Assembly (NCBI GenBank): GCA_043821265.1
Contig: JBDRCY010000026.1
Location: 2,813-66,812, forward strand
Reading direction: 5' to 3'
Length of the DNA: 64,000 nt
Source of the DNA: Chloroflexota bacterium
GTDB lineage: Bacteria > Chloroflexota > Dehalococcoidia > Dehalococcoidales > JBDRCY01
Part shown: one piece after another, positions 1 to 64,000 of the stretch
Position numbering within the stretch: the stretch's first letter is position 1
How the letters are laid out: each line of letters opens with the position of its first letter
Notes under the pieces: model-generated
Databases searched by the model: none
The model's input: the letters and a program-made list of their open reading frames with translations, nothing else
Told to the model about the DNA's origin: nothing
Position numbers and translations under genes: made by a program

Positions 1-177
1 TGACAGGAACATTCCCGCTTGCTGGCACACTTCATTATAAGTTGGAATATGGGCAACCGAACAAGCCACTATTCAAACAAACAAGGAGATATAAGCTAGA
101 TATTGACTTGGTTTATGAAGATGGGAATAGAGTGATAGAAGTTAGTGGCGATTGTGTATATGAGGTATATGAACGCA

Positions 178-360
178 TCAAGAAGTCAATTTTTCGTAAG
201 GCAAGTTCTCGGAATGAAGTAGCTTAAGTAGTGTATCCCTAAACAGATATGGGTTATCATGGTTACTGAACCGCCATTCCAGTTCGTCTAGGTAGCACTC
301 AAGGTGTTTGGTAGAGACTTTATGATAGGAACCCTTATTACTGTTTAGAGCAACCCCTGG
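178..360 (-). pseudogene. IS1595-family (ISXO2-like) transposase, C-terminal remnant only
   Basis: The last ~57 codons of ORF 178..519 read NSNKGSYHKVSTKHLECYLDELEWRFSNHDNPYLF, the conserved C-terminal block of IS1595/ISXO2-type transposases. No catalytic part is present. The upstream part of the ORF overlaps the Fe-S gene and looks like noise. It lies in AT-rich DNA. Confidence 0.5.
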
Positions 361-374
361 ATGTGGCCGGTATT

Positions 375-791
375 CTAGGTGCCCTCGGGGATTTCCCGGA
401 AGCTGACCAGGAGGTGTGAGCCGTCGCAGAACGGCATCCTCCGGGAGTGGCCGCAGCGGCAGAGGGCGAAGACCCGGCCGCTCGGTATCACCTCGCCGTC
501 CGGCGTAAGCAGCCGGCACTCGCCCTTAACCTTGTAGGGCCCGTTCTTTAAGACCTGGATGCTGATATCCTTCTCCTCGGCCTGTCCCGGCACTTCGTAG
601 CAGAGGGCCCCCGACGGGCAGGAGTCGATAACCCGCTTTATCTCCTGGGCATCGGCGGCATTGACGTCGACCCAGGGCTGTTTGTGGACGTCGAAGACGC
701 CGGGCAGCCCCTGGGTGCAATTAGCGGCATGAAAGCACTTATCGCTGTCCCAGAAGACCCTTAGTTTCTCATTCTCGTATACCCGTTTCAT
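375..791 (-). CDS. Fe-S protein: divergent 4Fe-4S mono-cluster ferredoxin domain fused to a CDGSH [2Fe-2S] domain
   Basis: 138 aa. The N-terminal half (VFWDSDKCFHAANC...SCPSGAL) looks like a divergent mono-cluster ferredoxin. The C-terminal CRCGHSRRMPFCDGSH fits the CDGSH signature C-x-C-x2-S-x3-P-x-C-D-G-S-H exactly. GAGGAGG Shine-Dalgarno upstream. Confidence 0.8.
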   Translation of the reverse strand: MKRVYENEKLRVFWDSDKCFHAANCTQGLPGVFDVHKQPWVDVNAADAQEIKRVIDSCPSGALCYEVPGQAEEKDISIQVLKNGPYKVKGECRLLTPDGEVIPSGRVFALCRCGHSRRMPFCDGSHLLVSFREIPEGT

Positions 792-816
792 GCCGTGCCT
801 CCTCGGCCCGGGGGTG

Positions 817-2532
817 TTACCTTTTCTCTTTTACCAGGGGCAGGGTAAAGATGAATTTACTGCCCTGGCCATATTCGCTCTCCATCCATATCTGGCCGCC
901 CCAGGCCTCGACGAACTCCCTGGTAAGTGATAGACCCAGTCCGGTGCCCCTTTTGACCCTGTCGGGCAGGGAGCCGGCCTGGGTGAAGGGTTCGAATATG
1001 CGCTGGTGGTCTTTTTTCCTGATGCCGATACCGGTATCGGATATGCTGACCCGGCACCAGCCATCCTGGCTATGCGCCTCGATGCCTATCTGGCCGCCCG
1101 GCGGTGTAAACTTGTTGGCGTTGCTCAGCAGGTTGATCAAGACTTGCCGCAGACGGTACTTATCGGCACGTACTCTGGGCAGGTTCTTCTCTAAGTTAAA
1201 CGTAAGGCGGTGTTGGTTTTCGTCCAGCATGGGTTGCATGGTTGTTAGCGCTTCGCTCGCTACGTCAGCCAGGTTCACATTCTCCAGCCCGAGCTTGAGT
1301 TTACCGGCCTCTATCTTGGACAGGTCGAGGACGTCGTCGATAAGGGCCAGCAGGTGCCGGCCGCTGGTTAGGATATCCTCCAGGCAGCGCCTTTGCTCGT
1401 CGTTGATTTCGCCGGTGGCGCCGTCCACCATCAGCTCGGAAAAACAGATGACGGAATTGAGCGGCGTGCGCAATTCATGGGACATGCCGGTATAGAACTC
1501 GCTCTTGGCCCGGTTGGCCGCTTCCAGTTCCTGGCGCAGTTTCACCTCCTGGGCATAGGACTCCTTCAGCTTCTCCTCCGACTTCTTGCGCTCGGTGATA
1601 TCGCGGACAATAGTCACGGCTGAGCCCACCTTGCCGTCTTTATCGTAGATGGGGGCCACGGTTACCGAGTAGTAGCGGGGATTCTCTCTCGGCCCCCCGG
1701 CATTTTCCACGCGAACTGTTTTGCCTTCATGAAAGGCACGCCGTATGGTGTCGGTCCGAAACCTGGCCGCTTCCTCGGGGACCAGCTCCCGGAAGGTCCG
1801 GCCGATGACATCGGCCGGTTCTTTGTTCAGGAATTTGGCCAAGGCCGGGTTGGCATACAGGAAGCGTCCGTCGTAGTCGTGTACCGAGATACCGTCGCCG
1901 CCCGATTCGGCCAGCGCCCGGTAATTCTCTTCACTCTCCCTCAGTGCCGCCTCGGCCCGCTTGTAGTTGGTGATATCGGTGAGAATAGCGCCCAGGCCGT
2001 CACCTACCTTAAAGGCCCTTATCGCCAGGTACTTGTCGCCGGATTTGGCTTGGGCCAAAAGGACATCGGCGTTATAGGGTTTTCCTGTCCTGATAACCTC
2101 CAGGTACTGCTGGTAAGTGTCTGTTTGACTGAGCCTTGGCGCCACATCCAGGATGTTCTGGCCGATAGCCTCTTCCATGGGCCAGTCGAACATCTTCACC
2201 CAGGCCTGGTTGACCTCGACGTAATTCAGCTTGGCATCGAGCAGGGCGAAACCATCGGTAGCGGAGTTCATGAAGCTGCTCAGCAGTTGCTGGCTATCCT
2301 TTAGCGCCGCCTCCATCCGATTACGCTCGGCGACCTCATTGCGCAATCTTTCATTGGCCTCGGCCAGCTCCCTGGTTCGTTCCTCAACCCGTGTTTCTAG
2401 CTCGTTGTGTCCCTTTGATAGCGTCTCTTCCGTCGGCTTATACCCGCTCTCTGATGGCTTCCCTTCAGTCGGCTGGCGCGCTGCTTTCTGTTTATTTATG
2501 ACCTTCTTTTTGGTCCTATCCTCATCCTTCAT
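817..2532 (-). CDS. Cytoplasmic PAS-domain sensor histidine kinase (no adjacent response regulator)
   Basis: 571 aa. Coiled-coil leader, two PAS-like segments, H-box GMSHELRTPLNSV, ATPase boxes NLLSNANKF, SDTGIGI, GTGLGLSL. No TM helices. Confidence 0.9.
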   Translation of the reverse strand: MKDEDRTKKKVINKQKAARQPTEGKPSESGYKPTEETLSKGHNELETRVEERTRELAEANERLRNEVAERNRMEAALKDSQQLLSSFMNSATDGFALLDAKLNYVEVNQAWVKMFDWPMEEAIGQNILDVAPRLSQTDTYQQYLEVIRTGKPYNADVLLAQAKSGDKYLAIRAFKVGDGLGAILTDITNYKRAEAALRESEENYRALAESGGDGISVHDYDGRFLYANPALAKFLNKEPADVIGRTFRELVPEEAARFRTDTIRRAFHEGKTVRVENAGGPRENPRYYSVTVAPIYDKDGKVGSAVTIVRDITERKKSEEKLKESYAQEVKLRQELEAANRAKSEFYTGMSHELRTPLNSVICFSELMVDGATGEINDEQRRCLEDILTSGRHLLALIDDVLDLSKIEAGKLKLGLENVNLADVASEALTTMQPMLDENQHRLTFNLEKNLPRVRADKYRLRQVLINLLSNANKFTPPGGQIGIEAHSQDGWCRVSISDTGIGIRKKDHQRIFEPFTQAGSLPDRVKRGTGLGLSLTREFVEAWGGQIWMESEYGQGSKFIFTLPLVKEKR

Positions 2533-2729
2533 ATACTGTTCATCTCCAGGGCAGGCAATGTTCTAGGCATGGCTGCTGCTGTCAAATTCTCTTTGCGGGT
2601 GTAGGCACAATATATGCCCGTAGCATGACAGTTGTCAATACTCTTTACCGCGTTTGGATTTTGAGAGGAGGTTTACGTAAGAGGGCATAATGGGTGGTGG
2701 GGTCGGTAGTCCAGCAGGCTGTTTATCCG

Positions 2730-4046
2730 TTATCCCTGCATCAGGCTGGGCAGCCATAGCGCTATCTGTGGGAATACCAGTACTAGGATTAGGGCTACGG
2801 CGTCGCAGTAGAGGAAGGGCAGGGCCGCTCGTACCATATCGCCAAAGGTGCTGTCGGGTGGGGCTACCCCTTTCATAATAAAGAGGTTTACGCCAAAGGG
2901 TGGCGTGGTATAACCCATCTCTACGGCTAGGAGGAACATTACTACGAACCACACCGGGTCAAAACCCAGGGTCTTGACCACAGGCACGAAGAGGGGCAGG
3001 CAGATCATCGTTATACCGCCTAAGGGCATGAACATACCCAGGATAATTACCACCACCTGCATACCGACGATGAGAATGATAGGGGCGAGGGGTAGGGAGG
3101 TGGCGAACTGAATCATACCGCGGCTGGCCCCGGTGGTCGCCAGGATCTGGCTATAGACCTTGGCCGTGGCGATAATCATAAATATCATTACCGAGATTTC
3201 CACGGTGCTGATAAGGGCCTTTTTTATCACCGGCCAGGTCAGCTTTTTATAGGCGGCCGCCAGGACAACGGTGGCCAGGGCGCCGGTGGCCGCAGCCTGT
3301 GAGGGGGTGGCGATGCCCAGCAGCATAACGCCCAGGACGGAGAAGATGATGAGAGCTAGTGGCAGGATATACTTTACTGCGGCCAGGAGCTTTTCGGAAA
3401 GGGGGATGTGGGCTACATCGTAGGCCGGGGCAAGGGATGGTTGAAGCCAGGACCGAATAATGATGTAGGCGGCATAGAGGATGGCCATCAAGAGGCCGGG
3501 GAGTATAATGGCAATCAGGAACTTGCCGATGGGTATCTCGGCGACGATGGCTAAGAATACGGCAATGCCGCTGGGAGGGATCATGATGGCCAGGCCGCCA
3601 CTGCCCAGGATAGGCCCCAGGGTCAGTGGTTTCTTGTAGCCCTGTTTTTCCATCTCCGGCACCAGTGTTGCCCCCAGCAGGGCTACCGAGGCCGAGCTGG
3701 AACCGGACAGGGTGGCAAATATGGTGCCCCCGAGCACTGCCAGCAGGCCTAATCGGCCGGGCAGGCGCCCCAACCACTTGTTCAGGGCATTCAGCATGTT
3801 GGGGGCTATCCCCGAATGGAACATCACGGCGCCCATGAGGACGAAGAGGGGCACCGGCAGCAGGATAAACTTGGCTATGGACTCCTTGATACCGAAGATA
3901 ACCTGGAGCAGGCCGACATCGCCGCGCCAGACGAAAAATGCTCCTATGGTGCATAGCACCAGAAAGCAGAACGCAACCGGCAGTCCGGTAAGCATTATGA
4001 TTACCAGGATGCCCAAAATTAGCGGGAGTAATACCCACCATTCCAT
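2730..4046 (-). CDS. dctM: TRAP transporter large permease
   Basis: 438-aa polytopic membrane ORF of DctM size and character, last gene of the dctP-dctQ-dctM order on the minus strand. Confidence 0.88.
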   Translation of the reverse strand: MEWWVLLPLILGILVIIMLTGLPVAFCFLVLCTIGAFFVWRGDVGLLQVIFGIKESIAKFILLPVPLFVLMGAVMFHSGIAPNMLNALNKWLGRLPGRLGLLAVLGGTIFATLSGSSSASVALLGATLVPEMEKQGYKKPLTLGPILGSGGLAIMIPPSGIAVFLAIVAEIPIGKFLIAIILPGLLMAILYAAYIIIRSWLQPSLAPAYDVAHIPLSEKLLAAVKYILPLALIIFSVLGVMLLGIATPSQAAATGALATVVLAAAYKKLTWPVIKKALISTVEISVMIFMIIATAKVYSQILATTGASRGMIQFATSLPLAPIILIVGMQVVVIILGMFMPLGGITMICLPLFVPVVKTLGFDPVWFVVMFLLAVEMGYTTPPFGVNLFIMKGVAPPDSTFGDMVRAALPFLYCDAVALILVLVFPQIALWLPSLMQG

Positions 4047-4092
4047 TAGTTTCTCTTACCTCGTTACTGGCTTATATTAATGCGGTCGCGTC

Positions 4093-4605
4093 TTATTCCT
4101 GGCGGCGTGATGTTCTCCATTTCTCCAGGTGGTGGTAGCTTCTTCGCACAAATTGGATGAAGAGTAAGAGGCTACCAAAAGGGATTATGCCGAGATAGAC
4201 AGCACTGGGGATATCTATGGCCAGTGTCTCGATGGTACCCCTATGGATATGCTCCAAGGTAGCCTGGGAGCCATACACCGCAAGGATGAGACAGACGATG
4301 GCGCTGATGATGGAGGTTACCACGGTAAGCATGGCCTGGGCGCCCGGATTTAACCGGGTAAGCACTATGTCCAGGCGCACGTGTCCTTCCCTTTGGAGCA
4401 GCCAGGCAGTGGATAGAAAGGTAATCCACAGCAGGCAGAGTGCAGTAACTTCCATCACCCAGTTTATCGGCTGGTTCAGCGATTTCGACAGCGAAATATC
4501 CAGGGATACAGCCAGCATTAAGAAGACGATGATTATAGCGGCTAGGATAGACAACACCATATTCAGGCGGTCGAAGACTGCCATGATTTTCTTCAGTACG
4601 TTCAT
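4093..4605 (-). CDS. dctQ: TRAP transporter small permease
   Basis: 170 aa with about 4 hydrophobic helices, positioned between the dctP-like and dctM-like genes. Confidence 0.8.
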   Translation of the reverse strand: MNVLKKIMAVFDRLNMVLSILAAIIIVFLMLAVSLDISLSKSLNQPINWVMEVTALCLLWITFLSTAWLLQREGHVRLDIVLTRLNPGAQAMLTVVTSIISAIVCLILAVYGSQATLEHIHRGTIETLAIDIPSAVYLGIIPFGSLLLFIQFVRRSYHHLEKWRTSRRQE

Positions 4606-4684
4606 AGCCCTGCCCTGTTCTCAGCGTTTGGCGGTGGTCGGGAGTAAAAAGGGTGTCTATAATTCCCTAAAACACTACAGGTTG

Positions 4685-4716
4685 ACGCTAGCAGGGAGCC
4701 TGCTCCCTGCTAGCGT
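4685..4716 (-). promoter_or_regulatory. Intercistronic perfect 15-bp inverted repeat (RNA hairpin) between dctP and dctQ
   Basis: ACGCTAGCAGGGAGC-CT-GCTCCCTGCTAGCGT, 36 nt downstream of the dctP stop. On the minus strand it is followed by ...GTGTTTTAGGG. Confidence 0.5.
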
Positions 4717-4751
4717 GCGGCTCTCTATTTACCTATTGCTTGGGCATCTGT

Positions 4752-5753
4752 TTACTTGCCGAAGGCTTTCTTCAGTTGGGCAAGATCCTCGGGGCTCAGC
4801 GCTGCCTCTATCTGTCGCCACTCAGCAGCGTCAGCCAGTGCTAGGAATCTCTGGGACTCGGCTGCTGACAGCGCAATTGGCTTGATGCCGGCGGCGGCAG
4901 CCTTGGCGAACATCTCCTTGTCGTTCTGCTCCCGCTCGGCCATCGCCTCTTTCTCCATCTCGGCGGCGACGTCCAGCATGAGGTTTTGCATCTTCTTGGG
5001 GACGCGGTTCCAGGAGTCCAGATTGCACATCAGGGTGGTGCCGGTCTGGTAGAAGGGCTGGTCGATGTAGTGCGTGATAACGTCGAAGGCGGAGTAGGAA
5101 CCCAGTGACGAACTGACGGTTACCCAGCCGTCCACTATCTTCCGTTCCAGAGAGGTGTGCATCTCCCCCTTGGCTATATTAGTGGGCACAGCGCCCAGGT
5201 CCTTCGCGAGCTCATTAAGTGAGCCTGTCGCCATCAATTTCTTGCCACTTAGACCGTCCAGGTTATCCACCGGTGTGTTGAGCCAGATATAGAGTTGCTG
5301 GCCAAAGGTCATCTTGCCCAGGTAGCGCACGTTCAGCGTCTTGGCGTGCTGGTCAACCCAGAAGTCATATACGCCCGTGTTATGGTCCGTTGGCGGGTCA
5401 TAGGGCGCAATCTCCATAGCGGCAATGGATGGCATGAGCTTCTTGTAATAGGCCGGTATGGTAAGAATTATGTCCACCACGCCGTTCTTGAGGGCCTCCG
5501 GCTGCTCGAAGCCAGGGATTACCTCCGGGCCACCCTTGTAATTAATAACCAGTTGCCCCTTGGCGCGCTCGTTGACCCGGGCAATATACTCGGTGAGAAC
5601 CTGGCCGATGATGTTGTTCTCCGGCAGTGCCGAGACGGCATCGAGCTCCACGACTTCCGCGGGGGCACCGCAGCCAGAGACCAGCGGTAGCGTGGTTATG
5701 ACCAATGCCAGGCAGATAGCCAGTGTCAGGGTAAATGCTTTCTTGTGCTTCAT
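4752..5753 (-). CDS. dctP: TRAP transporter substrate-binding protein (DctP/SiaP family), probable lipoprotein
   Basis: 333 aa. Signal peptide ending LVSGC. Alignable by eye to the SiaP region MKGLKLRVPNAATNLA...VDGQEN (here LSGKKLMATGSLNELA...VDGWVT). Confidence 0.85.
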   Translation of the reverse strand: MKHKKAFTLTLAICLALVITTLPLVSGCGAPAEVVELDAVSALPENNIIGQVLTEYIARVNERAKGQLVINYKGGPEVIPGFEQPEALKNGVVDIILTIPAYYKKLMPSIAAMEIAPYDPPTDHNTGVYDFWVDQHAKTLNVRYLGKMTFGQQLYIWLNTPVDNLDGLSGKKLMATGSLNELAKDLGAVPTNIAKGEMHTSLERKIVDGWVTVSSSLGSYSAFDVITHYIDQPFYQTGTTLMCNLDSWNRVPKKMQNLMLDVAAEMEKEAMAEREQNDKEMFAKAAAAGIKPIALSAAESQRFLALADAAEWRQIEAALSPEDLAQLKKAFGK

Positions 5754-5817
5754 TTCTCACTCCTTTCAGTAGATTATTTGGGGCCTTAGCGCTATCTCAT
5801 TGAGCTGTTCTCTTCGT

Positions 5818-7740
5818 TTACAGTTCTCGACTGACGCGAAAAGCGTCATGGATAGCATCCACGATTAAGCGGGGCTGGACGCAGTCCCCAACAGTGTATA
5901 GCTCGACCTTGCCGGTTAGCTGTTCCACAATGGCCCGGTTCGATTGCGCGGGTGGGGCTAGTATAATGGTATCGGCCTCGATGAACTCGACGTAGCCCCG
6001 CTTATCCTCGCTGGTAATGGCCACGCCGTAGCTCATTATTTTGTCCACCTTGAAGTCGGTCTCAATCCTCACTCCGCGTTCCTTGAGCCGGGTGAGCAAA
6101 AACGGTCTGGTGGAGATGCCGACATCGCCGGCTATGGGGCCTAAGCCCATGGCCCTGACGATAGTAACCTTTTTACCTTGGTCCGCCAGGAACTCAGCCG
6201 TCTCACAGCCGACTCGCCCGCCACCAATGATAACGACCTTGTCGCCGACCTTCTTCCCCGCCAGCACGTCCCATGCCTGGGCTACATTAGCCTCGTCCAT
6301 TCCGGGGAAGGTGGGGGTGGCCGGTGTGGCCCCGGTGGCCACTATTACCACATCGGGCTTGATTTCGGCTACCAGTTCGGGGGTAACCTCCTGCCCCAGG
6401 CGAATATCAACTCCCAGCTTACTCACCTGGGTGCTGAGATAGTTGGTGAGATTGGCGATGTCCTGTTTATAGGGCGGGACGCAGGCAAGCAGTAGCTGTC
6501 CGCCCAGTTTATTTTTCTTCTCACAGAGGGTAACCTGATGGCCCCTCAGGCTGCTTACTCTGGCGGCTTCCAGACCGGCCGGCCCACCACCGGCTATCAG
6601 CACCTTCTTGCGTTTTGGCGCCGGCGTAACTTCGTAGCCTCTACTCTTACCCAGGGTAGCGTTCACCGAGCATTCACTGGCTAGGCGGTAGCAGCGCTGG
6701 TCGTAGCAGTGGTTGCAGTATATGCACTGCCGTATATCGTCCAGCCGCCCCTCCCTGGCCTTGTTGGGCATTTCCGGGTCGGCAAACAAGGGCCGTCCGA
6801 AGGCTATCAGGTCGGCTTTACCCTCTGCTAAAACCTTCTCCGCCATAACGGCGTTGATTCTGCCGACGGCGATTACCGGTATCTTGACCGCCTTCTTGAT
6901 GCCCTCTGCCAGGTCAATCAGGCAGCCGTGAGGCAGGAAATATGGCTGTATATACCACTGTCTGGTCTCGGCAATCCCGGCCGAAACATCGAGGCAGTCC
7001 ACCCCAGCCTCCTCCAGCCGCCGGGCGATGAGGCTGGTATCTCTCGGGGTAAGCCCGCCGGGCACGTGTTCGTCGGCGCTCAGGCGGAAGATTATGGGGT
7101 AGTCCGGGCCTACCGTGTCCCTGACGTGTCTAACAATATCGAGGGCAAATTTCATTCTCCCGGCCATATCTCCACCGTATTTATCGGTTCTCTTATTGGT
7201 GTAGGGAGAGAGGAATTGATTGATGAGGTAACCGTGGGCGCCATGGATTTCGACGGCATCAAAGCCAGCATCCTGCGACCTTTTGGCGGTGAGAGCGAAC
7301 TTCTCCACTATATCTTCAATCTCGGTAATGGTAAGCTCACGGGGCATTTGCCGGTACACCATGCAGGGTATGGCTGAGGGGGCTACCAGGTTGCGCTCGG
7401 CGTCGGAGGGATTCTGCCGGCCGTTATGGGTAATCTGAGGGGCAATCTTCGCCTCGTGGGCATGTACGGCATCGACCATTCTTCTCCAACCTGGGATAAA
7501 GACGTCGCTGTTGATGGCCATTACCGGGGCGGCACGTCGGTGTTGTAGGATGCTTATGGCCTCAACGATTATCAGGCCGATACCGCCCTCGGCCATGCGG
7601 GCGTAGTGGTCGGTGCGCAGCGCGGAGATTTCGCCGCCATTATTGTCCAAGCCGGTATTCATGGCGGCCATCACGGTGCGATTGCGTAGCTGCATCTTGC
7701 CGATGCGGGTTGGCTTAAAAAGCAGGGGTAAACTCATCAT
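5818..7740 (-). CDS. Old-yellow-enzyme-type FMN oxidoreductase fused to a 4Fe-4S and FAD/NAD(P) module (2,4-dienoyl-CoA reductase / 2-enoate reductase class)
   Basis: 640 aa. LFKPTRIGKMQLRNRTVMAAM, HGAHGYLINQFLSPYTNKRTDKYGG, Cys cluster CIYCNHCYDQRC, Rossmann VLIAGGGPAGLEAA. Confidence 0.85.
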   Translation of the reverse strand: MMSLPLLFKPTRIGKMQLRNRTVMAAMNTGLDNNGGEISALRTDHYARMAEGGIGLIIVEAISILQHRRAAPVMAINSDVFIPGWRRMVDAVHAHEAKIAPQITHNGRQNPSDAERNLVAPSAIPCMVYRQMPRELTITEIEDIVEKFALTAKRSQDAGFDAVEIHGAHGYLINQFLSPYTNKRTDKYGGDMAGRMKFALDIVRHVRDTVGPDYPIIFRLSADEHVPGGLTPRDTSLIARRLEEAGVDCLDVSAGIAETRQWYIQPYFLPHGCLIDLAEGIKKAVKIPVIAVGRINAVMAEKVLAEGKADLIAFGRPLFADPEMPNKAREGRLDDIRQCIYCNHCYDQRCYRLASECSVNATLGKSRGYEVTPAPKRKKVLIAGGGPAGLEAARVSSLRGHQVTLCEKKNKLGGQLLLACVPPYKQDIANLTNYLSTQVSKLGVDIRLGQEVTPELVAEIKPDVVIVATGATPATPTFPGMDEANVAQAWDVLAGKKVGDKVVIIGGGRVGCETAEFLADQGKKVTIVRAMGLGPIAGDVGISTRPFLLTRLKERGVRIETDFKVDKIMSYGVAITSEDKRGYVEFIEADTIILAPPAQSNRAIVEQLTGKVELYTVGDCVQPRLIVDAIHDAFRVSREL

Positions 7741-7884
7741 CTGAAATCCTTTGAGTTAGCTTATTTTATTTATCACGGCTTGTCAAGTAAGAATATCCAT
7801 TGCGATGTCTAATGCGGCGTGGTGCCGGTAGGGCAGTTGATAATCTTGGCCGGTATTTTTATTTAAAAAAGGCCCTAAAAGGGG

Positions 7885-7913
7885 TTGACAAAGCTCAGGA
7901 TATGCCCTATACT
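7885..7913 (+). promoter_or_regulatory. Sigma-70-like promoter for the ferredoxin/hisH/glutamate synthase operon
   Basis: TTGACA (7885-7890), 17-nt spacer, TATACT (7908-7913), about 55 nt upstream of the ATG at 7969. Confidence 0.5.
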
Positions 7914-7968
7914 AAGGAAGTAGGAAACCGTTTACCGTATCAGTGAAGTGCTGGCAGGGGATAATATA

Positions 7969-8430
7969 ATGAAAAGGGTATATGTCAAGGAATCGGTTTG
8001 CATCGGTTGTCGCCTCTGTGAGGTGTATTGCCAGCTGGCATATTCACAATCGGAGGATTTAATCAAGGCCTTTAAGAAGGAATCACCCCGGTCCTTGCCT
8101 CGGGTCAGGGTAGAGGTGAATAGCCCGGTATCATTCTCGGTGCGTTGCCAGCACTGTAGCGAGCCTTCCTGTGTCTATGCCTGCCTCACCGGAGCCCTCC
8201 AGAAGGACCCGGAAAGCGGTATTGTTACCATCGACGAAGAGCGCTGTATGAACTGCGGCACCTGTATACTGGTCTGTCCCTTGGCGGCCATAAAGCGGGA
8301 TACGCAGCAGGGGAAGATGCTTAAATGCGACCTGTGCTCGGGGAAGGATATGCCGGTGTGTGTGGCTAAATGCCCCAATGAGGCGCTGGTCTATGAAGAG
8401 GCCAAAGAAGCGTTTACTATTTATAGTTAA
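7969..8430 (+). CDS. Poly-4Fe-4S ferredoxin-like protein
   Basis: CIGCRLCEVYC, CQHCSEPSCVYAC, CMNCGTCILVCP, CDLC...CVAKCP. ATG at 7969 preferred over the GTG at 7948 given in the ORF track. Confidence 0.8.
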   Translation: MKRVYVKESVCIGCRLCEVYCQLAYSQSEDLIKAFKKESPRSLPRVRVEVNSPVSFSVRCQHCSEPSCVYACLTGALQKDPESGIVTIDEERCMNCGTCILVCPLAAIKRDTQQGKMLKCDLCSGKDMPVCVAKCPNEALVYEEAKEAFTIYS

Positions 8431-8439
8431 GGAAAACCG

Positions 8440-9072
8440 ATGACTAAGGACAATACGGTGGCCATAATTGATTACGGTGCGGGCAACCTGCGTAGTGTGG
8501 CTAATGCAATCGCCAGGCTGGGCTACCGGGTCAGCATAACTACCAGCCCGGACGAGGTGCTTAGGGCTAAGGCAGTGGTACTGCCCGGTGTGGGCGCGGC
8601 GGCTGATACTATGCGGAGTCTGCGGACCCTGGGGCTGGCCAGCCCGGTCCGTCAACTTGTCGCTGCAGGCCGACCCTTTCTGGGAGTCTGTATCGGCCTG
8701 CAGGTCTTATTTACCGGCACCGAGGAGGGCGGCGGGCACGAGTGTCTCGATATCATTTCCGGCAGGGTGAAGAGGCTGCCACCGGGGCTCAAGATTCCGC
8801 ATATAGGATGGAATCAGGTAAAGCAGATGGGTTCCCATCCCGTGTTCGACGGTATACCGGACGAGGCCAATTTCTACTTTGTGCATAGTTACTATGCGGA
8901 GCCGGAGGATAAATCGCTGGTCGCTGGTGAAACGGACTATGGTATTACCATAAGCAGCGTAGTTACCAGGGGTAACTTGGTGGCGACCCAGTTTCACCCG
9001 GAGAAAAGTGGGGAGCTGGGTCTCCGGATGTATGACAATTTCATGAAGCTGGCCGGGGTAAATCATGGGTAA
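8440..9072 (+). CDS. hisH: Imidazole glycerol phosphate synthase, glutamine amidotransferase subunit
   Basis: 210 aa. IIDYGAGNLRSV, nucleophile GVCIGLQ, HSYY, ATQFHPEKSG. Confidence 0.9.
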   Translation: MTKDNTVAIIDYGAGNLRSVANAIARLGYRVSITTSPDEVLRAKAVVLPGVGAAADTMRSLRTLGLASPVRQLVAAGRPFLGVCIGLQVLFTGTEEGGGHECLDIISGRVKRLPPGLKIPHIGWNQVKQMGSHPVFDGIPDEANFYFVHSYYAEPEDKSLVAGETDYGITISSVVTRGNLVATQFHPEKSGELGLRMYDNFMKLAGVNHG

Positions 9073-9102
9073 ATCCGCCAGGGGCACAATGGCAGGGAAA
9101 AA

Positions 9103-10398
9103 ATGAAAGTGAAGTATCTGATAATAGGCAATTCAGCCGGTGGTATCGGCGCTGCGGAAGCCATACGCCAGGCAGGTGATTCTGGGTCAATCCTTATCAT
9201 CTCTGAAGAACCCTATCCCGCCTATTCACGGCCGCTTATCTCGGAGTATCTGGCCGATGGTTGCTCCCTGGAGAGGATATTGTTCCGGCCAGTAGATTTC
9301 TATGAGAGAAACGGTATCCAGACTATACTGGGCGCTAAAGTAGAGCAGCTTGATGTTGATGAACACCTTGTCCGGCTGGGCGATGGGCGAGTGATAGCCT
9401 GGGAAAAACTGCTGCTCGCCACCGGTGGCGTGCCTATCGTGCCCCCGATGGGTGGCGCGGACAGGCCGGGGGTTTTTACCTTTACCACCCTTGATGATGC
9501 CAAGGCTATCGGCCGGTCCCTCAACGGCTCGGAGCGGGCGGTGGTTATCGGTGGCGGTCTTATCGGGGTGAGCGTTGCGGAGGCACTGGTTAAGCGCGGG
9601 GTTGGTGTTAGCGTGGTAGAGATGAAGGAACGTATCCTTAACACTATACTCGATGAGACAGCCTCGGCTTTGGCTGCGGATGCCTTGGGGCGAGCGGGGG
9701 TTGATATTATTACCGGCCATACCGTAGCCGAAATCGTTGGTGACTCGGCCCGGGGGGCGGCAAGTGGTGTTACCCTGGACGATGGCTCAGGCCTGGCCGC
9801 CGACCTGGTGATAGTGGCTATCGGTGTCCGGCCGCGCACCGAAATGGTGGCTGATAACGGTATCCAGATGAATCGCGGCATAGCGGTCAGCCGCCGTATG
9901 GCTACCTCCCAACCTGATGTCTATGCCTGCGGGGATGTGGCTGAGGCTTACGATTTTGTCTATGGTGATAACCGGCTCACCCCGATATGGCCTAATGCCT
10001 ACCTGGGTGGGCGGGTGGCCGGGTTTAATATGGCGGGAATACCCGCCGAGTATCCCGGGGGCACGGCGATGAATGCCCTTAAATATTTCGGCCTATCTAT
10101 AGTCTCGGCGGGAGTGGTGAACTGCCTCGATAACGGTTATGAGGTGCTTGCCGAGACCGATGGCAGTACCTACCGTAAGGTGGTTTTGCAGAACGGGGTT
10201 CTGGTGGGCATGGTCTTTACTGGTGATATTGAGAAGGCGGGCATAGTCCTCAGCCTGATGCAGGATAGGATAAACACCGATGGTTTCAAGCAGGTATTTA
10301 TCGGTGTTGATTTTGGCCTCGCTTCCCTTCCGGAGGAGGTCTGGCGAACGCGGCTGGAGGCATCACCTTCGGGCCTGGACTCTTCGGCCGTCTCTTAA
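9103..10398 (+). CDS. FAD-dependent pyridine nucleotide-disulfide oxidoreductase (NADH-oxidase-like), probable electron-input subunit of the split glutamate synthase
   Basis: 431 aa. IIGNSAGGIGAAEA, second Rossmann VVIGGGLIGVSVAEAL, ACGDVAE. Confidence 0.8.
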   Translation: MKVKYLIIGNSAGGIGAAEAIRQAGDSGSILIISEEPYPAYSRPLISEYLADGCSLERILFRPVDFYERNGIQTILGAKVEQLDVDEHLVRLGDGRVIAWEKLLLATGGVPIVPPMGGADRPGVFTFTTLDDAKAIGRSLNGSERAVVIGGGLIGVSVAEALVKRGVGVSVVEMKERILNTILDETASALAADALGRAGVDIITGHTVAEIVGDSARGAASGVTLDDGSGLAADLVIVAIGVRPRTEMVADNGIQMNRGIAVSRRMATSQPDVYACGDVAEAYDFVYGDNRLTPIWPNAYLGGRVAGFNMAGIPAEYPGGTAMNALKYFGLSIVSAGVVNCLDNGYEVLAETDGSTYRKVVLQNGVLVGMVFTGDIEKAGIVLSLMQDRINTDGFKQVFIGVDFGLASLPEEVWRTRLEASPSGLDSSAVS

Positions 10399-10449
10399 GT
10401 GGCTTGAGGAGATAGGGCCGAGAGAGCATTTATATCGGGAGATGCAATT

Positions 10450-11580
10450 ATGAGAGAGATTGACCGGGTAAATAACCCTCATCATGACGATAAGGTAATC
10501 GATGCCTGCTCTATATTCGGGGCTATGGATGTCTCGGGAAGGCGGTTCTCCGGAGAGGGTGTTATCCGGGCTATTGCCAATATGCATGACCGGGGCAACG
10601 GACTGGGTGGCGGCTTCGCCGTTTACGGTCTGTATCCCGAGTATGCCGACCTTTATGCTTTTCACATCATGTACTTGAGCCAGGCGGGGCAGAAGGCGAC
10701 CGAGGAGTTTATCGCGGGGAGGTTTGACCTTGCCTGTAGCGAGGATGTGCCGACACGGGAGGTGTCGGCCGTGGTGAACCCACCGCTGGTGCGGCGCTAC
10801 TTTCTGGACGTGGGTCACCATAAGCCTGAGGGACAGTCGGCGGATGACTATGTCGTAGAGCGGGTGATGGAGATAAATACCAAGATTAGGGACACCTTCG
10901 TCTTTTCCAGCGGTAAGGACATGGCTGTCTTTAAGGGGGTAGGTTACCCGGAGGAGATAGCCGGTTTTTTCTCTCTGGAGCAATATGAGGGTTATTTGTG
11001 GACAGCCCACGGGAGATTCCCCACCAATACGCCCGGCTGGTGGGGTGGTGCTCACCCGTTCAGCATTCTGGACTGGACGGTAGTGCACAATGGCGAGATT
11101 TCGTCCTATGGCATAAACCGGCGCTACCTGGAGCAGTTCGGTTATTGCTGCACCATGCAGACGGATACCGAGGTGGTGGCTTATGCCGTTGACCTGCTTA
11201 TGCGTCAGCACGGCTTACCCGTTGAGATTGTGGCCAAGGTGTTGGCTTCCCCGTTATGGAGCGATATTGAGCGACTTCCTCCCGTGGAGCAAAAGCTGCT
11301 GCGAACGCTGCGTCAGGTATATGGCAGCCTGTTACTGAACGGGCCGTTTACGGTAATTATAGCCCATAGTGGCGAGATGATTGGGCTTACCGACCGCGTC
11401 AGGTTACGCCCGCTTACTGTCGGGGTAAAGGGCGATGAGCTCTATCTTTCCTCTGAGGAGTCGGCGATACGGCTTATCTGTCCCGATTTGGACAGGGCCT
11501 GGATTCCCACCGGTGGTGAGCCGGTCGTGGGCCGACTGGGAGTAAAATTGCTCGAGCCGCAGGTATCGGCGGTGGCTTGA
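10450..11580 (+). CDS. Glutamate synthase domain 1 (class II / Ntn glutamine amidotransferase), stand-alone archaeal-type
   Basis: 376 aa. Nucleophile Cys in CSIFGAMD after a 19-residue leader. HGRFPTNTPG and VVHNGEISSYG are typical of GltB/PurF-type amidotransferases. Confidence 0.85.
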   Translation: MREIDRVNNPHHDDKVIDACSIFGAMDVSGRRFSGEGVIRAIANMHDRGNGLGGGFAVYGLYPEYADLYAFHIMYLSQAGQKATEEFIAGRFDLACSEDVPTREVSAVVNPPLVRRYFLDVGHHKPEGQSADDYVVERVMEINTKIRDTFVFSSGKDMAVFKGVGYPEEIAGFFSLEQYEGYLWTAHGRFPTNTPGWWGGAHPFSILDWTVVHNGEISSYGINRRYLEQFGYCCTMQTDTEVVAYAVDLLMRQHGLPVEIVAKVLASPLWSDIERLPPVEQKLLRTLRQVYGSLLLNGPFTVIIAHSGEMIGLTDRVRLRPLTVGVKGDELYLSSEESAIRLICPDLDRAWIPTGGEPVVGRLGVKLLEPQVSAVA

Positions 11581-11595
11581 AGGGGGCGAAATCGG

Positions 11596-12363
11596 ATGTT
11601 AACTAAAAGGATTATTCCCTGTCTTGATGTTAAAGACGGGCGGGTAGTAAAGGGGACCAGTTTCGCCCAGTTGCGTGATGCTGGCGACCCGGTGGAACTG
11701 GCCGGTTTCTACTATAAGGAGGGCGCTGACGAGCTGGTCTTCCTGGATATCACGGCTACCCCGGAGGGGCGAGGTACCATGGTGGACGTCGTGGAACGGA
11801 TATCAGCGGAGGTATTTATGCCGCTAACCGTCGGTGGGGGGCTGCGCCGCGTCGACGACATGCAGCGTATGCTCAGGGCGGGGGCGGACAAAGTCTCCAT
11901 CAATACGGCAGCTGTCCTTGAGTCAACCCTGATTAAAGAGGGGGCGGAGAAGTTTGGCAGCCAGTGTATCGTGGTGGCCATAGATGCCAAGCGGGTGGAG
12001 GCCAGCCGAGAGCCTCGTTGGGAGGTCTATACCCGCAGTGGCCAGCAGTCCACCGGTATCGATGCCCTCGATTGGGCAAAAAGGGCAGTGGAACTGGGCG
12101 CTGGAGAGTTATTGCTTACCAGCATTGACGCCGATGGCCATCGGGCGGGATATGATGTTGAGCTTACCCGTGCTGTGGCTGAGGCAGTATCGGTGCCGGT
12201 TATTGCCAGTGGTGGCGCCGGCACCATGGAAGACCTCTATCAGGCCCTGGTGTCCGGTAAGGCCGATGCTGTGCTGGCGGCCAGCATCTTTCATTATGGC
12301 AATTACTCTATCGGTGAAACGAAGGCATATCTTGCCCGGAAGGGTATACCGATAAGAGTATGA
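11596..12363 (+). CDS. hisF: Imidazole glycerol phosphate synthase, cyclase subunit
   Basis: 255 aa. [37 protein letters not shown]. Confidence 0.95.
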
Positions 12364-12375
12364 GGGGAAGGGCCG

Positions 12376-13881
12376 ATGAAGACCTATTTACCGTCTAAGT
12401 TTTTGGTGGAACGAGACCCGGAGCGATGTATCCAGTGCCAGGTGTGCACTAACCAGTGCTCCTTCGAGACCCATTACTATGACGGCGATGATGACGAAGT
12501 AAAAAGCCGCGAGGAGAACTGTGTTGGCTGCCATCGCTGCGTGCTTTTCTGTCCCACCCGTGCCCTAAATATCAGGCGCAGCCCTCTCGAGTACCGGGAG
12601 AACTATAACTGGCGCCCCGAGGCTATTGAGGACATTATGAAACAGGCCGAGACGGGCGGGGTGCTGCTCACCGGGATGGGCAATGACAAGGGCTACCGTG
12701 TCTACTGGGATCATCTGGTGCTCAATGCCAGTCAGGTGACCAACCCCTCCATTGACCCGTTGCGGGAGCCGATGGAGCTTACTACCTACCTGGGGCGAAA
12801 ACCCGACCGGGTGGAACTGGACCCGGATGCCGTCAGTGTTAAGACGGAGCTAGCCCCTCAGGTTAAATTGGATGTCCCGGTCATGTTTGCCGCTATGTCC
12901 TACGGCGCGGTCAGCATCAATGTGCATGAATCCCTGGCCCGGGCGGCAACCGAGATGGGTACGCTGTGGAATACCGGCGAGGGAGGACTGCACCCCAAGC
13001 TATATCCCTATGGCCCTAATACCGTTGTCCAGGTAGCCTCCGGGCGCTTTGGTGTTCATCCCGATTACCTCGACGTTGCCCGGGTGGTGGAGATTAAGAT
13101 TGGCCAGGGGGCCAAGCCCGGGATTGGCGGACACCTGCCCGGAGAGAAGGTGAGCGCCGAGGTCTCCCTGACCCGGATGATTCCTCAGGGTACCGATGCC
13201 CTGTCACCGGCGCCGCAGCACGATATCTACTCCATAGAGGACCTGAAACAACTGGTTCATGCCTTAAAGGAGGCGACCAACTATAGTAAGCCAATATCGG
13301 TGAAGATAGCGGCAGTCCATAACTCGGCGGCTATTGCCAGCGGCATGGTGCGGGCCGGTGCCGATATTATTGTTCTCGATGGCCTGCGTGGGGCTACCGG
13401 GGCGGCGCCCAAGGTTATCCGTGATAATGTGGGTATCCCCATCGAGATGGCCTTGGCCGCGGTGGATAGCCGCTTGAGGGAGGAGGGTATTCGCCACCGG
13501 GCCTCTCTCATCGTCTCCGGTGGCATAAGAAATAGCGGCGATTTGGCTAAGGCTATCGCCCTCGGCGCCGATGCCATTTATATCGGCACCGCCGCCCTCA
13601 TCGCCCTGGGTTGTCATGTGTGTCAGCAGTGTCATACCGGGAAGTGCACCTGGGGCATCTGTACCACTAACCTTGCCCTGACCAAGAGGGTCAATCCTGA
13701 TATCGGTGCCCGGCGCCTGGCTAACCTGCTGCGGGGCTGGAGCCTGGAGCTGAAAGATATGCTGGGTGGCATGGGCATTAATGCCATCGAGAGTTTACGG
13801 GGTAATCGCCTGCACCTGAGGGGGGTGGGGCTTAACCAGGCGGAACTGGATATCCTGGGAGTGAGGATGGTCGGAAGCTAA
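12376..13881 (+). CDS. Glutamate synthase domain 2 (FMN/2-oxoglutarate site) with an N-terminal 2x[4Fe-4S] ferredoxin domain
   Basis: 501 aa. CIQCQVCTNQC and CVGCHRCVLFCP, then NTGEGG and IKIGQGAKPGIGGHLPG, characteristic of the GltB central domain. Confidence 0.9.
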   Translation: MKTYLPSKFLVERDPERCIQCQVCTNQCSFETHYYDGDDDEVKSREENCVGCHRCVLFCPTRALNIRRSPLEYRENYNWRPEAIEDIMKQAETGGVLLTGMGNDKGYRVYWDHLVLNASQVTNPSIDPLREPMELTTYLGRKPDRVELDPDAVSVKTELAPQVKLDVPVMFAAMSYGAVSINVHESLARAATEMGTLWNTGEGGLHPKLYPYGPNTVVQVASGRFGVHPDYLDVARVVEIKIGQGAKPGIGGHLPGEKVSAEVSLTRMIPQGTDALSPAPQHDIYSIEDLKQLVHALKEATNYSKPISVKIAAVHNSAAIASGMVRAGADIIVLDGLRGATGAAPKVIRDNVGIPIEMALAAVDSRLREEGIRHRASLIVSGGIRNSGDLAKAIALGADAIYIGTAALIALGCHVCQQCHTGKCTWGICTTNLALTKRVNPDIGARRLANLLRGWSLELKDMLGGMGINAIESLRGNRLHLRGVGLNQAELDILGVRMVGS

Positions 13882-13882
13882 A

Positions 13883-14656
13883 ATGGCCAATAGTGTTTAT
13901 AGAGCGGGAAATAATCATGCGGTCAGGGTAGATGCCGGTGGCCTCTATTATCGCGACCTTAATGCCCGGCTTAGAGAGCTGGTTGCTGACGGCACCCGTA
14001 AGATTGAGCTCTATAATGTGTGCGGGCAGCGCTATATCGGCACGGACTTAAAGAGGCCGGTGGAGATTGAGATATGCGGCATCCCGGGTAACGACCTGGG
14101 AGCCTTTATGGACGGTCCCCGGATAGTAGTAAAAGGCAATGCTCAGGATGGCTGTGGGAATACCATGAACGAGGGAGAGATAATTGTTCATGGGCACGGC
14201 GGGGATATTACCGGTCTCTCCGCTCGTGGTGGCAGGATATTTATCCGGGATAGTGTCGGCTACCGGGCCGGTATCCATATGAAGGAATATGGGGATAAGA
14301 AGCCGGTACTGGTCATCGGGAGCACCGCCCAGGATTTCCTGGGGGAGTACATGGCGGGCGGCATCCTGATATTGCTGGGCTTGAATTTAGGCGAGGGGGA
14401 GCAGCATAGGGCCAAATTTATCGGTACCGGTATGCATGGCGGCGTTATATATCTCAGGGGAAGCGTGGAGGATTATCAACTGGGCCGAGAGGTTGGGGTA
14501 GCGGAGCTGGAGGCCGGGGATTATAAGGCCCTGGAGCAGTTTGTCGGTGAGTTTGCAACCCATTTTGATTACGATACTGAGGAAATACTGGGGCATAAGT
14601 TTATAAGACTGTTTCCGCTCCATCTCAGGCCTTATGGCCGGCTGTATGCCTACTAG
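13883..14656 (+). CDS. Glutamate synthase domain 3 (GXGXG beta-helix domain)
   Basis: 257 aa. Repeated G-x-G turns (VKGNAQDGCGNTMNEGEIIVHGHGGD, GGILILLG). Start codon lies 1 nt after the domain-2 stop. Confidence 0.85.
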   Translation: MANSVYRAGNNHAVRVDAGGLYYRDLNARLRELVADGTRKIELYNVCGQRYIGTDLKRPVEIEICGIPGNDLGAFMDGPRIVVKGNAQDGCGNTMNEGEIIVHGHGGDITGLSARGGRIFIRDSVGYRAGIHMKEYGDKKPVLVIGSTAQDFLGEYMAGGILILLGLNLGEGEQHRAKFIGTGMHGGVIYLRGSVEDYQLGREVGVAELEAGDYKALEQFVGEFATHFDYDTEEILGHKFIRLFPLHLRPYGRLYAY

Positions 14657-14760
14657 GTGGTGCTATCGGTGAGGCTACTATCAATTGAGATTATGGGAAA
14701 ATCAGGAAACTGGTGAGATAGATAGATGAGGAGGCTGCTACAATCAATCGGTCAGCCGAC

Positions 14761-14788
14761 TTGCAAGGCATGGCTATTACAGTATAAT
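14761..14788 (+). promoter_or_regulatory. Sigma-70-like promoter for glnB-glnA
   Basis: TTGCAA (14761-14766), 16-nt spacer, TATAAT (14783-14788), 46 nt upstream of the glnB ATG. Confidence 0.45.
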
Positions 14789-14834
14789 GTTAGGGTAGTG
14801 TTTTCACTGCATAAGGCCAAAGGGGGTAATAGCT

Positions 14835-15173
14835 ATGAAGAAGGTTGAAGCCATAGTACGCCGTGAGAGTCTGGTGGCGGTGCAAAAGGCATTGGAAGAG
14901 GCGAAATACCCGGGAATGACCATCACCTATGTGAGGGGACATGGCCGGGGAAAGGGGGTGAGCCAGGATTGGGAGGCTCACGGGTATGTGGTTGATTACT
15001 TGCCCAAGGTTAAGGTGGAGATTGTGCTTCTCGATGAAGATGTGGATAGAACCATAGATACTATCATCAAGGCTGCCCGGACCGGGGAGAAGGGTGATGG
15101 CAAGATATTTGTGCTGCCGGTTGAGGGTGCGGTGCGCGTTAGGACCGGTGATAGGGACGAGAACGCAATCTGA
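14835..15173 (+). CDS. glnB: Nitrogen regulatory protein P-II
   Basis: 112 aa. MKKVEAIVR..., DYLPKVKVEIV, GDGKIFV. T-loop reads GHGRGKGVSQDWEAHGY. Confidence 0.9.
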   Translation: MKKVEAIVRRESLVAVQKALEEAKYPGMTITYVRGHGRGKGVSQDWEAHGYVVDYLPKVKVEIVLLDEDVDRTIDTIIKAARTGEKGDGKIFVLPVEGAVRVRTGDRDENAI

Positions 15174-15196
15174 ATAATTGGTAGGAGGCTTTAGCG

Positions 15197-16534
15197 ATGG
15201 CAAGTACACGCAAAGGTAAAGAGCATGTCTTTAAGATGGCCCGGGAGCACGATGTCAAGTTCGTCCGGCTGTGGTTTACCGATATCCTGGGTTTCCTGAA
15301 GAGCTTTGCCATCACAATCGGCGAACTGGAAGGTGCCATGGAGGAGGGAATGGGCTTTGATGGCTCCTCAATCGAGGGCTTTGCCCGTATTGACGAGAGC
15401 GATATGGTGGCCCTGCCCGACCCCGGTACCTTCAAGTTGCTTCCCTGGCGGCCGCAGGACCAGAACACGGTAGCCCGGATGTTCTGTGATGTTATCAAGC
15501 CCACCGGTGAGCCCTTTGAGGGAGACCCCCGGTATGTCCTGAAGCGAAACCTGAAGCGGGCGGCTGACCTGGGCTACACCTTCTACGTGGGGCCGGAACT
15601 GGAGTATTTCTACTTTAAGGATGCTAGTGGAACCGAGCCTTTGGATCAGGGCGGCTACTTTGATTTGACCCCTCTGGATGCGGCTACTGACCTGAGGCGG
15701 GAGACCGTGCTTGCGCTGGAGGAACTGGGCATTCAGGTCGAATATTCTCACCACGAGGTTGCCCCCAGCCAGCATGAGATAGGTATGCGTTACACCGATG
15801 CCATGACCATGGCTGATAACGTAATGACCTATCGCTTGGTGGTCAAGCAGATTGCCTTAAAGCACGGCGTTTATGCCACCTTTATGCCCAAGCCTGTTTT
15901 CGGTATAAATGGTAGCGGTATGCATGTGCATCAGTCGCTGTTCGTGGGTAAGAAGAACGCCTTCTTTGATAAGGAGGACAGTTATCATATTTCCCAGACG
16001 GCCAGGAACTATATCGCCGGACTGCTTAGACATGGCCCGGAGATTACCGCCGTTACTAACCAGTGGATTAATTCTTATAAGCGCCTGGTTCCGGGGTATG
16101 AGGCGCCGGTATATCTTTCCTGGGCGCAGCGCAACCGCTCCGACCTAATCAGGGTTCCCGGCTATAAGCCGGGCCAGGAAAACTCTACCCGGGTAGAGTT
16201 TCGCTCCCCCGACCCCGCCTGCAATCCCTATCTGGCCTTCAGCGTGATGCTGGCCGCCGGCCTGGAGGGGATTGAGAAGGGATATGAGGCACCCGAGCCG
16301 GTGGGAGAGAACGTGTATGAAATGAGTCTCGAAGAGAGAGCAAGGAGGGGGATAGGCACCCTGCCGGCCAGTCTGTGGGAGGCTGTTCAGCTTACTAAGA
16401 AGAGCGAGCTGGTGCGTAAAGCACTGGGCGACCATGTCTTTAATGCCTTTATCGAGAATAAGGAAATCGAATGGGATAACTACCGGACTCAGGTTACCGG
16501 GTACGAGCTTAAGAGGTACTTGCCGATACTATAG
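15197..16534 (+). CDS. glnA: Glutamine synthetase type I
   Basis: 445 aa. FDGSSIEGF, KPVFGINGSGMHVHQSL, NSYKRLVPGYEAP. Confidence 0.95.
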   Translation: MASTRKGKEHVFKMAREHDVKFVRLWFTDILGFLKSFAITIGELEGAMEEGMGFDGSSIEGFARIDESDMVALPDPGTFKLLPWRPQDQNTVARMFCDVIKPTGEPFEGDPRYVLKRNLKRAADLGYTFYVGPELEYFYFKDASGTEPLDQGGYFDLTPLDAATDLRRETVLALEELGIQVEYSHHEVAPSQHEIGMRYTDAMTMADNVMTYRLVVKQIALKHGVYATFMPKPVFGINGSGMHVHQSLFVGKKNAFFDKEDSYHISQTARNYIAGLLRHGPEITAVTNQWINSYKRLVPGYEAPVYLSWAQRNRSDLIRVPGYKPGQENSTRVEFRSPDPACNPYLAFSVMLAAGLEGIEKGYEAPEPVGENVYEMSLEERARRGIGTLPASLWEAVQLTKKSELVRKALGDHVFNAFIENKEIEWDNYRTQVTGYELKRYLPIL

Positions 16535-16611
16535 GCTTTAAGGCGGTTTTCCCAGCGGAGAGGGTTTAATCGGCATTGGTCAATTTAAGTAATACCATGT
16601 GTCGTCCGATG

Positions 16612-16639
16612 GTGCCCCGATAAATACTTATCGGGGCAC
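16612..16639 (+). terminator. Hairpin downstream of glnA (12-bp perfect stem, 4-nt loop)
   Basis: GTGCCCCGATAA-ATAC-TTATCGGGGCAC. Only two T residues follow, so the U-tract is weak. Confidence 0.4.
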
Positions 16640-16752
16640 TTGCATACCATATTGAACCTTTGTTATTATATGGAGATTTTACTTTTCCCTGGCTACGCCG
16701 GCTGGATATAGTGCGTGTATTTGGCGGCGGGAAATACCGGAGGGGTTAGGCA

Positions 16753-17775
16753 GTGCAGGCTACGAGGAAGGCTTACTGGCTTAAGGCCGGTTTCTTAATA
16801 ATCATCATGGTAATGCTCCTGGTGCTCGGCCAGTGCGGCCGGGTTCTCGGTAGATTTGAAGAGACCCGTTCCATGATGGATACCTATGTCAAGGTTGTCA
16901 TCTACGCGGAGGAGAGTGCTGCCTCGGGGGTTATAGATGCCGCCTTTGCCCGTATGGAAGAGGTGGTGATGATTGCCTCGACATTTGATAGCGAAGCTGA
17001 GGCATTTCAGCTCAATCAGGCCGGTTACCGGGATAATCCATCCGCCGAACTCTTAGAGCTGATAAATATGTCGCTGGAGTACGGCGAACTGACGGACGGC
17101 AGCTTCGACATCACTATTCAGCCGCTGTTGGACTTGTGGCAGTTTAACCCGGATGCCGCCAAGCAGTTCTGGGAGTTGGATAGCTCGGTGCAACAGGAGG
17201 AAATTAACCAGGCCCTCAAGCTGGTAGGCCCGGATAAAATCGTCCTTGCTAAGAATAGAATATCTTTTAAAGTGGATGGCATGGAGATAACCCTTGGCGG
17301 CATTGCTAAGGGTTATGTCGTGGATGAGGCCCTGGAGGTCATTGCCAGCATGGGGGTAAAGAGTGCCCTGATAGATGCGGGTGGGGATATCGGTACGCTG
17401 GGCTCCAAGCCGAGTAATGAGCCGTGGACTGTTTCCTTGGTGAACCCAGATGATACCACCCAGAGCCTGGCGACCTTTAATGTCACCGGCAGGGCAGTAG
17501 CTACGTCGGGGAACTACGAGCGCTACTTCGACCCGGACAAGACGGTCCATCACATCATGGACCCCAGGACCGGCTTTTCCGCATCGGAGTGCATCAGTGT
17601 TACCATAATAGCCGAGGGCGCTACGCGGGCCGATACCCTGGCTACCGGCGTTTTTGTGATGGGGCCCGAGGATGGCCTGAGGCTGGTGGAGTTGCTAGAT
17701 AATGTTGAATGTTTTATAGTAGATGCCAACAGGGAAATACATCTCTCCTCTGGTTTATATTCGTATCTTAAGTGA
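16753..17775 (+). CDS. apbE: FAD:protein FMN transferase (flavinylates RnfG/RnfD)
   Basis: 340 aa. N-terminal membrane anchor, MDTYVKV, GGIAKGY, ATSGNYERYF. Directly upstream of the rnf genes. Confidence 0.9.
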   Translation: MQATRKAYWLKAGFLIIIMVMLLVLGQCGRVLGRFEETRSMMDTYVKVVIYAEESAASGVIDAAFARMEEVVMIASTFDSEAEAFQLNQAGYRDNPSAELLELINMSLEYGELTDGSFDITIQPLLDLWQFNPDAAKQFWELDSSVQQEEINQALKLVGPDKIVLAKNRISFKVDGMEITLGGIAKGYVVDEALEVIASMGVKSALIDAGGDIGTLGSKPSNEPWTVSLVNPDDTTQSLATFNVTGRAVATSGNYERYFDPDKTVHHIMDPRTGFSASECISVTIIAEGATRADTLATGVFVMGPEDGLRLVELLDNVECFIVDANREIHLSSGLYSYLK

Positions 17776-17794
17776 AAGGCAGTAGCAGGATAAG

Positions 17795-19126
17795 GTGAGC
17801 ATCAGGTTGAGAGAGAAGGGCGCTTCCCGCGGAGTGAGGGTGCCCGAAAATAAGATTACTGCCGAGAGGCCCATCGAGGTTTTTCCGTTACCGGAGAAGG
17901 TAATTATTCCCCTGCACCAGAATATCGGGGCACCGTGTGATGCTATCGTGAAGCGGGGGGATAAGGTGCTGACCGGCCAGTCGATAGGTAGTTCCGAGAA
18001 GTTCGTTAATGCCCCGGTTCATGCTACGATATCCGGCGAAATAACGGCTACCACCATGGTAATAAATCCCCCGACGGGGCAATCGGTCACGGCGGTGGTT
18101 ATCACCTCTGACGGGGAAGATAGGTGGGTGGAGCTGGACGTCCCCAGCCTTCCGGATGCGCTCTCCGCGGAGGAGATTTTAGGGAGGATAAGGCGGGCTG
18201 GCCTGGTCGGTATGGGCGGGGCCACCTTCCCCACCCATGTTAAGCTGCAACCCCCTAAGGGAAAGGAAATCGATACCGTTATCCTAAACGGGTGCGAGTG
18301 TGAGCCCTATATCACCTCGGACTACCGGGTGATGTTGGAATACGGGGAGAAGGTGTTATCTGGCTTAAATATCATCAGGAAGGTGCTCTCTCCCGCCAAT
18401 GTCTATATTGCCATCGAGGACAACAAGGAAGATGCCATAGAGCATGTGGAGAAACTGGTGGCGTCAATGGGCTTCGGCGATGATTTCAAAATAGTCCCCT
18501 TAAGGTCGAAGTATCCCATGGGGGCGGAAAAGACCCTGATAGAAATCGTGCTGGGTCGGGAGGTCCCTATCGGTGGGCTTCCCCTGGATGTGGGCGTGGT
18601 GGTACACAACGTGAGTACCGCCAAGGCGATACACGAGGCGGTATTCGAGGGTAAGCCCTTTATCGAGCGGGTGGTAACGGTTACCGGTGCCGTTAGGCAG
18701 CCGAAGAACCTAATGGTGCGCTTGGGCACGCCACTGAGGAGCCTGATAGAGTACTGCGGTGGCATGGACGAAGCTGCGGGAGAGGTTATACTCGGCGGGC
18801 CGATGATGGGCATAGCCCAGCCCGACCTTGATTTTCCGGTGACCAAGGGGACCAGCTGTGTGCTGGTACGGGAGAGATTGCCCATAAGGGAGCAGGTCTG
18901 CATAAGCTGCGGACAGTGCGTGGAGGTCTGCCCCATGCGTCTGGTGCCTACCATGCTGGCTAAGTGCGCCAAGGCCGGCCGGTATAATATTTGTCGGGAG
19001 ACTTACTATATTGATGATTGCTTCGAGTGTGGAGCCTGTAGCTACACCTGCCCGGCCAATATACCGATAGTGCAGTATGTCAAGGTTGCTAAAAGCGAGC
19101 TGGCCAGGAGGAAGGCCAAGAAATGA
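17795..19126 (+). CDS. rnfC: Rnf complex subunit C
   Basis: 443 aa. GLVGMGGATFPTHVKL, CISCGQCVEVCP, CFECGACSYTCP. Confidence 0.93.
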   Translation: MSIRLREKGASRGVRVPENKITAERPIEVFPLPEKVIIPLHQNIGAPCDAIVKRGDKVLTGQSIGSSEKFVNAPVHATISGEITATTMVINPPTGQSVTAVVITSDGEDRWVELDVPSLPDALSAEEILGRIRRAGLVGMGGATFPTHVKLQPPKGKEIDTVILNGCECEPYITSDYRVMLEYGEKVLSGLNIIRKVLSPANVYIAIEDNKEDAIEHVEKLVASMGFGDDFKIVPLRSKYPMGAEKTLIEIVLGREVPIGGLPLDVGVVVHNVSTAKAIHEAVFEGKPFIERVVTVTGAVRQPKNLMVRLGTPLRSLIEYCGGMDEAAGEVILGGPMMGIAQPDLDFPVTKGTSCVLVRERLPIREQVCISCGQCVEVCPMRLVPTMLAKCAKAGRYNICRETYYIDDCFECGACSYTCPANIPIVQYVKVAKSELARRKAKK

Positions 19127-20076
19127 TGCCGGACAAGAGGTTGGCCCTGGCACCGGCCCCGCATCTCTGGCGGGGGCTATCGGTAAGCAAGATAATGTAT
19201 ATCGTGACGATTGCCCTCCTGTTGCCCACGGGGGCCGGGATTTACTTCTTCGGTTATCGAGCTTTGCTGGTGGTAGTGGTAAGCGTGGCGGTGTCGCTGC
19301 TGACCGAATATCTGGTTAAGAAACTAAGGGGTAAGGCCTTTGTGATGGACGGGAGCGCCGTGCTCACCGGTCTCCTTCTGGCCTTGACCCTACCGCCGAC
19401 GATACCGCTATGGATGGTGGCGGTGGGGGCTATCTTTTCCATCGCTATTGTCAAAGAGGCCTTTGGTGGACTGGGGCACAATATATTCAACCCGGCACTG
19501 GGGGGGCGGGCCTTTCTGGCCGCCTCTTTCTCGGTGAGAATGACGACATGGGTAGCACCGTCGGGCTTTGCTGCCGATGCGGTAACCACAGCTACCCCCT
19601 TAAACAGTAATTTTGTCTGGGCTGCGGATAAACTATCCCTGTATAAAGAATTATTACTGGGGAATGTTGGCGGGTCGATAGGCGAAACATCGGCCCTGCT
19701 TATACTTTTGGGTGGAATTGCGCTATTGGTTCTCGGCATAATAAGGTGGCATATTCCAGTGGCCTATATCGGCACGGTGGCAGTGCTTACCCTGGCCCTG
19801 GGGCAGGACGCTGTAATTCATGTTCTCGCCGGTGGCCTTATGCTGGGGGCCTTCTTTATGGCGACGGACTATGTCACCTCGCCCATCACGGGAAAGGGGC
19901 GGATAATATTCGGTGTTGGGGCCGGCCTATTAACAGTGGCCATAAGGCGCTTTGGTGGTCTGCCGGAGGGCGTTTGCTACTCCATCCTCTTCATGAATGC
20001 CATCACCCCGCTTATTGACCGCTATATCAAGGTAAAGCCTTATGGTCTGGTAAAGAAGGAGAAAGGTGAAGGTTAG
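19123..20076 (+). CDS. rnfD: Rnf complex subunit D
   Basis: 317-aa polytopic membrane protein. FMN-attachment-type ADAVTTATPL. ATGA overlap with the rnfC stop. Confidence 0.92.
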   Translation: MMPDKRLALAPAPHLWRGLSVSKIMYIVTIALLLPTGAGIYFFGYRALLVVVVSVAVSLLTEYLVKKLRGKAFVMDGSAVLTGLLLALTLPPTIPLWMVAVGAIFSIAIVKEAFGGLGHNIFNPALGGRAFLAASFSVRMTTWVAPSGFAADAVTTATPLNSNFVWAADKLSLYKELLLGNVGGSIGETSALLILLGGIALLVLGIIRWHIPVAYIGTVAVLTLALGQDAVIHVLAGGLMLGAFFMATDYVTSPITGKGRIIFGVGAGLLTVAIRRFGGLPEGVCYSILFMNAITPLIDRYIKVKPYGLVKKEKGEG

Positions 20077-20602
20077 CACGAACAGGGGGATTTTCCCCAT
20101 AATCTTCATTACCGTAGTTGTCCTCATCGCGGTAGTTCTGCTTGCCTGGACGGATGGTTGCACCCGGGATAGAATTGCGGCCCAGGAGGAGGCGAAGTTA
20201 AACAGGATGCTCACGGAAATGTTCCCCGACATGAGTGAGTACACCATTGAGGGTGATATATATACCATATACTCCGATGGGGCCGGTATCGGCTACGCCT
20301 TTCTGGCGGTGGGTAAGGGATATGGTGGGGATATCGATATCCTGGTCGGGCTGGAGGATGAAACGACCATCAAAGGGGTAACTATAGTTACCCAGACCGA
20401 GACACCCGGTCTGGGTGATAGGGTGGCCGGTAGCTCTTTTACCGACCAGTTCTCCGGATTAAACTTTGGTGATGTGGCGCTCAGGCGGGACGGTGGGCAG
20501 ATAGATGCTATAACCGGGTCGACCATAAGCTCTAGCGCGGTGGTTGAGGCGGTCAAGATGGCAGGGCTAGAGAAGGTTAAATCTCTGAAGGGTAGTAATT
20601 AG
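20066..20602 (+). CDS. rnfG: Rnf complex subunit G
   Basis: 178 aa. Single N-terminal TM helix, FMN-binding motif AITGSTISS. Confidence 0.9.
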   Translation: MKVSTNRGIFPIIFITVVVLIAVVLLAWTDGCTRDRIAAQEEAKLNRMLTEMFPDMSEYTIEGDIYTIYSDGAGIGYAFLAVGKGYGGDIDILVGLEDETTIKGVTIVTQTETPGLGDRVAGSSFTDQFSGLNFGDVALRRDGGQIDAITGSTISSSAVVEAVKMAGLEKVKSLKGSN

Positions 20603-20604
20603 CT

Positions 20605-21219
20605 ATGGCTAGATTCGTAAAGGAGTTGGTCAAGGGGATAATCATCAGCAACCCCCTCTTTGTCCTGGCCCTGGGTTTCTGCCCGGCGCTGGCGGTCAGC
20701 ACCTCGATTGACAACGCCATAGGTATGAGCGTGGGCGTGCTCTTCGTGCTGCTCGGCTCGAACCTGATAATATCCCTCATCAGGAAGGGCGTACCCAATA
20801 TTGTGCGCATACCGGTATTTATCGTGGTAATTGCCACCTTCGTTACCCTGGTCAACCTGATATTCCACGCCTATGTTCCTGCTCTATATGAGTCGCTGGG
20901 TATATATCTGCCGTTGATTGTGGTCAACTGCATCATACTGGGTCGGGCGGAGGCCTTTGCCTCCAAGAACCCGGTGTTCGCCTCTATCGCCGATGCCATA
21001 GGTGCCAGCATTGGTTTCTTCCTGGCCCTGCTTATTATTTCCTTCCTCAGGGAGGTCCTGGGCACCGGTAGCCTGTCGCTATTCGGTACCCATCTTTTTA
21101 CACTACCCGTACTGGGAGAGGACCCCATGATTATGTTCATACTTCCCCCGGGAGCCTTCCTGGTCATGGCGCTGCTCCTGGCCCTGTTTAGGAGAACGGG
21201 GGTGATGAAGGGTGAGTAA
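20605..21219 (+). CDS. rnfE: Rnf complex subunit E
   Basis: 204 aa, six-helix RnfE/NqrD-like membrane protein. LGFCPALAV, VVNCIILGRAEAFA. Confidence 0.9.
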   Translation: MARFVKELVKGIIISNPLFVLALGFCPALAVSTSIDNAIGMSVGVLFVLLGSNLIISLIRKGVPNIVRIPVFIVVIATFVTLVNLIFHAYVPALYESLGIYLPLIVVNCIILGRAEAFASKNPVFASIADAIGASIGFFLALLIISFLREVLGTGSLSLFGTHLFTLPVLGEDPMIMFILPPGAFLVMALLLALFRRTGVMKGE

Positions 21220-21787
21220 TCTTATCGCCATATTCATCAGCATGGCTATCATCAATAACTTCATCGTGGCCCGGTTCCTGGGTCTGTGCCCCTTCTTCGG
21301 CGTCTCCAAGAAGCTTCAAGAGGCCATGAGCATGGGGTTTGCCGTTATACTGGTAATGCTTATTGCCTCGGTGGTTACCTGGATTATCACCAACTATGTC
21401 CTTATCCCCTTCGACGCTCAGTATATGGATATCATCATGTATATACTGGTAATAGCCTCGCTGGTGCAGATGATAGAGCTGTTCATCAAGCGGACTAATC
21501 TCACCCTCTATAACGCGCTGGGAATCTATCTACCGCTCATCACCACCAACTGTGCGGTGCTGGGAATTACCCTGATAAATGCCAAGGAAAGCTATACTCT
21601 CTTGGAGAGCACGGTTGCGGCCCTGGGCGGCGGTATGGGTTTTCTCCTGATTTTAATTATTATGTCCGGCATACGGGAGAAGCTGGAGATTGCCGACCTG
21701 CCCCGTTCGATGAAGGGGTTGCCCATAGCCATGCTGGTAGGCATGATGCTGGGCCTGACATTCTTTGGATTTGGGGGGATGGTATAG
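21212..21787 (+). CDS. rnfA: Rnf complex subunit A
   Basis: 191 aa, RnfA/NqrE-like. LGLCPFFGVS, ITTNCAVLG. Confidence 0.9.
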   Translation: MSNLIAIFISMAIINNFIVARFLGLCPFFGVSKKLQEAMSMGFAVILVMLIASVVTWIITNYVLIPFDAQYMDIIMYILVIASLVQMIELFIKRTNLTLYNALGIYLPLITTNCAVLGITLINAKESYTLLESTVAALGGGMGFLLILIIMSGIREKLEIADLPRSMKGLPIAMLVGMMLGLTFFGFGGMV

Positions 21788-22655
21788 GGTGTCGCTAGTT
21801 ATTATACTCATACTGACGGCTATAGCCCTTGTCTTCGGGCTGGCAATCTATTTCGTAAATCGCTATGTGCCCCATAAGGTGAAGGGTATTGAGAAGACGG
21901 AGGAGATTGCTGCTATACTGCCGGGGATGAACTGTGGTGCCTGTGGCCGTCCCGGCTGTTTTGCCTATGCCCAGGCGCTGACGGCGGAGCCGGAATTACT
22001 GGCTGAGGGTGACTGCGCTGTTGCCCTCCAGGCGACTGAGACGGTAGAGAAGCTGCAGGCGGCGCTGGGGGTGACCCTGGATGCCGCCGCCATGAGAAAG
22101 AGGGCCCTTGTCCATTGTAATGGTAACTCGGAGGCCATCCGCGATTACTCCGGGGTCGAGACATGTAAGGGGGCAACCCAGCTTTCCCGGGGCTATAAAA
22201 AGTGTCCCTTTGCCTGCCTGGGCTTGAGGGACTGTCTGGTGGTATGCCCTGAGGATGCCATATCGCTACGGCCTGAGAGTGGGGTGGCGGTGGTGGACCC
22301 ACAGAAATGCACCGGGTGTGGCCTCTGTATCGCCGAGTGTCCGATGAACCTCATCGAGCTGGTGCCGGAGGGGACCAAGGTAGCTTTCCTCTGTAATTAT
22401 GGGCCCTTAAGGGATATCCCGGGGCGGGAGAAGTGCGACTTTGGTTGTACTCATTGCCGCAAGTGCTTTAAGGCCTGTGAGGTTGAGGCCATCGAATGGA
22501 ATAAGGAAAGGGGTATCCCCGAGTTCGATATTGAGAAATGCACCCTCTGTCTTAGTTGTATCGAAGCGTGTCCCAATAGCACACTGGCGGAGTTTACCGG
22601 TATTAAAACCTTTAAGCAAAAGGAGCCGGCCCCGGCCGGGGCGGCCGAAGAATAG
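21765..22655 (+). CDS. rnfB: Rnf complex subunit B, long poly-ferredoxin form
   Basis: N-terminal TM helix, MNCGACGRPGCFAYAQAL, then several CxxCxxCxxxCP motifs. The true start may be the in-frame GTG at 21789, just after the rnfA stop. Confidence 0.88.
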   Translation: MDLGGWYRVSLVIILILTAIALVFGLAIYFVNRYVPHKVKGIEKTEEIAAILPGMNCGACGRPGCFAYAQALTAEPELLAEGDCAVALQATETVEKLQAALGVTLDAAAMRKRALVHCNGNSEAIRDYSGVETCKGATQLSRGYKKCPFACLGLRDCLVVCPEDAISLRPESGVAVVDPQKCTGCGLCIAECPMNLIELVPEGTKVAFLCNYGPLRDIPGREKCDFGCTHCRKCFKACEVEAIEWNKERGIPEFDIEKCTLCLSCIEACPNSTLAEFTGIKTFKQKEPAPAGAAEE

Positions 22656-22684
22656 AGAAACAGAGCAGCAGTTAGAAGTGAGAT

Positions 22685-22715
22685 GCCGGGGGCTTTGAGT
22701 CTCCGGCCTTTTTTT
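22685..22715 (+). terminator. Intrinsic terminator after rnfB
   Basis: GCCGGGGGC-TTTGA-GTCTCCGGC (9-bp stem with two G-U pairs), then C and a run of 7 T. Confidence 0.7.
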
Positions 22716-22723
22716 ATCTCGTT

Positions 22724-23650
22724 CTAGCCGAGGCAGGTATTAAGCCTCTCCTGGAACTCCCGGGGGCTGAAGCGGTATTCTTGGGTACCATAGCCCTCGA
22801 TGGCGAAGGAGGCGCATACGCTGCCCATCAGGGCGCACCGGGTGATATCCTGGCCCTGTACCAGGCCGCTGATTAGTCCCCCCCGGTAGGCGTCGCCGGC
22901 GCCGGTGGGGTCCACTACCTTCCCGGCCTTGACGGCGGGGATATTAACCTCGCCGTCCGCTGTGTGGATGCGGGAGCCCGCTTCCCCCAGCGTGGTAATG
23001 ATGGTCTTGCTTCGTTTCAGCAGTTCATTTCTGTCCCGGCCGGTCTTGGCCATTATCAGCTCCAGTTCGTAGTCGTTGGAGACCAGTATCCGGGAACCGT
23101 CAATACAGCGGATGAGGCCGTCTCCCTCCCACATGGGCAGGGACTGCCCGGGGTCAAAGATGTAGTCGATGCCCCTGGCCTTAAAAGCCTGCGAGTAGCT
23201 GGCCATGTCCTGGAGGTTGCCGGGGGCAATGATAGCCAGGCAATCCTGGGGGTTGAATGCGTCCGGGTTGAGGGCGGAGGGGTATTTCATGGCCCCGGGG
23301 TTAAAGCCGGTAATCTGGTTATCGGCCTGGTCGGTGGTGATATAGGCGCTGGCGGTAAAGTCCTCTTCGATTATTTTAATGCTATCGGTGCTAATACCGT
23401 TTTCCGCCAGCCAGTCGAAGTATCGGTGGTAATCACGGCCAATGGTGGCCATGATTATAGACTTTTCGCCCAGCAGGGAGAGGGCATAGGCGATATTACC
23501 GGCGGTGCCGCCGAATTTCTCTACCATGCCGTTAACGGTGAAGCTGACGTTCAGGACGTGGAGCTTATCGGGCAGGATGTGGTCGCAGAAATGTCCCGGA
23601 AAGTCCATTATCCGGTCATAAGCCAGGGAGCCGGAAACAATAATGCTCAT
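22724..23650 (-). CDS. PfkB-family carbohydrate/nucleoside kinase
   Basis: MSIIVSGSLAYDRIM start preferred over the longer ORF to 23713. GGTAGNIA, DPTGAGDAYRGG. Confidence 0.8.
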   Translation of the reverse strand: MSIIVSGSLAYDRIMDFPGHFCDHILPDKLHVLNVSFTVNGMVEKFGGTAGNIAYALSLLGEKSIIMATIGRDYHRYFDWLAENGISTDSIKIIEEDFTASAYITTDQADNQITGFNPGAMKYPSALNPDAFNPQDCLAIIAPGNLQDMASYSQAFKARGIDYIFDPGQSLPMWEGDGLIRCIDGSRILVSNDYELELIMAKTGRDRNELLKRSKTIITTLGEAGSRIHTADGEVNIPAVKAGKVVDPTGAGDAYRGGLISGLVQGQDITRCALMGSVCASFAIEGYGTQEYRFSPREFQERLNTCLG

Positions 23651-23805
23651 AGATTCGTCTTCAGAGTACACTCCCGCTTCGGTACTGTCAAGGCTATTAC
23701 TTATTGGTATCACCGGGCTTTTAGTGATATAATCTTCTTTGAAGATATACTAATAGGACAGTATAGATAGGGTTGCAGTCAGTAATAAAGGAGGTTTCTA
23801 CTAGG

Positions 23806-25437
23806 ATGAATCTGGAAAATGTCAACCCAATACCGCCGGTGTCAGTACCGGCAAAGTGGGACTATGAGGCCGATGTAGTGGTTATGGGGGGTGGCGGCAG
23901 TGGCCTGGCCGCGGCCTGGGGAGCAGTGGAGCAGGGGGCAGGGGTGGTGGTGCTTGAGAAGGCCGACGATGTGGGCGGAGAATCGGCGATGGCCATGAAT
24001 GCGGTGGCCTATGGCAGCAAGATGTGGCAAAAGACATTGAACAAGACCTGGACGGAAGAGGACTTGTATCAGCATGTTCAGGAGTTGCCCAAGGCGGGCA
24101 TGGCCCTTCTGGCCGACCCGCGCCTGCTCAAGAACAATCTGGTCTGGGCCGCCTATCTGGTGGATAAGCTGGAGGAAATGGGCATTAAATGGTATGCTAT
24201 CGACCCCAGCTATCGTTATCTCGGTATCCTGCAGCTGGCACCTGTTGCTACTGACCAGGGCGAGTATAACTTTGAGTACCCCTTCGAGTTTAAGTTTGGT
24301 GCCGTTACCCGAGTCATGGAGCGGTGGCTGCGCAAACAGGGGGTACAGATACTACTGGGGGCACCGGCCAGCGCCCTGGTTGCGGATGGTAATGGCAGGG
24401 TAGTTGGTGTCCAGGCGAGGACGAAAGATGGTGCTATCCATGTAAAGGCAAATGGTGGTGTGGTTGATGCCACCGGAGGATTTGCCTTTAACCGCGATAT
24501 GCTGGAGCACTATAAGAGCCCGGGCTTTTACGCTGGTTGCAGTACGGCTCCGGCCACCAAGACCGGGGATGGTATTCGCATATGTCAGGGAGCGGGGGCG
24601 ATGGTTGGTGATATGACCAGTGTACATGGCGCCGAGGGGGGCATAACCTGCCTCGGGCGTGGCACCGGTAACAAGGACTGGGGGCAGAACCTGTACGATA
24701 CGCCGATACAGCTGGCACGGCAGCCGGGCCTCTTCGTGAATAGGTATGGCCTGAGGTTTGTCAACGAATATATGACTGCGCAGGGTGCCTATGAACTCAT
24801 TATGGACCAGCCGGACCATGTTATTTACAGCATCTTCGATTCGGATTTGGAGGGTGCTATTAAGGCCTTCGATGCTACTACCTGTAAGAAGCTGGTAACG
24901 GCTGACTTCGGCGTCTATTACAATGACGATGACATACGCCGGGCCGGTGATAACCCGCCATATACCCCTTACTACGCGCCGGGTAAGGCACCCTCTTTCT
25001 GTGACTGGCATGATGGTCTCAAGCGGGGCATAGAGGGTGGGGTTATCAAGGTGGCCGATACTATCGAGGAACTGGCTGGCATCTATGGTATAGACCCGGA
25101 GCGGCTTAAGCAGACGATTAGTGAATATAATGCCGGCTATGACCAGGGGAAGGATGACCCTATGTTCGGGAAGGACCCCGGCAGCCTTCGCCCCATAAAA
25201 AGGCCCCCCTTCTATGCCATCGAGCACGGGCCCCGGTTGCTGGATACCTCTGGTGGTGTGGTGGTGAACGAGAAGGGACAGGCGGTAAACAGTGATGGTG
25301 ACCCCATTCCCGGTCTCTATGCCGGTTCGGTTTCTCTCTGCGGCACCGGCGGGCGTGGTGGGGCCATAGGGGTGGTCGGTGGTATGTCCTTCGGCTATGT
25401 GGCGGGTATGCATGCTGCCCAGGAAGTACGAGCTTAG
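23806..25437 (+). CDS. FAD-dependent oxidoreductase (fumarate reductase / KstD-like flavoprotein, FAD_binding_2 type)
   Basis: DVVVMGGGGSGLAAAWGA, C-terminal PIPGLYAGS. ATG at 23806 follows AAGGAGG. The ORF track start at 23773 is a TTG. Confidence 0.8.
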   Translation: MNLENVNPIPPVSVPAKWDYEADVVVMGGGGSGLAAAWGAVEQGAGVVVLEKADDVGGESAMAMNAVAYGSKMWQKTLNKTWTEEDLYQHVQELPKAGMALLADPRLLKNNLVWAAYLVDKLEEMGIKWYAIDPSYRYLGILQLAPVATDQGEYNFEYPFEFKFGAVTRVMERWLRKQGVQILLGAPASALVADGNGRVVGVQARTKDGAIHVKANGGVVDATGGFAFNRDMLEHYKSPGFYAGCSTAPATKTGDGIRICQGAGAMVGDMTSVHGAEGGITCLGRGTGNKDWGQNLYDTPIQLARQPGLFVNRYGLRFVNEYMTAQGAYELIMDQPDHVIYSIFDSDLEGAIKAFDATTCKKLVTADFGVYYNDDDIRRAGDNPPYTPYYAPGKAPSFCDWHDGLKRGIEGGVIKVADTIEELAGIYGIDPERLKQTISEYNAGYDQGKDDPMFGKDPGSLRPIKRPPFYAIEHGPRLLDTSGGVVVNEKGQAVNSDGDPIPGLYAGSVSLCGTGGRGGAIGVVGGMSFGYVAGMHAAQEVRA

Positions 25438-25676
25438 CCGGTCAAGGATGGTAGTAGTCTGATAGAAGAGGCCTGAAGTTGACGGTTAGAGCCGGGGAAG
25501 CCAGGTAGCGGGGATGTTGCGGGGAGTTTTAGATAGTACCCCCACGGCCGTGCCGATGCCAATACTGTTAATGTTCTGAAAGGGCTTGCCGGCGATAACC
25601 TCGTTGTCTCCTGTTTTGATTCTTTGGCCTTAATGTGTGGTCTTATTGAAGACCAGTAATAAGATGGAGGTCTAAA

Positions 25677-26678
25677 GTGAGAGTTAAAGCAAGGGAAGCT
25701 AAAGAGTGGGCTAAAGCGCTGAGGGGTGTTATCGATACCTTCCCGACTCCTTATACCGAAGGTGAGGAGATAGATGAGGAGAGGGTTAGAAAGCTCATCA
25801 GGTATAATTATGAGCTTATGAAGTCCGACGGGGTTCTGGCTATTGGCGGCGCTTCCGAGTTCTGGTTCCTGACTAAAGAGGAGAGAAAGAGATACTGCGA
25901 GGTGGTTGTCGATGAAGCGGAAAAAACCAGACCCGGCGCCCCGATAATCATCTGCACCCTGTGTACCTCGGCACGGGAGACCGTAGAGCTTACCCGGCAT
26001 GCCGCGGAGGCGGGCGCTTCCGCTGTCATGTTGCGTAATCCCCTTTTTGCCACCGATGAGCGTGGGGTCTACGAATTTTATCGTTATGTGGCTGATAATA
26101 GCGATATTGCCATTGTGCTCCAGAATGTAGCTGGCGCCGGCGGGGTTTTCTATATGAGTCCCGGCCTCATTGCCCAGATGGCCGAGGAAATGCCGGCTAT
26201 CTGTGCTATAAAGAACCTGGCCGGCGGGAGCCATTCCATCGCTTTGAAGAAACTGGCCGGTGATAATATGGCGGTCTCCTGTTTCGATTCCTATGCTCTC
26301 ATGAGCGGGGTTATCAGCCCGCTGGGCCTGGTGAATCCCATCCTGCTGGGGCGCCAGAGTATGCTTTTCCAGACACCGGAAAATCTTATTATGCGCCAGT
26401 TCTGTTACGCCTGCATAGAGGGGGACTTGGCCCAAGCCCGGGAGATATACTTTAACCAGTTAACTCATCTGACCAAGCTGTATTACCAGGAGGCTGTCAT
26501 CAGGCCGAACCCCGCCGGGGCGCTGGAGTATAATCAGGCGGTGGTAAAGTACTGGGCTACGTTGCTGGGGATACCGGTGGGTAAACCGGCAGCCCGGGCG
26601 CCGGTATCGCCGCCGACGGACGAAATAAAGGAAAAGGTCAGGGTCGGTCTCCTAAAGGCAGGGTTTATCAAGGGTTAA
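25677..26678 (+). CDS. Dihydrodipicolinate synthase / N-acetylneuraminate lyase family protein (divergent)
   Basis: 333 aa. Family-like GASEFWFLTKEERKRY, AGASAVMLRNP, and Schiff-base-lysine context ICAIKNLAG. Several consensus positions are changed. Confidence 0.65.
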   Translation: MRVKAREAKEWAKALRGVIDTFPTPYTEGEEIDEERVRKLIRYNYELMKSDGVLAIGGASEFWFLTKEERKRYCEVVVDEAEKTRPGAPIIICTLCTSARETVELTRHAAEAGASAVMLRNPLFATDERGVYEFYRYVADNSDIAIVLQNVAGAGGVFYMSPGLIAQMAEEMPAICAIKNLAGGSHSIALKKLAGDNMAVSCFDSYALMSGVISPLGLVNPILLGRQSMLFQTPENLIMRQFCYACIEGDLAQAREIYFNQLTHLTKLYYQEAVIRPNPAGALEYNQAVVKYWATLLGIPVGKPAARAPVSPPTDEIKEKVRVGLLKAGFIKG

Positions 26679-26704
26679 TTAGCAGGCTTTGGCTGGGGGG
26701 AGCA

Positions 26705-27251
26705 ATGGGCAGGAGAGATGTGTCGGTTGAGGTGGTCGAAAATGTGCAGAGAACCAGCTTTAAAGACCTGGTGGCAAATGATATCGAGGTAACCAAGAAG
26801 GATATACTGGATACCTTGGGCTGTGTAGTCTCCGGTTCCTCGCACCCTCCCTTTGGCCAGCTGGTAACTTATCTTAAGGGAAGGTCGAGATAGAGGATTT
26901 CACCCTGGAGGGTAAAGAGAAGATTAGGGACCTGGTGGTGCCGATGGCCCGGAAGGTGAAGGCGGTGCATGAGCCGGAGTTCGATTTTGAAAAAGTGCGG
27001 CGGATAGTGTGATACCGTCGGCGGTGGAGATAAGAACTAAGAGCTGGGGTGCCTATAAGAGGCGGGTGGACGATGTCAAAGGCAACCCGCAGAACCCGAT
27101 GAACTGGGAGGAGGTTAGCGCCAAGTTCCAGGACTATGCCCGCTTTGCCGCCAGGCCGTTACCACTGGAAAACATAGATGAGGTGATTAGGCTGGTGTAT
27201 AATCTGGAAGAGGTTGACGACGTCAGTCAGATAGCCGGGTTACTGGGCTAA
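26705..27251 (+). pseudogene. MmgE/PrpD-family gene remnant (internal deletion plus two frame changes)
   Basis: Three fragments in three frames. The N-terminal piece has SFKDLVANDIEVTKKDILDTLGCVVSGS. The middle piece (from 26893) has KIRDLVVPMARKVKAVHEPEFD. The C-terminal piece (from 27009) has VEIRTKSWGAY...VKGNPQNPMNWEEVSAKF. Total is about 180 codons; I recall family members as being about 450 aa. Confidence 0.6.
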
Positions 27252-27263
27252 TGGAGGGCATTT

Positions 27264-29183
27264 GTGACTAGACTAGAGCGACTGTTTGAACCGGGTAGAA
27301 TCGGCAATATGGAGCTTAAGAACCGCCTGGTCATGGCGGCCACCGCCAGTACCGGTGGTGATGAGGGTTATCCCAGTGAGCGGATGAAGCATTTCTACGT
27401 GGCCCGGGCCAGGGGTGGTGTGGGACTTATTATTTCCGGCGCACACTCCATCTCCCCGGAGACGGTGGTGGACAGGGCCGGCCTTAATGCCTATGACGAT
27501 AAGTTCATCCCGCATCTAAGCAAGCTGGTAGCAGCCATGCAGGACTGCGGGACGAAGGTGGCGGCGCAGCTGGTTCACCAGGGTCCGGCCCTGGCCTCTT
27601 TCTGGCATTCTAATTTTGCGGTGGGCCCGTCGCCGGTGGCCGTTTTCGCCCGGGAGGAGATGAACCCGGTGCCCCGGGAGGCCTCTAAGGAGGATATTAA
27701 ACGTATTATCGCTGACTTCAGCGAGGCAGCCCGCCGGGTTAAGGAGGCCGGCTACGATGCTATAGAGCTTAATGGGGCGGTATCTTATTTGCTCAGTGCC
27801 TTCGGCAGCCCCTTTACCAATAAGCGAACGGATGAGTACGGCGGCAGCCCCAAGAAGCGGGCGCGGTTTGCCTGTGAGGTTATCGCCGGGGTCAGGAAGA
27901 CGGTAGGCCCGGATTTTCCCATCATTTTGCTGATGGCGGGACGCGATTATGTTGGGGAGGGTGGGCTTACCATCGAGGAAGCATCCCGCCGGACGCCGCT
28001 CTTCGTTGAGGCCGGGGCCAGCGCCCTGCGCGTGCGCGAGGGTTTTTCCTATACCGGATATCCCCTCCTGGATATTCCCGGCTTCGCCATTCCGGCGGCA
28101 GCCGCGGTGAAGAAGGCGGTGGATGTGCCGGTGATGGTTGGCGGCACCATTGACCCCGTCATGGGAGAACAGGTCTTAGCGGAGGGTAAGTCCGACTTTA
28201 TTGCCATTTGCCGGGGGCTACTGGCTGACCCCGATTTACCCGGTAAAATCAGGGAAGACCGTTTTGACGAGGTGCGTCCCTGTATTGGCTTCGCCTGTTT
28301 CGAGTGTAGCACCCGGCGAGCCGGCGAGAAGTTTATTCACTGTGTGATCAACGCCGCCATGGGGCATGAAGCCGAGTTAGATTATGAAGCGGCGAAATCT
28401 CCCAAGCGGGTGATGGTGGTGGGTGGTGGAGTGGCCGGCATGGAGGCGGCCCGCGTCCTGGCCGAGCGCGGGCATCAGGTATCCCTCTATGAGAAGAGCG
28501 ATAGGCTCGGCGGACAGTGGAATGTGGCCGCTCTGGAGCCGGGTAAGGAGGGCTATAGCTCCTTTACCGATTACCTCTCCTTAAGTCTGGAGCGGCTCGG
28601 TGTCAGGGTGCTCTTGAACCAGGGTGTAATTCTGCAGGTGGTAAGGGAGGCTAACCCGGACGCTGTCGTGGTGGCTACTGGCGCTGAACCACTGATACCG
28701 GATATCCCCGGCATAAAGGGGAAGAACGTGGTGCTGGCCCGGGATGTTCTCATCGGTAAGGCCGCGGTCGGCGATACGGTATTGGTAATCGGGGCGCGGC
28801 TGATGGGGATAGAGGTGGCGTTATTCCTGGTGGAGGGGGGCAAGAAGGTCTCCTTGATTGACCAGTATGAAATAGCTCGGGACGTCTTGATAGGTAAGGT
28901 AGTGCCTAAAGTGCGCCGACTTGAAGAAACCGGGACTAGAATGTTATCATTTTCGCTGGTGGTTGCGGTTAAAGAGGGTGGGGTGGTAATCGATAGAGAG
29001 GGTAAGGCCGACTTCATCCCTGCCGAAACCGTGGTGCTGGCGGCGGGCATGAAGCCGGTAAACGGGCTGGTGGCGGAGCTTGAGGGGGTAGTCCCCGAGG
29101 TTTACTCCATTGGCGACTGTGTTGAGCCGCGCCAGGGGCTGGACGCTGTCTATGAGGCCTTGAGTACGGCCCGCCTGATTTAG
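27264..29183 (+). CDS. Second OYE-type FMN / 4Fe-4S / FAD oxidoreductase (paralog of 5818..7740)
   Basis: 639 aa, GTG start. LFEPGRIGNMELKNRLVMAA, NGAVSYLLSAFGSPFTNKRTDEYGG, CIGFACFEC...C, VMVVGGGVAGMEAA. Confidence 0.85.
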   Translation: MTRLERLFEPGRIGNMELKNRLVMAATASTGGDEGYPSERMKHFYVARARGGVGLIISGAHSISPETVVDRAGLNAYDDKFIPHLSKLVAAMQDCGTKVAAQLVHQGPALASFWHSNFAVGPSPVAVFAREEMNPVPREASKEDIKRIIADFSEAARRVKEAGYDAIELNGAVSYLLSAFGSPFTNKRTDEYGGSPKKRARFACEVIAGVRKTVGPDFPIILLMAGRDYVGEGGLTIEEASRRTPLFVEAGASALRVREGFSYTGYPLLDIPGFAIPAAAAVKKAVDVPVMVGGTIDPVMGEQVLAEGKSDFIAICRGLLADPDLPGKIREDRFDEVRPCIGFACFECSTRRAGEKFIHCVINAAMGHEAELDYEAAKSPKRVMVVGGGVAGMEAARVLAERGHQVSLYEKSDRLGGQWNVAALEPGKEGYSSFTDYLSLSLERLGVRVLLNQGVILQVVREANPDAVVVATGAEPLIPDIPGIKGKNVVLARDVLIGKAAVGDTVLVIGARLMGIEVALFLVEGGKKVSLIDQYEIARDVLIGKVVPKVRRLEETGTRMLSFSLVVAVKEGGVVIDREGKADFIPAETVVLAAGMKPVNGLVAELEGVVPEVYSIGDCVEPRQGLDAVYEALSTARLI

Positions 29184-29285
29184 ACGAAAATATTCGGCCG
29201 GGAAAATAGCCACGGTATTAGTTTACATAACATTGTTCCAGTCTGACGGAAATAAGGCTGGCGAAGTGAAAGGGGAGGTATTTTT

Positions 29286-29858
29286 ATGAAAAGGCTGCTG
29301 CTCGGGTTCTCGGGACTGGTCGGCTTTTGGCTCGTCATTTCTCCTTGGTTCTTAAATTACCGCTTTTTGGCGGGCCGCTGGTACGACTTCGCCGCCGGTG
29401 TGGTTGTTCTGCTGGTAGTGGTACTATTTATCGTGGTTGGCTCTAAGCACAGGGCTCTCAGTATTGTGCCGTCATGGCTTATCGGGGTTATCGGCGTCTG
29501 GCTCATTGTATCCGGGGCTATTCTGCTGGGGGCTGGTGGGGGAGCCGGACGGTGGAATGAGATTATCCCTGGTATCCTGCTGGTGATTTCGGTCCTTAAG
29601 GCCGCTCAGATTGTGGAAGGCGCAGTAGTGCGCCTCTATACCAGGGAGGGGGCCGTAATGGTGGAGGCTTCCAAGCTAGAGCGCCGGGGTGATGACTTGG
29701 TGATGAAGGGTAAGATAATGGGGGCGATGCCGGCTACTATCTATATACGTCCCGAGGAGGTATGGGCCGGACTGGGGCTCGTTACTAGGCAGATACTCTT
29801 TTATTTACCCCTTCTCCTTATCAGGGGCTGGCTCCGGCGAAACAGCTTAAAGCGCTAG
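29286..29858 (+). CDS. Membrane protein with SPW-type motifs, function unknown
   Basis: 190 aa. About 4 hydrophobic helices with VISPWFL and VPSWLIG, then a ~70-aa soluble segment and a terminal helix. Confidence 0.5.
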   Translation: MKRLLLGFSGLVGFWLVISPWFLNYRFLAGRWYDFAAGVVVLLVVVLFIVVGSKHRALSIVPSWLIGVIGVWLIVSGAILLGAGGGAGRWNEIIPGILLVISVLKAAQIVEGAVVRLYTREGAVMVEASKLERRGDDLVMKGKIMGAMPATIYIRPEEVWAGLGLVTRQILFYLPLLLIRGWLRRNSLKR

Positions 29859-29906
29859 GGGCTGGGTAGTATATAATACAAGAGTAATAGTAAAGGAGTT
29901 GTGGAC

Positions 29907-31478
29907 ATGGCTGAATACGATGTAGTGGTAGCCGGTGGGGGACACAATGGACTGATAGTGGCCGCATATCTGGCCAAGGCAGGGCTTAGTGTCTGTGTGG
30001 TGGAGAAGCAGGAGTACGTCGGTGGTGGGGTGGTTACCCGGGAAGTAACCCTGCCGGGGTTTAAGCATGACCTTGGTTCCTTAAACCATTCCGTTATCCA
30101 TATGAACCCGCTTCTGGAGCGCGACGAGCTGGGCCTTTTTTCCAAATACGGGCTGGAATACGTCTTTCCGGAGGCTCCTACCGCGCTGACCTTTCCCGAT
30201 GGCCGGTCTATAATACTCTATCGGGATATCGACAAGATGTGTGCCACTATAGAGCAGTTCTCCCGTAAGGATGCCGATACCTATCGTAAAATACACGATT
30301 GGGGAAAGAAACTCCTGGAGATGTCGTTTACCGGCTTGTTCTCCGGGCCTCCTCCCCTGGGCCCCTTTTTCTCGGTGCTGGAGCAGAGCGAGGAAGGGCA
30401 GGAGATGATGCGGGCCATGCTGATGAGCGGACGGGATACCGCTAACGAGTGGTTTGAGAGCGATGAGGCGAAAATGCTGGCCACCAGGTTCGGGGCCAAG
30501 TCCGGTATGGACCCTCAGGTTCAGGGGAATGGGTTCAGCTTCATCGCCTTTGTTCCCTTCTTCCATAAGTGTGGCTGTGGGGTGCCGGTAGGTGGCTCCG
30601 GTGTGCTTAGTGACCTCCTGGCGAAGTGCCTGGAGGACGATGGCGGTACCATCAGGACCTCGAGCACGGTCAAGAGGTTCAAGGTGGAGGGGGGTGAGGC
30701 CAAGGGCGTTATCCTGGATAGTGGCGAGGAAATCCTGGCCAAAAGGGCGGTGGTGACTAACTTAAGTATCCGGCAGCTCCCGGGCATGCTGGACGAGGGT
30801 GATTTACCCCCCGGTTTTGCCAGCAGGGTAAACCGGCTCTTGCCTTCATGCCATAGCCCCTTAGTGATGCACCTGGCCTTAAATGAGGCGCCGAATTATG
30901 GCGAGGGTAGCGAACTGAACAAGGTATGGTATGTCATGCCGGTGCCGGCGACAACCGAGCAATATTACCGGGGCTTTGACGGCTTTAAGTACGGTGAGCC
31001 GGCAGTTGACTTTGGACTGGCCGGTTGCAGCACAATTTATGACCCCAGCCGGGCCCCCGAGGGCAAGCATACCCTTTATCTCTTCCACTTTGAGCCCTAT
31101 AACCTTAAGGGTGGAGCCGAAAGGTGGGATGAGGTAAAGGATGAGGTGGCCAAGGGCGTTCTGGAGGATTTACGGAAGCATACTACTAACATGGGTGATG
31201 AGAATATTCTGGGGAAGTGTATATTCTCCCCCTACGATTTCGCCCGCTATAACCCCGCCTGGGTACAGGGCGACCACGGCCATATCGGGGCCTTCTTCCA
31301 CCAGACCTTTGCCATGAGACCCATATTCGGCTGGGGACAGTACCGCATGCCGCCTGAGAAACTCTATCTCTGCGGGCCCAGTGCTCATCCCGGTGGTGGG
31401 GTAACTGGCGGCAGTCGTTCCACGGCCATCGTCATCATGGAGGACCTGGGTATCGACTTCGAGAAGATCATTAAGTAG
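29907..31478 (+). CDS. Phytoene-desaturase-like (CrtI/COG1233-type) FAD/NAD(P) oxidoreductase
   Basis: MAEYDVVVAGGGHNGLIVAAYLAKAG, C-terminal LYLCGPSAHPGGGVTG. ATG at 29907 sits 8 nt after AAGGAG. Confidence 0.8.
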   Translation: MAEYDVVVAGGGHNGLIVAAYLAKAGLSVCVVEKQEYVGGGVVTREVTLPGFKHDLGSLNHSVIHMNPLLERDELGLFSKYGLEYVFPEAPTALTFPDGRSIILYRDIDKMCATIEQFSRKDADTYRKIHDWGKKLLEMSFTGLFSGPPPLGPFFSVLEQSEEGQEMMRAMLMSGRDTANEWFESDEAKMLATRFGAKSGMDPQVQGNGFSFIAFVPFFHKCGCGVPVGGSGVLSDLLAKCLEDDGGTIRTSSTVKRFKVEGGEAKGVILDSGEEILAKRAVVTNLSIRQLPGMLDEGDLPPGFASRVNRLLPSCHSPLVMHLALNEAPNYGEGSELNKVWYVMPVPATTEQYYRGFDGFKYGEPAVDFGLAGCSTIYDPSRAPEGKHTLYLFHFEPYNLKGGAERWDEVKDEVAKGVLEDLRKHTTNMGDENILGKCIFSPYDFARYNPAWVQGDHGHIGAFFHQTFAMRPIFGWGQYRMPPEKLYLCGPSAHPGGGVTGGSRSTAIVIMEDLGIDFEKIIK

Positions 31479-31529
31479 CCGATATGCTTATGCTGCCTTG
31501 GTGAAAGCGATGGCCCAGTTGCGGGGGCT

Positions 31530-32390
31530 TTAGTCGCTGTAGAAGGATAAGGCGACCTGCGGCCCGGCGGCGCACGACATCACCGGCGTATAGGCGGTGG
31601 TATAGACCTCCACACAATTCAATTCGGCGGTAATAATTTCCCTCAGCCTATCAGCCTCCTCGGGATTATCCGAATAGTGCACCATGAGATGTAACGGCTT
31701 TTTGATATCCAGGTGCTTCTTGGCCGTGGCCACTAGCCTGAGCAGGCATTTTTGTTTGCCCCGGGCCCGGCCCAGGGCATCGACCATGCCGGTGCCGCTA
31801 ACTATGCCGATGATTGGTTTCACCTGCATCAGGTTGCCGATGAAGCCAGCGACCTTGGGGGCGCGGCCGGTTTTAATCAGGTACTTGAGGGTATCCAGGG
31901 CGGCCACGAATTTCACCCTTGGTATCATGTTATGGGCCACCTCGATGACTTTGGCCACGCTTCTACCTGCCTTGGCGGCGCGGGCGGCTTCTAAGACGAT
32001 GAAACCGAGCGCACCGGCGGCGGTCTTGCTATCGATAATCTCGATTTTAAGACGGGGATTTTTCTCGGTTACTATTTTCTTAGCCTGGACCGCCGACTCG
32101 TGGGTGGCGCTCAGCGCTTTCGGTAGCAGGATGCAAACGATGTTGTTGGTAACCTTGCCCAGTTCGGTAAAGGTATCGGCAAAATCCTGCGGGTTGGCCG
32201 CACTGGTGGAGGGCGGTTCCTTGAGGTCTTTGAATATACTCCAGAATTCGGCGGGGGTGATGTCTATCTGGTCCCGGTACGGTTTGCCATTAATAACGAT
32301 GCCTACCGGTACTACGCGGATACCGTATTCCTCAATTAACTCTGGAGGCAGGCAATTGGTGCTGTCGGTGACAATACCTACTTTTGACAT
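31530..32390 (-). CDS. DegV-family fatty-acid-binding protein
   Basis: 286 aa. VGIVTDSTNCLP, IIDSKTAAGALGFIVLEAA. Confidence 0.88.
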   Translation of the reverse strand: MSKVGIVTDSTNCLPPELIEEYGIRVVPVGIVINGKPYRDQIDITPAEFWSIFKDLKEPPSTSAANPQDFADTFTELGKVTNNIVCILLPKALSATHESAVQAKKIVTEKNPRLKIEIIDSKTAAGALGFIVLEAARAAKAGRSVAKVIEVAHNMIPRVKFVAALDTLKYLIKTGRAPKVAGFIGNLMQVKPIIGIVSGTGMVDALGRARGKQKCLLRLVATAKKHLDIKKPLHLMVHYSDNPEEADRLREIITAELNCVEVYTTAYTPVMSCAAGPQVALSFYSD

Positions 32391-32428
32391 TTGCTTTTCC
32401 CCCCTTCTGTTAGATTCATATTACGCTA

Positions 32429-33283
32429 CTAAGAGTAGAAGGATAGTGCCAGAACCGGCCCGGTATGGGCGGCGATGACCGGGGTGTATTCGGTCATATA
32501 GAGTTCGGCACAATTGTACTTACTGGTGACCAGTTCCTTCAGTTGCTCACCGTCCTCCCGGTTGTCGGTGTAATGCACCATTATATGTAGCGGCTTGGTG
32601 GTATCGGTATAGTTCTGCACCATGTCAACCAGCTTGAGCATGGTTTTTCTCTTGCCCCTGGCCCGTGACGCTGGCTCCACTGAACCGGTCTCGTTGTTAT
32701 TGGTAAGGATTGGTTTCACCTGTAGCAGGTCTCCAATCATGGCTACCTTGGGGGCTCGGCCTCCCTTGATGAGATATTTCAGGGTATCCAGTGCGACGAG
32801 GTACTTTACCTTGGGTATCAGGCTGTTAACCAGCTCAACCACCTCGGCCAGGCTTTTACCCGCCTTGGCGGCACGGGCGGCTTCCAGGACGATAAAGCCC
32901 AGGGCACCGGTGGCGGTTTTGGAGTTGATAACCTCTATATTAAGATTGGGCCGTTCCGCCTGAACCAATTCCTTGGCTTTAATGGCTGAATCATAGGTGC
33001 CGCTTAAGGGCTGGGATACCACGATGCAGGCGATATTATCGGTGGCTTGGCCCAATTCCTTGAAGTAAGCGGCAAAGTCGCCGGGGCTGACGGCGCTGGT
33101 GGTGGGCATTTCCTCCAGGCCTTTGAACATCTTCCAGAATCGGGTGGGGGTGATGTCTACCTGGTCCCGGTAGGGCTTGCCTCCGATGATCAGTACCACC
33201 GAAGCCACGCGTATACCGTATTCGGCGATTAGCTCTGCCGGCAGGCAGTTGGTGGTGTCGGTAACAATACCTACTGGGGACAT
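32429..33283 (-). CDS. DegV-family fatty-acid-binding protein (tandem paralog)
   Basis: MSPVGIVTDTTNCLP start at 33283, preceded by AGGAGG. The longer ORF to 33412 would overlap fabG. Confidence 0.88.
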   Translation of the reverse strand: MSPVGIVTDTTNCLPAELIAEYGIRVASVVLIIGGKPYRDQVDITPTRFWKMFKGLEEMPTTSAVSPGDFAAYFKELGQATDNIACIVVSQPLSGTYDSAIKAKELVQAERPNLNIEVINSKTATGALGFIVLEAARAAKAGKSLAEVVELVNSLIPKVKYLVALDTLKYLIKGGRAPKVAMIGDLLQVKPILTNNNETGSVEPASRARGKRKTMLKLVDMVQNYTDTTKPLHIMVHYTDNREDGEQLKELVTSKYNCAELYMTEYTPVIAAHTGPVLALSFYS

Positions 33284-33308
33284 TTTATCTAAGGCCTCCT
33301 TTACGGGT

Positions 33309-34058
33309 CTATATGACACCGCCGTCAATGCAGATAACCTGTGCCGTAATGTAGCTGGCCCGTTCGCTGGCCAGGAAGGCGGCCAGCTCGGCCACATCCT
33401 CCGGCCGGCCAAAACGCTTTAAGGGGATACGGGAGAGAATGGCCTCCTGGGTCTCCTGGGGTAACCTATCTGTCATCTCGGTAACGATGAACCCGGGGGC
33501 GATGGTATTGGCGGTGATGTTCAGCGAACCCACCTCGCGCGCTACGCTCTTGGTAAAGGCGATGAGTCCGCCCTTGGCTGCGGAGTAGTTCGCCTGCCCC
33601 TGATTTCCCACCAGGCCGGCCAGAGAGGAGATATTGATGATACGACCCCACTGCTCAGCCATCATGGAGCGCAGGGCGAACTTGGTGCAGAGATAAGCAC
33701 CGCGCAGGTTGGTATCGAGTACCTCATCCCAGGCATCGTCGCTCATTCGCGGCAGCAGGTTATCCCTGGTAATACCGGCGTTGTTTACCAGGATATCAAT
33801 CCGGCCCCATTTCGCGGTAATTTCGCTGGTCATGGACCTTACCGCTTTAGCATCGGCCACATTGGCCTTCATCAGCATGGACTCTCCGCCGCCACTCTCA
33901 ATCTTCCGGGCTACCTTGCTGGCCTCGGTATCATTGGCTACGTAGTTGATGGCCACCCTGGCATCGAGGCTGGCCAACTTGATGGCGATGGCCCTGCCCA
34001 GCCCCCGCGATGCTCCCGTTACCAGGGCTACCTTTCCCTCCAGTTCTCTTGAAGCCAT
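33309..34058 (-). CDS. fabG: 3-oxoacyl-ACP reductase
   Basis: 249 aa. ALVTGASRGLGRAIA, NISSLAGLVGNQGQANYSAAKGG. Confidence 0.9.
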   Translation of the reverse strand: MASRELEGKVALVTGASRGLGRAIAIKLASLDARVAINYVANDTEASKVARKIESGGGESMLMKANVADAKAVRSMTSEITAKWGRIDILVNNAGITRDNLLPRMSDDAWDEVLDTNLRGAYLCTKFALRSMMAEQWGRIINISSLAGLVGNQGQANYSAAKGGLIAFTKSVAREVGSLNITANTIAPGFIVTEMTDRLPQETQEAILSRIPLKRFGRPEDVAELAAFLASERASYITAQVICIDGGVI

Positions 34059-34067
34059 TTTACTCCT

Positions 34068-35297
34068 TTACGCGGCGCGTCTTATAACGATGCAGCAGTT
34101 CTGTCCGCCCATGCCGAAGGAGTTGGAGAGACATATATTAACTGGCTGATGGCGTGCCTTATTGGGCACATAATCGAGGTCACAGTCCGGGTCGGGGGTT
34201 TCGTAGTTGGTGGTGGGCGGGATAATGCCGGAGTTGATGCTCTTGACGACGGCCACGGCTTCCACGGCCCCGGCGGCGCAGGCCATATGCCCGATCATCG
34301 ATTTGATGGAGCTTACGGGTATCTGGTAGGCCTTCTTCCCGAAGGCCATCTTGATGGCCTGGCTCTCGGCGCTGTCGTTGAGCTTGGTGCCGGTGCCGTG
34401 GGCATTGATATAATCGACCTCTTCCGGTGAGATACCGGCGTCCTCGATGGCCATTTTCATGGCTTGGGCCTGCATTTCGGCATCGGGGGCAACATCGTTA
34501 TAGGCGTCAAACGACCAGCCCGCCCCGGCCAGTTCCGCCAGTATGGGCACCTTACGCTTGCGGACATGTTCTTCGGTTTCCAGTATGACTATGCCGGCCC
34601 CCTCGCTGTGAATAAAACCGTCCCGGTTGAGGTCGAAGGGGCGGCTGGCTTTCTGTGGGTCCGGGTTTCGCGACAGGGCGCCCACCCGGCCGCAGCTGGC
34701 GACAGCGATGGGGGTTACCTGCGACTCGGCTCCGCCGGCAATCATGACATCGGCATGTCCCAGGCGGAGATGGTTCAGTGCGGTGCCCAGGGCATCGCTT
34801 CCGCTGGCGCAGGCGCTGTTCAGGCTCAAATTAGGCCCCTTAAGGCCGAATACCAGGCCTACCTGTCCCGGCACCATGCTTGGTGCCACCTTGTTGATAA
34901 GCAGCGGGTCGACCCTCATCGGCCCGCGTTTCTTGATGGTCTCACCGAATTCAGCTAGCAGGGAGACCATGCCGCTGGTGGCAATTACTACCCCCACCCT
35001 TTCCGGCCTCTCCCGGGATATGTCCAGGCCCGCTTCCGCTATCGCCATTTTAGTGGCGGCGATGGCGAACTGGGTGCAGCGGGCGGTGCGGTCAACTCGC
35101 TTGATGTGCATATAATTGGTGGGTTCAAAGCCCTTCACCTCGGCGGCTATCTTGATGGGGTAAGAGCTGGCATCGAACTGCGTTATCGGGCCGATGCCGG
35201 ACCGGCCGTTGATTAGTCCCTGCCAGTAGGACTCCACGTCCAGCCCCAGGGGGGTGATGGCACCGAGCCCGGTAATAAACACTCTACGATTCGACAA
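34068..35297 (-). CDS. fabF: Beta-ketoacyl-ACP synthase II
   Basis: NSACASGSDA, NAHGTGTKLND, IGHMACAAG, NSFGMGGQN. TTG start at 35297 lies 5 nt after GAGGAGG and gives about 410 aa. The ORF track start at 35369 overlaps fabL by 86 nt. Confidence 0.9.
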   Translation of the reverse strand: MSNRRVFITGLGAITPLGLDVESYWQGLINGRSGIGPITQFDASSYPIKIAAEVKGFEPTNYMHIKRVDRTARCTQFAIAATKMAIAEAGLDISRERPERVGVVIATSGMVSLLAEFGETIKKRGPMRVDPLLINKVAPSMVPGQVGLVFGLKGPNLSLNSACASGSDALGTALNHLRLGHADVMIAGGAESQVTPIAVASCGRVGALSRNPDPQKASRPFDLNRDGFIHSEGAGIVILETEEHVRKRKVPILAELAGAGWSFDAYNDVAPDAEMQAQAMKMAIEDAGISPEEVDYINAHGTGTKLNDSAESQAIKMAFGKKAYQIPVSSIKSMIGHMACAAGAVEAVAVVKSINSGIIPPTTNYETPDPDCDLDYVPNKARHQPVNICLSNSFGMGGQNCCIVIRRAA

Positions 35298-36084
35298 CTT
35301 GGCCTCCTCGGTTAAGGTCTGCGGGGTTAAGGCCGACCGAGGATAGGGATTGGCCGCCGTCAATGACAATGATTTGTCCGTTTATCATCGCCGCCTCGTC
35401 GCTGGCGAGGAAGGCGACCACGTTGGCCACGTCCTCCGGCTGTACCATCCGGCCCACGGGCGTAGTCTGCCAGGCCCCCTTGGGCAGTGCCGGGTCACTG
35501 GTATATATCTTGAGGGTCTCCGTTTCCACGGCGGAGGGGGCTACCCCGTTGACGCAGATGCCCCTGGGGGCCAGCTCGGTGGCCAGGTAGCGCGTCAGTG
35601 CCTCCAGTGCGGCCTTGGATACACCTACGGCGGTGTAAACGGGCAGGGTCAGACGGGAGCCGAGGCTGGATATGCTCACCATCTTGCCGCCGTTCTGCAT
35701 CAAGTGAGCGGCCCTCTGGGCACAGAGCAGGAAGGCCCGGGCATTTATATCCATGGTCCAGTCCCAGCTTCTACTATCCAGGTCGAGGGCGGGGCGGGCA
35801 ACGCCAGAGGCGGCGTTACTTATGAATATGTCCAGCCGGCCGAACTTCGCCTCTATCTCATCGAACATTTGGTCTATCTTTTCCGGTTCGCCCACATTGG
35901 CCTTGATGGTGTGGGCGCTAACACCCTTGTCCCGGGCTTCCTGGGCGGTGAGGTTGGCGGCCTCTCGCTTGCGGAAGTAATTAATAATGACGTCAGCCCC
36001 CTCTGAGGCTAATTTCAGGGTAATGGCCCGGCCAATTCCCCGGGAGCCGCCGGTTATCAGGGCGATTTTACCTTTGAATGACAT
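35284..36084 (-). CDS. fabL: Enoyl-ACP reductase, FabL-type SDR
   Basis: 266 aa. Co-linear by eye with B. subtilis FabL as I remember it (ITGGSRGIGRA, KANVGEPEKI, FGRLDIF, NNAASGV, WDWTMDINA, VSISSLGS, YTAVGVSKAALEALTRYLA). Confidence 0.75.
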   Translation of the reverse strand: MSFKGKIALITGGSRGIGRAITLKLASEGADVIINYFRKREAANLTAQEARDKGVSAHTIKANVGEPEKIDQMFDEIEAKFGRLDIFISNAASGVARPALDLDSRSWDWTMDINARAFLLCAQRAAHLMQNGGKMVSISSLGSRLTLPVYTAVGVSKAALEALTRYLATELAPRGICVNGVAPSAVETETLKIYTSDPALPKGAWQTTPVGRMVQPEDVANVVAFLASDEAAMINGQIIVIDGGQSLSSVGLNPADLNRGGQVVES

Positions 36085-36107
36085 CTTCTACCTCGTTAGC
36101 ACGGCGG

Positions 36108-36350
36108 CTATTTCCTTTCCGCTGCCTTGCGCTCGATGTAAGCGATAAAGTCGCCCATATTTTGGGCGTCCTTGAGCTCCTCGTCCACTATCTCGATGTC
36201 GTAGGTATCTTCCAGGGCGACCAGTATTTGCACGATATCGAGTGAGTCAGCCTGTAAATCCTTGAAGGTGGTGGTGGGGGTGAAATCCACATCCGGCTTG
36301 CGTACGATCTTGGTCACAATCTTCTTTACCGTTTCTTCAACTGTTGGCAT
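36108..36350 (-). CDS. acpP: Acyl carrier protein
   Basis: 80 aa. Phosphopantetheine site LQADSLDIVQ. Confidence 0.92.
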   Translation of the reverse strand: MPTVEETVKKIVTKIVRKPDVDFTPTTTFKDLQADSLDIVQILVALEDTYDIEIVDEELKDAQNMGDFIAYIERKAAERK

Positions 36351-36388
36351 GTAGCACTCCTTTGCTTATTTGGTCTCAACATCTTTGG

Positions 36389-37393
36389 TTATTCGGCTGT
36401 TTGCAGTTTACTGCGGGCGGCCGCCAGTTCGGCCTTCAGTGCGCCTAATATATCCTGTTCCACCGCTATCTTAGCCTGCTCGATTACCTTGACAATTTCG
36501 CCGTAATGGCAGCGGCCGTGGGCCACACAGGCGACCCCGTTTACCGCCAGTAATGGCCCCCCGCCCCGGGCATCGGCGGCATTGGTGGCCAGTATCAGGC
36601 TATCGGTAATCTCCTTGATATCGCTTTCGGGTAGTTTATTCTTTAGCTTATCTTCAAGCCACCGGGCGGTAATTTTCCCCAGGGACTCGCAGAATTTTAT
36701 CATGATATTGCCCACGAAACCATCGCAGATAATGACGTTGGCCTTGCCCAACGCTACGTCGTAGCCCTCCACATTGCCGATAAAGTTAAGCCCGCACTTC
36801 TGGAAGAGGGGATAGCTGGCCCTTACCTGTTCATTGCCCTTGCCCTCTTCGGCGCCGATGCTGAGGAGGGCCACGGTGGGATTGGGGATATTCATGAATT
36901 TGCGGGCGAGCACGGTGCCCACGATGGCGAAATCTATGAGCTGGTCCGGCCGGCAATCTACGTTGCCACCGCAGTCCATCACGACGGTATTTGGGGCGAA
37001 ACCGAGGAAGGCACCGCCTACCACGGGGCGGGCTATCCCCTCCACGGTGCCCAGTACCCCCAGGGCTGACGCTACTACTCCGCCCGTAGGCCCGGCACTG
37101 ACCATGGCATCCGCCCGGCCGTCCCTTACCAGCTTGGTGGCGACCAGGATGGAGGCATTCCGCTTCTGGCGCAGGGCATAGGCGGGGTGTTCGCCCTCTA
37201 CCAGGTATTCATTGGTGGCTACGATGTCAATGTTAGCCCCCGAGGTGTCGTGCTTGGCCAGTTCTTTGTTGATGATATCCTCTGGCCCGACGAGTGTGAT
37301 ATCGACGCCGTACTGCTTGGCGGCTATCACTGCGCCCTTTACAATATCATCAGGGGCATGGTCGCCGCCCATGGCGTCAACTGCTATGCGCAT
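36389..37393 (-). CDS. plsX: Phosphate:acyl-ACP acyltransferase
   Basis: 334 aa. MRIAVDAMGGDHAP, FIGNVEG, CDGFVGN. Confidence 0.92.
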   Translation of the reverse strand: MRIAVDAMGGDHAPDDIVKGAVIAAKQYGVDITLVGPEDIINKELAKHDTSGANIDIVATNEYLVEGEHPAYALRQKRNASILVATKLVRDGRADAMVSAGPTGGVVASALGVLGTVEGIARPVVGGAFLGFAPNTVVMDCGGNVDCRPDQLIDFAIVGTVLARKFMNIPNPTVALLSIGAEEGKGNEQVRASYPLFQKCGLNFIGNVEGYDVALGKANVIICDGFVGNIMIKFCESLGKITARWLEDKLKNKLPESDIKEITDSLILATNAADARGGGPLLAVNGVACVAHGRCHYGEIVKVIEQAKIAVEQDILGALKAELAAARSKLQTAE

Positions 37394-37826
37394 TGCTCTT
37401 TACCTCTAGGCTGGCTTCTCCGGTGATTATGGACTCTCCCTTTTGATTCTGGACGGATATCTCGCAATCGACTTTGGTCTGCTCTCCGGCTTTTTCTATA
37501 CGGCGTACCTGGCCGTTAATGGTAACGGTATCGCCCGGCCGGGCGGGATTTCTAAACCTTACGTTGAGCTTACCCCCGATGAGCCAGCTTGGCCCGAAGG
37601 CGGCCGTCATCATCTGGGAGACATAGGCCAGGACGAGCATCCCGTGGGCGATAGTGCCGCCCAGTGGGGTCTTCTTGGCGAAATCCTCGTCTATGTGGAT
37701 GGGATTAAAATCCCGGCTGGCTTCGGCATAGAGGTTGATGTTCTCTTGGGTAACCGTCTTGCTAAGCCCGGGGAGATTCATCCCCTCGGTCAGTCTATCC
37801 AGTTCTAATGGTGGACTGTTTCCCAT
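37377..37826 (-). CDS. MaoC-like hot-dog dehydratase, catalytic type
   Basis: 149 aa. Hydratase-2 motif YAEASRDFNPIHIDEDFA with Asp and His present. Overlaps the plsX start by 17 nt. Confidence 0.8.
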   Translation of the reverse strand: MGNSPPLELDRLTEGMNLPGLSKTVTQENINLYAEASRDFNPIHIDEDFAKKTPLGGTIAHGMLVLAYVSQMMTAAFGPSWLIGGKLNVRFRNPARPGDTVTINGQVRRIEKAGEQTKVDCEISVQNQKGESIITGEASLEVKSNAHSS

Positions 37827-37831
37827 TTTAG

Positions 37832-38251
37832 TTAGCTATCCTCTGCTGGCTGCGGTAGTATAAAACCGGTTCTTCCGGCGAGAACCGGTTGGCCGCCCTG
37901 GTTACGGACATCGAGGGTAACGGTCAACAGGTGCAGTCTGCCTCGTTCCTGCTTCCGGCTCACTTTAGCATAGGAGGTGATAGTGTCGCCTATATTCGTG
38001 GCGTTGATGAAATCCAACTCCTGGGAGATATGTATCGTCCCCGGAGGTAGCGAGATAGCCTCACCCAGGGCGGCCATGGCATAGGCGGCTATCGCCGTGG
38101 GCGGGACGAGCCCACCGTCCCCATACCGGTTGCTATCCTCGACTGCCTTGAGGTAGGTGGCCACCGCGGCCGGCTCCAGCCGGTAGCTGGCCGGCGGGAA
38201 CTCGTAGCCTGGCTCAAGTTGGCTGAATTCGACCTTTGGCTGCTCTGGCAT
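37832..38251 (-). CDS. MaoC_dehydrat_N-like hot-dog protein, non-catalytic type
   Basis: 139 aa, hot-dog-sized, lacks the D-x-N-P-x-H motif. First gene of the fab operon, 5 nt upstream of its catalytic partner. Confidence 0.65.
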   Translation of the reverse strand: MPEQPKVEFSQLEPGYEFPPASYRLEPAAVATYLKAVEDSNRYGDGGLVPPTAIAAYAMAALGEAISLPPGTIHISQELDFINATNIGDTITSYAKVSRKQERGRLHLLTVTLDVRNQGGQPVLAGRTGFILPQPAEDS

Positions 38252-38288
38252 ACTATTTGACCCAGGGTTTTTTCTTCCGTATACTCAA

Positions 38289-38313
38289 TTTTGCATAGAC
38301 CATCTAGGTATAT
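38289..38313. promoter_or_regulatory. Degenerate copy of the ATACCTAG-N5-CTAGGTAT palindrome, just downstream of the fab operon promoter
   Basis: TTTTGCATAG-ACCAT-CTAGGTATAT. The right arm is perfect and the left arm matches 6/10. Confidence 0.45.
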
Positions 38314-38324
38314 CCTTGGAATGG

Positions 38325-38353
38325 ATATTACCAGCAGCCTGGGTCTTTGTCAA
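38325..38353 (-). promoter_or_regulatory. Sigma-70-like promoter of the fab operon
   Basis: Minus strand reads TTGACA (38353-38348), 17-nt spacer, TAATAT (38330-38325). About 70 nt upstream of the ATG at 38251. Confidence 0.55.
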
Positions 38354-38563
38354 GAATTTATAAGAAGCGTTCATTGGGCTATAAAGAGAGGGCTGTCCGG
38401 CGAGGCTAGCGGTATGGCTTCGTGCTGGGTGCAGCCGCCCGAAAAAACGTGTATAATAGATGATATTCATCAATCTGAGGGGCTTGTTCCTGTAATATTC
38501 TGGTACTATCAGGTTCAGAGCGTATACCATTATCTATATCATCATTGAGAGAGAAGGCCGCTT

Positions 38564-40006
38564 ATGGGTAGTTTGAATTTAGTGAAGGACCTGGCGGGGA
38601 TTGTCGGTGTCGATGCTGTTACTAACGAGGCGGGTCAGCTGAGCCGTTATGCGCAGGACTTCAGTCTGCAGCCGCCGAAGCAGCCCGGTTGCATAGTCTA
38701 TCCACGGGATGCAGAGCAGGTCCGGGAGATTATGCGATATGCCGACCAGCAGCTGGTTGCGGTAACCACCCGTTCTTCGGGGGTCGGCTTCTACGGGGCG
38801 GGCATTCCGGCTGAGGGAGGCATTGTCCTGGACCTGTCGCCGATGAACCGGATACTGGAGGTAGACCGCAATAACAAGCGGGCCAAGCTGCAGCCGGGGG
38901 TGACCTGGGAGCAGGCCCAGCGCGAGCTGGGCAAGCAGGGCCTGTTCGTGAGCAATCCCCTGCTCCCCCATCGCTTGAAGTCGGTCCTGACCAGCTCCCT
39001 GGAGAGGGAGCCGCTCTTAAGTACCAAATCGGAGTATGGCGAGACCTTCATCACTTCGGAGATGGTGCTGGCTAACGGGGACCTATTCTGGACCGGCACC
39101 GGTATATCCAAGGGGATGGTCGGTCAGTCTTTCCCCGATTGCCTGGTGCCCGGCACCCGGCTTTTTATGGGTGCCCAGGGCACCCTGGGGATACAGACCT
39201 GGGCCAATATCAAGATTGAGTATCTCCCTATAAAGAACAAGATTGTCCTGATACCGTTTAAGGATATAGACGATATGGTAGCGCCCATATACCGCCTGCA
39301 GCGGCTTTTAATCGGTAATGAATGCTTTGTGCTTAATCACCTGGACATGGCCAGCATACTGGCGGAGAAATGGCCGGATGATTTCAAGGAACTGCGCCAG
39401 TCGCTGCCGCCGTGGCTGTTAGTCATTTGTCTTACCGGCATGAAGCGGCTGCCTGAGGAGAAGATAGCTGCCGAGGAAGAGGCCCTCATGGAGATAGCGC
39501 GGGAGTTTCACCTTGAGCCGGCCCCGGCGGTGGCTGCTATTTCCGGGCTGGAGGATAAGATACTGGCCTGGCTCCGCCTGCCGTGGCCGGGGGAGACCTA
39601 CTGGAAATTCCGCTACCGGGGAGGACGGCAGGATGTCTTCTTCCATACTACCCTGGACCGGGTTCCGGGATTGGTGAAGGCCGTAGAGGAAGAAGCGGTT
39701 AAGCATAACTACCCCGCCGGGGATATCGGTATATACCTGCAGCCGATAGAGAGGGCCCATGCCTGTTTCTGCCAGTTCGGTTTCCACTATAATCCTAGCG
39801 ATAGTGATGAGGTTGAGCGGCTGCGGAAGCTATTTCTGGCGGCCAGTGAGCGGGTTATGGATATGGGTGGCCTCTTTACCACCCCCTATGGCCCCTGGGC
39901 GGACATGGTTTATAGCCGGGCTGATACCTATAAGTCGGTTATGAAGGTAATCAAGGATGCCGTTGACCCCAACCACATCTTGAACCCGGGCAGGTTGTGT
40001 CTTTAA
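38564..40006 (+). CDS. FAD-linked oxidase (FAD_binding_4 / GlcD-like)
   Basis: 480 aa. PCMH-type FAD domain (IVYPRDAEQVREIMRYA, TTRSSGVGFYGAG), C-terminal DPNHILNPG. Confidence 0.8.
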   Translation: MGSLNLVKDLAGIVGVDAVTNEAGQLSRYAQDFSLQPPKQPGCIVYPRDAEQVREIMRYADQQLVAVTTRSSGVGFYGAGIPAEGGIVLDLSPMNRILEVDRNNKRAKLQPGVTWEQAQRELGKQGLFVSNPLLPHRLKSVLTSSLEREPLLSTKSEYGETFITSEMVLANGDLFWTGTGISKGMVGQSFPDCLVPGTRLFMGAQGTLGIQTWANIKIEYLPIKNKIVLIPFKDIDDMVAPIYRLQRLLIGNECFVLNHLDMASILAEKWPDDFKELRQSLPPWLLVICLTGMKRLPEEKIAAEEEALMEIAREFHLEPAPAVAAISGLEDKILAWLRLPWPGETYWKFRYRGGRQDVFFHTTLDRVPGLVKAVEEEAVKHNYPAGDIGIYLQPIERAHACFCQFGFHYNPSDSDEVERLRKLFLAASERVMDMGGLFTTPYGPWADMVYSRADTYKSVMKVIKDAVDPNHILNPGRLCL

Positions 40007-40021
40007 AGAGGAGAAGATGAC

Positions 40022-41281
40022 ATGGTAATGGAAGGCGGGAAATCACTGCCCAAGGACGGGTGGTACCGCAAGTATTACTGGGAATTAAGAAAGAATGCCT
40101 GGAACTGTGCCCGTTGCTCGGTGTGTAAATGGATAGACTCCTGGGAGGTTAAGAGCGCCCGCTTTGCCAAGGCCTGCCCCAGTAGTGACCGCTACCTCTT
40201 CGATGCTTACTCCTGCCAGGGGAGGATGGACCTTTCTCTGGCCTTGATAGACGGAGAGATAAGGTATGAAGATTCCCCGGGGCTGCTGGATGTGATGTAC
40301 CGCTGTGATACCTGTGGCGGCTGCGATGTCTCCTGCAAGCGCGTCCAGGATATGGAGCCACTGAGGGTGATGCTGGAGATGAGGGCCAAGCTGGTCGAAG
40401 ACGGCCAGCTACTGCCGATGCACACACCGGTTATGGAGAGCCTGCGTCAGGAAGATAATATGGTGATGAAGCCCCGGGCCGAGCGGGGCAAATGGGCGGA
40501 TGGGCTCAAGGTCAAGGACTTAACCAGGGAGAAGGCGGAGGTCGTCTTCCATGCCGGCTGTCGTTTAAGCTATGACGATGACCTCAAGCAGGTGGCCAGG
40601 GACGTAATAAATCTGCTGAATAATATCGGGGTTGATGTCGGTACTATGGGGGCGGAGGAAGCCTGCTGTGGTGGCCGGGCTTACGATATGGGCTACCGGG
40701 GTGAGTTTACCAAATATGCCGAGCATAACCTGGAGGCGTGGGCTAAGGCCGGGGTGAAGACGGTAATTACGACATGCTCCGATGGCTATTATACCTTCAA
40801 GCTCCTCTACGCCGAGATGGGTTCCAAACTGGAAGTCCTCCATATCGTGGAGTTCGTTGACCGCCTCATCAAGGACGGTAGATTGCGCTTTACTAAATCA
40901 GTCCCGATGACCGTTACCTATCATGACCCGTGCCACTTGGGCCGGCGCAGCAATGTCTACACTGCCGGTGAGCCTATCGACGGCATCTATGAGCCGCCCC
41001 GGGACATCATAAGGGCCATACCCGGCGTAGAACTGGTGGAGATGGAGAGGATAAAGGAGCATGCCTGGTGCTGTGGCGCCGGTGGTGGGGTAAGGGAGGC
41101 CTATCCCGACTTCTCGCTGTGGACGGCCAGGGAGAGGATAGCGGAGGCCAGGGCATCCGGGGCCAGTGCTATAGTTACCGCCTGCCCCTGGTGTGAGCGC
41201 AATTTCATTGATGCGGTAGGCGATAGCGGCGAGCAGATAGCAGTGTACGATATTATGGAGCTCATCGAGCGGGCAATCTAG
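40022..41281 (+). CDS. Fe-S oxidoreductase with two CCG domains (GlcF / HdrD-like)
   Basis: 419 aa. CARCSVCKW...CPS and CDTCGGCDVSC, then HAGC...EACCGGRAY and HDPCHLGRR...HAWCCGAGGG. Confidence 0.85.
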   Translation: MVMEGGKSLPKDGWYRKYYWELRKNAWNCARCSVCKWIDSWEVKSARFAKACPSSDRYLFDAYSCQGRMDLSLALIDGEIRYEDSPGLLDVMYRCDTCGGCDVSCKRVQDMEPLRVMLEMRAKLVEDGQLLPMHTPVMESLRQEDNMVMKPRAERGKWADGLKVKDLTREKAEVVFHAGCRLSYDDDLKQVARDVINLLNNIGVDVGTMGAEEACCGGRAYDMGYRGEFTKYAEHNLEAWAKAGVKTVITTCSDGYYTFKLLYAEMGSKLEVLHIVEFVDRLIKDGRLRFTKSVPMTVTYHDPCHLGRRSNVYTAGEPIDGIYEPPRDIIRAIPGVELVEMERIKEHAWCCGAGGGVREAYPDFSLWTARERIAEARASGASAIVTACPWCERNFIDAVGDSGEQIAVYDIMELIERAI

Positions 41282-41299
41282 GAAAGGGGACGTCTTAAG

Positions 41300-42874
41300 A
41301 TGCCATTGGGTGACGAGAAACACAAGGCCATATACCAGGCCCTGGTTGATATCCTGGGTGGCGAATATGTCTCCGATGATGTCGCGGTCATGCAGGCCTA
41401 TAGCCGGGACTGTTATGCGGCGGCGGTGCTCAAGAGGCGCCGTCCCGAATTTGTGGCCCTGCCGGGTTCAACAGAGAATATAGTGGCCATTATTAAGATG
41501 GCTAACCGGCTGGGGATGCCCTTTACGGTTATCGGCTCGGGGCTCTTTTTCCCGCATACGGTGGCGGTCAGGGACTACTGGTGTATAGTGGACCCGAAGC
41601 GGATGAAACGGCTGGAAGTTGATGCGACCAATATGACGGCTATCATCGAACCGGCGGTTACCCATGCTCAGCTACATGCGGAGGCAATGCAGCGAGGATT
41701 GCACTGTGGTGTCCCCGAGGTGGGGGGGCAGGCCAACCACCTGGCTAATGTTATCTGGGCCGGCAATCAGGGCACCGGCTACCGCACCGGCATGGCGGCG
41801 CGTAATATCCTGGGTGTGGAATGGGTTCTGCCCAATGGCGAGGTGCTCAAGACGGGTTCCCTGTCCAATCCGCAGGGTGGTTATTTCTGGGGGGAGGGCC
41901 CGGGCCCGGATATGAGGGGTCTGCTCAGGGGGGTGTCGGGGAATCACGGCAGTCTGGGGATTGTTACCCGGTTGGCCGTTAAGCTCTACCCCTGGCCGGG
42001 CCCGAAGGTATTGCCCACCGAGGGTATTGCCCCGGCCAAGAAGTGTGAACTGCCCACTGATAAGTTCAAATGGTTCCTCTTTTCCTATCCCAGCCTGGAG
42101 AAGATGATAGACGCGATGTACGAAATCGGCCATGCCGAGGTCGGCGGCATTATGCATCACTGGCCGCCGCTCTACTTTGATTACTGGTGGGCCAAGTCAC
42201 GCCAGGAGTACTGGGAGACCTGGCTCAGGGAGTACTGGCAGAGTAACTGTCGCAACGTGGTGGTCGTCCAGATATGGGCACATACCTCGGCCCGGCAGAT
42301 GGAGTACGAGGAGAAGGTCTTAAGGCAGATTATCGAGGAGACCGGTGGCCAGATGCTGTCCCAGGAGGTCATCGATATGTGGGTGCCCTACTGCGCCAAT
42401 AACTGGGTGCGGGATACCAATGGCTGCCGCTGGATGAACATCGGCGGTTCGCTGGGCAATGCCGGCATCTTCTTCGATACCATGGATACCGGGCTTAAGG
42501 TCTTTCCCCGCGGCCATGAATTCGCCAGGCAATATACACCACCGATTCTGGACTATGATGAAAGCGATTGGATTCTACCCTTCGATTTCTGTCACTCGGC
42601 CCTGTGCGAGATAGACTATCCCTTTGAGAAATCCCCGGAGACCTGCAAGGAAATCGCCACCAGCTTTATGGATTTGATTAAACGGGGTAGGAGGGAAAGT
42701 ATTATCGACCTGGCTACCGGCATGACCGGTCTTACCGTTATCGGTAAGGATTTCGCCAATATCCACCTGCTGATGGGCCGTATCAAGAAGTCCGTAGACC
42801 CCAATAACGTGGCCAATCCCACGCGGTTTGTTAACCTGGAGAAGCTGGAGCAACTGGAGCAGGCTCAAGGGTAG
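41300..42874 (+). CDS. Second FAD-linked oxidase (FAD_binding_4 family, divergent)
   Basis: 524 aa. [31 protein letters not shown]-terminal DPNNVANP. Confidence 0.75.
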
Positions 42875-42888
42875 GGCCTATTCTGAGT

Positions 42889-43851
42889 ATGAAACTACTG
42901 GCGCCGGTGGATAGGGTCGAGGAGGTGGCGGCGGTTATCCGTGCCGGGGCCGACGAGTTGTACTGCGGGCTGCTTACCGCCGACTGGCATGAGCGGTATA
43001 TTGCCGGCTCTATCAACCGGAGACCGGGCGGCGGTGCCAGTTTTACCACCCTCGCTGATCTGGCGGCCTGTGTCGACATTGCTCACTCTTCGAACGTCCC
43101 CGTTTTCTTAGCCGTGAACGAGCACTACTATACCCGGGAGCAGTACCCTTTTATCCGGGACTATGTGGAGAAGGTAGCGGCCGTCGGTATTGATGCCCTG
43201 ATGGTGGCCGATTTGGCCCTGCTACTGACCCTGCGGCAGATGGAGACCGGGATAAAGGTGATTATCAGCACCGGGGGGACCGCCTTCAATTCAGAGACAG
43301 TAAGGTTCTATCAGGACCTGGGGGCATCACGGGTAACGCTGCCCAGGCATCTGACACTGGACGAAATAGGGGATATCAGGGCCGGTGCCCCCGATGTTGA
43401 GCTGGGGGTCTTTATTTTGAACTCTCGCTGTCCCAACGTGGATGGCTTCTGCACCTTTCAGCACGGCCTGGCAAATAAATCCCTGAAACCACTGTTTCAG
43501 AATGCCTGTATGTTGCCCTATGAGGTATCTCTGGGGGCCGGTGGTGAACAGTCGCGGGTGTCATGGGAGCGGCAGCATATCTGGCAGCTAGTGCACATCG
43601 ATGACCACCCCTGTGGCGCCTGTGCCATCTATGACCTTGCCGGGACGGGTGTCAGCAGCCTAAAGATTGTCGGCCGGGGAAATCCGACGGCCCGGAAGCT
43701 AACCGACATCGGCTTTATCCGCTCGTTACTCGAGTTTCGGGAAAATGAGCGGCCCACAAGGGATGAATTCAGGGAGGTGGCACAGCAGCGGTATCGGGAC
43801 ACCTACCAGCGCCCCTGCCGGGGCTATATGTGCTACTATCCTGTCTGGTAG
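42889..43851 (+). CDS. Peptidase-U32-family protein, UbiU-like (divergent Cys pattern)
   Basis: 320 aa. MKLLAPVDRVEEVAAVIRAGADELYCG, DALMVADL, RVTLPRHLTLDEI. Cys residues at NSRCPNVDGFC, HPCGAC, RPCRGYMC. Confidence 0.7.
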   Translation: MKLLAPVDRVEEVAAVIRAGADELYCGLLTADWHERYIAGSINRRPGGGASFTTLADLAACVDIAHSSNVPVFLAVNEHYYTREQYPFIRDYVEKVAAVGIDALMVADLALLLTLRQMETGIKVIISTGGTAFNSETVRFYQDLGASRVTLPRHLTLDEIGDIRAGAPDVELGVFILNSRCPNVDGFCTFQHGLANKSLKPLFQNACMLPYEVSLGAGGEQSRVSWERQHIWQLVHIDDHPCGACAIYDLAGTGVSSLKIVGRGNPTARKLTDIGFIRSLLEFRENERPTRDEFREVAQQRYRDTYQRPCRGYMCYYPVW

Positions 43852-43858
43852 TTTGGTT

Positions 43859-44650
43859 ATGGAACAGGCATTATTTATCGCAAAGGTTGAGCATCTGAAG
43901 TATTATGAGCCTCGTTTCTCCCGGATATACTTCGGTAATGAGTTCTGCCAGCAGCTTATTCCCTCCGTCGGTGATTTGGAGCGGGTACTGGATTTTGTGG
44001 GGCAGAATAATCTCGATTTCACCCTGGTCAGTCCGTATGTTACCGACCGGGGGTTGGAGGGATTGGAGCCCCTGCTGGCGGCGACTGCGGAGGGCAAGCC
44101 GGGTAGCGAGGTGGTCTTTAACGATTACGGGGTGTGGCGTGTCCTTAAGGGCCGCTATCGGGGGCTTAGTCCGGTGATGGGGCGCCTGCTGAATAGAATG
44201 AAGCGTGGGCCCAGGTTGATGACGGTCATTGATAAACTGCCGTCGAGCACGGTGGACTACTTCAGGAGTTCGAACCTTGCCGTGCCCGTCCTGCGCTGGT
44301 TTCTGGCCGAAAGCGGGGTCAGCCGGGTGGAACTGGACAATGTACTTCAGGGTATGGACTTTAACCTCGATGGCCTGAAGGCGTCGCTGTACTGGCCCTA
44401 CGCTTACGTTACTACGACGCGGCTGTGTCTGGCGAATTGCGGCGAAGAACCGGAGAGCCGAGAGAAGATTGGCATTTTCCCCTGCGAGCGGGAGTGCCGG
44501 AAATACACCTTTTACCTGGAGAATGAGGCAATGCCGGTCCCCCTGATAAGGAAGGGTAACACTATCTTCTTTGAAAACGAGGCGTTGCCCGATGATATGT
44601 CCGGGTTGGGGATAGACCGTATCGTTGTTGAGCCTGAGTTGCCCATTTAG
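43859..44650 (+). CDS. Peptidase-U32-family protein, UbiV-like
   Basis: 263 aa from the ATG at 43859. RIYFGNEFCQQL resembles UbiV VIYLGEAVCSKR, YWPYAYVTTTRLCLANC resembles YGHLPLAYSARCF, and PCERECRKY resembles ECETCCIKY (E. coli sequence from memory). Confidence 0.6.
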   Translation: MEQALFIAKVEHLKYYEPRFSRIYFGNEFCQQLIPSVGDLERVLDFVGQNNLDFTLVSPYVTDRGLEGLEPLLAATAEGKPGSEVVFNDYGVWRVLKGRYRGLSPVMGRLLNRMKRGPRLMTVIDKLPSSTVDYFRSSNLAVPVLRWFLAESGVSRVELDNVLQGMDFNLDGLKASLYWPYAYVTTTRLCLANCGEEPESREKIGIFPCERECRKYTFYLENEAMPVPLIRKGNTIFFENEALPDDMSGLGIDRIVVEPELPI

Positions 44651-44655
44651 TCTGT

Positions 44656-45588
44656 TTACAATCCCCTCAGGTATTCCGGGCGCAGTGAATACGGGTTCCT
44701 GGCGGCCAGCACCCCCTCCAGTTCTCTTATAATCCGGTCTTTCTCTCGCGGTAATCGTCCCCGGATCGAGAGGTAATTAGAGGCGTGCATGGAGCTGAAA
44801 AAACAGTCGGAGAAGGTGACATTTTCGGTAATCAGCTTGAGCTCTTGTATCGAGTCGAATGGGGAAACGGGTAAGAAGTGTCCCTGCTGCCAGTCGCGGT
44901 ATAGCGGGGTGCCGGGAACGAGGGTCAGAGTCAGGGCGCCGACGTAATCCGGGTCGGTCTCGGTGAGAATTCTGGCCGTCGCCAGGGCGTGTCGCTGGCT
45001 GGCCTCGACTCCACCCAGCCCCAGAATTACGGTGGCGGAAAGGGTGGTACCGGCCGCCTTCGCCTTCCTGGCGGCGTCCACTATCTGGCGGTGGGTCGCT
45101 CCCTTCCCCACCCTTTTCAATATTTCATCATCACCGCTCTCAATCCCCATGTAGAGCAGGCTCAGTTTAAGCTCTCTCAGCTCTTTGAGTTCGCCGGGGG
45201 TGCGTCGCTGGATATCCTGGGGGGTGGCGTAGGCCCCGATTCTTTCCAGGGTGGGAAACCTCTCGTTTAGGTATTTAAGGGCTGCCTTCAATCTGGGTAG
45301 GGGGTAGACCAGCGCATCGCCATCCTGCAGAAAGACCCTCTTGCCATCCCATTGCTGGGCTATATAGTAGACTATCGGTGGGATATTGGGCCGACAAATA
45401 CCCTCCTCGGCGTAGAGGGCCAGGGCGTCTATCTCCTCTTTGACCTCTTCTATCTCTCTTAGCGCCAGTTTAGCCCCATAGAAGTTGCAGAAGGTGCAGG
45501 TATTATTGGAGCAGCCGCCGGTTACCGGCAGGAAGTAGCTGCGGTGTTCGCTGGGTGGTCGTATAATCTCTGGTCTGGTAAAAGACAT
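44656..45588 (-). CDS. Radical SAM protein with a CX4CX2C cluster motif
   Basis: 310 aa from the ATG at 45588. VTGGCSNNTCTFCNFYG verified codon by codon. LQDGDAL and YMGIESGDDEIL are typical radical SAM core elements. The longer ORF to 45831 overlaps the upstream gene. Confidence 0.8.
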   Translation of the reverse strand: MSFTRPEIIRPPSEHRSYFLPVTGGCSNNTCTFCNFYGAKLALREIEEVKEEIDALALYAEEGICRPNIPPIVYYIAQQWDGKRVFLQDGDALVYPLPRLKAALKYLNERFPTLERIGAYATPQDIQRRTPGELKELRELKLSLLYMGIESGDDEILKRVGKGATHRQIVDAARKAKAAGTTLSATVILGLGGVEASQRHALATARILTETDPDYVGALTLTLVPGTPLYRDWQQGHFLPVSPFDSIQELKLITENVTFSDCFFSSMHASNYLSIRGRLPREKDRIIRELEGVLAARNPYSLRPEYLRGL

Positions 45589-45592
45589 GGTT

Positions 45593-46408
45593 TTACTGAC
45601 TGGCTGGAGGTGCGCTATCTCCGAAAATAAATTCCTTGATTTCCTTAAAATACCTTTCGGCGCCCACCAGCATGATGTCGTTGTGGTTGGCTCTGTCGAT
45701 GATAACCAGGCGTTTCTGGCTCGCGGCGGCATTGTTATAGAGGTCATGCGCCTCGACGGAAGGGATAAGGCTATCGTGCTCTCCGTGCAGGATGAGGGTG
45801 GGCACGGTAACCGACCGCATCTTGGCGGCATTGGGGAAGGCGGTGTTATGCAGCTCTAGGAGCTCGGTGAATAAACCGAGGTGAGTGAGCAGCCTTATGA
45901 TACTGGCGAAACCGCTTTCGATAATCAACCCCTTGATATGTTCCGGATAGACTGAGGCTAACTCAATGGCTGATATGCTGCCCAGGGAGCGGCCCATGAT
46001 AAAAACGTCGCCGGTATAACGGGACTGATTCAGGATGTCCAGAAAGGCGGGGAAGATGTGGTGCGTATCGCCCACCATAGCGGTAAAGCTGGGGGTGCCG
46101 CTGCTGGAGCCATAGCCACGATAGTCGGTCACAAACAGGTTTATGCCTAGCTGGTGGTATAGCGGGGCTATGGCGTCATAGTCGCTGGCCACCTCACCGT
46201 TGCCATGAAAGAAGAGAATAGACGGCGAACTGGTGGTGTGTGTGTAAAAGCGGCAGCCTATTCGCGCCCCATCATCTACGGCAATGGCATGGTCGGTGGC
46301 GCCCGGCGGGGCCTGGCTGCTGTCCGTGCGAGGGTAAAAGACGAACTGGAGAATATCGGGCCGGTCCAGCAGGCCGTAGGCTTCACGGAAGGACATGTTT
46401 CGGCTCAT
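45593..46408 (-). CDS. Alpha/beta hydrolase (serine hydrolase)
   Basis: 271 aa. FFHGNG, nucleophile elbow GRSLGS, HGEHDSLIP, ANHND. Confidence 0.8.
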   Translation of the reverse strand: MSRNMSFREAYGLLDRPDILQFVFYPRTDSSQAPPGATDHAIAVDDGARIGCRFYTHTTSSPSILFFHGNGEVASDYDAIAPLYHQLGINLFVTDYRGYGSSSGTPSFTAMVGDTHHIFPAFLDILNQSRYTGDVFIMGRSLGSISAIELASVYPEHIKGLIIESGFASIIRLLTHLGLFTELLELHNTAFPNAAKMRSVTVPTLILHGEHDSLIPSVEAHDLYNNAAASQKRLVIIDRANHNDIMLVGAERYFKEIKEFIFGDSAPPASQ

Positions 46409-46482
46409 GTTATATTCTAAAGCCCTTTCCTAGCTGTGGTCAATCCGGCTCATGAACAGGGTGGGTGGGGCGTTGCCTCCAT

Positions 46483-46941
46483 TCAAATATTTGTTATCTC
46501 GGCCTCTATCTCTTGGCCAATGGTCAGTATCCCGAAGGAGTCCCGCCCCCGCCCCGGGTTGAACAGGAGCGTTCCCCGGGCATATTCGTTGTGAGGTTCA
46601 TGGGAATGTCCGAAGATAATGATGTCCACATTGTCGCCGAATAGAGTCCTTACCCTCTTGGCGATACCCCATGGTGCTCCCGAACCGTGTACCAGGCCGA
46701 CCCTTTTCCCGCTAACGGTGAAGAGTCCCCTGGATGGTAGCATGGCCTTAACTTCACTTGAGTCCATGTTGCCGTGTACGGCCTTTACCTTGCCCAGTGT
46801 CTTAAGCCCGTCAAGCACCGCCTTGGCAGTGATGTCTCCGGCATGGACGATAAGGTCTACCCCGGCCAGAGCTGCCAGCATAGGGCTGGGTAATTCCTCG
46901 AATGTTTTAGCGTGGGTATCAGAGATAACGCCGATTCTCAA
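46483..46941 (-). CDS. YfcE/MJ0936-family metallophosphoesterase
   Basis: 152 aa. ISDTH, HAGD, GNMD, GHSH. Confidence 0.85.
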   Translation of the reverse strand: MRIGVISDTHAKTFEELPSPMLAALAGVDLIVHAGDITAKAVLDGLKTLGKVKAVHGNMDSSEVKAMLPSRGLFTVSGKRVGLVHGSGAPWGIAKRVRTLFGDNVDIIIFGHSHEPHNEYARGTLLFNPGRGRDSFGILTIGQEIEAEITNI

Positions 46942-47183
46942 TATTTTACTCCACGGTGATAAGGGCCCTTCGGGTATATTATACTTGTCTTCGGAGCTAG
47001 ACTCCAGCCGTAGCAGTGCACTTTACATAATATATGGGCTGGAATTCAGCTTAGAGGGTTGGATTTCTATGTGACGGACGTAGTGGTTCTGAACCGACCG
47101 GTTGGCGTGAGGTGCAAATACTGGTAAGTAAAGCAGAGGGCTGGTTTGGTATGTTTAAGCGAACCGGGCCAGGGAAGGTGGGT

Positions 47184-47441
47184 TCAGCCCTCGGCGGTGG
47201 TCTCCCCCTTCTTTTCCGTAGCCGGCGCTGCCGGCTTATCTCCGTTTCGCTTGTGGCCCGGGTTATTTCGGCTGTCGGTTACGTAAAAGCCTGACCCCTT
47301 GAAGATTATGGGCACCGGCGAGAAGATGCGCCTGGCGCTACCCTGGCACTGGGGACAGGTAGCATCTGAATTGTCATTAAAGCCCCGCCTGAGGTCAAAG
47401 GTGTAGGAGCAATTTTCACACTGGTATTCGTAGATCGGCAT
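47184..47441 (-). CDS. FmdB-family zinc-ribbon protein
   Basis: MPIYEYQCENC...CPQC, followed by a basic/Gly-rich tail. Confidence 0.8.
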   Translation of the reverse strand: MPIYEYQCENCSYTFDLRRGFNDNSDATCPQCQGSARRIFSPVPIIFKGSGFYVTDSRNNPGHKRNGDKPAAPATEKKGETTAEG

Positions 47442-47628
47442 ATAACGAAAAAACCTCCTGGTTACGCTTGCTCGGACTCAAAATTAGCAGTCCTCTAACA
47501 GGACTGCTAATTAATCTTACTACAGTATGGAACCGAAGTCAAGCCCTTTTCCCGGTAGTATCGAGCTTGATATCAGCAGGTCAGTGGCTAGACTGAGAGG
47601 GACTGAGGGTTATTTCATCCCGGGGGAA

Positions 47629-47850
47629 ATGGTGGTACGGCTGACATTCTACGGCGGCGTCGAGGAGATTGGCGGTAATAGGCTCCTCCTGGAAGGCACC
47701 AATGTGGGGTGAGATGAGAATGTCAGCGAGCGGGAGGTGTATGAGAGCGGGCTAAAGGCCATTGACGGCGCCCGTGGCCTGGTTATCGCTGATTTTTCAC
47801 CCCGGGACGTGGACCGACTGCCCATCAGGTATGGTACACTTGAGATATAG
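47629..47850 (+). pseudogene. Remnant of an MBL-fold (RNase J / beta-CASP-like) hydrolase gene
   Basis: MVVRLTFYGGVEEIGGNRLLLEG, then a stop. A second frame gives GLVIADFSPRDVDRL. No HxHxDH motif is left. Confidence 0.35.
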
Positions 47851-47886
47851 GTCGTATAGCCCTCTCCAGCGGAAGGAGATTTCGGC

Positions 47887-48879
47887 ATGGACCCGGAAAG
47901 GGAGAAACCAGTCCAGCTGAATGATTTCAAACCGGGGCAGGAGCGCTTCCTCGCCGAGGTCTTAAGCGGCCTGCGTAAACCGCAAAAAGAATTGCCCTCC
48001 AAGTATTTCTACGATGAGCGTGGTTCTCTTTTGTTCGATCGTATCTGCACCCTGGATGAATACTATATCCCGCGCACGGAAGGGGCCATCATGGAGACCT
48101 ATATCGAAGAGATGGTGGAACTAATCGGCCCCGGTATTCTCCTGATTGAATATGGCAGCGGGAGTAGCGATAAGACGCGTATCCTCTTGGAGCACCTTAA
48201 GGGCCTGGCGGCCTACGTGCCGATTGATATCTGCCGGGAGCAGTTACTGCGGGTGAGTCGTGAGCTTACCTCGGCCTATGCTGGGCTTCAGGTGTTGCCG
48301 GTCTGCGCCGACTATACGAGTAGCTTTGAGTTGCCCTCCCCGGAGCGGCCCGGCGAGCGCCAGGTGGTCTATTTCCCCGGCTCTACGATTGGTAACTTTG
48401 ACCCTATCCCCGCCAAGCTTTTCTTGGAGCATGTTGCCGGGGTATGTGGCCCGGGCGGCGGGCTACTTATTGGTGTGGACCTTAAAAAAGACCCCGAGGT
48501 GCTCCACCGTGCTTATAATGATAGCCAGGGCGTCACCGCAGCCTTTAACCTCAATCTACTTGAGCGAATAAACGGTGAACTGGGCTGCGACTTTCAACCC
48601 GAGGGCTTCGAGCATTATGCTTTCTATAATCCGGGCCAGGGTCGGGTTGAGATGCACCTGGTGAGCCGGAGAGACCAGATGGTCCATCTGGATAACGTGA
48701 CCATCCCTTTCGCTAAGGGGGAAAGTATCTGGACGGAGAGTTCATATAAGTATAACATTGACGAATTTGAACAGATGGCTGCGGCGGCAGGATTTAGGGT
48801 GGAGCAGGTCTGGACGGACGCCAAGCAGTGGTTCAGCGTGCAGTACCTGTCGAGCACCGGGGGGCAATTTTATAGTTAG
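47887..48879 (+). CDS. egtD: L-histidine N-alpha-methyltransferase (EgtD/EanA type, makes hercynine)
   Basis: 330 aa. PQKELPSKYFYDERGSLLFDRICTLDEYYIPRTE, YGSGSSDKTR, FPGSTIGNF, RAYNDSQGVTAAFNLN, TESSYKY. Co-linear with M. smegmatis EgtD as remembered. Confidence 0.85.
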   Translation: MDPEREKPVQLNDFKPGQERFLAEVLSGLRKPQKELPSKYFYDERGSLLFDRICTLDEYYIPRTEGAIMETYIEEMVELIGPGILLIEYGSGSSDKTRILLEHLKGLAAYVPIDICREQLLRVSRELTSAYAGLQVLPVCADYTSSFELPSPERPGERQVVYFPGSTIGNFDPIPAKLFLEHVAGVCGPGGGLLIGVDLKKDPEVLHRAYNDSQGVTAAFNLNLLERINGELGCDFQPEGFEHYAFYNPGQGRVEMHLVSRRDQMVHLDNVTIPFAKGESIWTESSYKYNIDEFEQMAAAAGFRVEQVWTDAKQWFSVQYLSSTGGQFYS

Positions 48880-48895
48880 AAAGGATGTGGTTGGC

Positions 48896-49204
48896 TCACC
48901 GGCAGGGAATTAAGCGTACTATGTTCTTCTCTTGAAGCACCTGTGCCAGTGCCGATACCGTTTCGTCGATATCTTTTTCCGTAGTGTAGCGGGACAGCGA
49001 AAAGCGCACTGCGCAGTGGGCCTCCTCCTCGGTCCGCCCCATGGCCATGAGCACATGCGTGGGCTCCGGAGAGCCTGATTTGCAGGCCGACCCCGAAGAG
49101 AGGGAGATGTCGTGCTGGTCCAGCGCTAGCACCAGCGATTCCCCTCGCAGTCCCGGCAGGGTCAAGTTAAGGGTGTTGGGCAGCCGCTTTTGCGGGGTGA
49201 CCAT
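48896..49204 (-). CDS. C-terminal piece of the cysteine desulfurase module (contains the catalytic Cys loop), split from the upstream ORF by a 1-nt frameshift
   Basis: KRLPNTLNLTLPGLRGESLVLALDQHDISLSSGSACKSGSPEPTHVLMAMG is the canonical NifS/IscS C-terminus. Confidence 0.8.
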   Translation of the reverse strand: MVTPQKRLPNTLNLTLPGLRGESLVLALDQHDISLSSGSACKSGSPEPTHVLMAMGRTEEEAHCAVRFSLSRYTTEKDIDETVSALAQVLQEKNIVRLIPCR

Positions 49205-52200
49205 TTAGCCTGGCGTCGGGCACCAGATTCCTGATGCCCGCTTCCAGTTTATCCCGTAGTACTCTTATCTTTTCGGCATCCCGCAGGGTATGTCGGGCCA
49301 GCTCCGCTGCCTTGCCCAGGCCGGCAATGGCGGGGACATTCTCTGTCCCGGCTCGCCGCCCGCCCTCCTGCTGGCCGCCATGGATGAGCGGTTCCAGTTC
49401 TATATCTCTCTTTAGGTAAAGGGCGCCGATACCCTTCGGACTGTGGAATTTGTGGCCGGAAAGACTGAGCATGTCTAGACCTAGCTCCTCCACGTCCACT
49501 CTTATCTTGCCCACGGCCTGAACGGCATCACTGTGGAACAGGACACCTCTTTCGTGGGCTATAGCGGCTAGCTCCTTGACAGGCAGGATAGTGCCCACCT
49601 CGTTATTGGCCATCATAATGGAGACGAGGATGGTATCGGCGGTGATGGTCTGTCTTAGTTTATCGGGCTCAAGCCAGCCGTTATTGTCCACCTCTAGGTA
49701 AGTGATGCGGTAGCCAAGCTTCTCCAGGAAGTGGCCGGTGCTCAGGGTGGCCGGGTGCTCGATGGTGGTGGTAATAATATGCTTGCCCTTTTTCTGCCGG
49801 GTGAAGGCTATACCCTTGAGAGCCAGGTTGCTGGCTTCGGAGCCCCCGCTGGTGAAGATGATTCTCCGGGGCTGGGCGTTAATCAGTTTGGCTACCTGGC
49901 GGCGAGCCGTCTCTATGGCTTCTCTGGCATCTCTGCCCACATCATGGATGCTGGAGGGGTTGCCGCAGGCTGCCTCCAGATGGGGTATCATGACCTCTCG
50001 TACCTTGTCGGCCACCGGGGTGGTGGCGTTGTTATCGAGATAGATTCGTCTCTCGGGCTTCCCGATTGGGGTGGTATGGACAGATGGACTGGCACAGGCC
50101 ATCTGTCGGTTAACGGCAAGGCGGGTCTTGGCGGTGCCCGGCTCGACCTTTGCCACCTCACAGAGCAGGGCTTTATAAACGGGAAAGCCGGAGATAATGT
50201 CGTAGTTATTGATGTCGGTGAGGTCATTGACGTTCCACTCTTGCCACGCCTTGGGGCCCACCGGTGTGCCGCCGCCCATGGTGCATTCGACGGCCCCGTT
50301 TACAATATCGGCGCTAACCCGGGCCCTGAAGGGCACGGCACCACGCGGAGTCCTGACCTCCACCAAATCGCCACTCTTGATTTCCCGTTTCTCGGCATCC
50401 GTAGTGTTTAAGTCAACGGTAGGCTCGGGATAGTCCTTCACCAGCCCTTCGATGCTGTGGTGCTGGGAGCGGAAATCGGTCTGGGGGCGGGCGCCGGAGT
50501 TGAATACCAGCGGGAACTTCTCCGCTACCCTGGGGCTGCCCTGGGGGCTTTCCGATGGTTCGGTGTATTTGGGCAGTGGTTCATAGCCGTATTCTTCCAA
50601 GATGGTGGAATATATCTCAAACTTGCCGGTGGGGGTATCGAAGCCGGGTTGGCCATCACGGCGTAAGCCACCTTTTTGCCATTTCTTGTACTCCAGCATG
50701 GGCGTGGCTATCCTTACCCAGCCGCCCGCTGCTTTCACTTCCTCCAGGGTGTAGCTGGAGCCGTCCAGGGCGAAGCGAATCATCTCCTCTTCGCTAAGTG
50801 GATATAGGTGCCCGTAGCCCAGACGCCGGGCTAGCTCCGTCATGATGAGGTGGTCGTTGCGGGCCTCCCACAGGGGCTCGATGACCTTTTCCCGCAGGCG
50901 GAATATTGGCCCGTAGGTCATATAGGAGTCGTTCTCAAACATGGTGGTGGCCGGCAGTACAATGTCGGCATAGGCGGCGTCGGCGGTGAGTTGTCGGTCG
51001 ATACAGGCTATAAATTCCAGCCCGGCCAGTGTCTGGCGCCAGACTGGTGTCTGCGGCCAGGAGGTAAGCAGTGAGGCGCCGTGTATCAGTAGCGCCCGGA
51101 TGCGATACGGTTCGCCTTTGAGCACTGAGTCCACCAGCCCGCTGGCATGGGACTCGCCGCGATAGTGGCTGTAAAGGGGGAATTTATTGCGGGCTACCGC
51201 CCGGTCTATATCTGGGTTTTCCTGGTTGCCGGAGCGGTTGATGGGGAAATCGCTGCCTAGCATAGACAGGCCGATGCCGCCGGGAACATCGAGCTGGTCG
51301 GCCAGAGCGAACAGGGTAAGCACCGCTCGGATAGCCTGAATGCCGCTGTTGGAATACTCCAGGCCGGTGTACATCAGCAGCGAGGTGCCGGTGGCGTTAG
51401 CGATGCGGTGGGTCAGGTCGCGGATGGTGTCCGCCGGTATCCCGGTGATGGTCTCCGCCACTTCGGGAAGGAAGTGCTGGACATAGGTGGCCAGCTCGCT
51501 AAAACCGTGGCACCAGTTCTCGGCGAAGTCCTCGTCGTAGAGTTCTTCGCTGGCCATTACCCAAATCATGCTCAGGGCGAGGGCGCCGTCGGTGCCGGGC
51601 CGGATGGGGACCCACTGGGCGTTGGTGCGTATGGCCGTTTCGGTGCGGCGGGGGTCGATGACGACAATATCAGCCCCCCTGGCGGCGGCAGCTTCCAGCC
51701 GCTGCATATCCACCGGGGGTGAGTCGGTGGCGGGGTTGGTGCCCCATACCACGACCATCTCGGCGTTCTCTATGTCGGTGAACATGTTAACCTGCATCCG
51801 GCCCATGGTTATGTGTGGGGCAATCATGGCCAGAGATACGTAGCACAGCGCTCCCACTCCCATGGTGTTCGGCGAGCCGAAGGGGAACAGGATATTGGAT
51901 GCCGAGGATACGGTCACCCCTCTGGGCTGGAACATATCGCACAGGGCCAGCTCATTGGCCCCGCGCCCGGTATAGATAGCCACCGCCTCCGGCCCCGGTT
52001 CCTGTTTGATTCTGTTCAGCGCTTCCACAATGGTGTCGTAGGCCGCATCCCAGGTGATGCGTTCAAACTCATAGGAGCCTTTGGGCCCCACTCGCTTCAT
52101 GGGGTATTTGAGCCGGTGCTCGGAGTAGACGATTTCCGCGGCGTGCTGGCCACGCCGGCAGATCTGCCCTATGGGGTGGCTGCTGTCTTGCCTGATGTCC

Positions 52201-52307
52201 ACCAGCCGGCCATTTTCAAGCCCTACCTCCACCCAGCAGCCGGCCGGGCAAATGCCGCAGAGACCCTTCCGCCACGCAAGTTGGCTCTTGGATTTTGACG
52301 TTGCCAT
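49167..52307 (-). CDS. Molybdopterin (bis-MGD) oxidoreductase-family domain fused to a class-V aminotransferase / cysteine desulfurase domain (candidate metallopterin-dependent ergothioneine synthase)
   Basis: 1046 codons. N-terminal Fe-S motif CGICPAGCWVEV...C, then a ~700-aa MopB-like body, then IYLDNNATTP...SGGSEASN...SLSGHKFHSPKG (PLP lysine). The ORF ends prematurely at ...LNGHP. Confidence 0.75.
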   Translation of the reverse strand: MATSKSKSQLAWRKGLCGICPAGCWVEVGLENGRLVDIRQDSSHPIGQICRRGQHAAEIVYSEHRLKYPMKRVGPKGSYEFERITWDAAYDTIVEALNRIKQEPGPEAVAIYTGRGANELALCDMFQPRGVTVSSASNILFPFGSPNTMGVGALCYVSLAMIAPHITMGRMQVNMFTDIENAEMVVVWGTNPATDSPPVDMQRLEAAAARGADIVVIDPRRTETAIRTNAQWVPIRPGTDGALALSMIWVMASEELYDEDFAENWCHGFSELATYVQHFLPEVAETITGIPADTIRDLTHRIANATGTSLLMYTGLEYSNSGIQAIRAVLTLFALADQLDVPGGIGLSMLGSDFPINRSGNQENPDIDRAVARNKFPLYSHYRGESHASGLVDSVLKGEPYRIRALLIHGASLLTSWPQTPVWRQTLAGLEFIACIDRQLTADAAYADIVLPATTMFENDSYMTYGPIFRLREKVIEPLWEARNDHLIMTELARRLGYGHLYPLSEEEMIRFALDGSSYTLEEVKAAGGWVRIATPMLEYKKWQKGGLRRDGQPGFDTPTGKFEIYSTILEEYGYEPLPKYTEPSESPQGSPRVAEKFPLVFNSGARPQTDFRSQHHSIEGLVKDYPEPTVDLNTTDAEKREIKSGDLVEVRTPRGAVPFRARVSADIVNGAVECTMGGGTPVGPKAWQEWNVNDLTDINNYDIISGFPVYKALLCEVAKVEPGTAKTRLAVNRQMACASPSVHTTPIGKPERRIYLDNNATTPVADKVREVMIPHLEAACGNPSSIHDVGRDAREAIETARRQVAKLINAQPRRIIFTSGGSEASNLALKGIAFTRQKKGKHIITTTIEHPATLSTGHFLEKLGYRITYLEVDNNGWLEPDKLRQTITADTILVSIMMANNEVGTILPVKELAAIAHERGVLFHSDAVQAVGKIRVDVEELGLDMLSLSGHKFHSPKGIGALYLKRDIELEPLIHGGQQEGGRRAGTENVPAIAGLGKAAELARHTLRDAEKIRVLRDKLEAGIRNLVPDARLNGHPAKAAAQHP

Positions 52308-52472
52308 TCTTACCTATCCTTTGGCTCTATCATCCATTATCGGGTGGTATTACCGGCCGGTGGCTATGGAATATAGTATTACATAGTAACCGTCAGGCTA
52401 GCAATGTCTCTGTCGGGACGGCTCTTAACCCTCGGTAGTGCTTAGCCGAAACCACAGTCAAGATAAACCCTC

Positions 52473-52502
52473 TTGACAAAGCCGGTTTCAACGTGGTAAA
52501 TA
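52473..52502 (+). promoter_or_regulatory. Sigma-70-like promoter of the third degV gene
   Basis: TTGACA (52473-52478), 18-nt spacer, TAAATA (52497-52502). Confidence 0.45.
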
Positions 52503-52526
52503 TACCTAGACGAACTAGGTATATTT
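52498..52526. promoter_or_regulatory. Perfect 12-5-12 palindrome (candidate repressor operator) overlapping the -10 region and start site of degV
   Basis: AAATATACCTAG-ACGAA-CTAGGTATATTT. The arms are exact reverse complements. Confidence 0.6.
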
Positions 52527-52548
52527 TTATAAGGTAGTAGCTATTGTG

Positions 52549-53403
52549 ATGTCTAAGGTTTGCATTGTAACCGATAGTACCAGTTGCCTGCCGGCGGAGC
52601 TGATCGAGGAATACGGCATACGAGTGGCGCCGGTGGGTTTCGTTATTGATGGCAAGCACTACCGCGACCAGGTAGACATTACCACGGCTGAATTCTGGGA
52701 ATTATTTCCCAATCTGGAGGAACAGCCCAGCACAACTGCCGCCAGTCCCGGTGACTTTGTTAATATCTTCACCGAAATGAGTGAGTCCACCGATAGTATC
52801 GTCTGTATCCTGGTCTCCAAGGTGCTGTCGGCCACCCAGGAATCGGCCTATTTGGCCCGGAGGCTGGTAAAACAGGACCACCCCAACCTCAGAATAGAGA
52901 TTATTGATAGCAAGACAGCGGCCGGGGCGATGGGATTCGTTGTTCTGGAGGCGGCTCGTGCTGCCCATCAGGGTAAGAGCCTGGAAGAGGTTCTTGAAGT
53001 TACTGAGGATATGATTCCCCGGGTAGTCTATTTTGCCGCCCTGGAGACACTGAAGTATCTGGCAAAGATAGGGCGGGCACCCCGGGGTGCCTCCGTCGGC
53101 GAGATGCTCAAGGTAAAGCCTATAATCGGCTTCGTCGATGATACCGGTCTGCTGGATCTGGTCGCCAGGGTGAGAGGGCGGGATAAGGCCCTGGCCAAGC
53201 TGGTCGACCTGATGGAAGACTACATCGAGGATGGCAATCCGGTGCATGTCATGGTGCATTACTCCGAGGATAATAAGGATGTAGAGATGCTAAGGGAGAT
53301 GGTTTCTTCACGTTATAATTGTGTGGAAATGTATGACGGAGAGTTCTCGCCGGTAATGGTCGGTGCTGTCGGTCCCATAGTGGGGCTGTCCTTCTATACA
53401 TAA
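52549..53403 (+). CDS. DegV-family fatty-acid-binding protein (third copy)
   Basis: MSKVCIVTDSTSCLP, IIDSKTAAGAMGFVVLEAA. The ORF track start at 52546 is a GTG one codon upstream. Confidence 0.88.
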   Translation: MSKVCIVTDSTSCLPAELIEEYGIRVAPVGFVIDGKHYRDQVDITTAEFWELFPNLEEQPSTTAASPGDFVNIFTEMSESTDSIVCILVSKVLSATQESAYLARRLVKQDHPNLRIEIIDSKTAAGAMGFVVLEAARAAHQGKSLEEVLEVTEDMIPRVVYFAALETLKYLAKIGRAPRGASVGEMLKVKPIIGFVDDTGLLDLVARVRGRDKALAKLVDLMEDYIEDGNPVHVMVHYSEDNKDVEMLREMVSSRYNCVEMYDGEFSPVMVGAVGPIVGLSFYT

Positions 53404-53449
53404 TAATCTGGCGATTGGCTATAGATAAACTAGACTATGGAGGTTGTTT

Positions 53450-54673
53450 ATGAAAAGGGGACTAATGCGTGTAGGATTACTTATTTTTCTGTCTCTGCTA
53501 TTGTTGCTCACACCCATCGTCTCGGCTTGTGGTGGCGGAGCACCCAAGGGGGCGGAGATACGTATCGGGGTGATGGGTGGGCAGTCAGCTCACGCCGCTT
53601 CCTCGGTAGTTCCTCTGCTTGAAGAGCTGGAGCATATCTTCCGTTACATCAATGAGGTGGAGGGTGGTATCGATGGTGTTAAGGTGGACTGGCGCATTGT
53701 GGATAACAAGGGGACGCCCGATGGTGCCGTAATGGCCTATAAGGAACTGAGGGATACCTTTGACCCGCTGGTTTATCTGTCCGTCGAGGATTACCTCTTG
53801 CTGGGCATTAAAGACATGCTGGCTGAGGATGAGTCGGTCGTATTCACCCTCTCAACAATCAATCCGCAGGGCTTTCTACCACCGGGGCGACTGTTTAGCG
53901 TAGCTATCCCCACTGCCGACGGCCTTGCCGGGTTTGCACGCTGGGTCTTAAGCGACTGGAAGGGCAGCGGCAAGCCCAAAATCGGCGTACTTTATTGGGA
54001 TCTACCGTCCGGCCAGCAGTGGCGGATTGCCGAAGCCTGGATGAGGAATCAGGGGGTGGACTTGGTGCCCACTACCTTCCCTATAACCGCCCTTGACCTA
54101 AAGCCGCAGCTCTTGAGCCTGCGTGATGCCGGGGTGGACTATATCTGGATGCTGGGCCTCGCCCATAATGCGGCGGTAGCCATCAGGGATTTCCGGGGCC
54201 TGGGTCTTGCTGATAAGATAACCTTCTGCTTTAACGAATATACCGAGGCCAATGTAGTGCTGGATATTGTCGGCCCGGCGGCGGAGGGCTTTTACACATA
54301 TCGTTCCGAAAGCCCTTACTCCGATGGGAGCCAGGCGGCCCAGCTCTACAGTGAAATCTGGAAATGGGCTACCGGCGAGGACAAATGGACGGATAACCGC
54401 ATCCTCATCACCTTCAAGGCGGCGCTCGGTGCCGCGGTGGAACAGGCGGTGGCTGATGTCGGCTGGGAGAACCTGGACAGCGTAGCCGTTTATGATGCCT
54501 TAAATAAGCTTACCGAGATTGATACCTGGGGAAATAGCGAGGGCTTTGGCTACGGTCCCACTAAGAGAATCGGCGTTTCCACGGTCAAGCTGGCGCAGTT
54601 CACCAAGGACGGGACGGTGGCTGTGAGCGAGGCGGTAGATTTACCCCGCATCTTTGAGGGCGTAGATAAGTAA
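53450..54673 (+). CDS. ABC transporter substrate-binding lipoprotein (LivJ/Peripla_BP_6 type)
   Basis: ATG at 53450 lies 6 nt after GGAGG. Signal peptide with lipobox IVSAC. About 400-aa type-I periplasmic binding fold. Confidence 0.8.
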   Translation: MKRGLMRVGLLIFLSLLLLLTPIVSACGGGAPKGAEIRIGVMGGQSAHAASSVVPLLEELEHIFRYINEVEGGIDGVKVDWRIVDNKGTPDGAVMAYKELRDTFDPLVYLSVEDYLLLGIKDMLAEDESVVFTLSTINPQGFLPPGRLFSVAIPTADGLAGFARWVLSDWKGSGKPKIGVLYWDLPSGQQWRIAEAWMRNQGVDLVPTTFPITALDLKPQLLSLRDAGVDYIWMLGLAHNAAVAIRDFRGLGLADKITFCFNEYTEANVVLDIVGPAAEGFYTYRSESPYSDGSQAAQLYSEIWKWATGEDKWTDNRILITFKAALGAAVEQAVADVGWENLDSVAVYDALNKLTEIDTWGNSEGFGYGPTKRIGVSTVKLAQFTKDGTVAVSEAVDLPRIFEGVDK

Positions 54674-54692
54674 GGATAAGTAAGATAGAATT

Positions 54693-54718
54693 CGGGGGCT
54701 CCTTATTTGGAGCCCCCG
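54693..54718. terminator. Bidirectional terminator hairpin between the convergent binding-protein gene and livF
   Basis: CGGGGGCTCC-TTATTT-GGAGCCCCCG, followed by CTTGCTTTGTT. Confidence 0.55.
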
Positions 54719-54747
54719 CTTGCTTTGTTGACTGTCAGTGCTAACTG

Positions 54748-55518
54748 TTAACCGGCGGAATGGGCATTAGGATAGTTAAAGAAGGCACCGTACCCGTTCA
54801 GGCCGTAGCCTTCCTTTACTTGCGCATGGTCGCTGAATTGATCCGTCTCCCCGTCGGAGGCTACTCTTCCGTTCTGGAGGACATAGCCATAGTCAGCGAT
54901 GGCCAGGGCGGCTACGGCATTCTGCTCGGCAATCAACAGCGAGGTTTTCTCCTCTTCGTTTATTTGCTTGAGAATATCAAATATGCCTTTTATCAGTGTC
55001 GGGGCCAGTCCCAGGGAGGGTTCGTCAAGCAGCATGATTCTGGGTCGGGCCATGAATGCCCGGCCAATTACCAGCATCTTTTGCTCACCCCCGGAGAGAT
55101 ACCCGCTCTTCTGGTGGCGCCGTAACGCCAGCTGGGGGAAATAACCGTAGACTCGGCTTAAGTCTGGTTTGATATTAGGCCTATCTCGCCGGAGATAGGC
55201 TCCCATAATCAGGTTCTCTTCGGTAGTCAGTTGGGGAAATACCGAGCGCTCTTGCAGCACGTGGCAGATGCCCCGTCGGGCTATCTTTTCGGGGTTCAGC
55301 CCGTCTATACGCCTGCCGTCAAGCTCGATAGTGCCTTCGGTGAGCTCGCCGTCTTCAGTCTTGAGTATTCCCGAAATGCTTTTCAGCGTGGTTGATTTCC
55401 CGCTGCCGTTTGAGCCCAGCAGAACAGCGATTTTGCCGTCCTCTACCTTGAGGGATACCTCGCTAAGGGCCAGCACCACGTCGCTGTACACCGCCTTGAT
55501 TTTATGCAGCTTAAGCAT
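54748..55518 (-). CDS. livF: Branched-chain amino acid ABC transporter ATP-binding protein
   Basis: 256 aa. GSNGSGKST, LSGGEQKML, LLDEPSLGLAP. Confidence 0.85.
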   Translation of the reverse strand: MLKLHKIKAVYSDVVLALSEVSLKVEDGKIAVLLGSNGSGKSTTLKSISGILKTEDGELTEGTIELDGRRIDGLNPEKIARRGICHVLQERSVFPQLTTEENLIMGAYLRRDRPNIKPDLSRVYGYFPQLALRRHQKSGYLSGGEQKMLVIGRAFMARPRIMLLDEPSLGLAPTLIKGIFDILKQINEEEKTSLLIAEQNAVAALAIADYGYVLQNGRVASDGETDQFSDHAQVKEGYGLNGYGAFFNYPNAHSAG

Positions 55519-55542
55519 CGTCCACCCTCTTTACTGCCGGCA

Positions 55543-56598
55543 TCAATACCCGAAAGGCCACCGTTTGTAGTTTATTCTAATCTTGCGCCATAGCGCAATC
55601 AGCCCGTATGGCTGAAAGGATATAAATAGTACAATCACCAGCCCGTAAAGGCCATAGGTCAGGGTCACCGATAGGTTACTGCTGAGGATAGTAGTCCCGC
55701 TGGCCAGGCTGACAGCGTGTAGTATTTGGCTAATCAGCCGTAGAAAGACAACCCCCATGACTGCGCCGGCAGTGCTGCCGGCGCCGCCGATAATAATCAT
55801 GCCCACATACCATATCGAGTCCCAGACGGTGAATTGATCCAGCCTCACCACGCTCACGTAGCTGGCCCATAGCCCGCCGGCCAGCCCGGCGAATAGTGAG
55901 CCGACAAAGAAGGCGCGCAGCTTGGTAAAGCGCACATTAATTCCCAGGCTGGCGGCGGTTATGTCGTTATCCCTTACCGCTCGGAAGGCCCGGCCCAGCC
56001 GGGACCGGGCAATATTAGCCGAGGCCATGATGCAAATGGTGCTTAGCCCCAGGAGCAGGTAGAACCATTTGCTATCGGTAGTAATCTTTAAGCTGCCAAT
56101 GGTAGGGTAGGGTATGCCCATTAGTCCGTGGATACCACCGGTAACCTCCAGGTTGCGTATAATATACTGGGCAATAAAGAAGAAGGCGAGGGTCACTATG
56201 GCTACGTAAAATCCCCGCAGCCGTGCCGACGGAATGGCGACTAGGAACCCGATTACTCCCGTGATAAGGGTAGCCGCGGCCAGTGCCGCCCAGAAAGGCC
56301 AGTCGGCCTTAATGGCGAGGGTGGCCAGAGTGTAGCCGCCTACCATGATGAAGGCGGAATGCCCCAGGCTGATTTGCCCGGCCATCCCGGTAATAACATT
56401 CAGTCCCAGAACGCCGATGATAGTAATGAAGGTGATATTCATGAAGGTAACCCAGTTCATGTTATGCGATAGTCTCAGCAGTGTTGGCAGAGCGGCCAGC
56501 AGTACCAGGAAGATGGCTACCGCGCTCCATTGTTGTTTGGAGCCGACAAGGGCCATGTCCTGGCTATAGTTGATTCTGGCTCTACCCCTTTTTTTCAC
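55543..56598 (-). CDS. livM: Branched-chain amino acid ABC transporter permease
   Basis: 351-aa polytopic permease. GQISLGHSAF is typical of LivM. Confidence 0.85.
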   Translation of the reverse strand: MKKRGRARINYSQDMALVGSKQQWSAVAIFLVLLAALPTLLRLSHNMNWVTFMNITFITIIGVLGLNVITGMAGQISLGHSAFIMVGGYTLATLAIKADWPFWAALAAATLITGVIGFLVAIPSARLRGFYVAIVTLAFFFIAQYIIRNLEVTGGIHGLMGIPYPTIGSLKITTDSKWFYLLLGLSTICIMASANIARSRLGRAFRAVRDNDITAASLGINVRFTKLRAFFVGSLFAGLAGGLWASYVSVVRLDQFTVWDSIWYVGMIIIGGAGSTAGAVMGVVFLRLISQILHAVSLASGTTILSSNLSVTLTYGLYGLVIVLFISFQPYGLIALWRKIRINYKRWPFGY

Positions 56599-56601
56599 CG
56601 G

Positions 56602-57501
56602 TTAAACCCTCTCTATCGGCTTGGTGCCAAAGAGGCCACTCGGCCGGATAAGCAGTACCAGCAGGATTATCATCATACCAAAGATAGTCTCGAACCCGGG
56701 GAGGTAAGGGCTGATATAGTAGCCGGCTAGGTTCTGTCCGATGGCCAGGATGAGCCCGCCGACGATGCAGCCGATGAGTGAATCAAGCCCACCGATGAGT
56801 ACTACTGCCAGAACAACCATGACCAGTTCGGACAGTGTCATGCTGACCCCTCCCACCGAGGCGATGAGAATGCCGCCGACGGTAGCAATCACGGTGCACA
56901 TGACCCAGGCAATCTGTGAATTTAGCTCGGCGCTAACGCCCAGACACCGGGCGGCGGCTTGGTTATCATAGGCGGCTCTCATAGCCAGGCCTAACTTGGT
57001 GCGCCGGAAGAAGAGGACAAAGACTATCAGCGCTATTACGGCTAGAATAAAGCTCGCGATATATTCCTTGGACAGTACAATGGCACCCAGATTGACCGGT
57101 CCCTTAGGCAGGGTTGTAGCCAGGGCTAGTGTTTTAGGGCCCCAGATGGTCATCACGGCGCTGTGAAGTATCGCCATAAGGCCGAGGGTGAGTATGAAGG
57201 TGGCGAATAGCGGCCGGCCTATCATACGTCGAAACAGGAGGCGTTCTACGGCCAGGCCGAAGACGATAGCGGATATCAGGGTTAGTAAAAGGGCCAGTGG
57301 TAGGGGTAGCCTCGGTGCGTTGGGAGAGCCGATAAAGGTCCAGGCCAAAAAGGCACCCAGCACGGCGAATTGCCCGTAGGCGATGTTGAAGACATGGGCG
57401 CTACGGTAGGTAATGACGAACCCCAGGGCGATGAGTCCGTAAACGCTGCCCACCAGTATTCCGGACAGGATTAGTTGCAGTAGTATAGTCATCGCGGCCA
57501 T
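56602..57501 (-). CDS. livH: Branched-chain amino acid ABC transporter permease
   Basis: 299-aa polytopic permease. NIAYGQFAVLGAF is typical of LivH. Confidence 0.85.
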   Translation of the reverse strand: MAAMTILLQLILSGILVGSVYGLIALGFVITYRSAHVFNIAYGQFAVLGAFLAWTFIGSPNAPRLPLPLALLLTLISAIVFGLAVERLLFRRMIGRPLFATFILTLGLMAILHSAVMTIWGPKTLALATTLPKGPVNLGAIVLSKEYIASFILAVIALIVFVLFFRRTKLGLAMRAAYDNQAAARCLGVSAELNSQIAWVMCTVIATVGGILIASVGGVSMTLSELVMVVLAVVLIGGLDSLIGCIVGGLILAIGQNLAGYYISPYLPGFETIFGMMIILLVLLIRPSGLFGTKPIERV

Positions 57502-58311
57502 TTAGTTCTCTCCCTGACTGGTTACTCCGCCGAGATAGGCAGTGGCGACACGGGAGTCCTGACAGATTTCTGTGGGCGTACCCTCGGCGATAATCTTGCC
57601 GTAGTCCAGGACGATTATGGAGTGCGAAAGCTCCATAACCACGCCCATATCGTGCTCGACGAGGATAATGGTCATTCCCTGCTTGTGCATGTTTAGAATG
57701 AGCTCGCTCATGACCTCCTTCATCGCATCATCAAGGCCGCTCATCGGCTCGTCAAGGAGGATGATTCCGGGTTGCATGGCTAAGGCTCGGGCGATCTCGA
57801 CCTGCTTGCGTTGGCCGTAGGACATGGTGGCTATCGGCCTCTTGCGCAGTTCCTGAATGCGGGTGAAGGATATGATGTTCTCCACCATCCGGCGATTGCT
57901 AAGTTCCTCCCGGCGGCTTCTCCCGAAGTAGAGCATGGCCTCAAGTATGGTGGCCTTGGTGTGGAGGTAGCGGGCGGCCATCAGGATGTCCAGTGCGGTC
58001 ATATTGGGATAGGTGGTGGGGTCCTGAAAGGTGCGGCTTATACCTCGACGGGCTATCTGGTGTGGTTTTAGCCTCACTATGTTCTGGCCTTCGAAGAGTA
58101 TGCGGCCTCGCTGTGGGTGGTAGTAGCCGGTGATGCAGTTTATCAGACAGGTCTTACCAGCACCGTTGGGTCCGATTATAGATAGGATACGTCCTCTTTT
58201 GACCTGAAAGCATATTCCATCGATAGCCTTGATACCGCCGAAATGTAGCTCTAGGTCCTCGGCGGCCAAGACGATGTCATCTTTTGTCTGTTCCATGCGA
58301 AAGTCGACCAA
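57502..58311 (-). CDS. livG: Branched-chain amino acid ABC transporter ATP-binding protein
   Basis: 269 aa. GPNGAGKT, MSYGQRKQVEIARAL, LLDEPMSGL. Confidence 0.85.
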   Translation of the reverse strand: MVDFRMEQTKDDIVLAAEDLELHFGGIKAIDGICFQVKRGRILSIIGPNGAGKTCLINCITGYYHPQRGRILFEGQNIVRLKPHQIARRGISRTFQDPTTYPNMTALDILMAARYLHTKATILEAMLYFGRSRREELSNRRMVENIISFTRIQELRKRPIATMSYGQRKQVEIARALAMQPGIILLDEPMSGLDDAMKEVMSELILNMHKQGMTIILVEHDMGVVMELSHSIIVLDYGKIIAEGTPTEICQDSRVATAYLGGVTSQGEN

Positions 58312-58327
58312 AAATTAGCTAATCCGG

Positions 58328-58354
58328 CCTATACATAGAGTATCTAGGTATAGG
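58328..58354. promoter_or_regulatory. Near-perfect 11-5-11 copy of the ATACCTAG-N5-CTAGGTAT palindrome upstream of livG
   Basis: CCTATACATAG-AGTAT-CTAGGTATAGG (10/11 complementary). It lies 12 nt downstream of a minus-strand TTGACA(58395-58390)-18-TACCCT promoter-like pair. Confidence 0.5.
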
Positions 58355-58431
58355 CGATGATTTTGAGGGTAGCATGGAATAAAAGGGGTTGTCAAGGAAT
58401 GGGGGTGTGTCTGTAGCCTGCAGGACAGGTG

Positions 58432-58461
58432 TTGACAATTGCTACCTAGGTATGGCTTAAT
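58432..58461 (+). promoter_or_regulatory. Promoter-like element of the tubulin-like gene, with TACCTAGGTA in the spacer
   Basis: TTGACA (58432-58437), 18-nt spacer containing CTACCTAGGTATGG, then CTTAAT (58456-58461). Confidence 0.4.
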
Positions 58462-58463
58462 AG

Positions 58464-58488
58464 TTAAGTAATAGTGCGTATTACTTAA
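58464..58488. promoter_or_regulatory. Perfect 10-5-10 AT-rich palindrome immediately upstream of the tubulin-like start codon
   Basis: TTAAGTAATA-GTGCG-TATTACTTAA ends 4 nt before the ATG at 58493. No purine-rich Shine-Dalgarno is present. Confidence 0.55.
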
Positions 58489-58492
58489 AGTA

Positions 58493-59674
58493 ATGAAACT
58501 GATAGTTATTGGCTGTGGACAATGCGGTGGCAGGATTGCCGATGAGTTTGCTCGGTTAAATATACGGGCGCGTGCTGAGCGTGGCATAGAGATTATTACC
58601 GGCGCATACGCCGTAAACACCGACGTAGCTGATTTAAGCGGTCTATCCAATATTAGGCGCGATTATCAACACCGGATCTTAATCGGCAATCAGAAGACCG
58701 GCGGGCATGGCGTCGGTAAGATAAACGAACTTGGCGCCGAGATAGCTATGGATGATGGCGACAAGGTTATTGACGCCATCAGGACCACACCACACTTCAA
58801 TGAGACGGATGCCTTCCTGATTGTCTCCAGTGCGGCGGGCGGTACCGGTTCCGGGGCGATACCGACACTGACCAAGAAAATAAAGGAGCGTTACGTCTTA
58901 AAACCGGTCTATAATCTTATCGTGTTGCCCTTCCTGCATGAGGAGGCGACGGAGGAGAGGACGACCTATAATACGGCCACCTGTATTAAGTCGGCTTACT
59001 TGGCGGCTGATGCCATATTCCTGGTGGATAATCAACGGTTTGTTAAAAAGGACTTTCCCATTAAGGACAACCTGGCTAAAATCAATAATGCCGTGGTGAG
59101 TCCTTTTTACAACCTGCTCTGTGCCGGAGAAGAGAAGAAGGCGCAATATATCGGGGCTAAGATGATCGATGCTGGCGATATAATACAGACCCTGGTCGGC
59201 TGGACGGTAATCGGTTATGGCCGGACGACAACGCCGGGGTTCAAGTTCTCCTTCGGCAAGAAGGGTGATGATTTCAGGGATAAGAGCAGCGAGTCACATC
59301 GGGGAACTAATGCCTTACAGGGAGCGATAAATGACTTATCGCTTAAGTGTGACCCGACTGATGCCAGGAGATGCCTGTATCTCGTCTCCGGGCCACCCAA
59401 GCAAATGAGTATGGACATGCTAAGTAATCTGGCCTCGTTTACCAAAGGCATAGCCCCGGAGTCTATCATAAGGAGCGGTGATTATCCCAGGGGTAAAAAC
59501 GCGATGGGCGTTACCGTAATCCTATCCGAGCTCATCAATGTGAGCAAAGTCATGGACTACTTCGCTAAAACGATTGAATATATCCATGCTGCTAAGCGGA
59601 GATGGGGAACGGTTGACCGCCGGCAAGAGAGTATCCAGGATATCTTCAAGGATATTCCCTCGCTGCTGGGCTAG
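58493..59674 (+). CDS. Tubulin/FtsZ-superfamily GTPase, tubulin/CetZ-like rather than canonical FtsZ
   Basis: 393 aa. T1 loop GCGQCGGRIADEF (compare beta-tubulin GQCGNQIGAKF), T4 signature AAGGTGSG, FLVDNQRF (tubulin-type DN), T7-like KMIDAGDIIQTL. Confidence 0.75.
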   Translation: MKLIVIGCGQCGGRIADEFARLNIRARAERGIEIITGAYAVNTDVADLSGLSNIRRDYQHRILIGNQKTGGHGVGKINELGAEIAMDDGDKVIDAIRTTPHFNETDAFLIVSSAAGGTGSGAIPTLTKKIKERYVLKPVYNLIVLPFLHEEATEERTTYNTATCIKSAYLAADAIFLVDNQRFVKKDFPIKDNLAKINNAVVSPFYNLLCAGEEKKAQYIGAKMIDAGDIIQTLVGWTVIGYGRTTTPGFKFSFGKKGDDFRDKSSESHRGTNALQGAINDLSLKCDPTDARRCLYLVSGPPKQMSMDMLSNLASFTKGIAPESIIRSGDYPRGKNAMGVTVILSELINVSKVMDYFAKTIEYIHAAKRRWGTVDRRQESIQDIFKDIPSLLG

Positions 59675-59723
59675 CAACACCTAGTTTTCCACCAAGAAAT
59701 ATCAACTATCCGGTACGCCTTTG

Positions 59724-60215
59724 TTAGCTGGTAACCTTGGTAAAGGTGTTCCAGGCCTGGTCCAGGATTCTAGTACGCTCTTGCCAGGCTTCTTCAAGAG
59801 TTTCGTTACGGGTCTTTAGGGCCTGTGCCACCTTCTCTTCGTAAGTCGTCTTGGTTTGTTCTCTGGCCTTATTGAAATCCATCTCGGCCTGTCGTTCAGC
59901 CTCAGCGTGGGTACTCCGGGCTTCCGCTATGGCCTTTTCGCAGCCTTCATTGATTTTCCTTTCCGCTTCCTTGTAGGTGGCCTCGACCTCCTGCTCATTT
60001 TCCCGGTATGCCCGTGCCACGTCTTTTTGGGCATTCATGTAAGCCGTATAGGCTCTCTCAGCCTGGGCTAGAACATTATCTAGCGAACCCTTGGCCTTAG
60101 CCAGTTCGGCAGCCACCGGTTCTTCTGCCGGCTCTTCAGTTGGTGCGGCGGGACTCTGGATTTCCTCTACTGGCTCCGCAGTTTCCTTTTTCCCCTGTAT
60201 CCTAGGCTCCGTCAT
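59724..60215 (-). CDS. Acidic coiled-coil protein, function unknown
   Basis: 163 aa. Pro/Glu-rich N-terminus, then uninterrupted heptad-like Ala/Glu/Lys/Arg helix. No TM helix or signal peptide. Confidence 0.55.
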   Translation of the reverse strand: MTEPRIQGKKETAEPVEEIQSPAAPTEEPAEEPVAAELAKAKGSLDNVLAQAERAYTAYMNAQKDVARAYRENEQEVEATYKEAERKINEGCEKAIAEARSTHAEAERQAEMDFNKAREQTKTTYEEKVAQALKTRNETLEEAWQERTRILDQAWNTFTKVTS

Positions 60216-60297
60216 GAGATACCCCCCTATTTTAATTTGACTTAAAAATTTACCTTGGTAGGGTAGATTAATTTTACCCTAATTCGGTTTGTTTGGC

Positions 60298-62121
60298 TTA
60301 GTCCGGCTCTTCTTCGTCCTCCTCCGGCGGTCTGTTTTTACGGGCCGCATACATTCTTGTCAGGCTATTCAAGCGGTCCTCGATGGTCTTACTAAAATCG
60401 GCGCTCTCCGAGTCTTCCTCTTTTGTTTTGCTGCTCTCAGTCCTGGTAATCGCTTCTTCGGCTATTCTAACCGATGGCGACTTGGAGCCTGGGGTTGGTT
60501 TATTAGGCTTGGCGCTGGCGGTTATACGCTCCTCGGCAGGTTTTATTTCCGCTTTTGTCGGCCTTGGGGGTGCGCCTGTCACTTCCGCCTCACCGATAAG
60601 CTCCTTAAAGGTTCTTCTTGATGTCTCGATGTCCTCGGTGGCTACTCGGTGTATATTCTCAATCTTACCGGTGGTTTTCTGAGATGCCACCATAGCTGAC
60701 TGAACGGATTCTTCGGCGGCTTTACTGGCTTCTTCGATGCCATTTAGTGCTTTCGTAAGTGCTTCCGCCGAGGCTTCCGAGAACTCCCTGGTGGCTCTTC
60801 GCGACACCTCGGCAGCTTTTCTGGCGATTGATATGGCGGCTTCAGCAGCCTCCTGGGCTGACCTGCTTATGCCCTCGGCCCTGGCTATCGCTTCCTGTGA
60901 AGTCTTGGTTGACATCTCAACAGCTTCTTTGGCGGTAGCTATCGCCAAGTCGGCATATTCCTTGACCGCTTTGGTGGCCGCTTCGGTGGTCTCATGGGCC
61001 GACCGGCCTATTTCCTCGGCCCTGGCTATCGCTTCCTGGGAGGCTTTGGTAGCTGCCTCGGCGGCCTCCTGGGCCGACCGGCCTATTTCCTCGGCCTTGG
61101 CTATCGCTTCATGTGAGGCCCTGGTGGCTATTTCGGCGGCCTCATTGGCTGTACTATCTATCGCCTTGGCCTTGGCCATCATTTCCTGTGAGGCCCTGGT
61201 AGCGGCTTCCACGGCAGCTATGGTGGACTTGCCTATTGCCTCGGCCTCGGCTATCGCTTCTCTAGCGGCTTTTACGGCCGTCTCGGCTGACTCATTGGTA
61301 GTGCCTATTATTTCCTTAGCCCTGGCGGCTGCTTCCTTGATGGCCCTTTTCGAGTCGGCGGCGGTCTCTTTGGCCCATTTGACCGTTTCCTCAGTCTTTA
61401 GTGCTACCTCTTCTTGTGCCTTCCTGGCATCTTCGGTCGCCTGTACCGCATGTTTGCTGCTCGATTCGGCCAGGCTTATGGCCTTTTCGAATGCTTTTTT
61501 GGCGGCCTCCACCGATTCTTGAGAGGACCGGGCTAATCTGTCAGCCGTGCGTATGGCTCCCAGTGATGCCTTTTTCGAGGCCTCGGCCGCATCCTTGGCC
61601 GTCCGGCTTGTTTCCAGGGCTATAGTGGTGGCTTCATGCGATGCTGTTATCGATTCTTCGGCAATATTCCTGGCGGCTAGACCGGCCTCTTGCGCCTTGT
61701 TGATAGCCTCGTCTGATATCCTTATCGCTTCCTCGGCAGCTTCCTTGCCCTCAATGGCTGTTTTCTCGGCCTTACGGACGGCCTCGGTGAACTCGACTAT
61801 TAAGGTATCGGAAGTGGTCTTGGTCGCTTTGATTATGTCCTCGGTATTCCTGATGGCCTCCTCGAGCTTGGCCCTTAATGACTCGCTGGACTCTTTGGCC
61901 CACAGGCTTACTTTGTCGGCCTTGGATACCGCTTCCTGTGAGGTGACGGTGGCTGCCTCCGCGGCCTTAAGGGTGGACCTGCTTATGGAGTCAGCCCTGG
62001 CTATGGCTTCCTGAGCGGCAATTACTGATGCCTCAGCCGCATCTTGAGCAACCTTGCCCAGCTTTTCCGCCCGGGCCACCGCTTTGGCGAATACTCCGCC
62101 GTCTTTCTCTTGTTCGGCCAT
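60298..62121 (-). CDS. Ala/Glu-rich helical repeat protein (about 20 tandem 25-residue units) with a disordered acidic/Pro-rich tail
   Basis: 607 aa. Units such as EAATKASQEAIARAEEIGRSAHETT and EIATRASHEAIAKAEEIGRSAQEAA. This is the only uninterrupted frame across the region. No signal peptide. Confidence 0.7.
   Translation of the reverse strand: MAEQEKDGGVFAKAVARAEKLGKVAQDAAEASVIAAQEAIARADSISRSTLKAAEAATVTSQEAVSKADKVSLWAKESSESLRAKLEEAIRNTEDIIKATKTTSDTLIVEFTEAVRKAEKTAIEGKEAAEEAIRISDEAINKAQEAGLAARNIAEESITASHEATTIALETSRTAKDAAEASKKASLGAIRTADRLARSSQESVEAAKKAFEKAISLAESSSKHAVQATEDARKAQEEVALKTEETVKWAKETAADSKRAIKEAAARAKEIIGTTNESAETAVKAAREAIAEAEAIGKSTIAAVEAATRASQEMMAKAKAIDSTANEAAEIATRASHEAIAKAEEIGRSAQEAAEAATKASQEAIARAEEIGRSAHETTEAATKAVKEYADLAIATAKEAVEMSTKTSQEAIARAEGISRSAQEAAEAAISIARKAAEVSRRATREFSEASAEALTKALNGIEEASKAAEESVQSAMVASQKTTGKIENIHRVATEDIETSRRTFKELIGEAEVTGAPPRPTKAEIKPAEERITASAKPNKPTPGSKSPSVRIAEEAITRTESSKTKEEDSESADFSKTIEDRLNSLTRMYAARKNRPPEEDEEEPD
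60700..62060 (-). repeat. In-frame 75-bp tandem repeats inside the 607-aa gene (approximate limits)
   Basis: The best-conserved neighbours are 60996-61070 and 61071-61145. Their first 40 nt differ at one position. Other units are more diverged. Confidence 0.7.
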
Positions 62122-62387
62122 GTTGCTTAAGGTTTCCCCAAAATCTTACTCGAAGGCTTTGTGGCTAACGGTAAAACGCCCGTCTCCGTCGGCTCATTAG
62201 GATAACATTCTACGGCAAAGTGCTTTATTTTTCAATAGCTATACGGAAATTGCTCCGGTACAGATTAATTTAGAAAGGGCTGAGCATCTTTCAATTTATT
62301 TAAAGCAGGTTATAGTCTAGTTGAAACAGCCTTGAATTGCAATAGGATGTATTAAATTCGCCAAAAGCCGGAAACCAATTATTATGT

Positions 62388-63125
62388 TTATCGAGGTGGG
62401 CGCTCTTGATCGTAGGCCGGCTTCGTATGTCTTCTAAGCAGGCCTAAGAACTCGATAATCTGGTCGCCGGTGCGGAACTTCGACCGGTCGTATCTCTCCC
62501 AATGGACTATTTCGGCGGCACCTCTACGGTAGGGGGGTGCTGGTTCGTAGGCCGGGTAGCCGACAGGGACTACGGTATGAATCAGTAAGATTGGCGGCAC
62601 ATCCAGCAGGGGCTTGAGCAGTTGCTCCCACACCCCGCCGACGGTGACCCATTGGGCGCCTAACCCCAGGGCCGCCGCTGCTAGGATGAGACTATAAGTA
62701 GCGTTGCCTATGTTCTTCTGGTATGTCCCATCAAGTCCGCCTTCTCCTCCGATAAAGCGTCCCGACAGGACGCTTGCCTGGTACGTCCTCCGGTCGCCGC
62801 ATACCACGATGAGGACCGGGGCATCCTTGAAACCGGGCAGGTCATCACGGGGGAAGCTTAACTGATGATGCCTCAACTCTTCCACCCTCGTCTGCTCTAT
62901 AAAATACGATTCCTTAAGAACCTGTCGATAAAGCTCGGCCATTGTCTGTTTGGTCTTGGGGTCTTTGATGATGATGAATTCCAAGGGTTGGGCATTGGCT
63001 CCGGATGGCGCCCAACGAGCGGCCTCAATCATTTTTTCCAGGTACTCATCCGGGATAGGGTCTGGTTTGAATCTACGTATACTCCTTCTGGTTCGTAGTA
63101 GGTCAAGAAGCCCATCTATTTTCAT
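62388..63125 (-). CDS. Nitroreductase-family FMN oxidoreductase
   Basis: MKIDGLLDLLRTRRSIRRFKPDPIP start at 63125, preceded by GGAGGT. WAPSGANAQP. The longer ORF to 63197 has no Shine-Dalgarno. Confidence 0.85.
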   Translation of the reverse strand: MKIDGLLDLLRTRRSIRRFKPDPIPDEYLEKMIEAARWAPSGANAQPLEFIIIKDPKTKQTMAELYRQVLKESYFIEQTRVEELRHHQLSFPRDDLPGFKDAPVLIVVCGDRRTYQASVLSGRFIGGEGGLDGTYQKNIGNATYSLILAAAALGLGAQWVTVGGVWEQLLKPLLDVPPILLIHTVVPVGYPAYEPAPPYRRGAAEIVHWERYDRSKFRTGDQIIEFLGLLRRHTKPAYDQERPPR

Positions 63126-63261
63126 GGCTATTACCTCCAATCCGCGACTAGCGGATGCCAATCCTATCGGCCTTATAGAATCCCAATGCCGGTGCATCTT
63201 CCTGTCTAAAACTTACCCTCTTTAGTTTGAGCCGCCATACGATTTCCCCTTTAATAGTGAC

Positions 63262-64000
63262 TTAAACAATCTCAGTTGCACCAGTAATCAAAGTATTGCC
63301 GTTTGGCAACCTGTTAGCATCCCTTACCGGCACGTTGTCTTCCCTGAACCCGGCAGATTGCCAGACAATCTTGCCCGTCTCCGGGTCAATCTCTACTGCC
63401 CGGTGCGGTGTACGGTGGTTGGTGAGCAGTATATTGCCCCCGGGAAGGACTTCCGGGTCGTGCTGGTGGCGCAAAATACCCTCTCCGATAGTTCTGACTA
63501 CGGTCCCCTGAGGGTCAACTTCAACCAAAAAATCGAAATTCCGGGGACTAATCAGTGTATTGCCGCTTGGTAGTCTGGTGACGGCATTGGTATGAGTCCA
63601 GCCTTGGTTATATACATCCTTATAGGGTGACCTGTTAAAGTGATCCCTGGCATACCAGGACCAAATAATCTCCCCTTCCGGGCTGATTTCCTTCACCTGA
63701 GCATCATCTATCTGGTCTCCACCTCCAAATACTACTAAGGTATTGCCATTGGGCAGGCGGTCGGCGTCATGGGATACCTTCTTGTCCCGGTATGTCCAGA
63801 CGGTATCGCCGTTACGATTAATCTCATGCACACCATTAAGCGGCAGTGTAAACAGTATATTATTGTTCGGCAGCCATTCCACATCGAATCCCGGGTTGGT
63901 AAACTGCTTCAGTCTCTCGGGGATCCGGTACTCCCAGATAATTTCGCCCAGCATATTGACCTCTATTATTCTGGGTTCGTCGCGGTTGTGGTTGTCAGCC
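63262..64000 (-). CDS. Beta-propeller repeat protein (arylsulfotransferase/ASST-like), 5-prime partial at the window edge
   Basis: Repeated RLPNGNTL / RLPSGNTL / VLPGGNIL blades. The reading frame stays open upstream of the Met at 63954 to position 64000 (...ADNHNRDEPRIIEVNM...). Confidence 0.6.
   Translation of the reverse strand, partial: ADNHNRDEPRIIEVNMLGEIIWEYRIPERLKQFTNPGFDVEWLPNNNILFTLPLNGVHEINRNGDTVWTYRDKKVSHDADRLPNGNTLVVFGGGDQIDDAQVKEISPEGEIIWSWYARDHFNRSPYKDVYNQGWTHTNAVTRLPSGNTLISPRNFDFLVEVDPQGTVVRTIGEGILRHQHDPEVLPGGNILLTNHRTPHRAVEIDPETGKIVWQSAGFREDNVPVRDANRLPNGNTLITGATEIV

Follow-up and report, generated by a model that had tools for sequence, protein, structure and literature searches.

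The cetZ-like gene and its GTPase motifs

A gene for a tubulin-like GTPase, here termed cetZ-like, is located at positions 58493–59674 of the forward strand of the window, which is the whole 64-kb stretch of DNA that was analysed. A perfect palindrome and a putative promoter lie on its 5′ side, and two genes of opposite orientation, p163 and p607, lie on its 3′ side. The reading frame encodes 393 amino acids and reads from the sequence just as the initial annotation had given it. The start codon at 58493 is fixed by an in-frame TAG at 58472–58474 and by the conserved N-terminus MKL(I/L)VIG. Pfam, PDB, AF2 and Foldseek results describe a tubulin/FtsZ GTPase domain followed by a CetZ-type C-terminal domain.

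The motifs that had been pointed out in the protein are all present: GQCGG (residues 9–13), AGGTGSG (115–121), VDNQRF (178–183) and IDAGD (225–229). The T1 loop, GCGQCGG, comprises residues 7–13 of the translation (58511–58531, forward strand). Across 44 homologues, its residues G7, G9, Q10, C11 and G12 do not vary, and the motif is found in every paralogue group. The T4 tubulin signature AGGTGSG, also read from the translation (58835–58855, forward strand), is invariant from G116 to G121 in 44 homologues. The T7 loop, IDAGD, was located by alignment to the CetZ1 structure 4b46 (59165–59179, forward strand); the 44 homologues all have D226, A227, G228 and D229, and all paralogues retain DAGD. 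In this alignment D229 is paired with E218 of CetZ1. E218 is reportedly the catalytic residue, and we take it to be the acid that is given to the neighbouring subunit. As judged from its amino acid sequence, the cetZ-like protein has the complete set of GTP-binding and GTPase motifs (T1 GQCGG, T4 AGGTGSG, T7 DAGD).

Family placement

The Pfam models PF00091 (Tubulin) and PF21011 (CetZ_C) both match the protein, at 3.2e-31 (109.5 bits against a cut-off of 33) and 2.8e-16 (59.9 bits against a cut-off of 21.6), respectively. The ftsZ equivalog model TIGR00065 is not reached (58.9 bits vs 295.2). The FtsZ_C domain PF12327 gives no match even at E ≤ 1, and a Tubulin_C domain is likewise not found in the protein. 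The FtsZ-like model Tubulin_2 (PF13809) scores 17 bits against a cut-off of 27, and only over 30 residues around the signature motif.

Comparison with PDB sequences gives 4b46 (CetZ1) at 6.3e-50, 4b45 (CetZ2) at 1.5e-26 and 3zid at 8.6e-12. FtsZ structures are matched at ∼1e-7 at best, except that of Aquifex (4.7e-11), and tubulins at ∼1e-5 with only 24–28 bits. In BLAST comparisons with reference proteins, CetZ1 shows 35% identity and 166–183 bits, and E. coli FtsZ at most 42 bits. An AF2 model of the protein (pLDDT 83.5, pTM 0.86), the structure prediction that had been called for earlier, has a predicted fold nearest to Haloferax CetZ1 and CetZ2; the best Foldseek matches are 4b46, 4b45 and 3zid, and ranks 1–4 are all CetZ chains. 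The CetZ_C score, the failure to reach the ftsZ equivalog and the CetZ1 and CetZ2 top matches in the PDB support the initial annotation in its suggestion of a CetZ-like, non-FtsZ GTPase. By sequence and predicted fold, the window protein is a CetZ-like member of the tubulin/FtsZ superfamily and not an FtsZ.

In a neighbour-joining tree that included no labelled Thermococcales sequence, the window protein falls in a separate clade beside the archaeal CetZs, with bootstraps of 46/100 for the window clade and 14/100 for archaeal CetZ; both clades are far from FtsZ. The boundary of the canonical CetZ clade has been placed at the Thermococcales CetZ (PMC9856176). The gene belongs to a CetZ-affiliated branch that is widespread in Chloroflexota of the Dehalococcoidia type, and database matches to this CetZ-like group number more than 6,700. 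A CetZ-like group with CetZ_C homology in Chloroflexota-Dehalococcoidia is noted in passages of Santana-Molina et al. (2023, PMC9871819), where the Chloroflexota sequences are termed ‘CetZ-like’ and paraphyletic. As a bacterial CetZ-like group is thus already in the literature, the window gene is a further member and not the first of its kind.

The C-terminal tail

The initial annotation had stated that an FtsZ-type C-terminal linker or peptide is missing. This is incorrect, as the protein has a variable stretch of ∼20 residues followed by the terminal peptide KDIPSLL (residues 386–392; 59648–59668, forward strand), which is conserved across homologues. Among 44 homologues, D387, P389, S390, L391 and L392 show no variation, and conservation of P389 and L391 is still at least 90% in an alignment that extends down to 32% identity. 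The FtsZ trait of a variable linker with a conserved C-terminal peptide is thus present, and KDIPSLL resembles the DIPAFL tail of the E. coli-type FtsZ. Similar motifs, (D/E)(I/L)x(P/S)L(F/L), also end the archaeal CetZ representatives, and such a tail is therefore not a mark of division proteins alone.

Host and genomic surroundings

The host is a bacterium, a wall-less member of the Chloroflexota of the Dehalococcoidia type. The nearest homologues carry the names Chloroflexota or Dehalococcoidia, and cluster names are Dehalococcoidia or Dehalococcoidales. A Chloroflexota MAG at NCBI encodes a homologue with 95% identity, and its gene order matches that of the window. Gene content in the window is bacterial, with genes for a TRAP transporter, Rnf and PlsX/FabF/FabG. 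Among the ∼60 larger open reading frames scanned in the window none is a dcw or min gene, which bears out an earlier remark, and there is no second FtsZ/tubulin paralogue in the 64 kb. Rfam and tRNA scans of the window gave no matches.

In the window, the cetZ-like gene is flanked by a liv-type ABC operon and by the p163 and p607 genes. In most relatives it is found between gap and dnaX-ybaB-recR. Two cetZ-like genes are present in 29 of 84 loci; a search of genome contigs with the single protein returned two loci. A heterodimer with one catalytically dead paralogue, as in alpha/beta-tubulin, was considered and rejected, as every paralogue group keeps T1, T4, T7 and the tail.

The neighbour genes p163 and p607

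The p163 gene (59724–60215, reverse strand) is convergent with the cetZ-like gene and encodes a small acidic, all-helical protein with an 11-residue periodicity. Beyond it, p607 (60298–62121, reverse strand) encodes an Ala/Glu-rich protein with about twenty 25-residue repeats, a periodicity that appears as 75 nt in the DNA. An AF2 single-sequence prediction of p607 (pLDDT 69.8) suggests three very long helices, a disordered linker and a conserved C-terminal helix. Upstream of p607 is a promoter-like sequence, TTGAAA-N17-TAGAAT (62207–62235, reverse strand), a consensus match at 10 of 12 positions. Comparison of p163 and p607 with Pfam, PDB sequences and Foldseek gave only coiled-coil noise or designed helical repeats, and no family.

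Both genes are conserved neighbours. Orthologues of p163 adjoin cetZ-like genes in 48 of the 84 loci, with E-values of 9e-24 to 1e-40 in pairwise comparisons, and p607 orthologues are present in 44 of them. Word-indexed homologue searches were uninformative (two matches for p163, one spurious match for p607). In the subfamily of the window gene (27 members), p163 and p607 follow wherever the sequence extends, despite differing outer flanks. The linkage is not universal: both genes are absent at six loci with at least 3 kb on each side. The cetZ-like gene is genetically linked to two uncharacterised long-helix proteins across differing chromosomal neighbourhoods, and this linkage is a new observation. 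The linked helical-repeat genes, together with the frequent second CetZ-like paralogue, suggest a cytoskeletal module.

Promoter and ribosome-binding site

Orthologues of the cetZ-like gene have in common a strong promoter, TTGACA-N18-TAAAAT, and their ribosome-binding site is GAGGTG. The promoter, in the form aTTGACAt-N17/18-TAAAAT, is found in 80 of 101 cetZ-like genes and ends 25–35 nt before the start codon. At the window gene, a TTGACA (58432–58437) and a degenerate −10 region, CTTAATAG (58456–58463), form a putative promoter (58432–58463, forward strand) by positional homology with the orthologues. A promoter scan called none at this site, where the −10 element fails the A2/T6 rule. As the −10 element is poor and no promoter is called, the transcription start is inferred from the orthologues only; it is expected at about 58468–58471, inside the left arm of the palindrome.

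No Shine-Dalgarno-like 4-mer is present in the 20 nt before the start codon, so the missing ribosome-binding site was correctly noted. The accompanying statement that most other genes in the window have strong GGAGG sites was an overstatement. Among 54 open reading frames, each taken at the start of the longest frame, 15 have a Shine-Dalgarno core of at least 5 nt, 18 have a 4-mer and 21 have none. The site is present in 91 of the 101 orthologues. Its absence is therefore unusual against the gene's own orthologues and not against the window, and comparison of the leaders indicates that the GAGGTG site was lost in the window lineage.

The palindrome

The perfect 10-5-10 palindrome at 58464–58488 (forward strand) has the arms and spacer that had been described: TTAAGTAATA (58464–58473), GTGCG and TATTACTTAA (58479–58488), the last ending 4 nt before the ATG. 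The window holds 11 perfect palindromes with arms of at least 10 nt and loops of at most 10 nt, as against 0.59 ± 0.72 in dinucleotide shuffles. The palindrome is therefore not a chance product of base composition, and it is one of many such elements in the DNA of the window. A different palindromic motif, TATACNTAG-N5-CTAGGTATA, recurs in the window and is unrelated to the one upstream of the cetZ-like gene.

The initial annotation had proposed that the palindrome controls translation as a hairpin or serves as a protein-binding site. In such a reading it would work in this strain as the operator of a dimeric repressor over the transcription start or, if the start is further upstream, as a 5′-UTR hairpin that limits ribosome access. 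The perfect symmetry, the placement exactly between the −10 region and the ATG, and a hairpin that would stand in place of the missing family Shine-Dalgarno are in keeping with this. Palindromes of this kind are also ∼19 times commoner in the window than in shuffles, which would imply that many are functional. The full hairpin would fold at −10.5 kcal/mol, but its z-score of −1.7 is unremarkable. If transcription starts inside the left arm, the full hairpin is not in the mRNA; an RNA from 58469 has no stable hairpin (−7.2 kcal/mol, z = −0.46).

Comparison with relatives argues against such control. The palindrome is absent at 84 of 84 related loci, where the exact pattern has no match, and inverted repeats in ∼80 orthologous leaders do not exceed 6 nt. 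The arms are 7/10 complementary in L003, a relative whose protein is 95% identical, and compensating changes are absent there. The palindrome segment differs from the closest relative at 7 of 29 nt, compared with 10 of 152 nt just upstream (P about 0.002), and is thus in a local hot-spot of divergence that changes ∼4 times faster than its surroundings. Membership in a repeated operator family was rejected, as the site occurs only once in the window. No regulator gene adjoins the cetZ-like gene, and neither palindrome nor leader has an Rfam match. The pattern is matched twice in viral contigs, by AT-rich palindromes of greater length whose contexts are unrelated. A regulatory role in this strain is therefore quite unlikely, and the proposal of the annotation is not supported, given the absence at 84 loci, the degenerate form in the closest relative and the probable start inside the left arm. 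Absence from orthologous upstream regions is also an outcome that the annotation itself had named as refuting the proposal. By its sequence distribution, the palindrome is an oddity of one lineage and not a conserved control element. Its present sequence arose recently and is confined to this lineage; a clustered mutation of the template-switch type may have created it.

Proposed role

The explanation that we regard as fairly probable is that of a bacterial CetZ-affiliated GTPase which, with p163 and p607, forms a module for cell shape or envelope, with the palindrome as no conserved control element. A sigma-70-type promoter, conserved in position, would drive the cetZ-like gene and give an A/U-rich transcript leader of about 22–25 nt that lacks the family GAGGTG site. 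By analogy with CetZ and FtsZ, the protein would polymerise into protofilaments in a GTP-dependent manner, each subunit using its T7 acid to activate hydrolysis in the next. The terminal KDIPSLL may dock the filament to a partner or membrane adaptor, and p163 and p607 might be filament-associated scaffold or bundling proteins.

In the Dehalococcoidales and SAR202, both peptidoglycan and the dcw cluster are missing, mraZ-mraW-ftsA-ftsZ is retained and the wall resembles an S-layer (PMC10608941; PMC11994032). As peptidoglycan is missing, the envelope is of the S-layer type and a canonical ftsA-ftsZ is retained, the module most likely would organise cell shape or envelope, as in archaea, rather than constitute the division ring. 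Passages of a study of Dehalococcoides mccartyi BTF08 report expression of FtsZ, of a separate ‘FtsZ/Tubulin GTPase’ (btf_0551) and of a nearby hypothetical protein, all of which are more abundant in disc-shaped cells of pure culture than in barrel-shaped cells of co-culture (PMC8163811).

A role in division is nevertheless conceivable. The cetZ-like protein would then be a second division-ring protein, akin to archaeal FtsZ2, that co-assembles with or assists FtsZ and whose KDIPSLL binds FtsA or SepF. The likeness of the tail to that of FtsZ would fit a role in the cell cycle or in division, the gene adjoins dnaX-ybaB-recR in many relatives, and the GTPase of D. mccartyi is described in these passages as changing in abundance together with FtsZ (PMC8163811). 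We consider this role unlikely, since sequence, C-terminal domain and fold are all of the CetZ and not the FtsZ type, no ftsA, sepF or dcw gene is a neighbour, and archaeal CetZ representatives have similar tails. In Haloferax, CetZs are reportedly dispensable for division, which also counts against it. A superfamily GTPase encoded outside a dcw cluster and near genes for small helical proteins might also be a DNA-segregation tubulin of the TubZ/PhuZ kind, lodged in the chromosome from a mobile element. This is extremely improbable: no TubZ or PhuZ structures are among the PDB sequence matches, and the gene, with no phage or plasmid genes around it, lies in the chromosome, where many Dehalococcoidia keep a stable gene order (gap … dnaX). 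The viral-contig matches to the palindrome, being unrelated AT-rich sequences, lend it no weight.

The shape or envelope module may be part of a broader picture, which is put forward tentatively and may well prove incorrect. The Dehalococcoidia might carry an undescribed tubulin-type cytoskeleton of one or two CetZ-like GTPases with rod-like p163 and p607. It would stem from an ancient archaeal exchange and would shape peptidoglycan-free, S-layered, disc-like cells beside a conventional FtsZ/FtsA divisome.

Significance

Reviews still call CetZs regulators of cell shape that are specific to archaea. With a large and well-conserved CetZ-like group in bacteria, this branch of the tubulin superfamily extends across both domains. 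The group has two paralogues in many genomes, a strong conserved promoter and two conserved partner genes, and it occurs in exactly those bacteria that, as archaea do, lack peptidoglycan and rely on an S-layer. It offers a concrete way to test how bacteria without a wall determine their shape, with p163 and p607 as candidate partners and KDIPSLL as a candidate docking peptide. Dehalococcoides mccartyi is a cultured relative whose separate FtsZ/tubulin GTPase, in the passages cited, varies with cell morphology. The passages of PMC9871819 and PMC8163811 that concern the CetZ-like or FtsZ/Tubulin group mention it in passing, and were not found to describe the linkage with p163 and p607, the pairs of paralogues, the KDIPSLL terminus or the promoter conserved among orthologues. 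The palindrome adds nothing to the significance of the group.

Comparison with known systems

The archaeal CetZs (Haloferax volcanii CetZ1 and CetZ2, 4b46 and 4b45; Methanosaeta CetZ, 3zid) have the same GTPase domain and CetZ_C, and are the best fold matches, with TM-scores of 0.89 and 0.87 (normalised to the target). They also share with the cetZ-like protein a GQxGG T1 loop and, in T5/T6, the DN motif; where CetZ1 has E218, the T7 residue is likewise acidic, and the acidic tail closes with a short hydrophobic motif. The cetZ-like protein differs in having a bacterial and not an archaeal host. It is only 35% identical to CetZ1, compared with 48% between CetZ1 and CetZ2, and it forms a clade of its own relative to canonical CetZ, at the bootstraps given above (46/100 and 14/100).

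Canonical FtsZ shares the superfamily fold, the GGTGSG-type signature and the DxxD T7 loop, and in both proteins a linker leads to a terminal DIPx(F/L)L peptide. FtsZ differs in its T1 loop, which is GGGGxN as opposed to GQCGG, and the cetZ-like protein fails the ftsZ equivalog model, lacks FtsZ_C and a dcw/ftsA context, and is remote from E. coli FtsZ (at most 42 bits).

Several filaments of the tubulin superfamily have dedicated accessory proteins, such as BtubC for BtubA/B and TubR/TubY for TubZ, and FtsZ is bound by the coiled-coil proteins EzrA and ZapA/B. The resemblance is in the arrangement: a GTPase, often as two paralogues, is found beside proteins of helical or coiled-coil type, which are possible modulators of the filament. 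No sequence or fold relationship of p163 and p607 to BtubC, TubR/TubY, EzrA or ZapA/B is detectable. Unlike the alpha/beta type of division of labour, both cetZ-like paralogues keep the catalytic T7 residues.

The group noted by Santana-Molina et al., with btf_0551 as a candidate counterpart, is from the same phylum and class as the window gene. As far as the passages on them go, it shares the CetZ_C homology, and in the cultured representative FtsZ coexists with the second GTPase.

A CetZ-like protein in a bacterial genome

The cetZ-like open reading frame was read from the window sequence at 58493-59674 (+) and has 393 codons. ATG 58493 is its sole possible start, since an in-frame TAG is found at 58472-74, and in all homologues the first residues line up with the N-terminus of the product, MKLIVIGCGQCGG. 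The motifs listed in the initial annotation are all present in the translation: GQCGG (residues 9-13), AGGTGSG (115-121), VDNQRF (178-183) and IDAGD (225-229). D229 of the T7 loop occupies the alignment position of CetZ1 E218.

Placement of the protein in the CetZ-like branch, and not with division-type FtsZ, is supported. Pfam detects Tubulin/FtsZ GTPase (3.2e-31) and CetZ_C (2.8e-16), the latter at 59.9 bits where the cut-off is 21.6; Tubulin_2 remains under its Pfam cut-off, and the NCBIfam ftsZ equivalog is not reached (58.9 bits against 295.2). A search of all PDB sequences ranks Haloferax volcanii CetZ1 (4b46, 6.3e-50) and CetZ2 (4b45, 1.5e-26) highest, then Methanosaeta CetZ (3zid, 8.6e-12), FtsZ chains (5e-11 to 1e-6) and tubulins (∼1e-5). 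By BLAST, identity to CetZ1 is 35% for the window protein (166-183 bits) and 48% for CetZ2 (288 bits); E. coli FtsZ, whose sequence was confirmed against PDB entries, scores at most 42 bits with any of the three. An AlphaFold2 model built with 44 homologues (mean pLDDT 83.5, pTM 0.86) predicts a fold nearest to CetZ, as the top four Foldseek matches in the PDB are CetZ chains (target-normalised TM 0.89, 0.87, 0.77).

A neighbour-joining tree with E. coli FtsZ as root divides 82 sequences into two clades, one with CetZ1, CetZ2 and archaeal-type representatives and the other with the window protein. Both clades are remote from FtsZ. Bootstraps are weak (46/100 for the window clade, 14/100 for the archaeal CetZ clade), and the position relative to archaeal CetZ may be sister or nested. 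Sequence comparison places the window protein as CetZ-affiliated, in a distinct clade. A second, more distant tubulin-like protein of Chloroflexota (P0193) groups near the base of the archaeal CetZ clade with P0201 of Bathyarchaeia, whose C-terminal end is KDIPPLL; this grouping is consistent with more than one exchange between archaea and Chloroflexota.

The host is a bacterium. The nearest homologue (95% identity) is on an NCBI Chloroflexota MAG contig with identical gene order and 93.9% nucleotide identity across 13.5 kb, and further named relatives are from Dehalococcoidia or Dehalococcoidales bacteria. Elsewhere the window has genes for an Rnf complex with ApbE and for PlsX/FabF/FabG, as well as for a GS-GOGAT system, a TRAP transporter, a histidine kinase and DegV proteins. 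As initially noted, no dcw or min genes are found, here among the ∼60 larger open reading frames scanned, nor does the 64-kb window contain a second tubulin/FtsZ paralogue. Three DegV-family (fatty-acid-binding) paralogues are within 22 kb (31530-33412 (-) and 52546-53403 (+)), two of them adjoining fab/pls genes. A 1,046-amino-acid open reading frame at 49167-52307 (-) represents a molybdopterin oxidoreductase (Fe4S4, Molybdopterin, Molydop_binding) fused to a class-V aminotransferase/cysteine-desulfurase-like domain; L003, the locus of the closest relative, carries this fusion too.

The family is large, with at least 6,747 proteins at E ≤ 1e-3 among 8,000 candidates scored, and 66 representatives at E ≤ 1e-30 after 50% clustering. 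Relatives are labeled 'tubulin/FtsZ family protein' or 'tubulin-like protein CetZ' by NCBI and JGI. Santana-Molina et al. (2023; PMC9871819) noted a group of CetZ-like proteins with CetZ_C homology in Chloroflexota-Dehalococcoidia. In view of these annotations and this literature, the gene belongs to a known, though barely studied, kind and is not new in kind.

Conserved partner genes and paralogues

Neighbouring genes were compared in 84 related loci by tblastn and ORF clustering. Two genes on the opposite strand follow the cetZ-like gene. The first, p163 (59724-60215 (-)), is of a family of ∼160-180 amino acids whose N-terminus is acidic and disordered and whose conserved helical body has a period of 11 residues. 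The second, p607 (60298-62121 (-)), is of a family of ∼600-750 amino acids in which some twenty Ala/Glu-rich repeats of 25 residues each are followed by a disordered linker and then by a conserved helix at the C-terminus (IExRLxSLxRMYA); the AlphaFold2 prediction has three very long helices. Pfam has no family for either protein, and solved structures resemble them only in generic long helices.

Homologues of p163 are found in 48/84 loci and of p607 in 44/84, many of the remaining loci being contig fragments of insufficient length. The association is not universal, as both genes are missing from six loci with at least 3 kb on each side. The recurrent order in relatives is (eno)-gap > cetZ-like > p163 < p607 < cetZ-like > dnaX > ybaB > recR, an arrangement that is possibly ancestral; variants carry tandem cetZ-like genes. 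Two cetZ-like paralogues within 10 kb are present in 29 loci (e.g. L002, L007, L012, L017, L020), in tandem or flanking p163/p607, usually between gap (GAPDH) and dnaX-ybaB-recR. Identity within pairs is mostly 58-75%, and only 43-45% in four loci. In L053, L057, L060 and L067 it is the upstream copy that is 43-45% identical to its neighbour; it is 41-42% identical to the window protein and terminates in (E/K)LPTLD, not DIPSLL.

In the subgroup of the window protein (n = 27), convergent p163 and p607 follow wherever sequence exists, despite differing outer flanks; in the window the unit is flanked by a liv-type ABC operon and by a nitroreductase. Such a three-gene unit, which moves without breaking up, provides good evidence of a functional module. 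In the accessible portions of the literature on the Chloroflexota CetZ-like group, the p163/p607 linkage, flanking paralogue pairs, KDIPSLL tail and conserved promoter were not found described.

The palindrome and the leader

A perfect 10-5-10 palindrome, TTAAGTAATA-GTGCG-TATTACTTAA, is indeed present at 58464-58488, its last base four bases before the ATG. Eleven places in the window carry a perfect inverted repeat (arms ≥10 nt, loops ≤10 nt), whereas shuffles that preserve dinucleotides give 0.59 ± 0.72; the palindrome is therefore no compositional accident, nor is it unique in this DNA.

The initial annotation proposed a translational hairpin or a protein-binding site. This is not supported. 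In the last 55 nt of ∼80 orthologous upstream regions, the best inverted repeats have arms of 3-6 nt, and none resembles the palindrome. The homologous segment of L003, TTACTTAGTA-GTGTA-TATTATTTAA, has arms 7/10 complementary and no compensatory change. The segment is a divergence hot-spot and not a conserved element, because palindrome plus spacer differ from L003 at 7 of 29 nt, compared with 10 of 152 nt in the intergenic DNA just upstream (6.1% overall; P ∼0.002). The clustered changes include ACTT versus AAGT, a 4-nt inversion, and would be the expected product of template-switch mutation in a quasi-palindrome.

The inferred transcript also argues against a hairpin. A sigma-70-type promoter, aTTGACAt-N17/18-TAAAAT, is conserved (≥9/12 match) in 80/101 cetZ-like genes of relatives, ending 25-35 nt (mode 27-29 nt) from the start codon. 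At the homologous position the window has a putative promoter consisting of TTGACA (58432-37) and a degenerate -10, CTTAATAG (58456-63), which a promoter scan of the window did not accept. Homology places the expected start of transcription at about 58468-71, inside the left arm. RNA from 58469 is predicted to fold without the palindrome hairpin (-7.2 kcal/mol, z = -0.46), and a transcript that held the whole hairpin would give -10.5 kcal/mol (z = -1.7). A strain-specific operator overlapping the +1 is possible, but the window has no second copy of the site and no adjacent regulator gene, and there is no Rfam match.

The Shine-Dalgarno (SD) sequence is missing as initially observed, with no SD-like 4-mer in the last 20 nt before the ATG. 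The accompanying statement that most genes have strong GGAGG sites was exaggerated: among 54 open reading frames at longest-ORF starts, the SD core is ≥5 nt in 15 and a 4-mer in 18, and it is missing from 21. In relatives, GAGGTG is conserved 5-7 nt ahead of the start in 91/101 cetZ-like genes. This family site is lost in both the window genome and L003, where the leader is A/U-rich, and translation presumably relies on an unstructured leader. By the 4-mer test, the cetZ-like gene, p163 and p607 all are without a canonical SD at their annotated starts; GGGGGG at -11 to -6 of p163 could pair with the anti-SD through G-U wobble.

Other palindromic motifs

A distinct motif, TATAC(N)TAG-N5-CTAGGTATA, is found three times (0, 0 and 2 mismatches; 0.15 expected), at 38290-38312, 52501-52523 and 58330-58352. 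The sites precede a fatty-acid/phospholipid operon (MaoC-type dehydratases, PlsX, FabG, FabF, others), a degV gene and the liv-type ABC operon, which diverges from the cetZ-like gene. The third is identical in L003. From its sequence context, the motif looks like an operator of a putative lipid-metabolism regulon.

A perfect GC-rich hairpin, CGGGGGCTCC-TTATTT-GGAGCCCCCG (54693-54718), is between convergent genes 53444-54673 (+) and 54748-55518 (-) and is probably a bidirectional terminator. Other perfect palindromes with 12-15-nt arms are at 4685-4716, 16612-16639 and 47482-47512; that at 16612-16639 is intergenic, ∼115 nt ahead of the apbE-rnf gene row.

Comparison with FtsZ and CetZ

The initial annotation saw no FtsZ-type C-terminal linker or peptide, which is incorrect. 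Past the helix at residues 351-370 there is a poorly conserved stretch and then a terminus, F-K-D-I-P-S-L-L, in which D387, P389, S390, L391 and L392 are invariant in 44 sequences. P389 and L391 are at least 90% conserved down to 32% identity, and the peptide is present in all paralogue groups. FtsZ has the same linker and peptide architecture, and the E. coli type, ...L-D-I-P-A-F-L-R, is nearly identical in sequence; several archaeal-type CetZ representatives likewise terminate in (D/E)(I/L)x(P/S)L(F/L). In FtsZ, FtsA, ZipA and SepF all dock on this peptide. By analogy, we infer that KDIPSLL is a putative docking peptide.

The initial observation thus holds in part, and its interpretation is supported in part. 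The finding draws its weight from the bacterial CetZ-like module, not from the palindrome. The observed features of the module are the conserved tail, conserved partner genes, frequent paralogue pairs and, in relatives, a strong conserved promoter. With a complete nucleotide-binding and T7 catalytic set (D229 in place of E218), a CetZ-type fold and a conserved tail, the protein may form GTP-dependent protofilaments; these would be docked via the tail peptide and organised by the rod-like p163 and p607.

Dehalococcoidales and SAR202 are without peptidoglycan and dcw genes, keep mraZ-mraW-ftsA-ftsZ and have an S-layer-like wall (PMC10608941, PMC11994032). D. mccartyi BTF08 makes FtsZ (btf_0595) and also a separate 'FtsZ/Tubulin GTPase' (btf_0551), a candidate counterpart, together with a nearby hypothetical protein; all three were commoner in pure culture, where the cells are disc-shaped, than in co-culture, where they are barrel-shaped (PMC8163811). 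The main rival is a division-accessory role for the window protein. Because of the wall-less S-layer context and the D. mccartyi abundance data, a role in cell shape or envelope organisation, comparable to that of archaeal CetZ, is favoured over a division ring.
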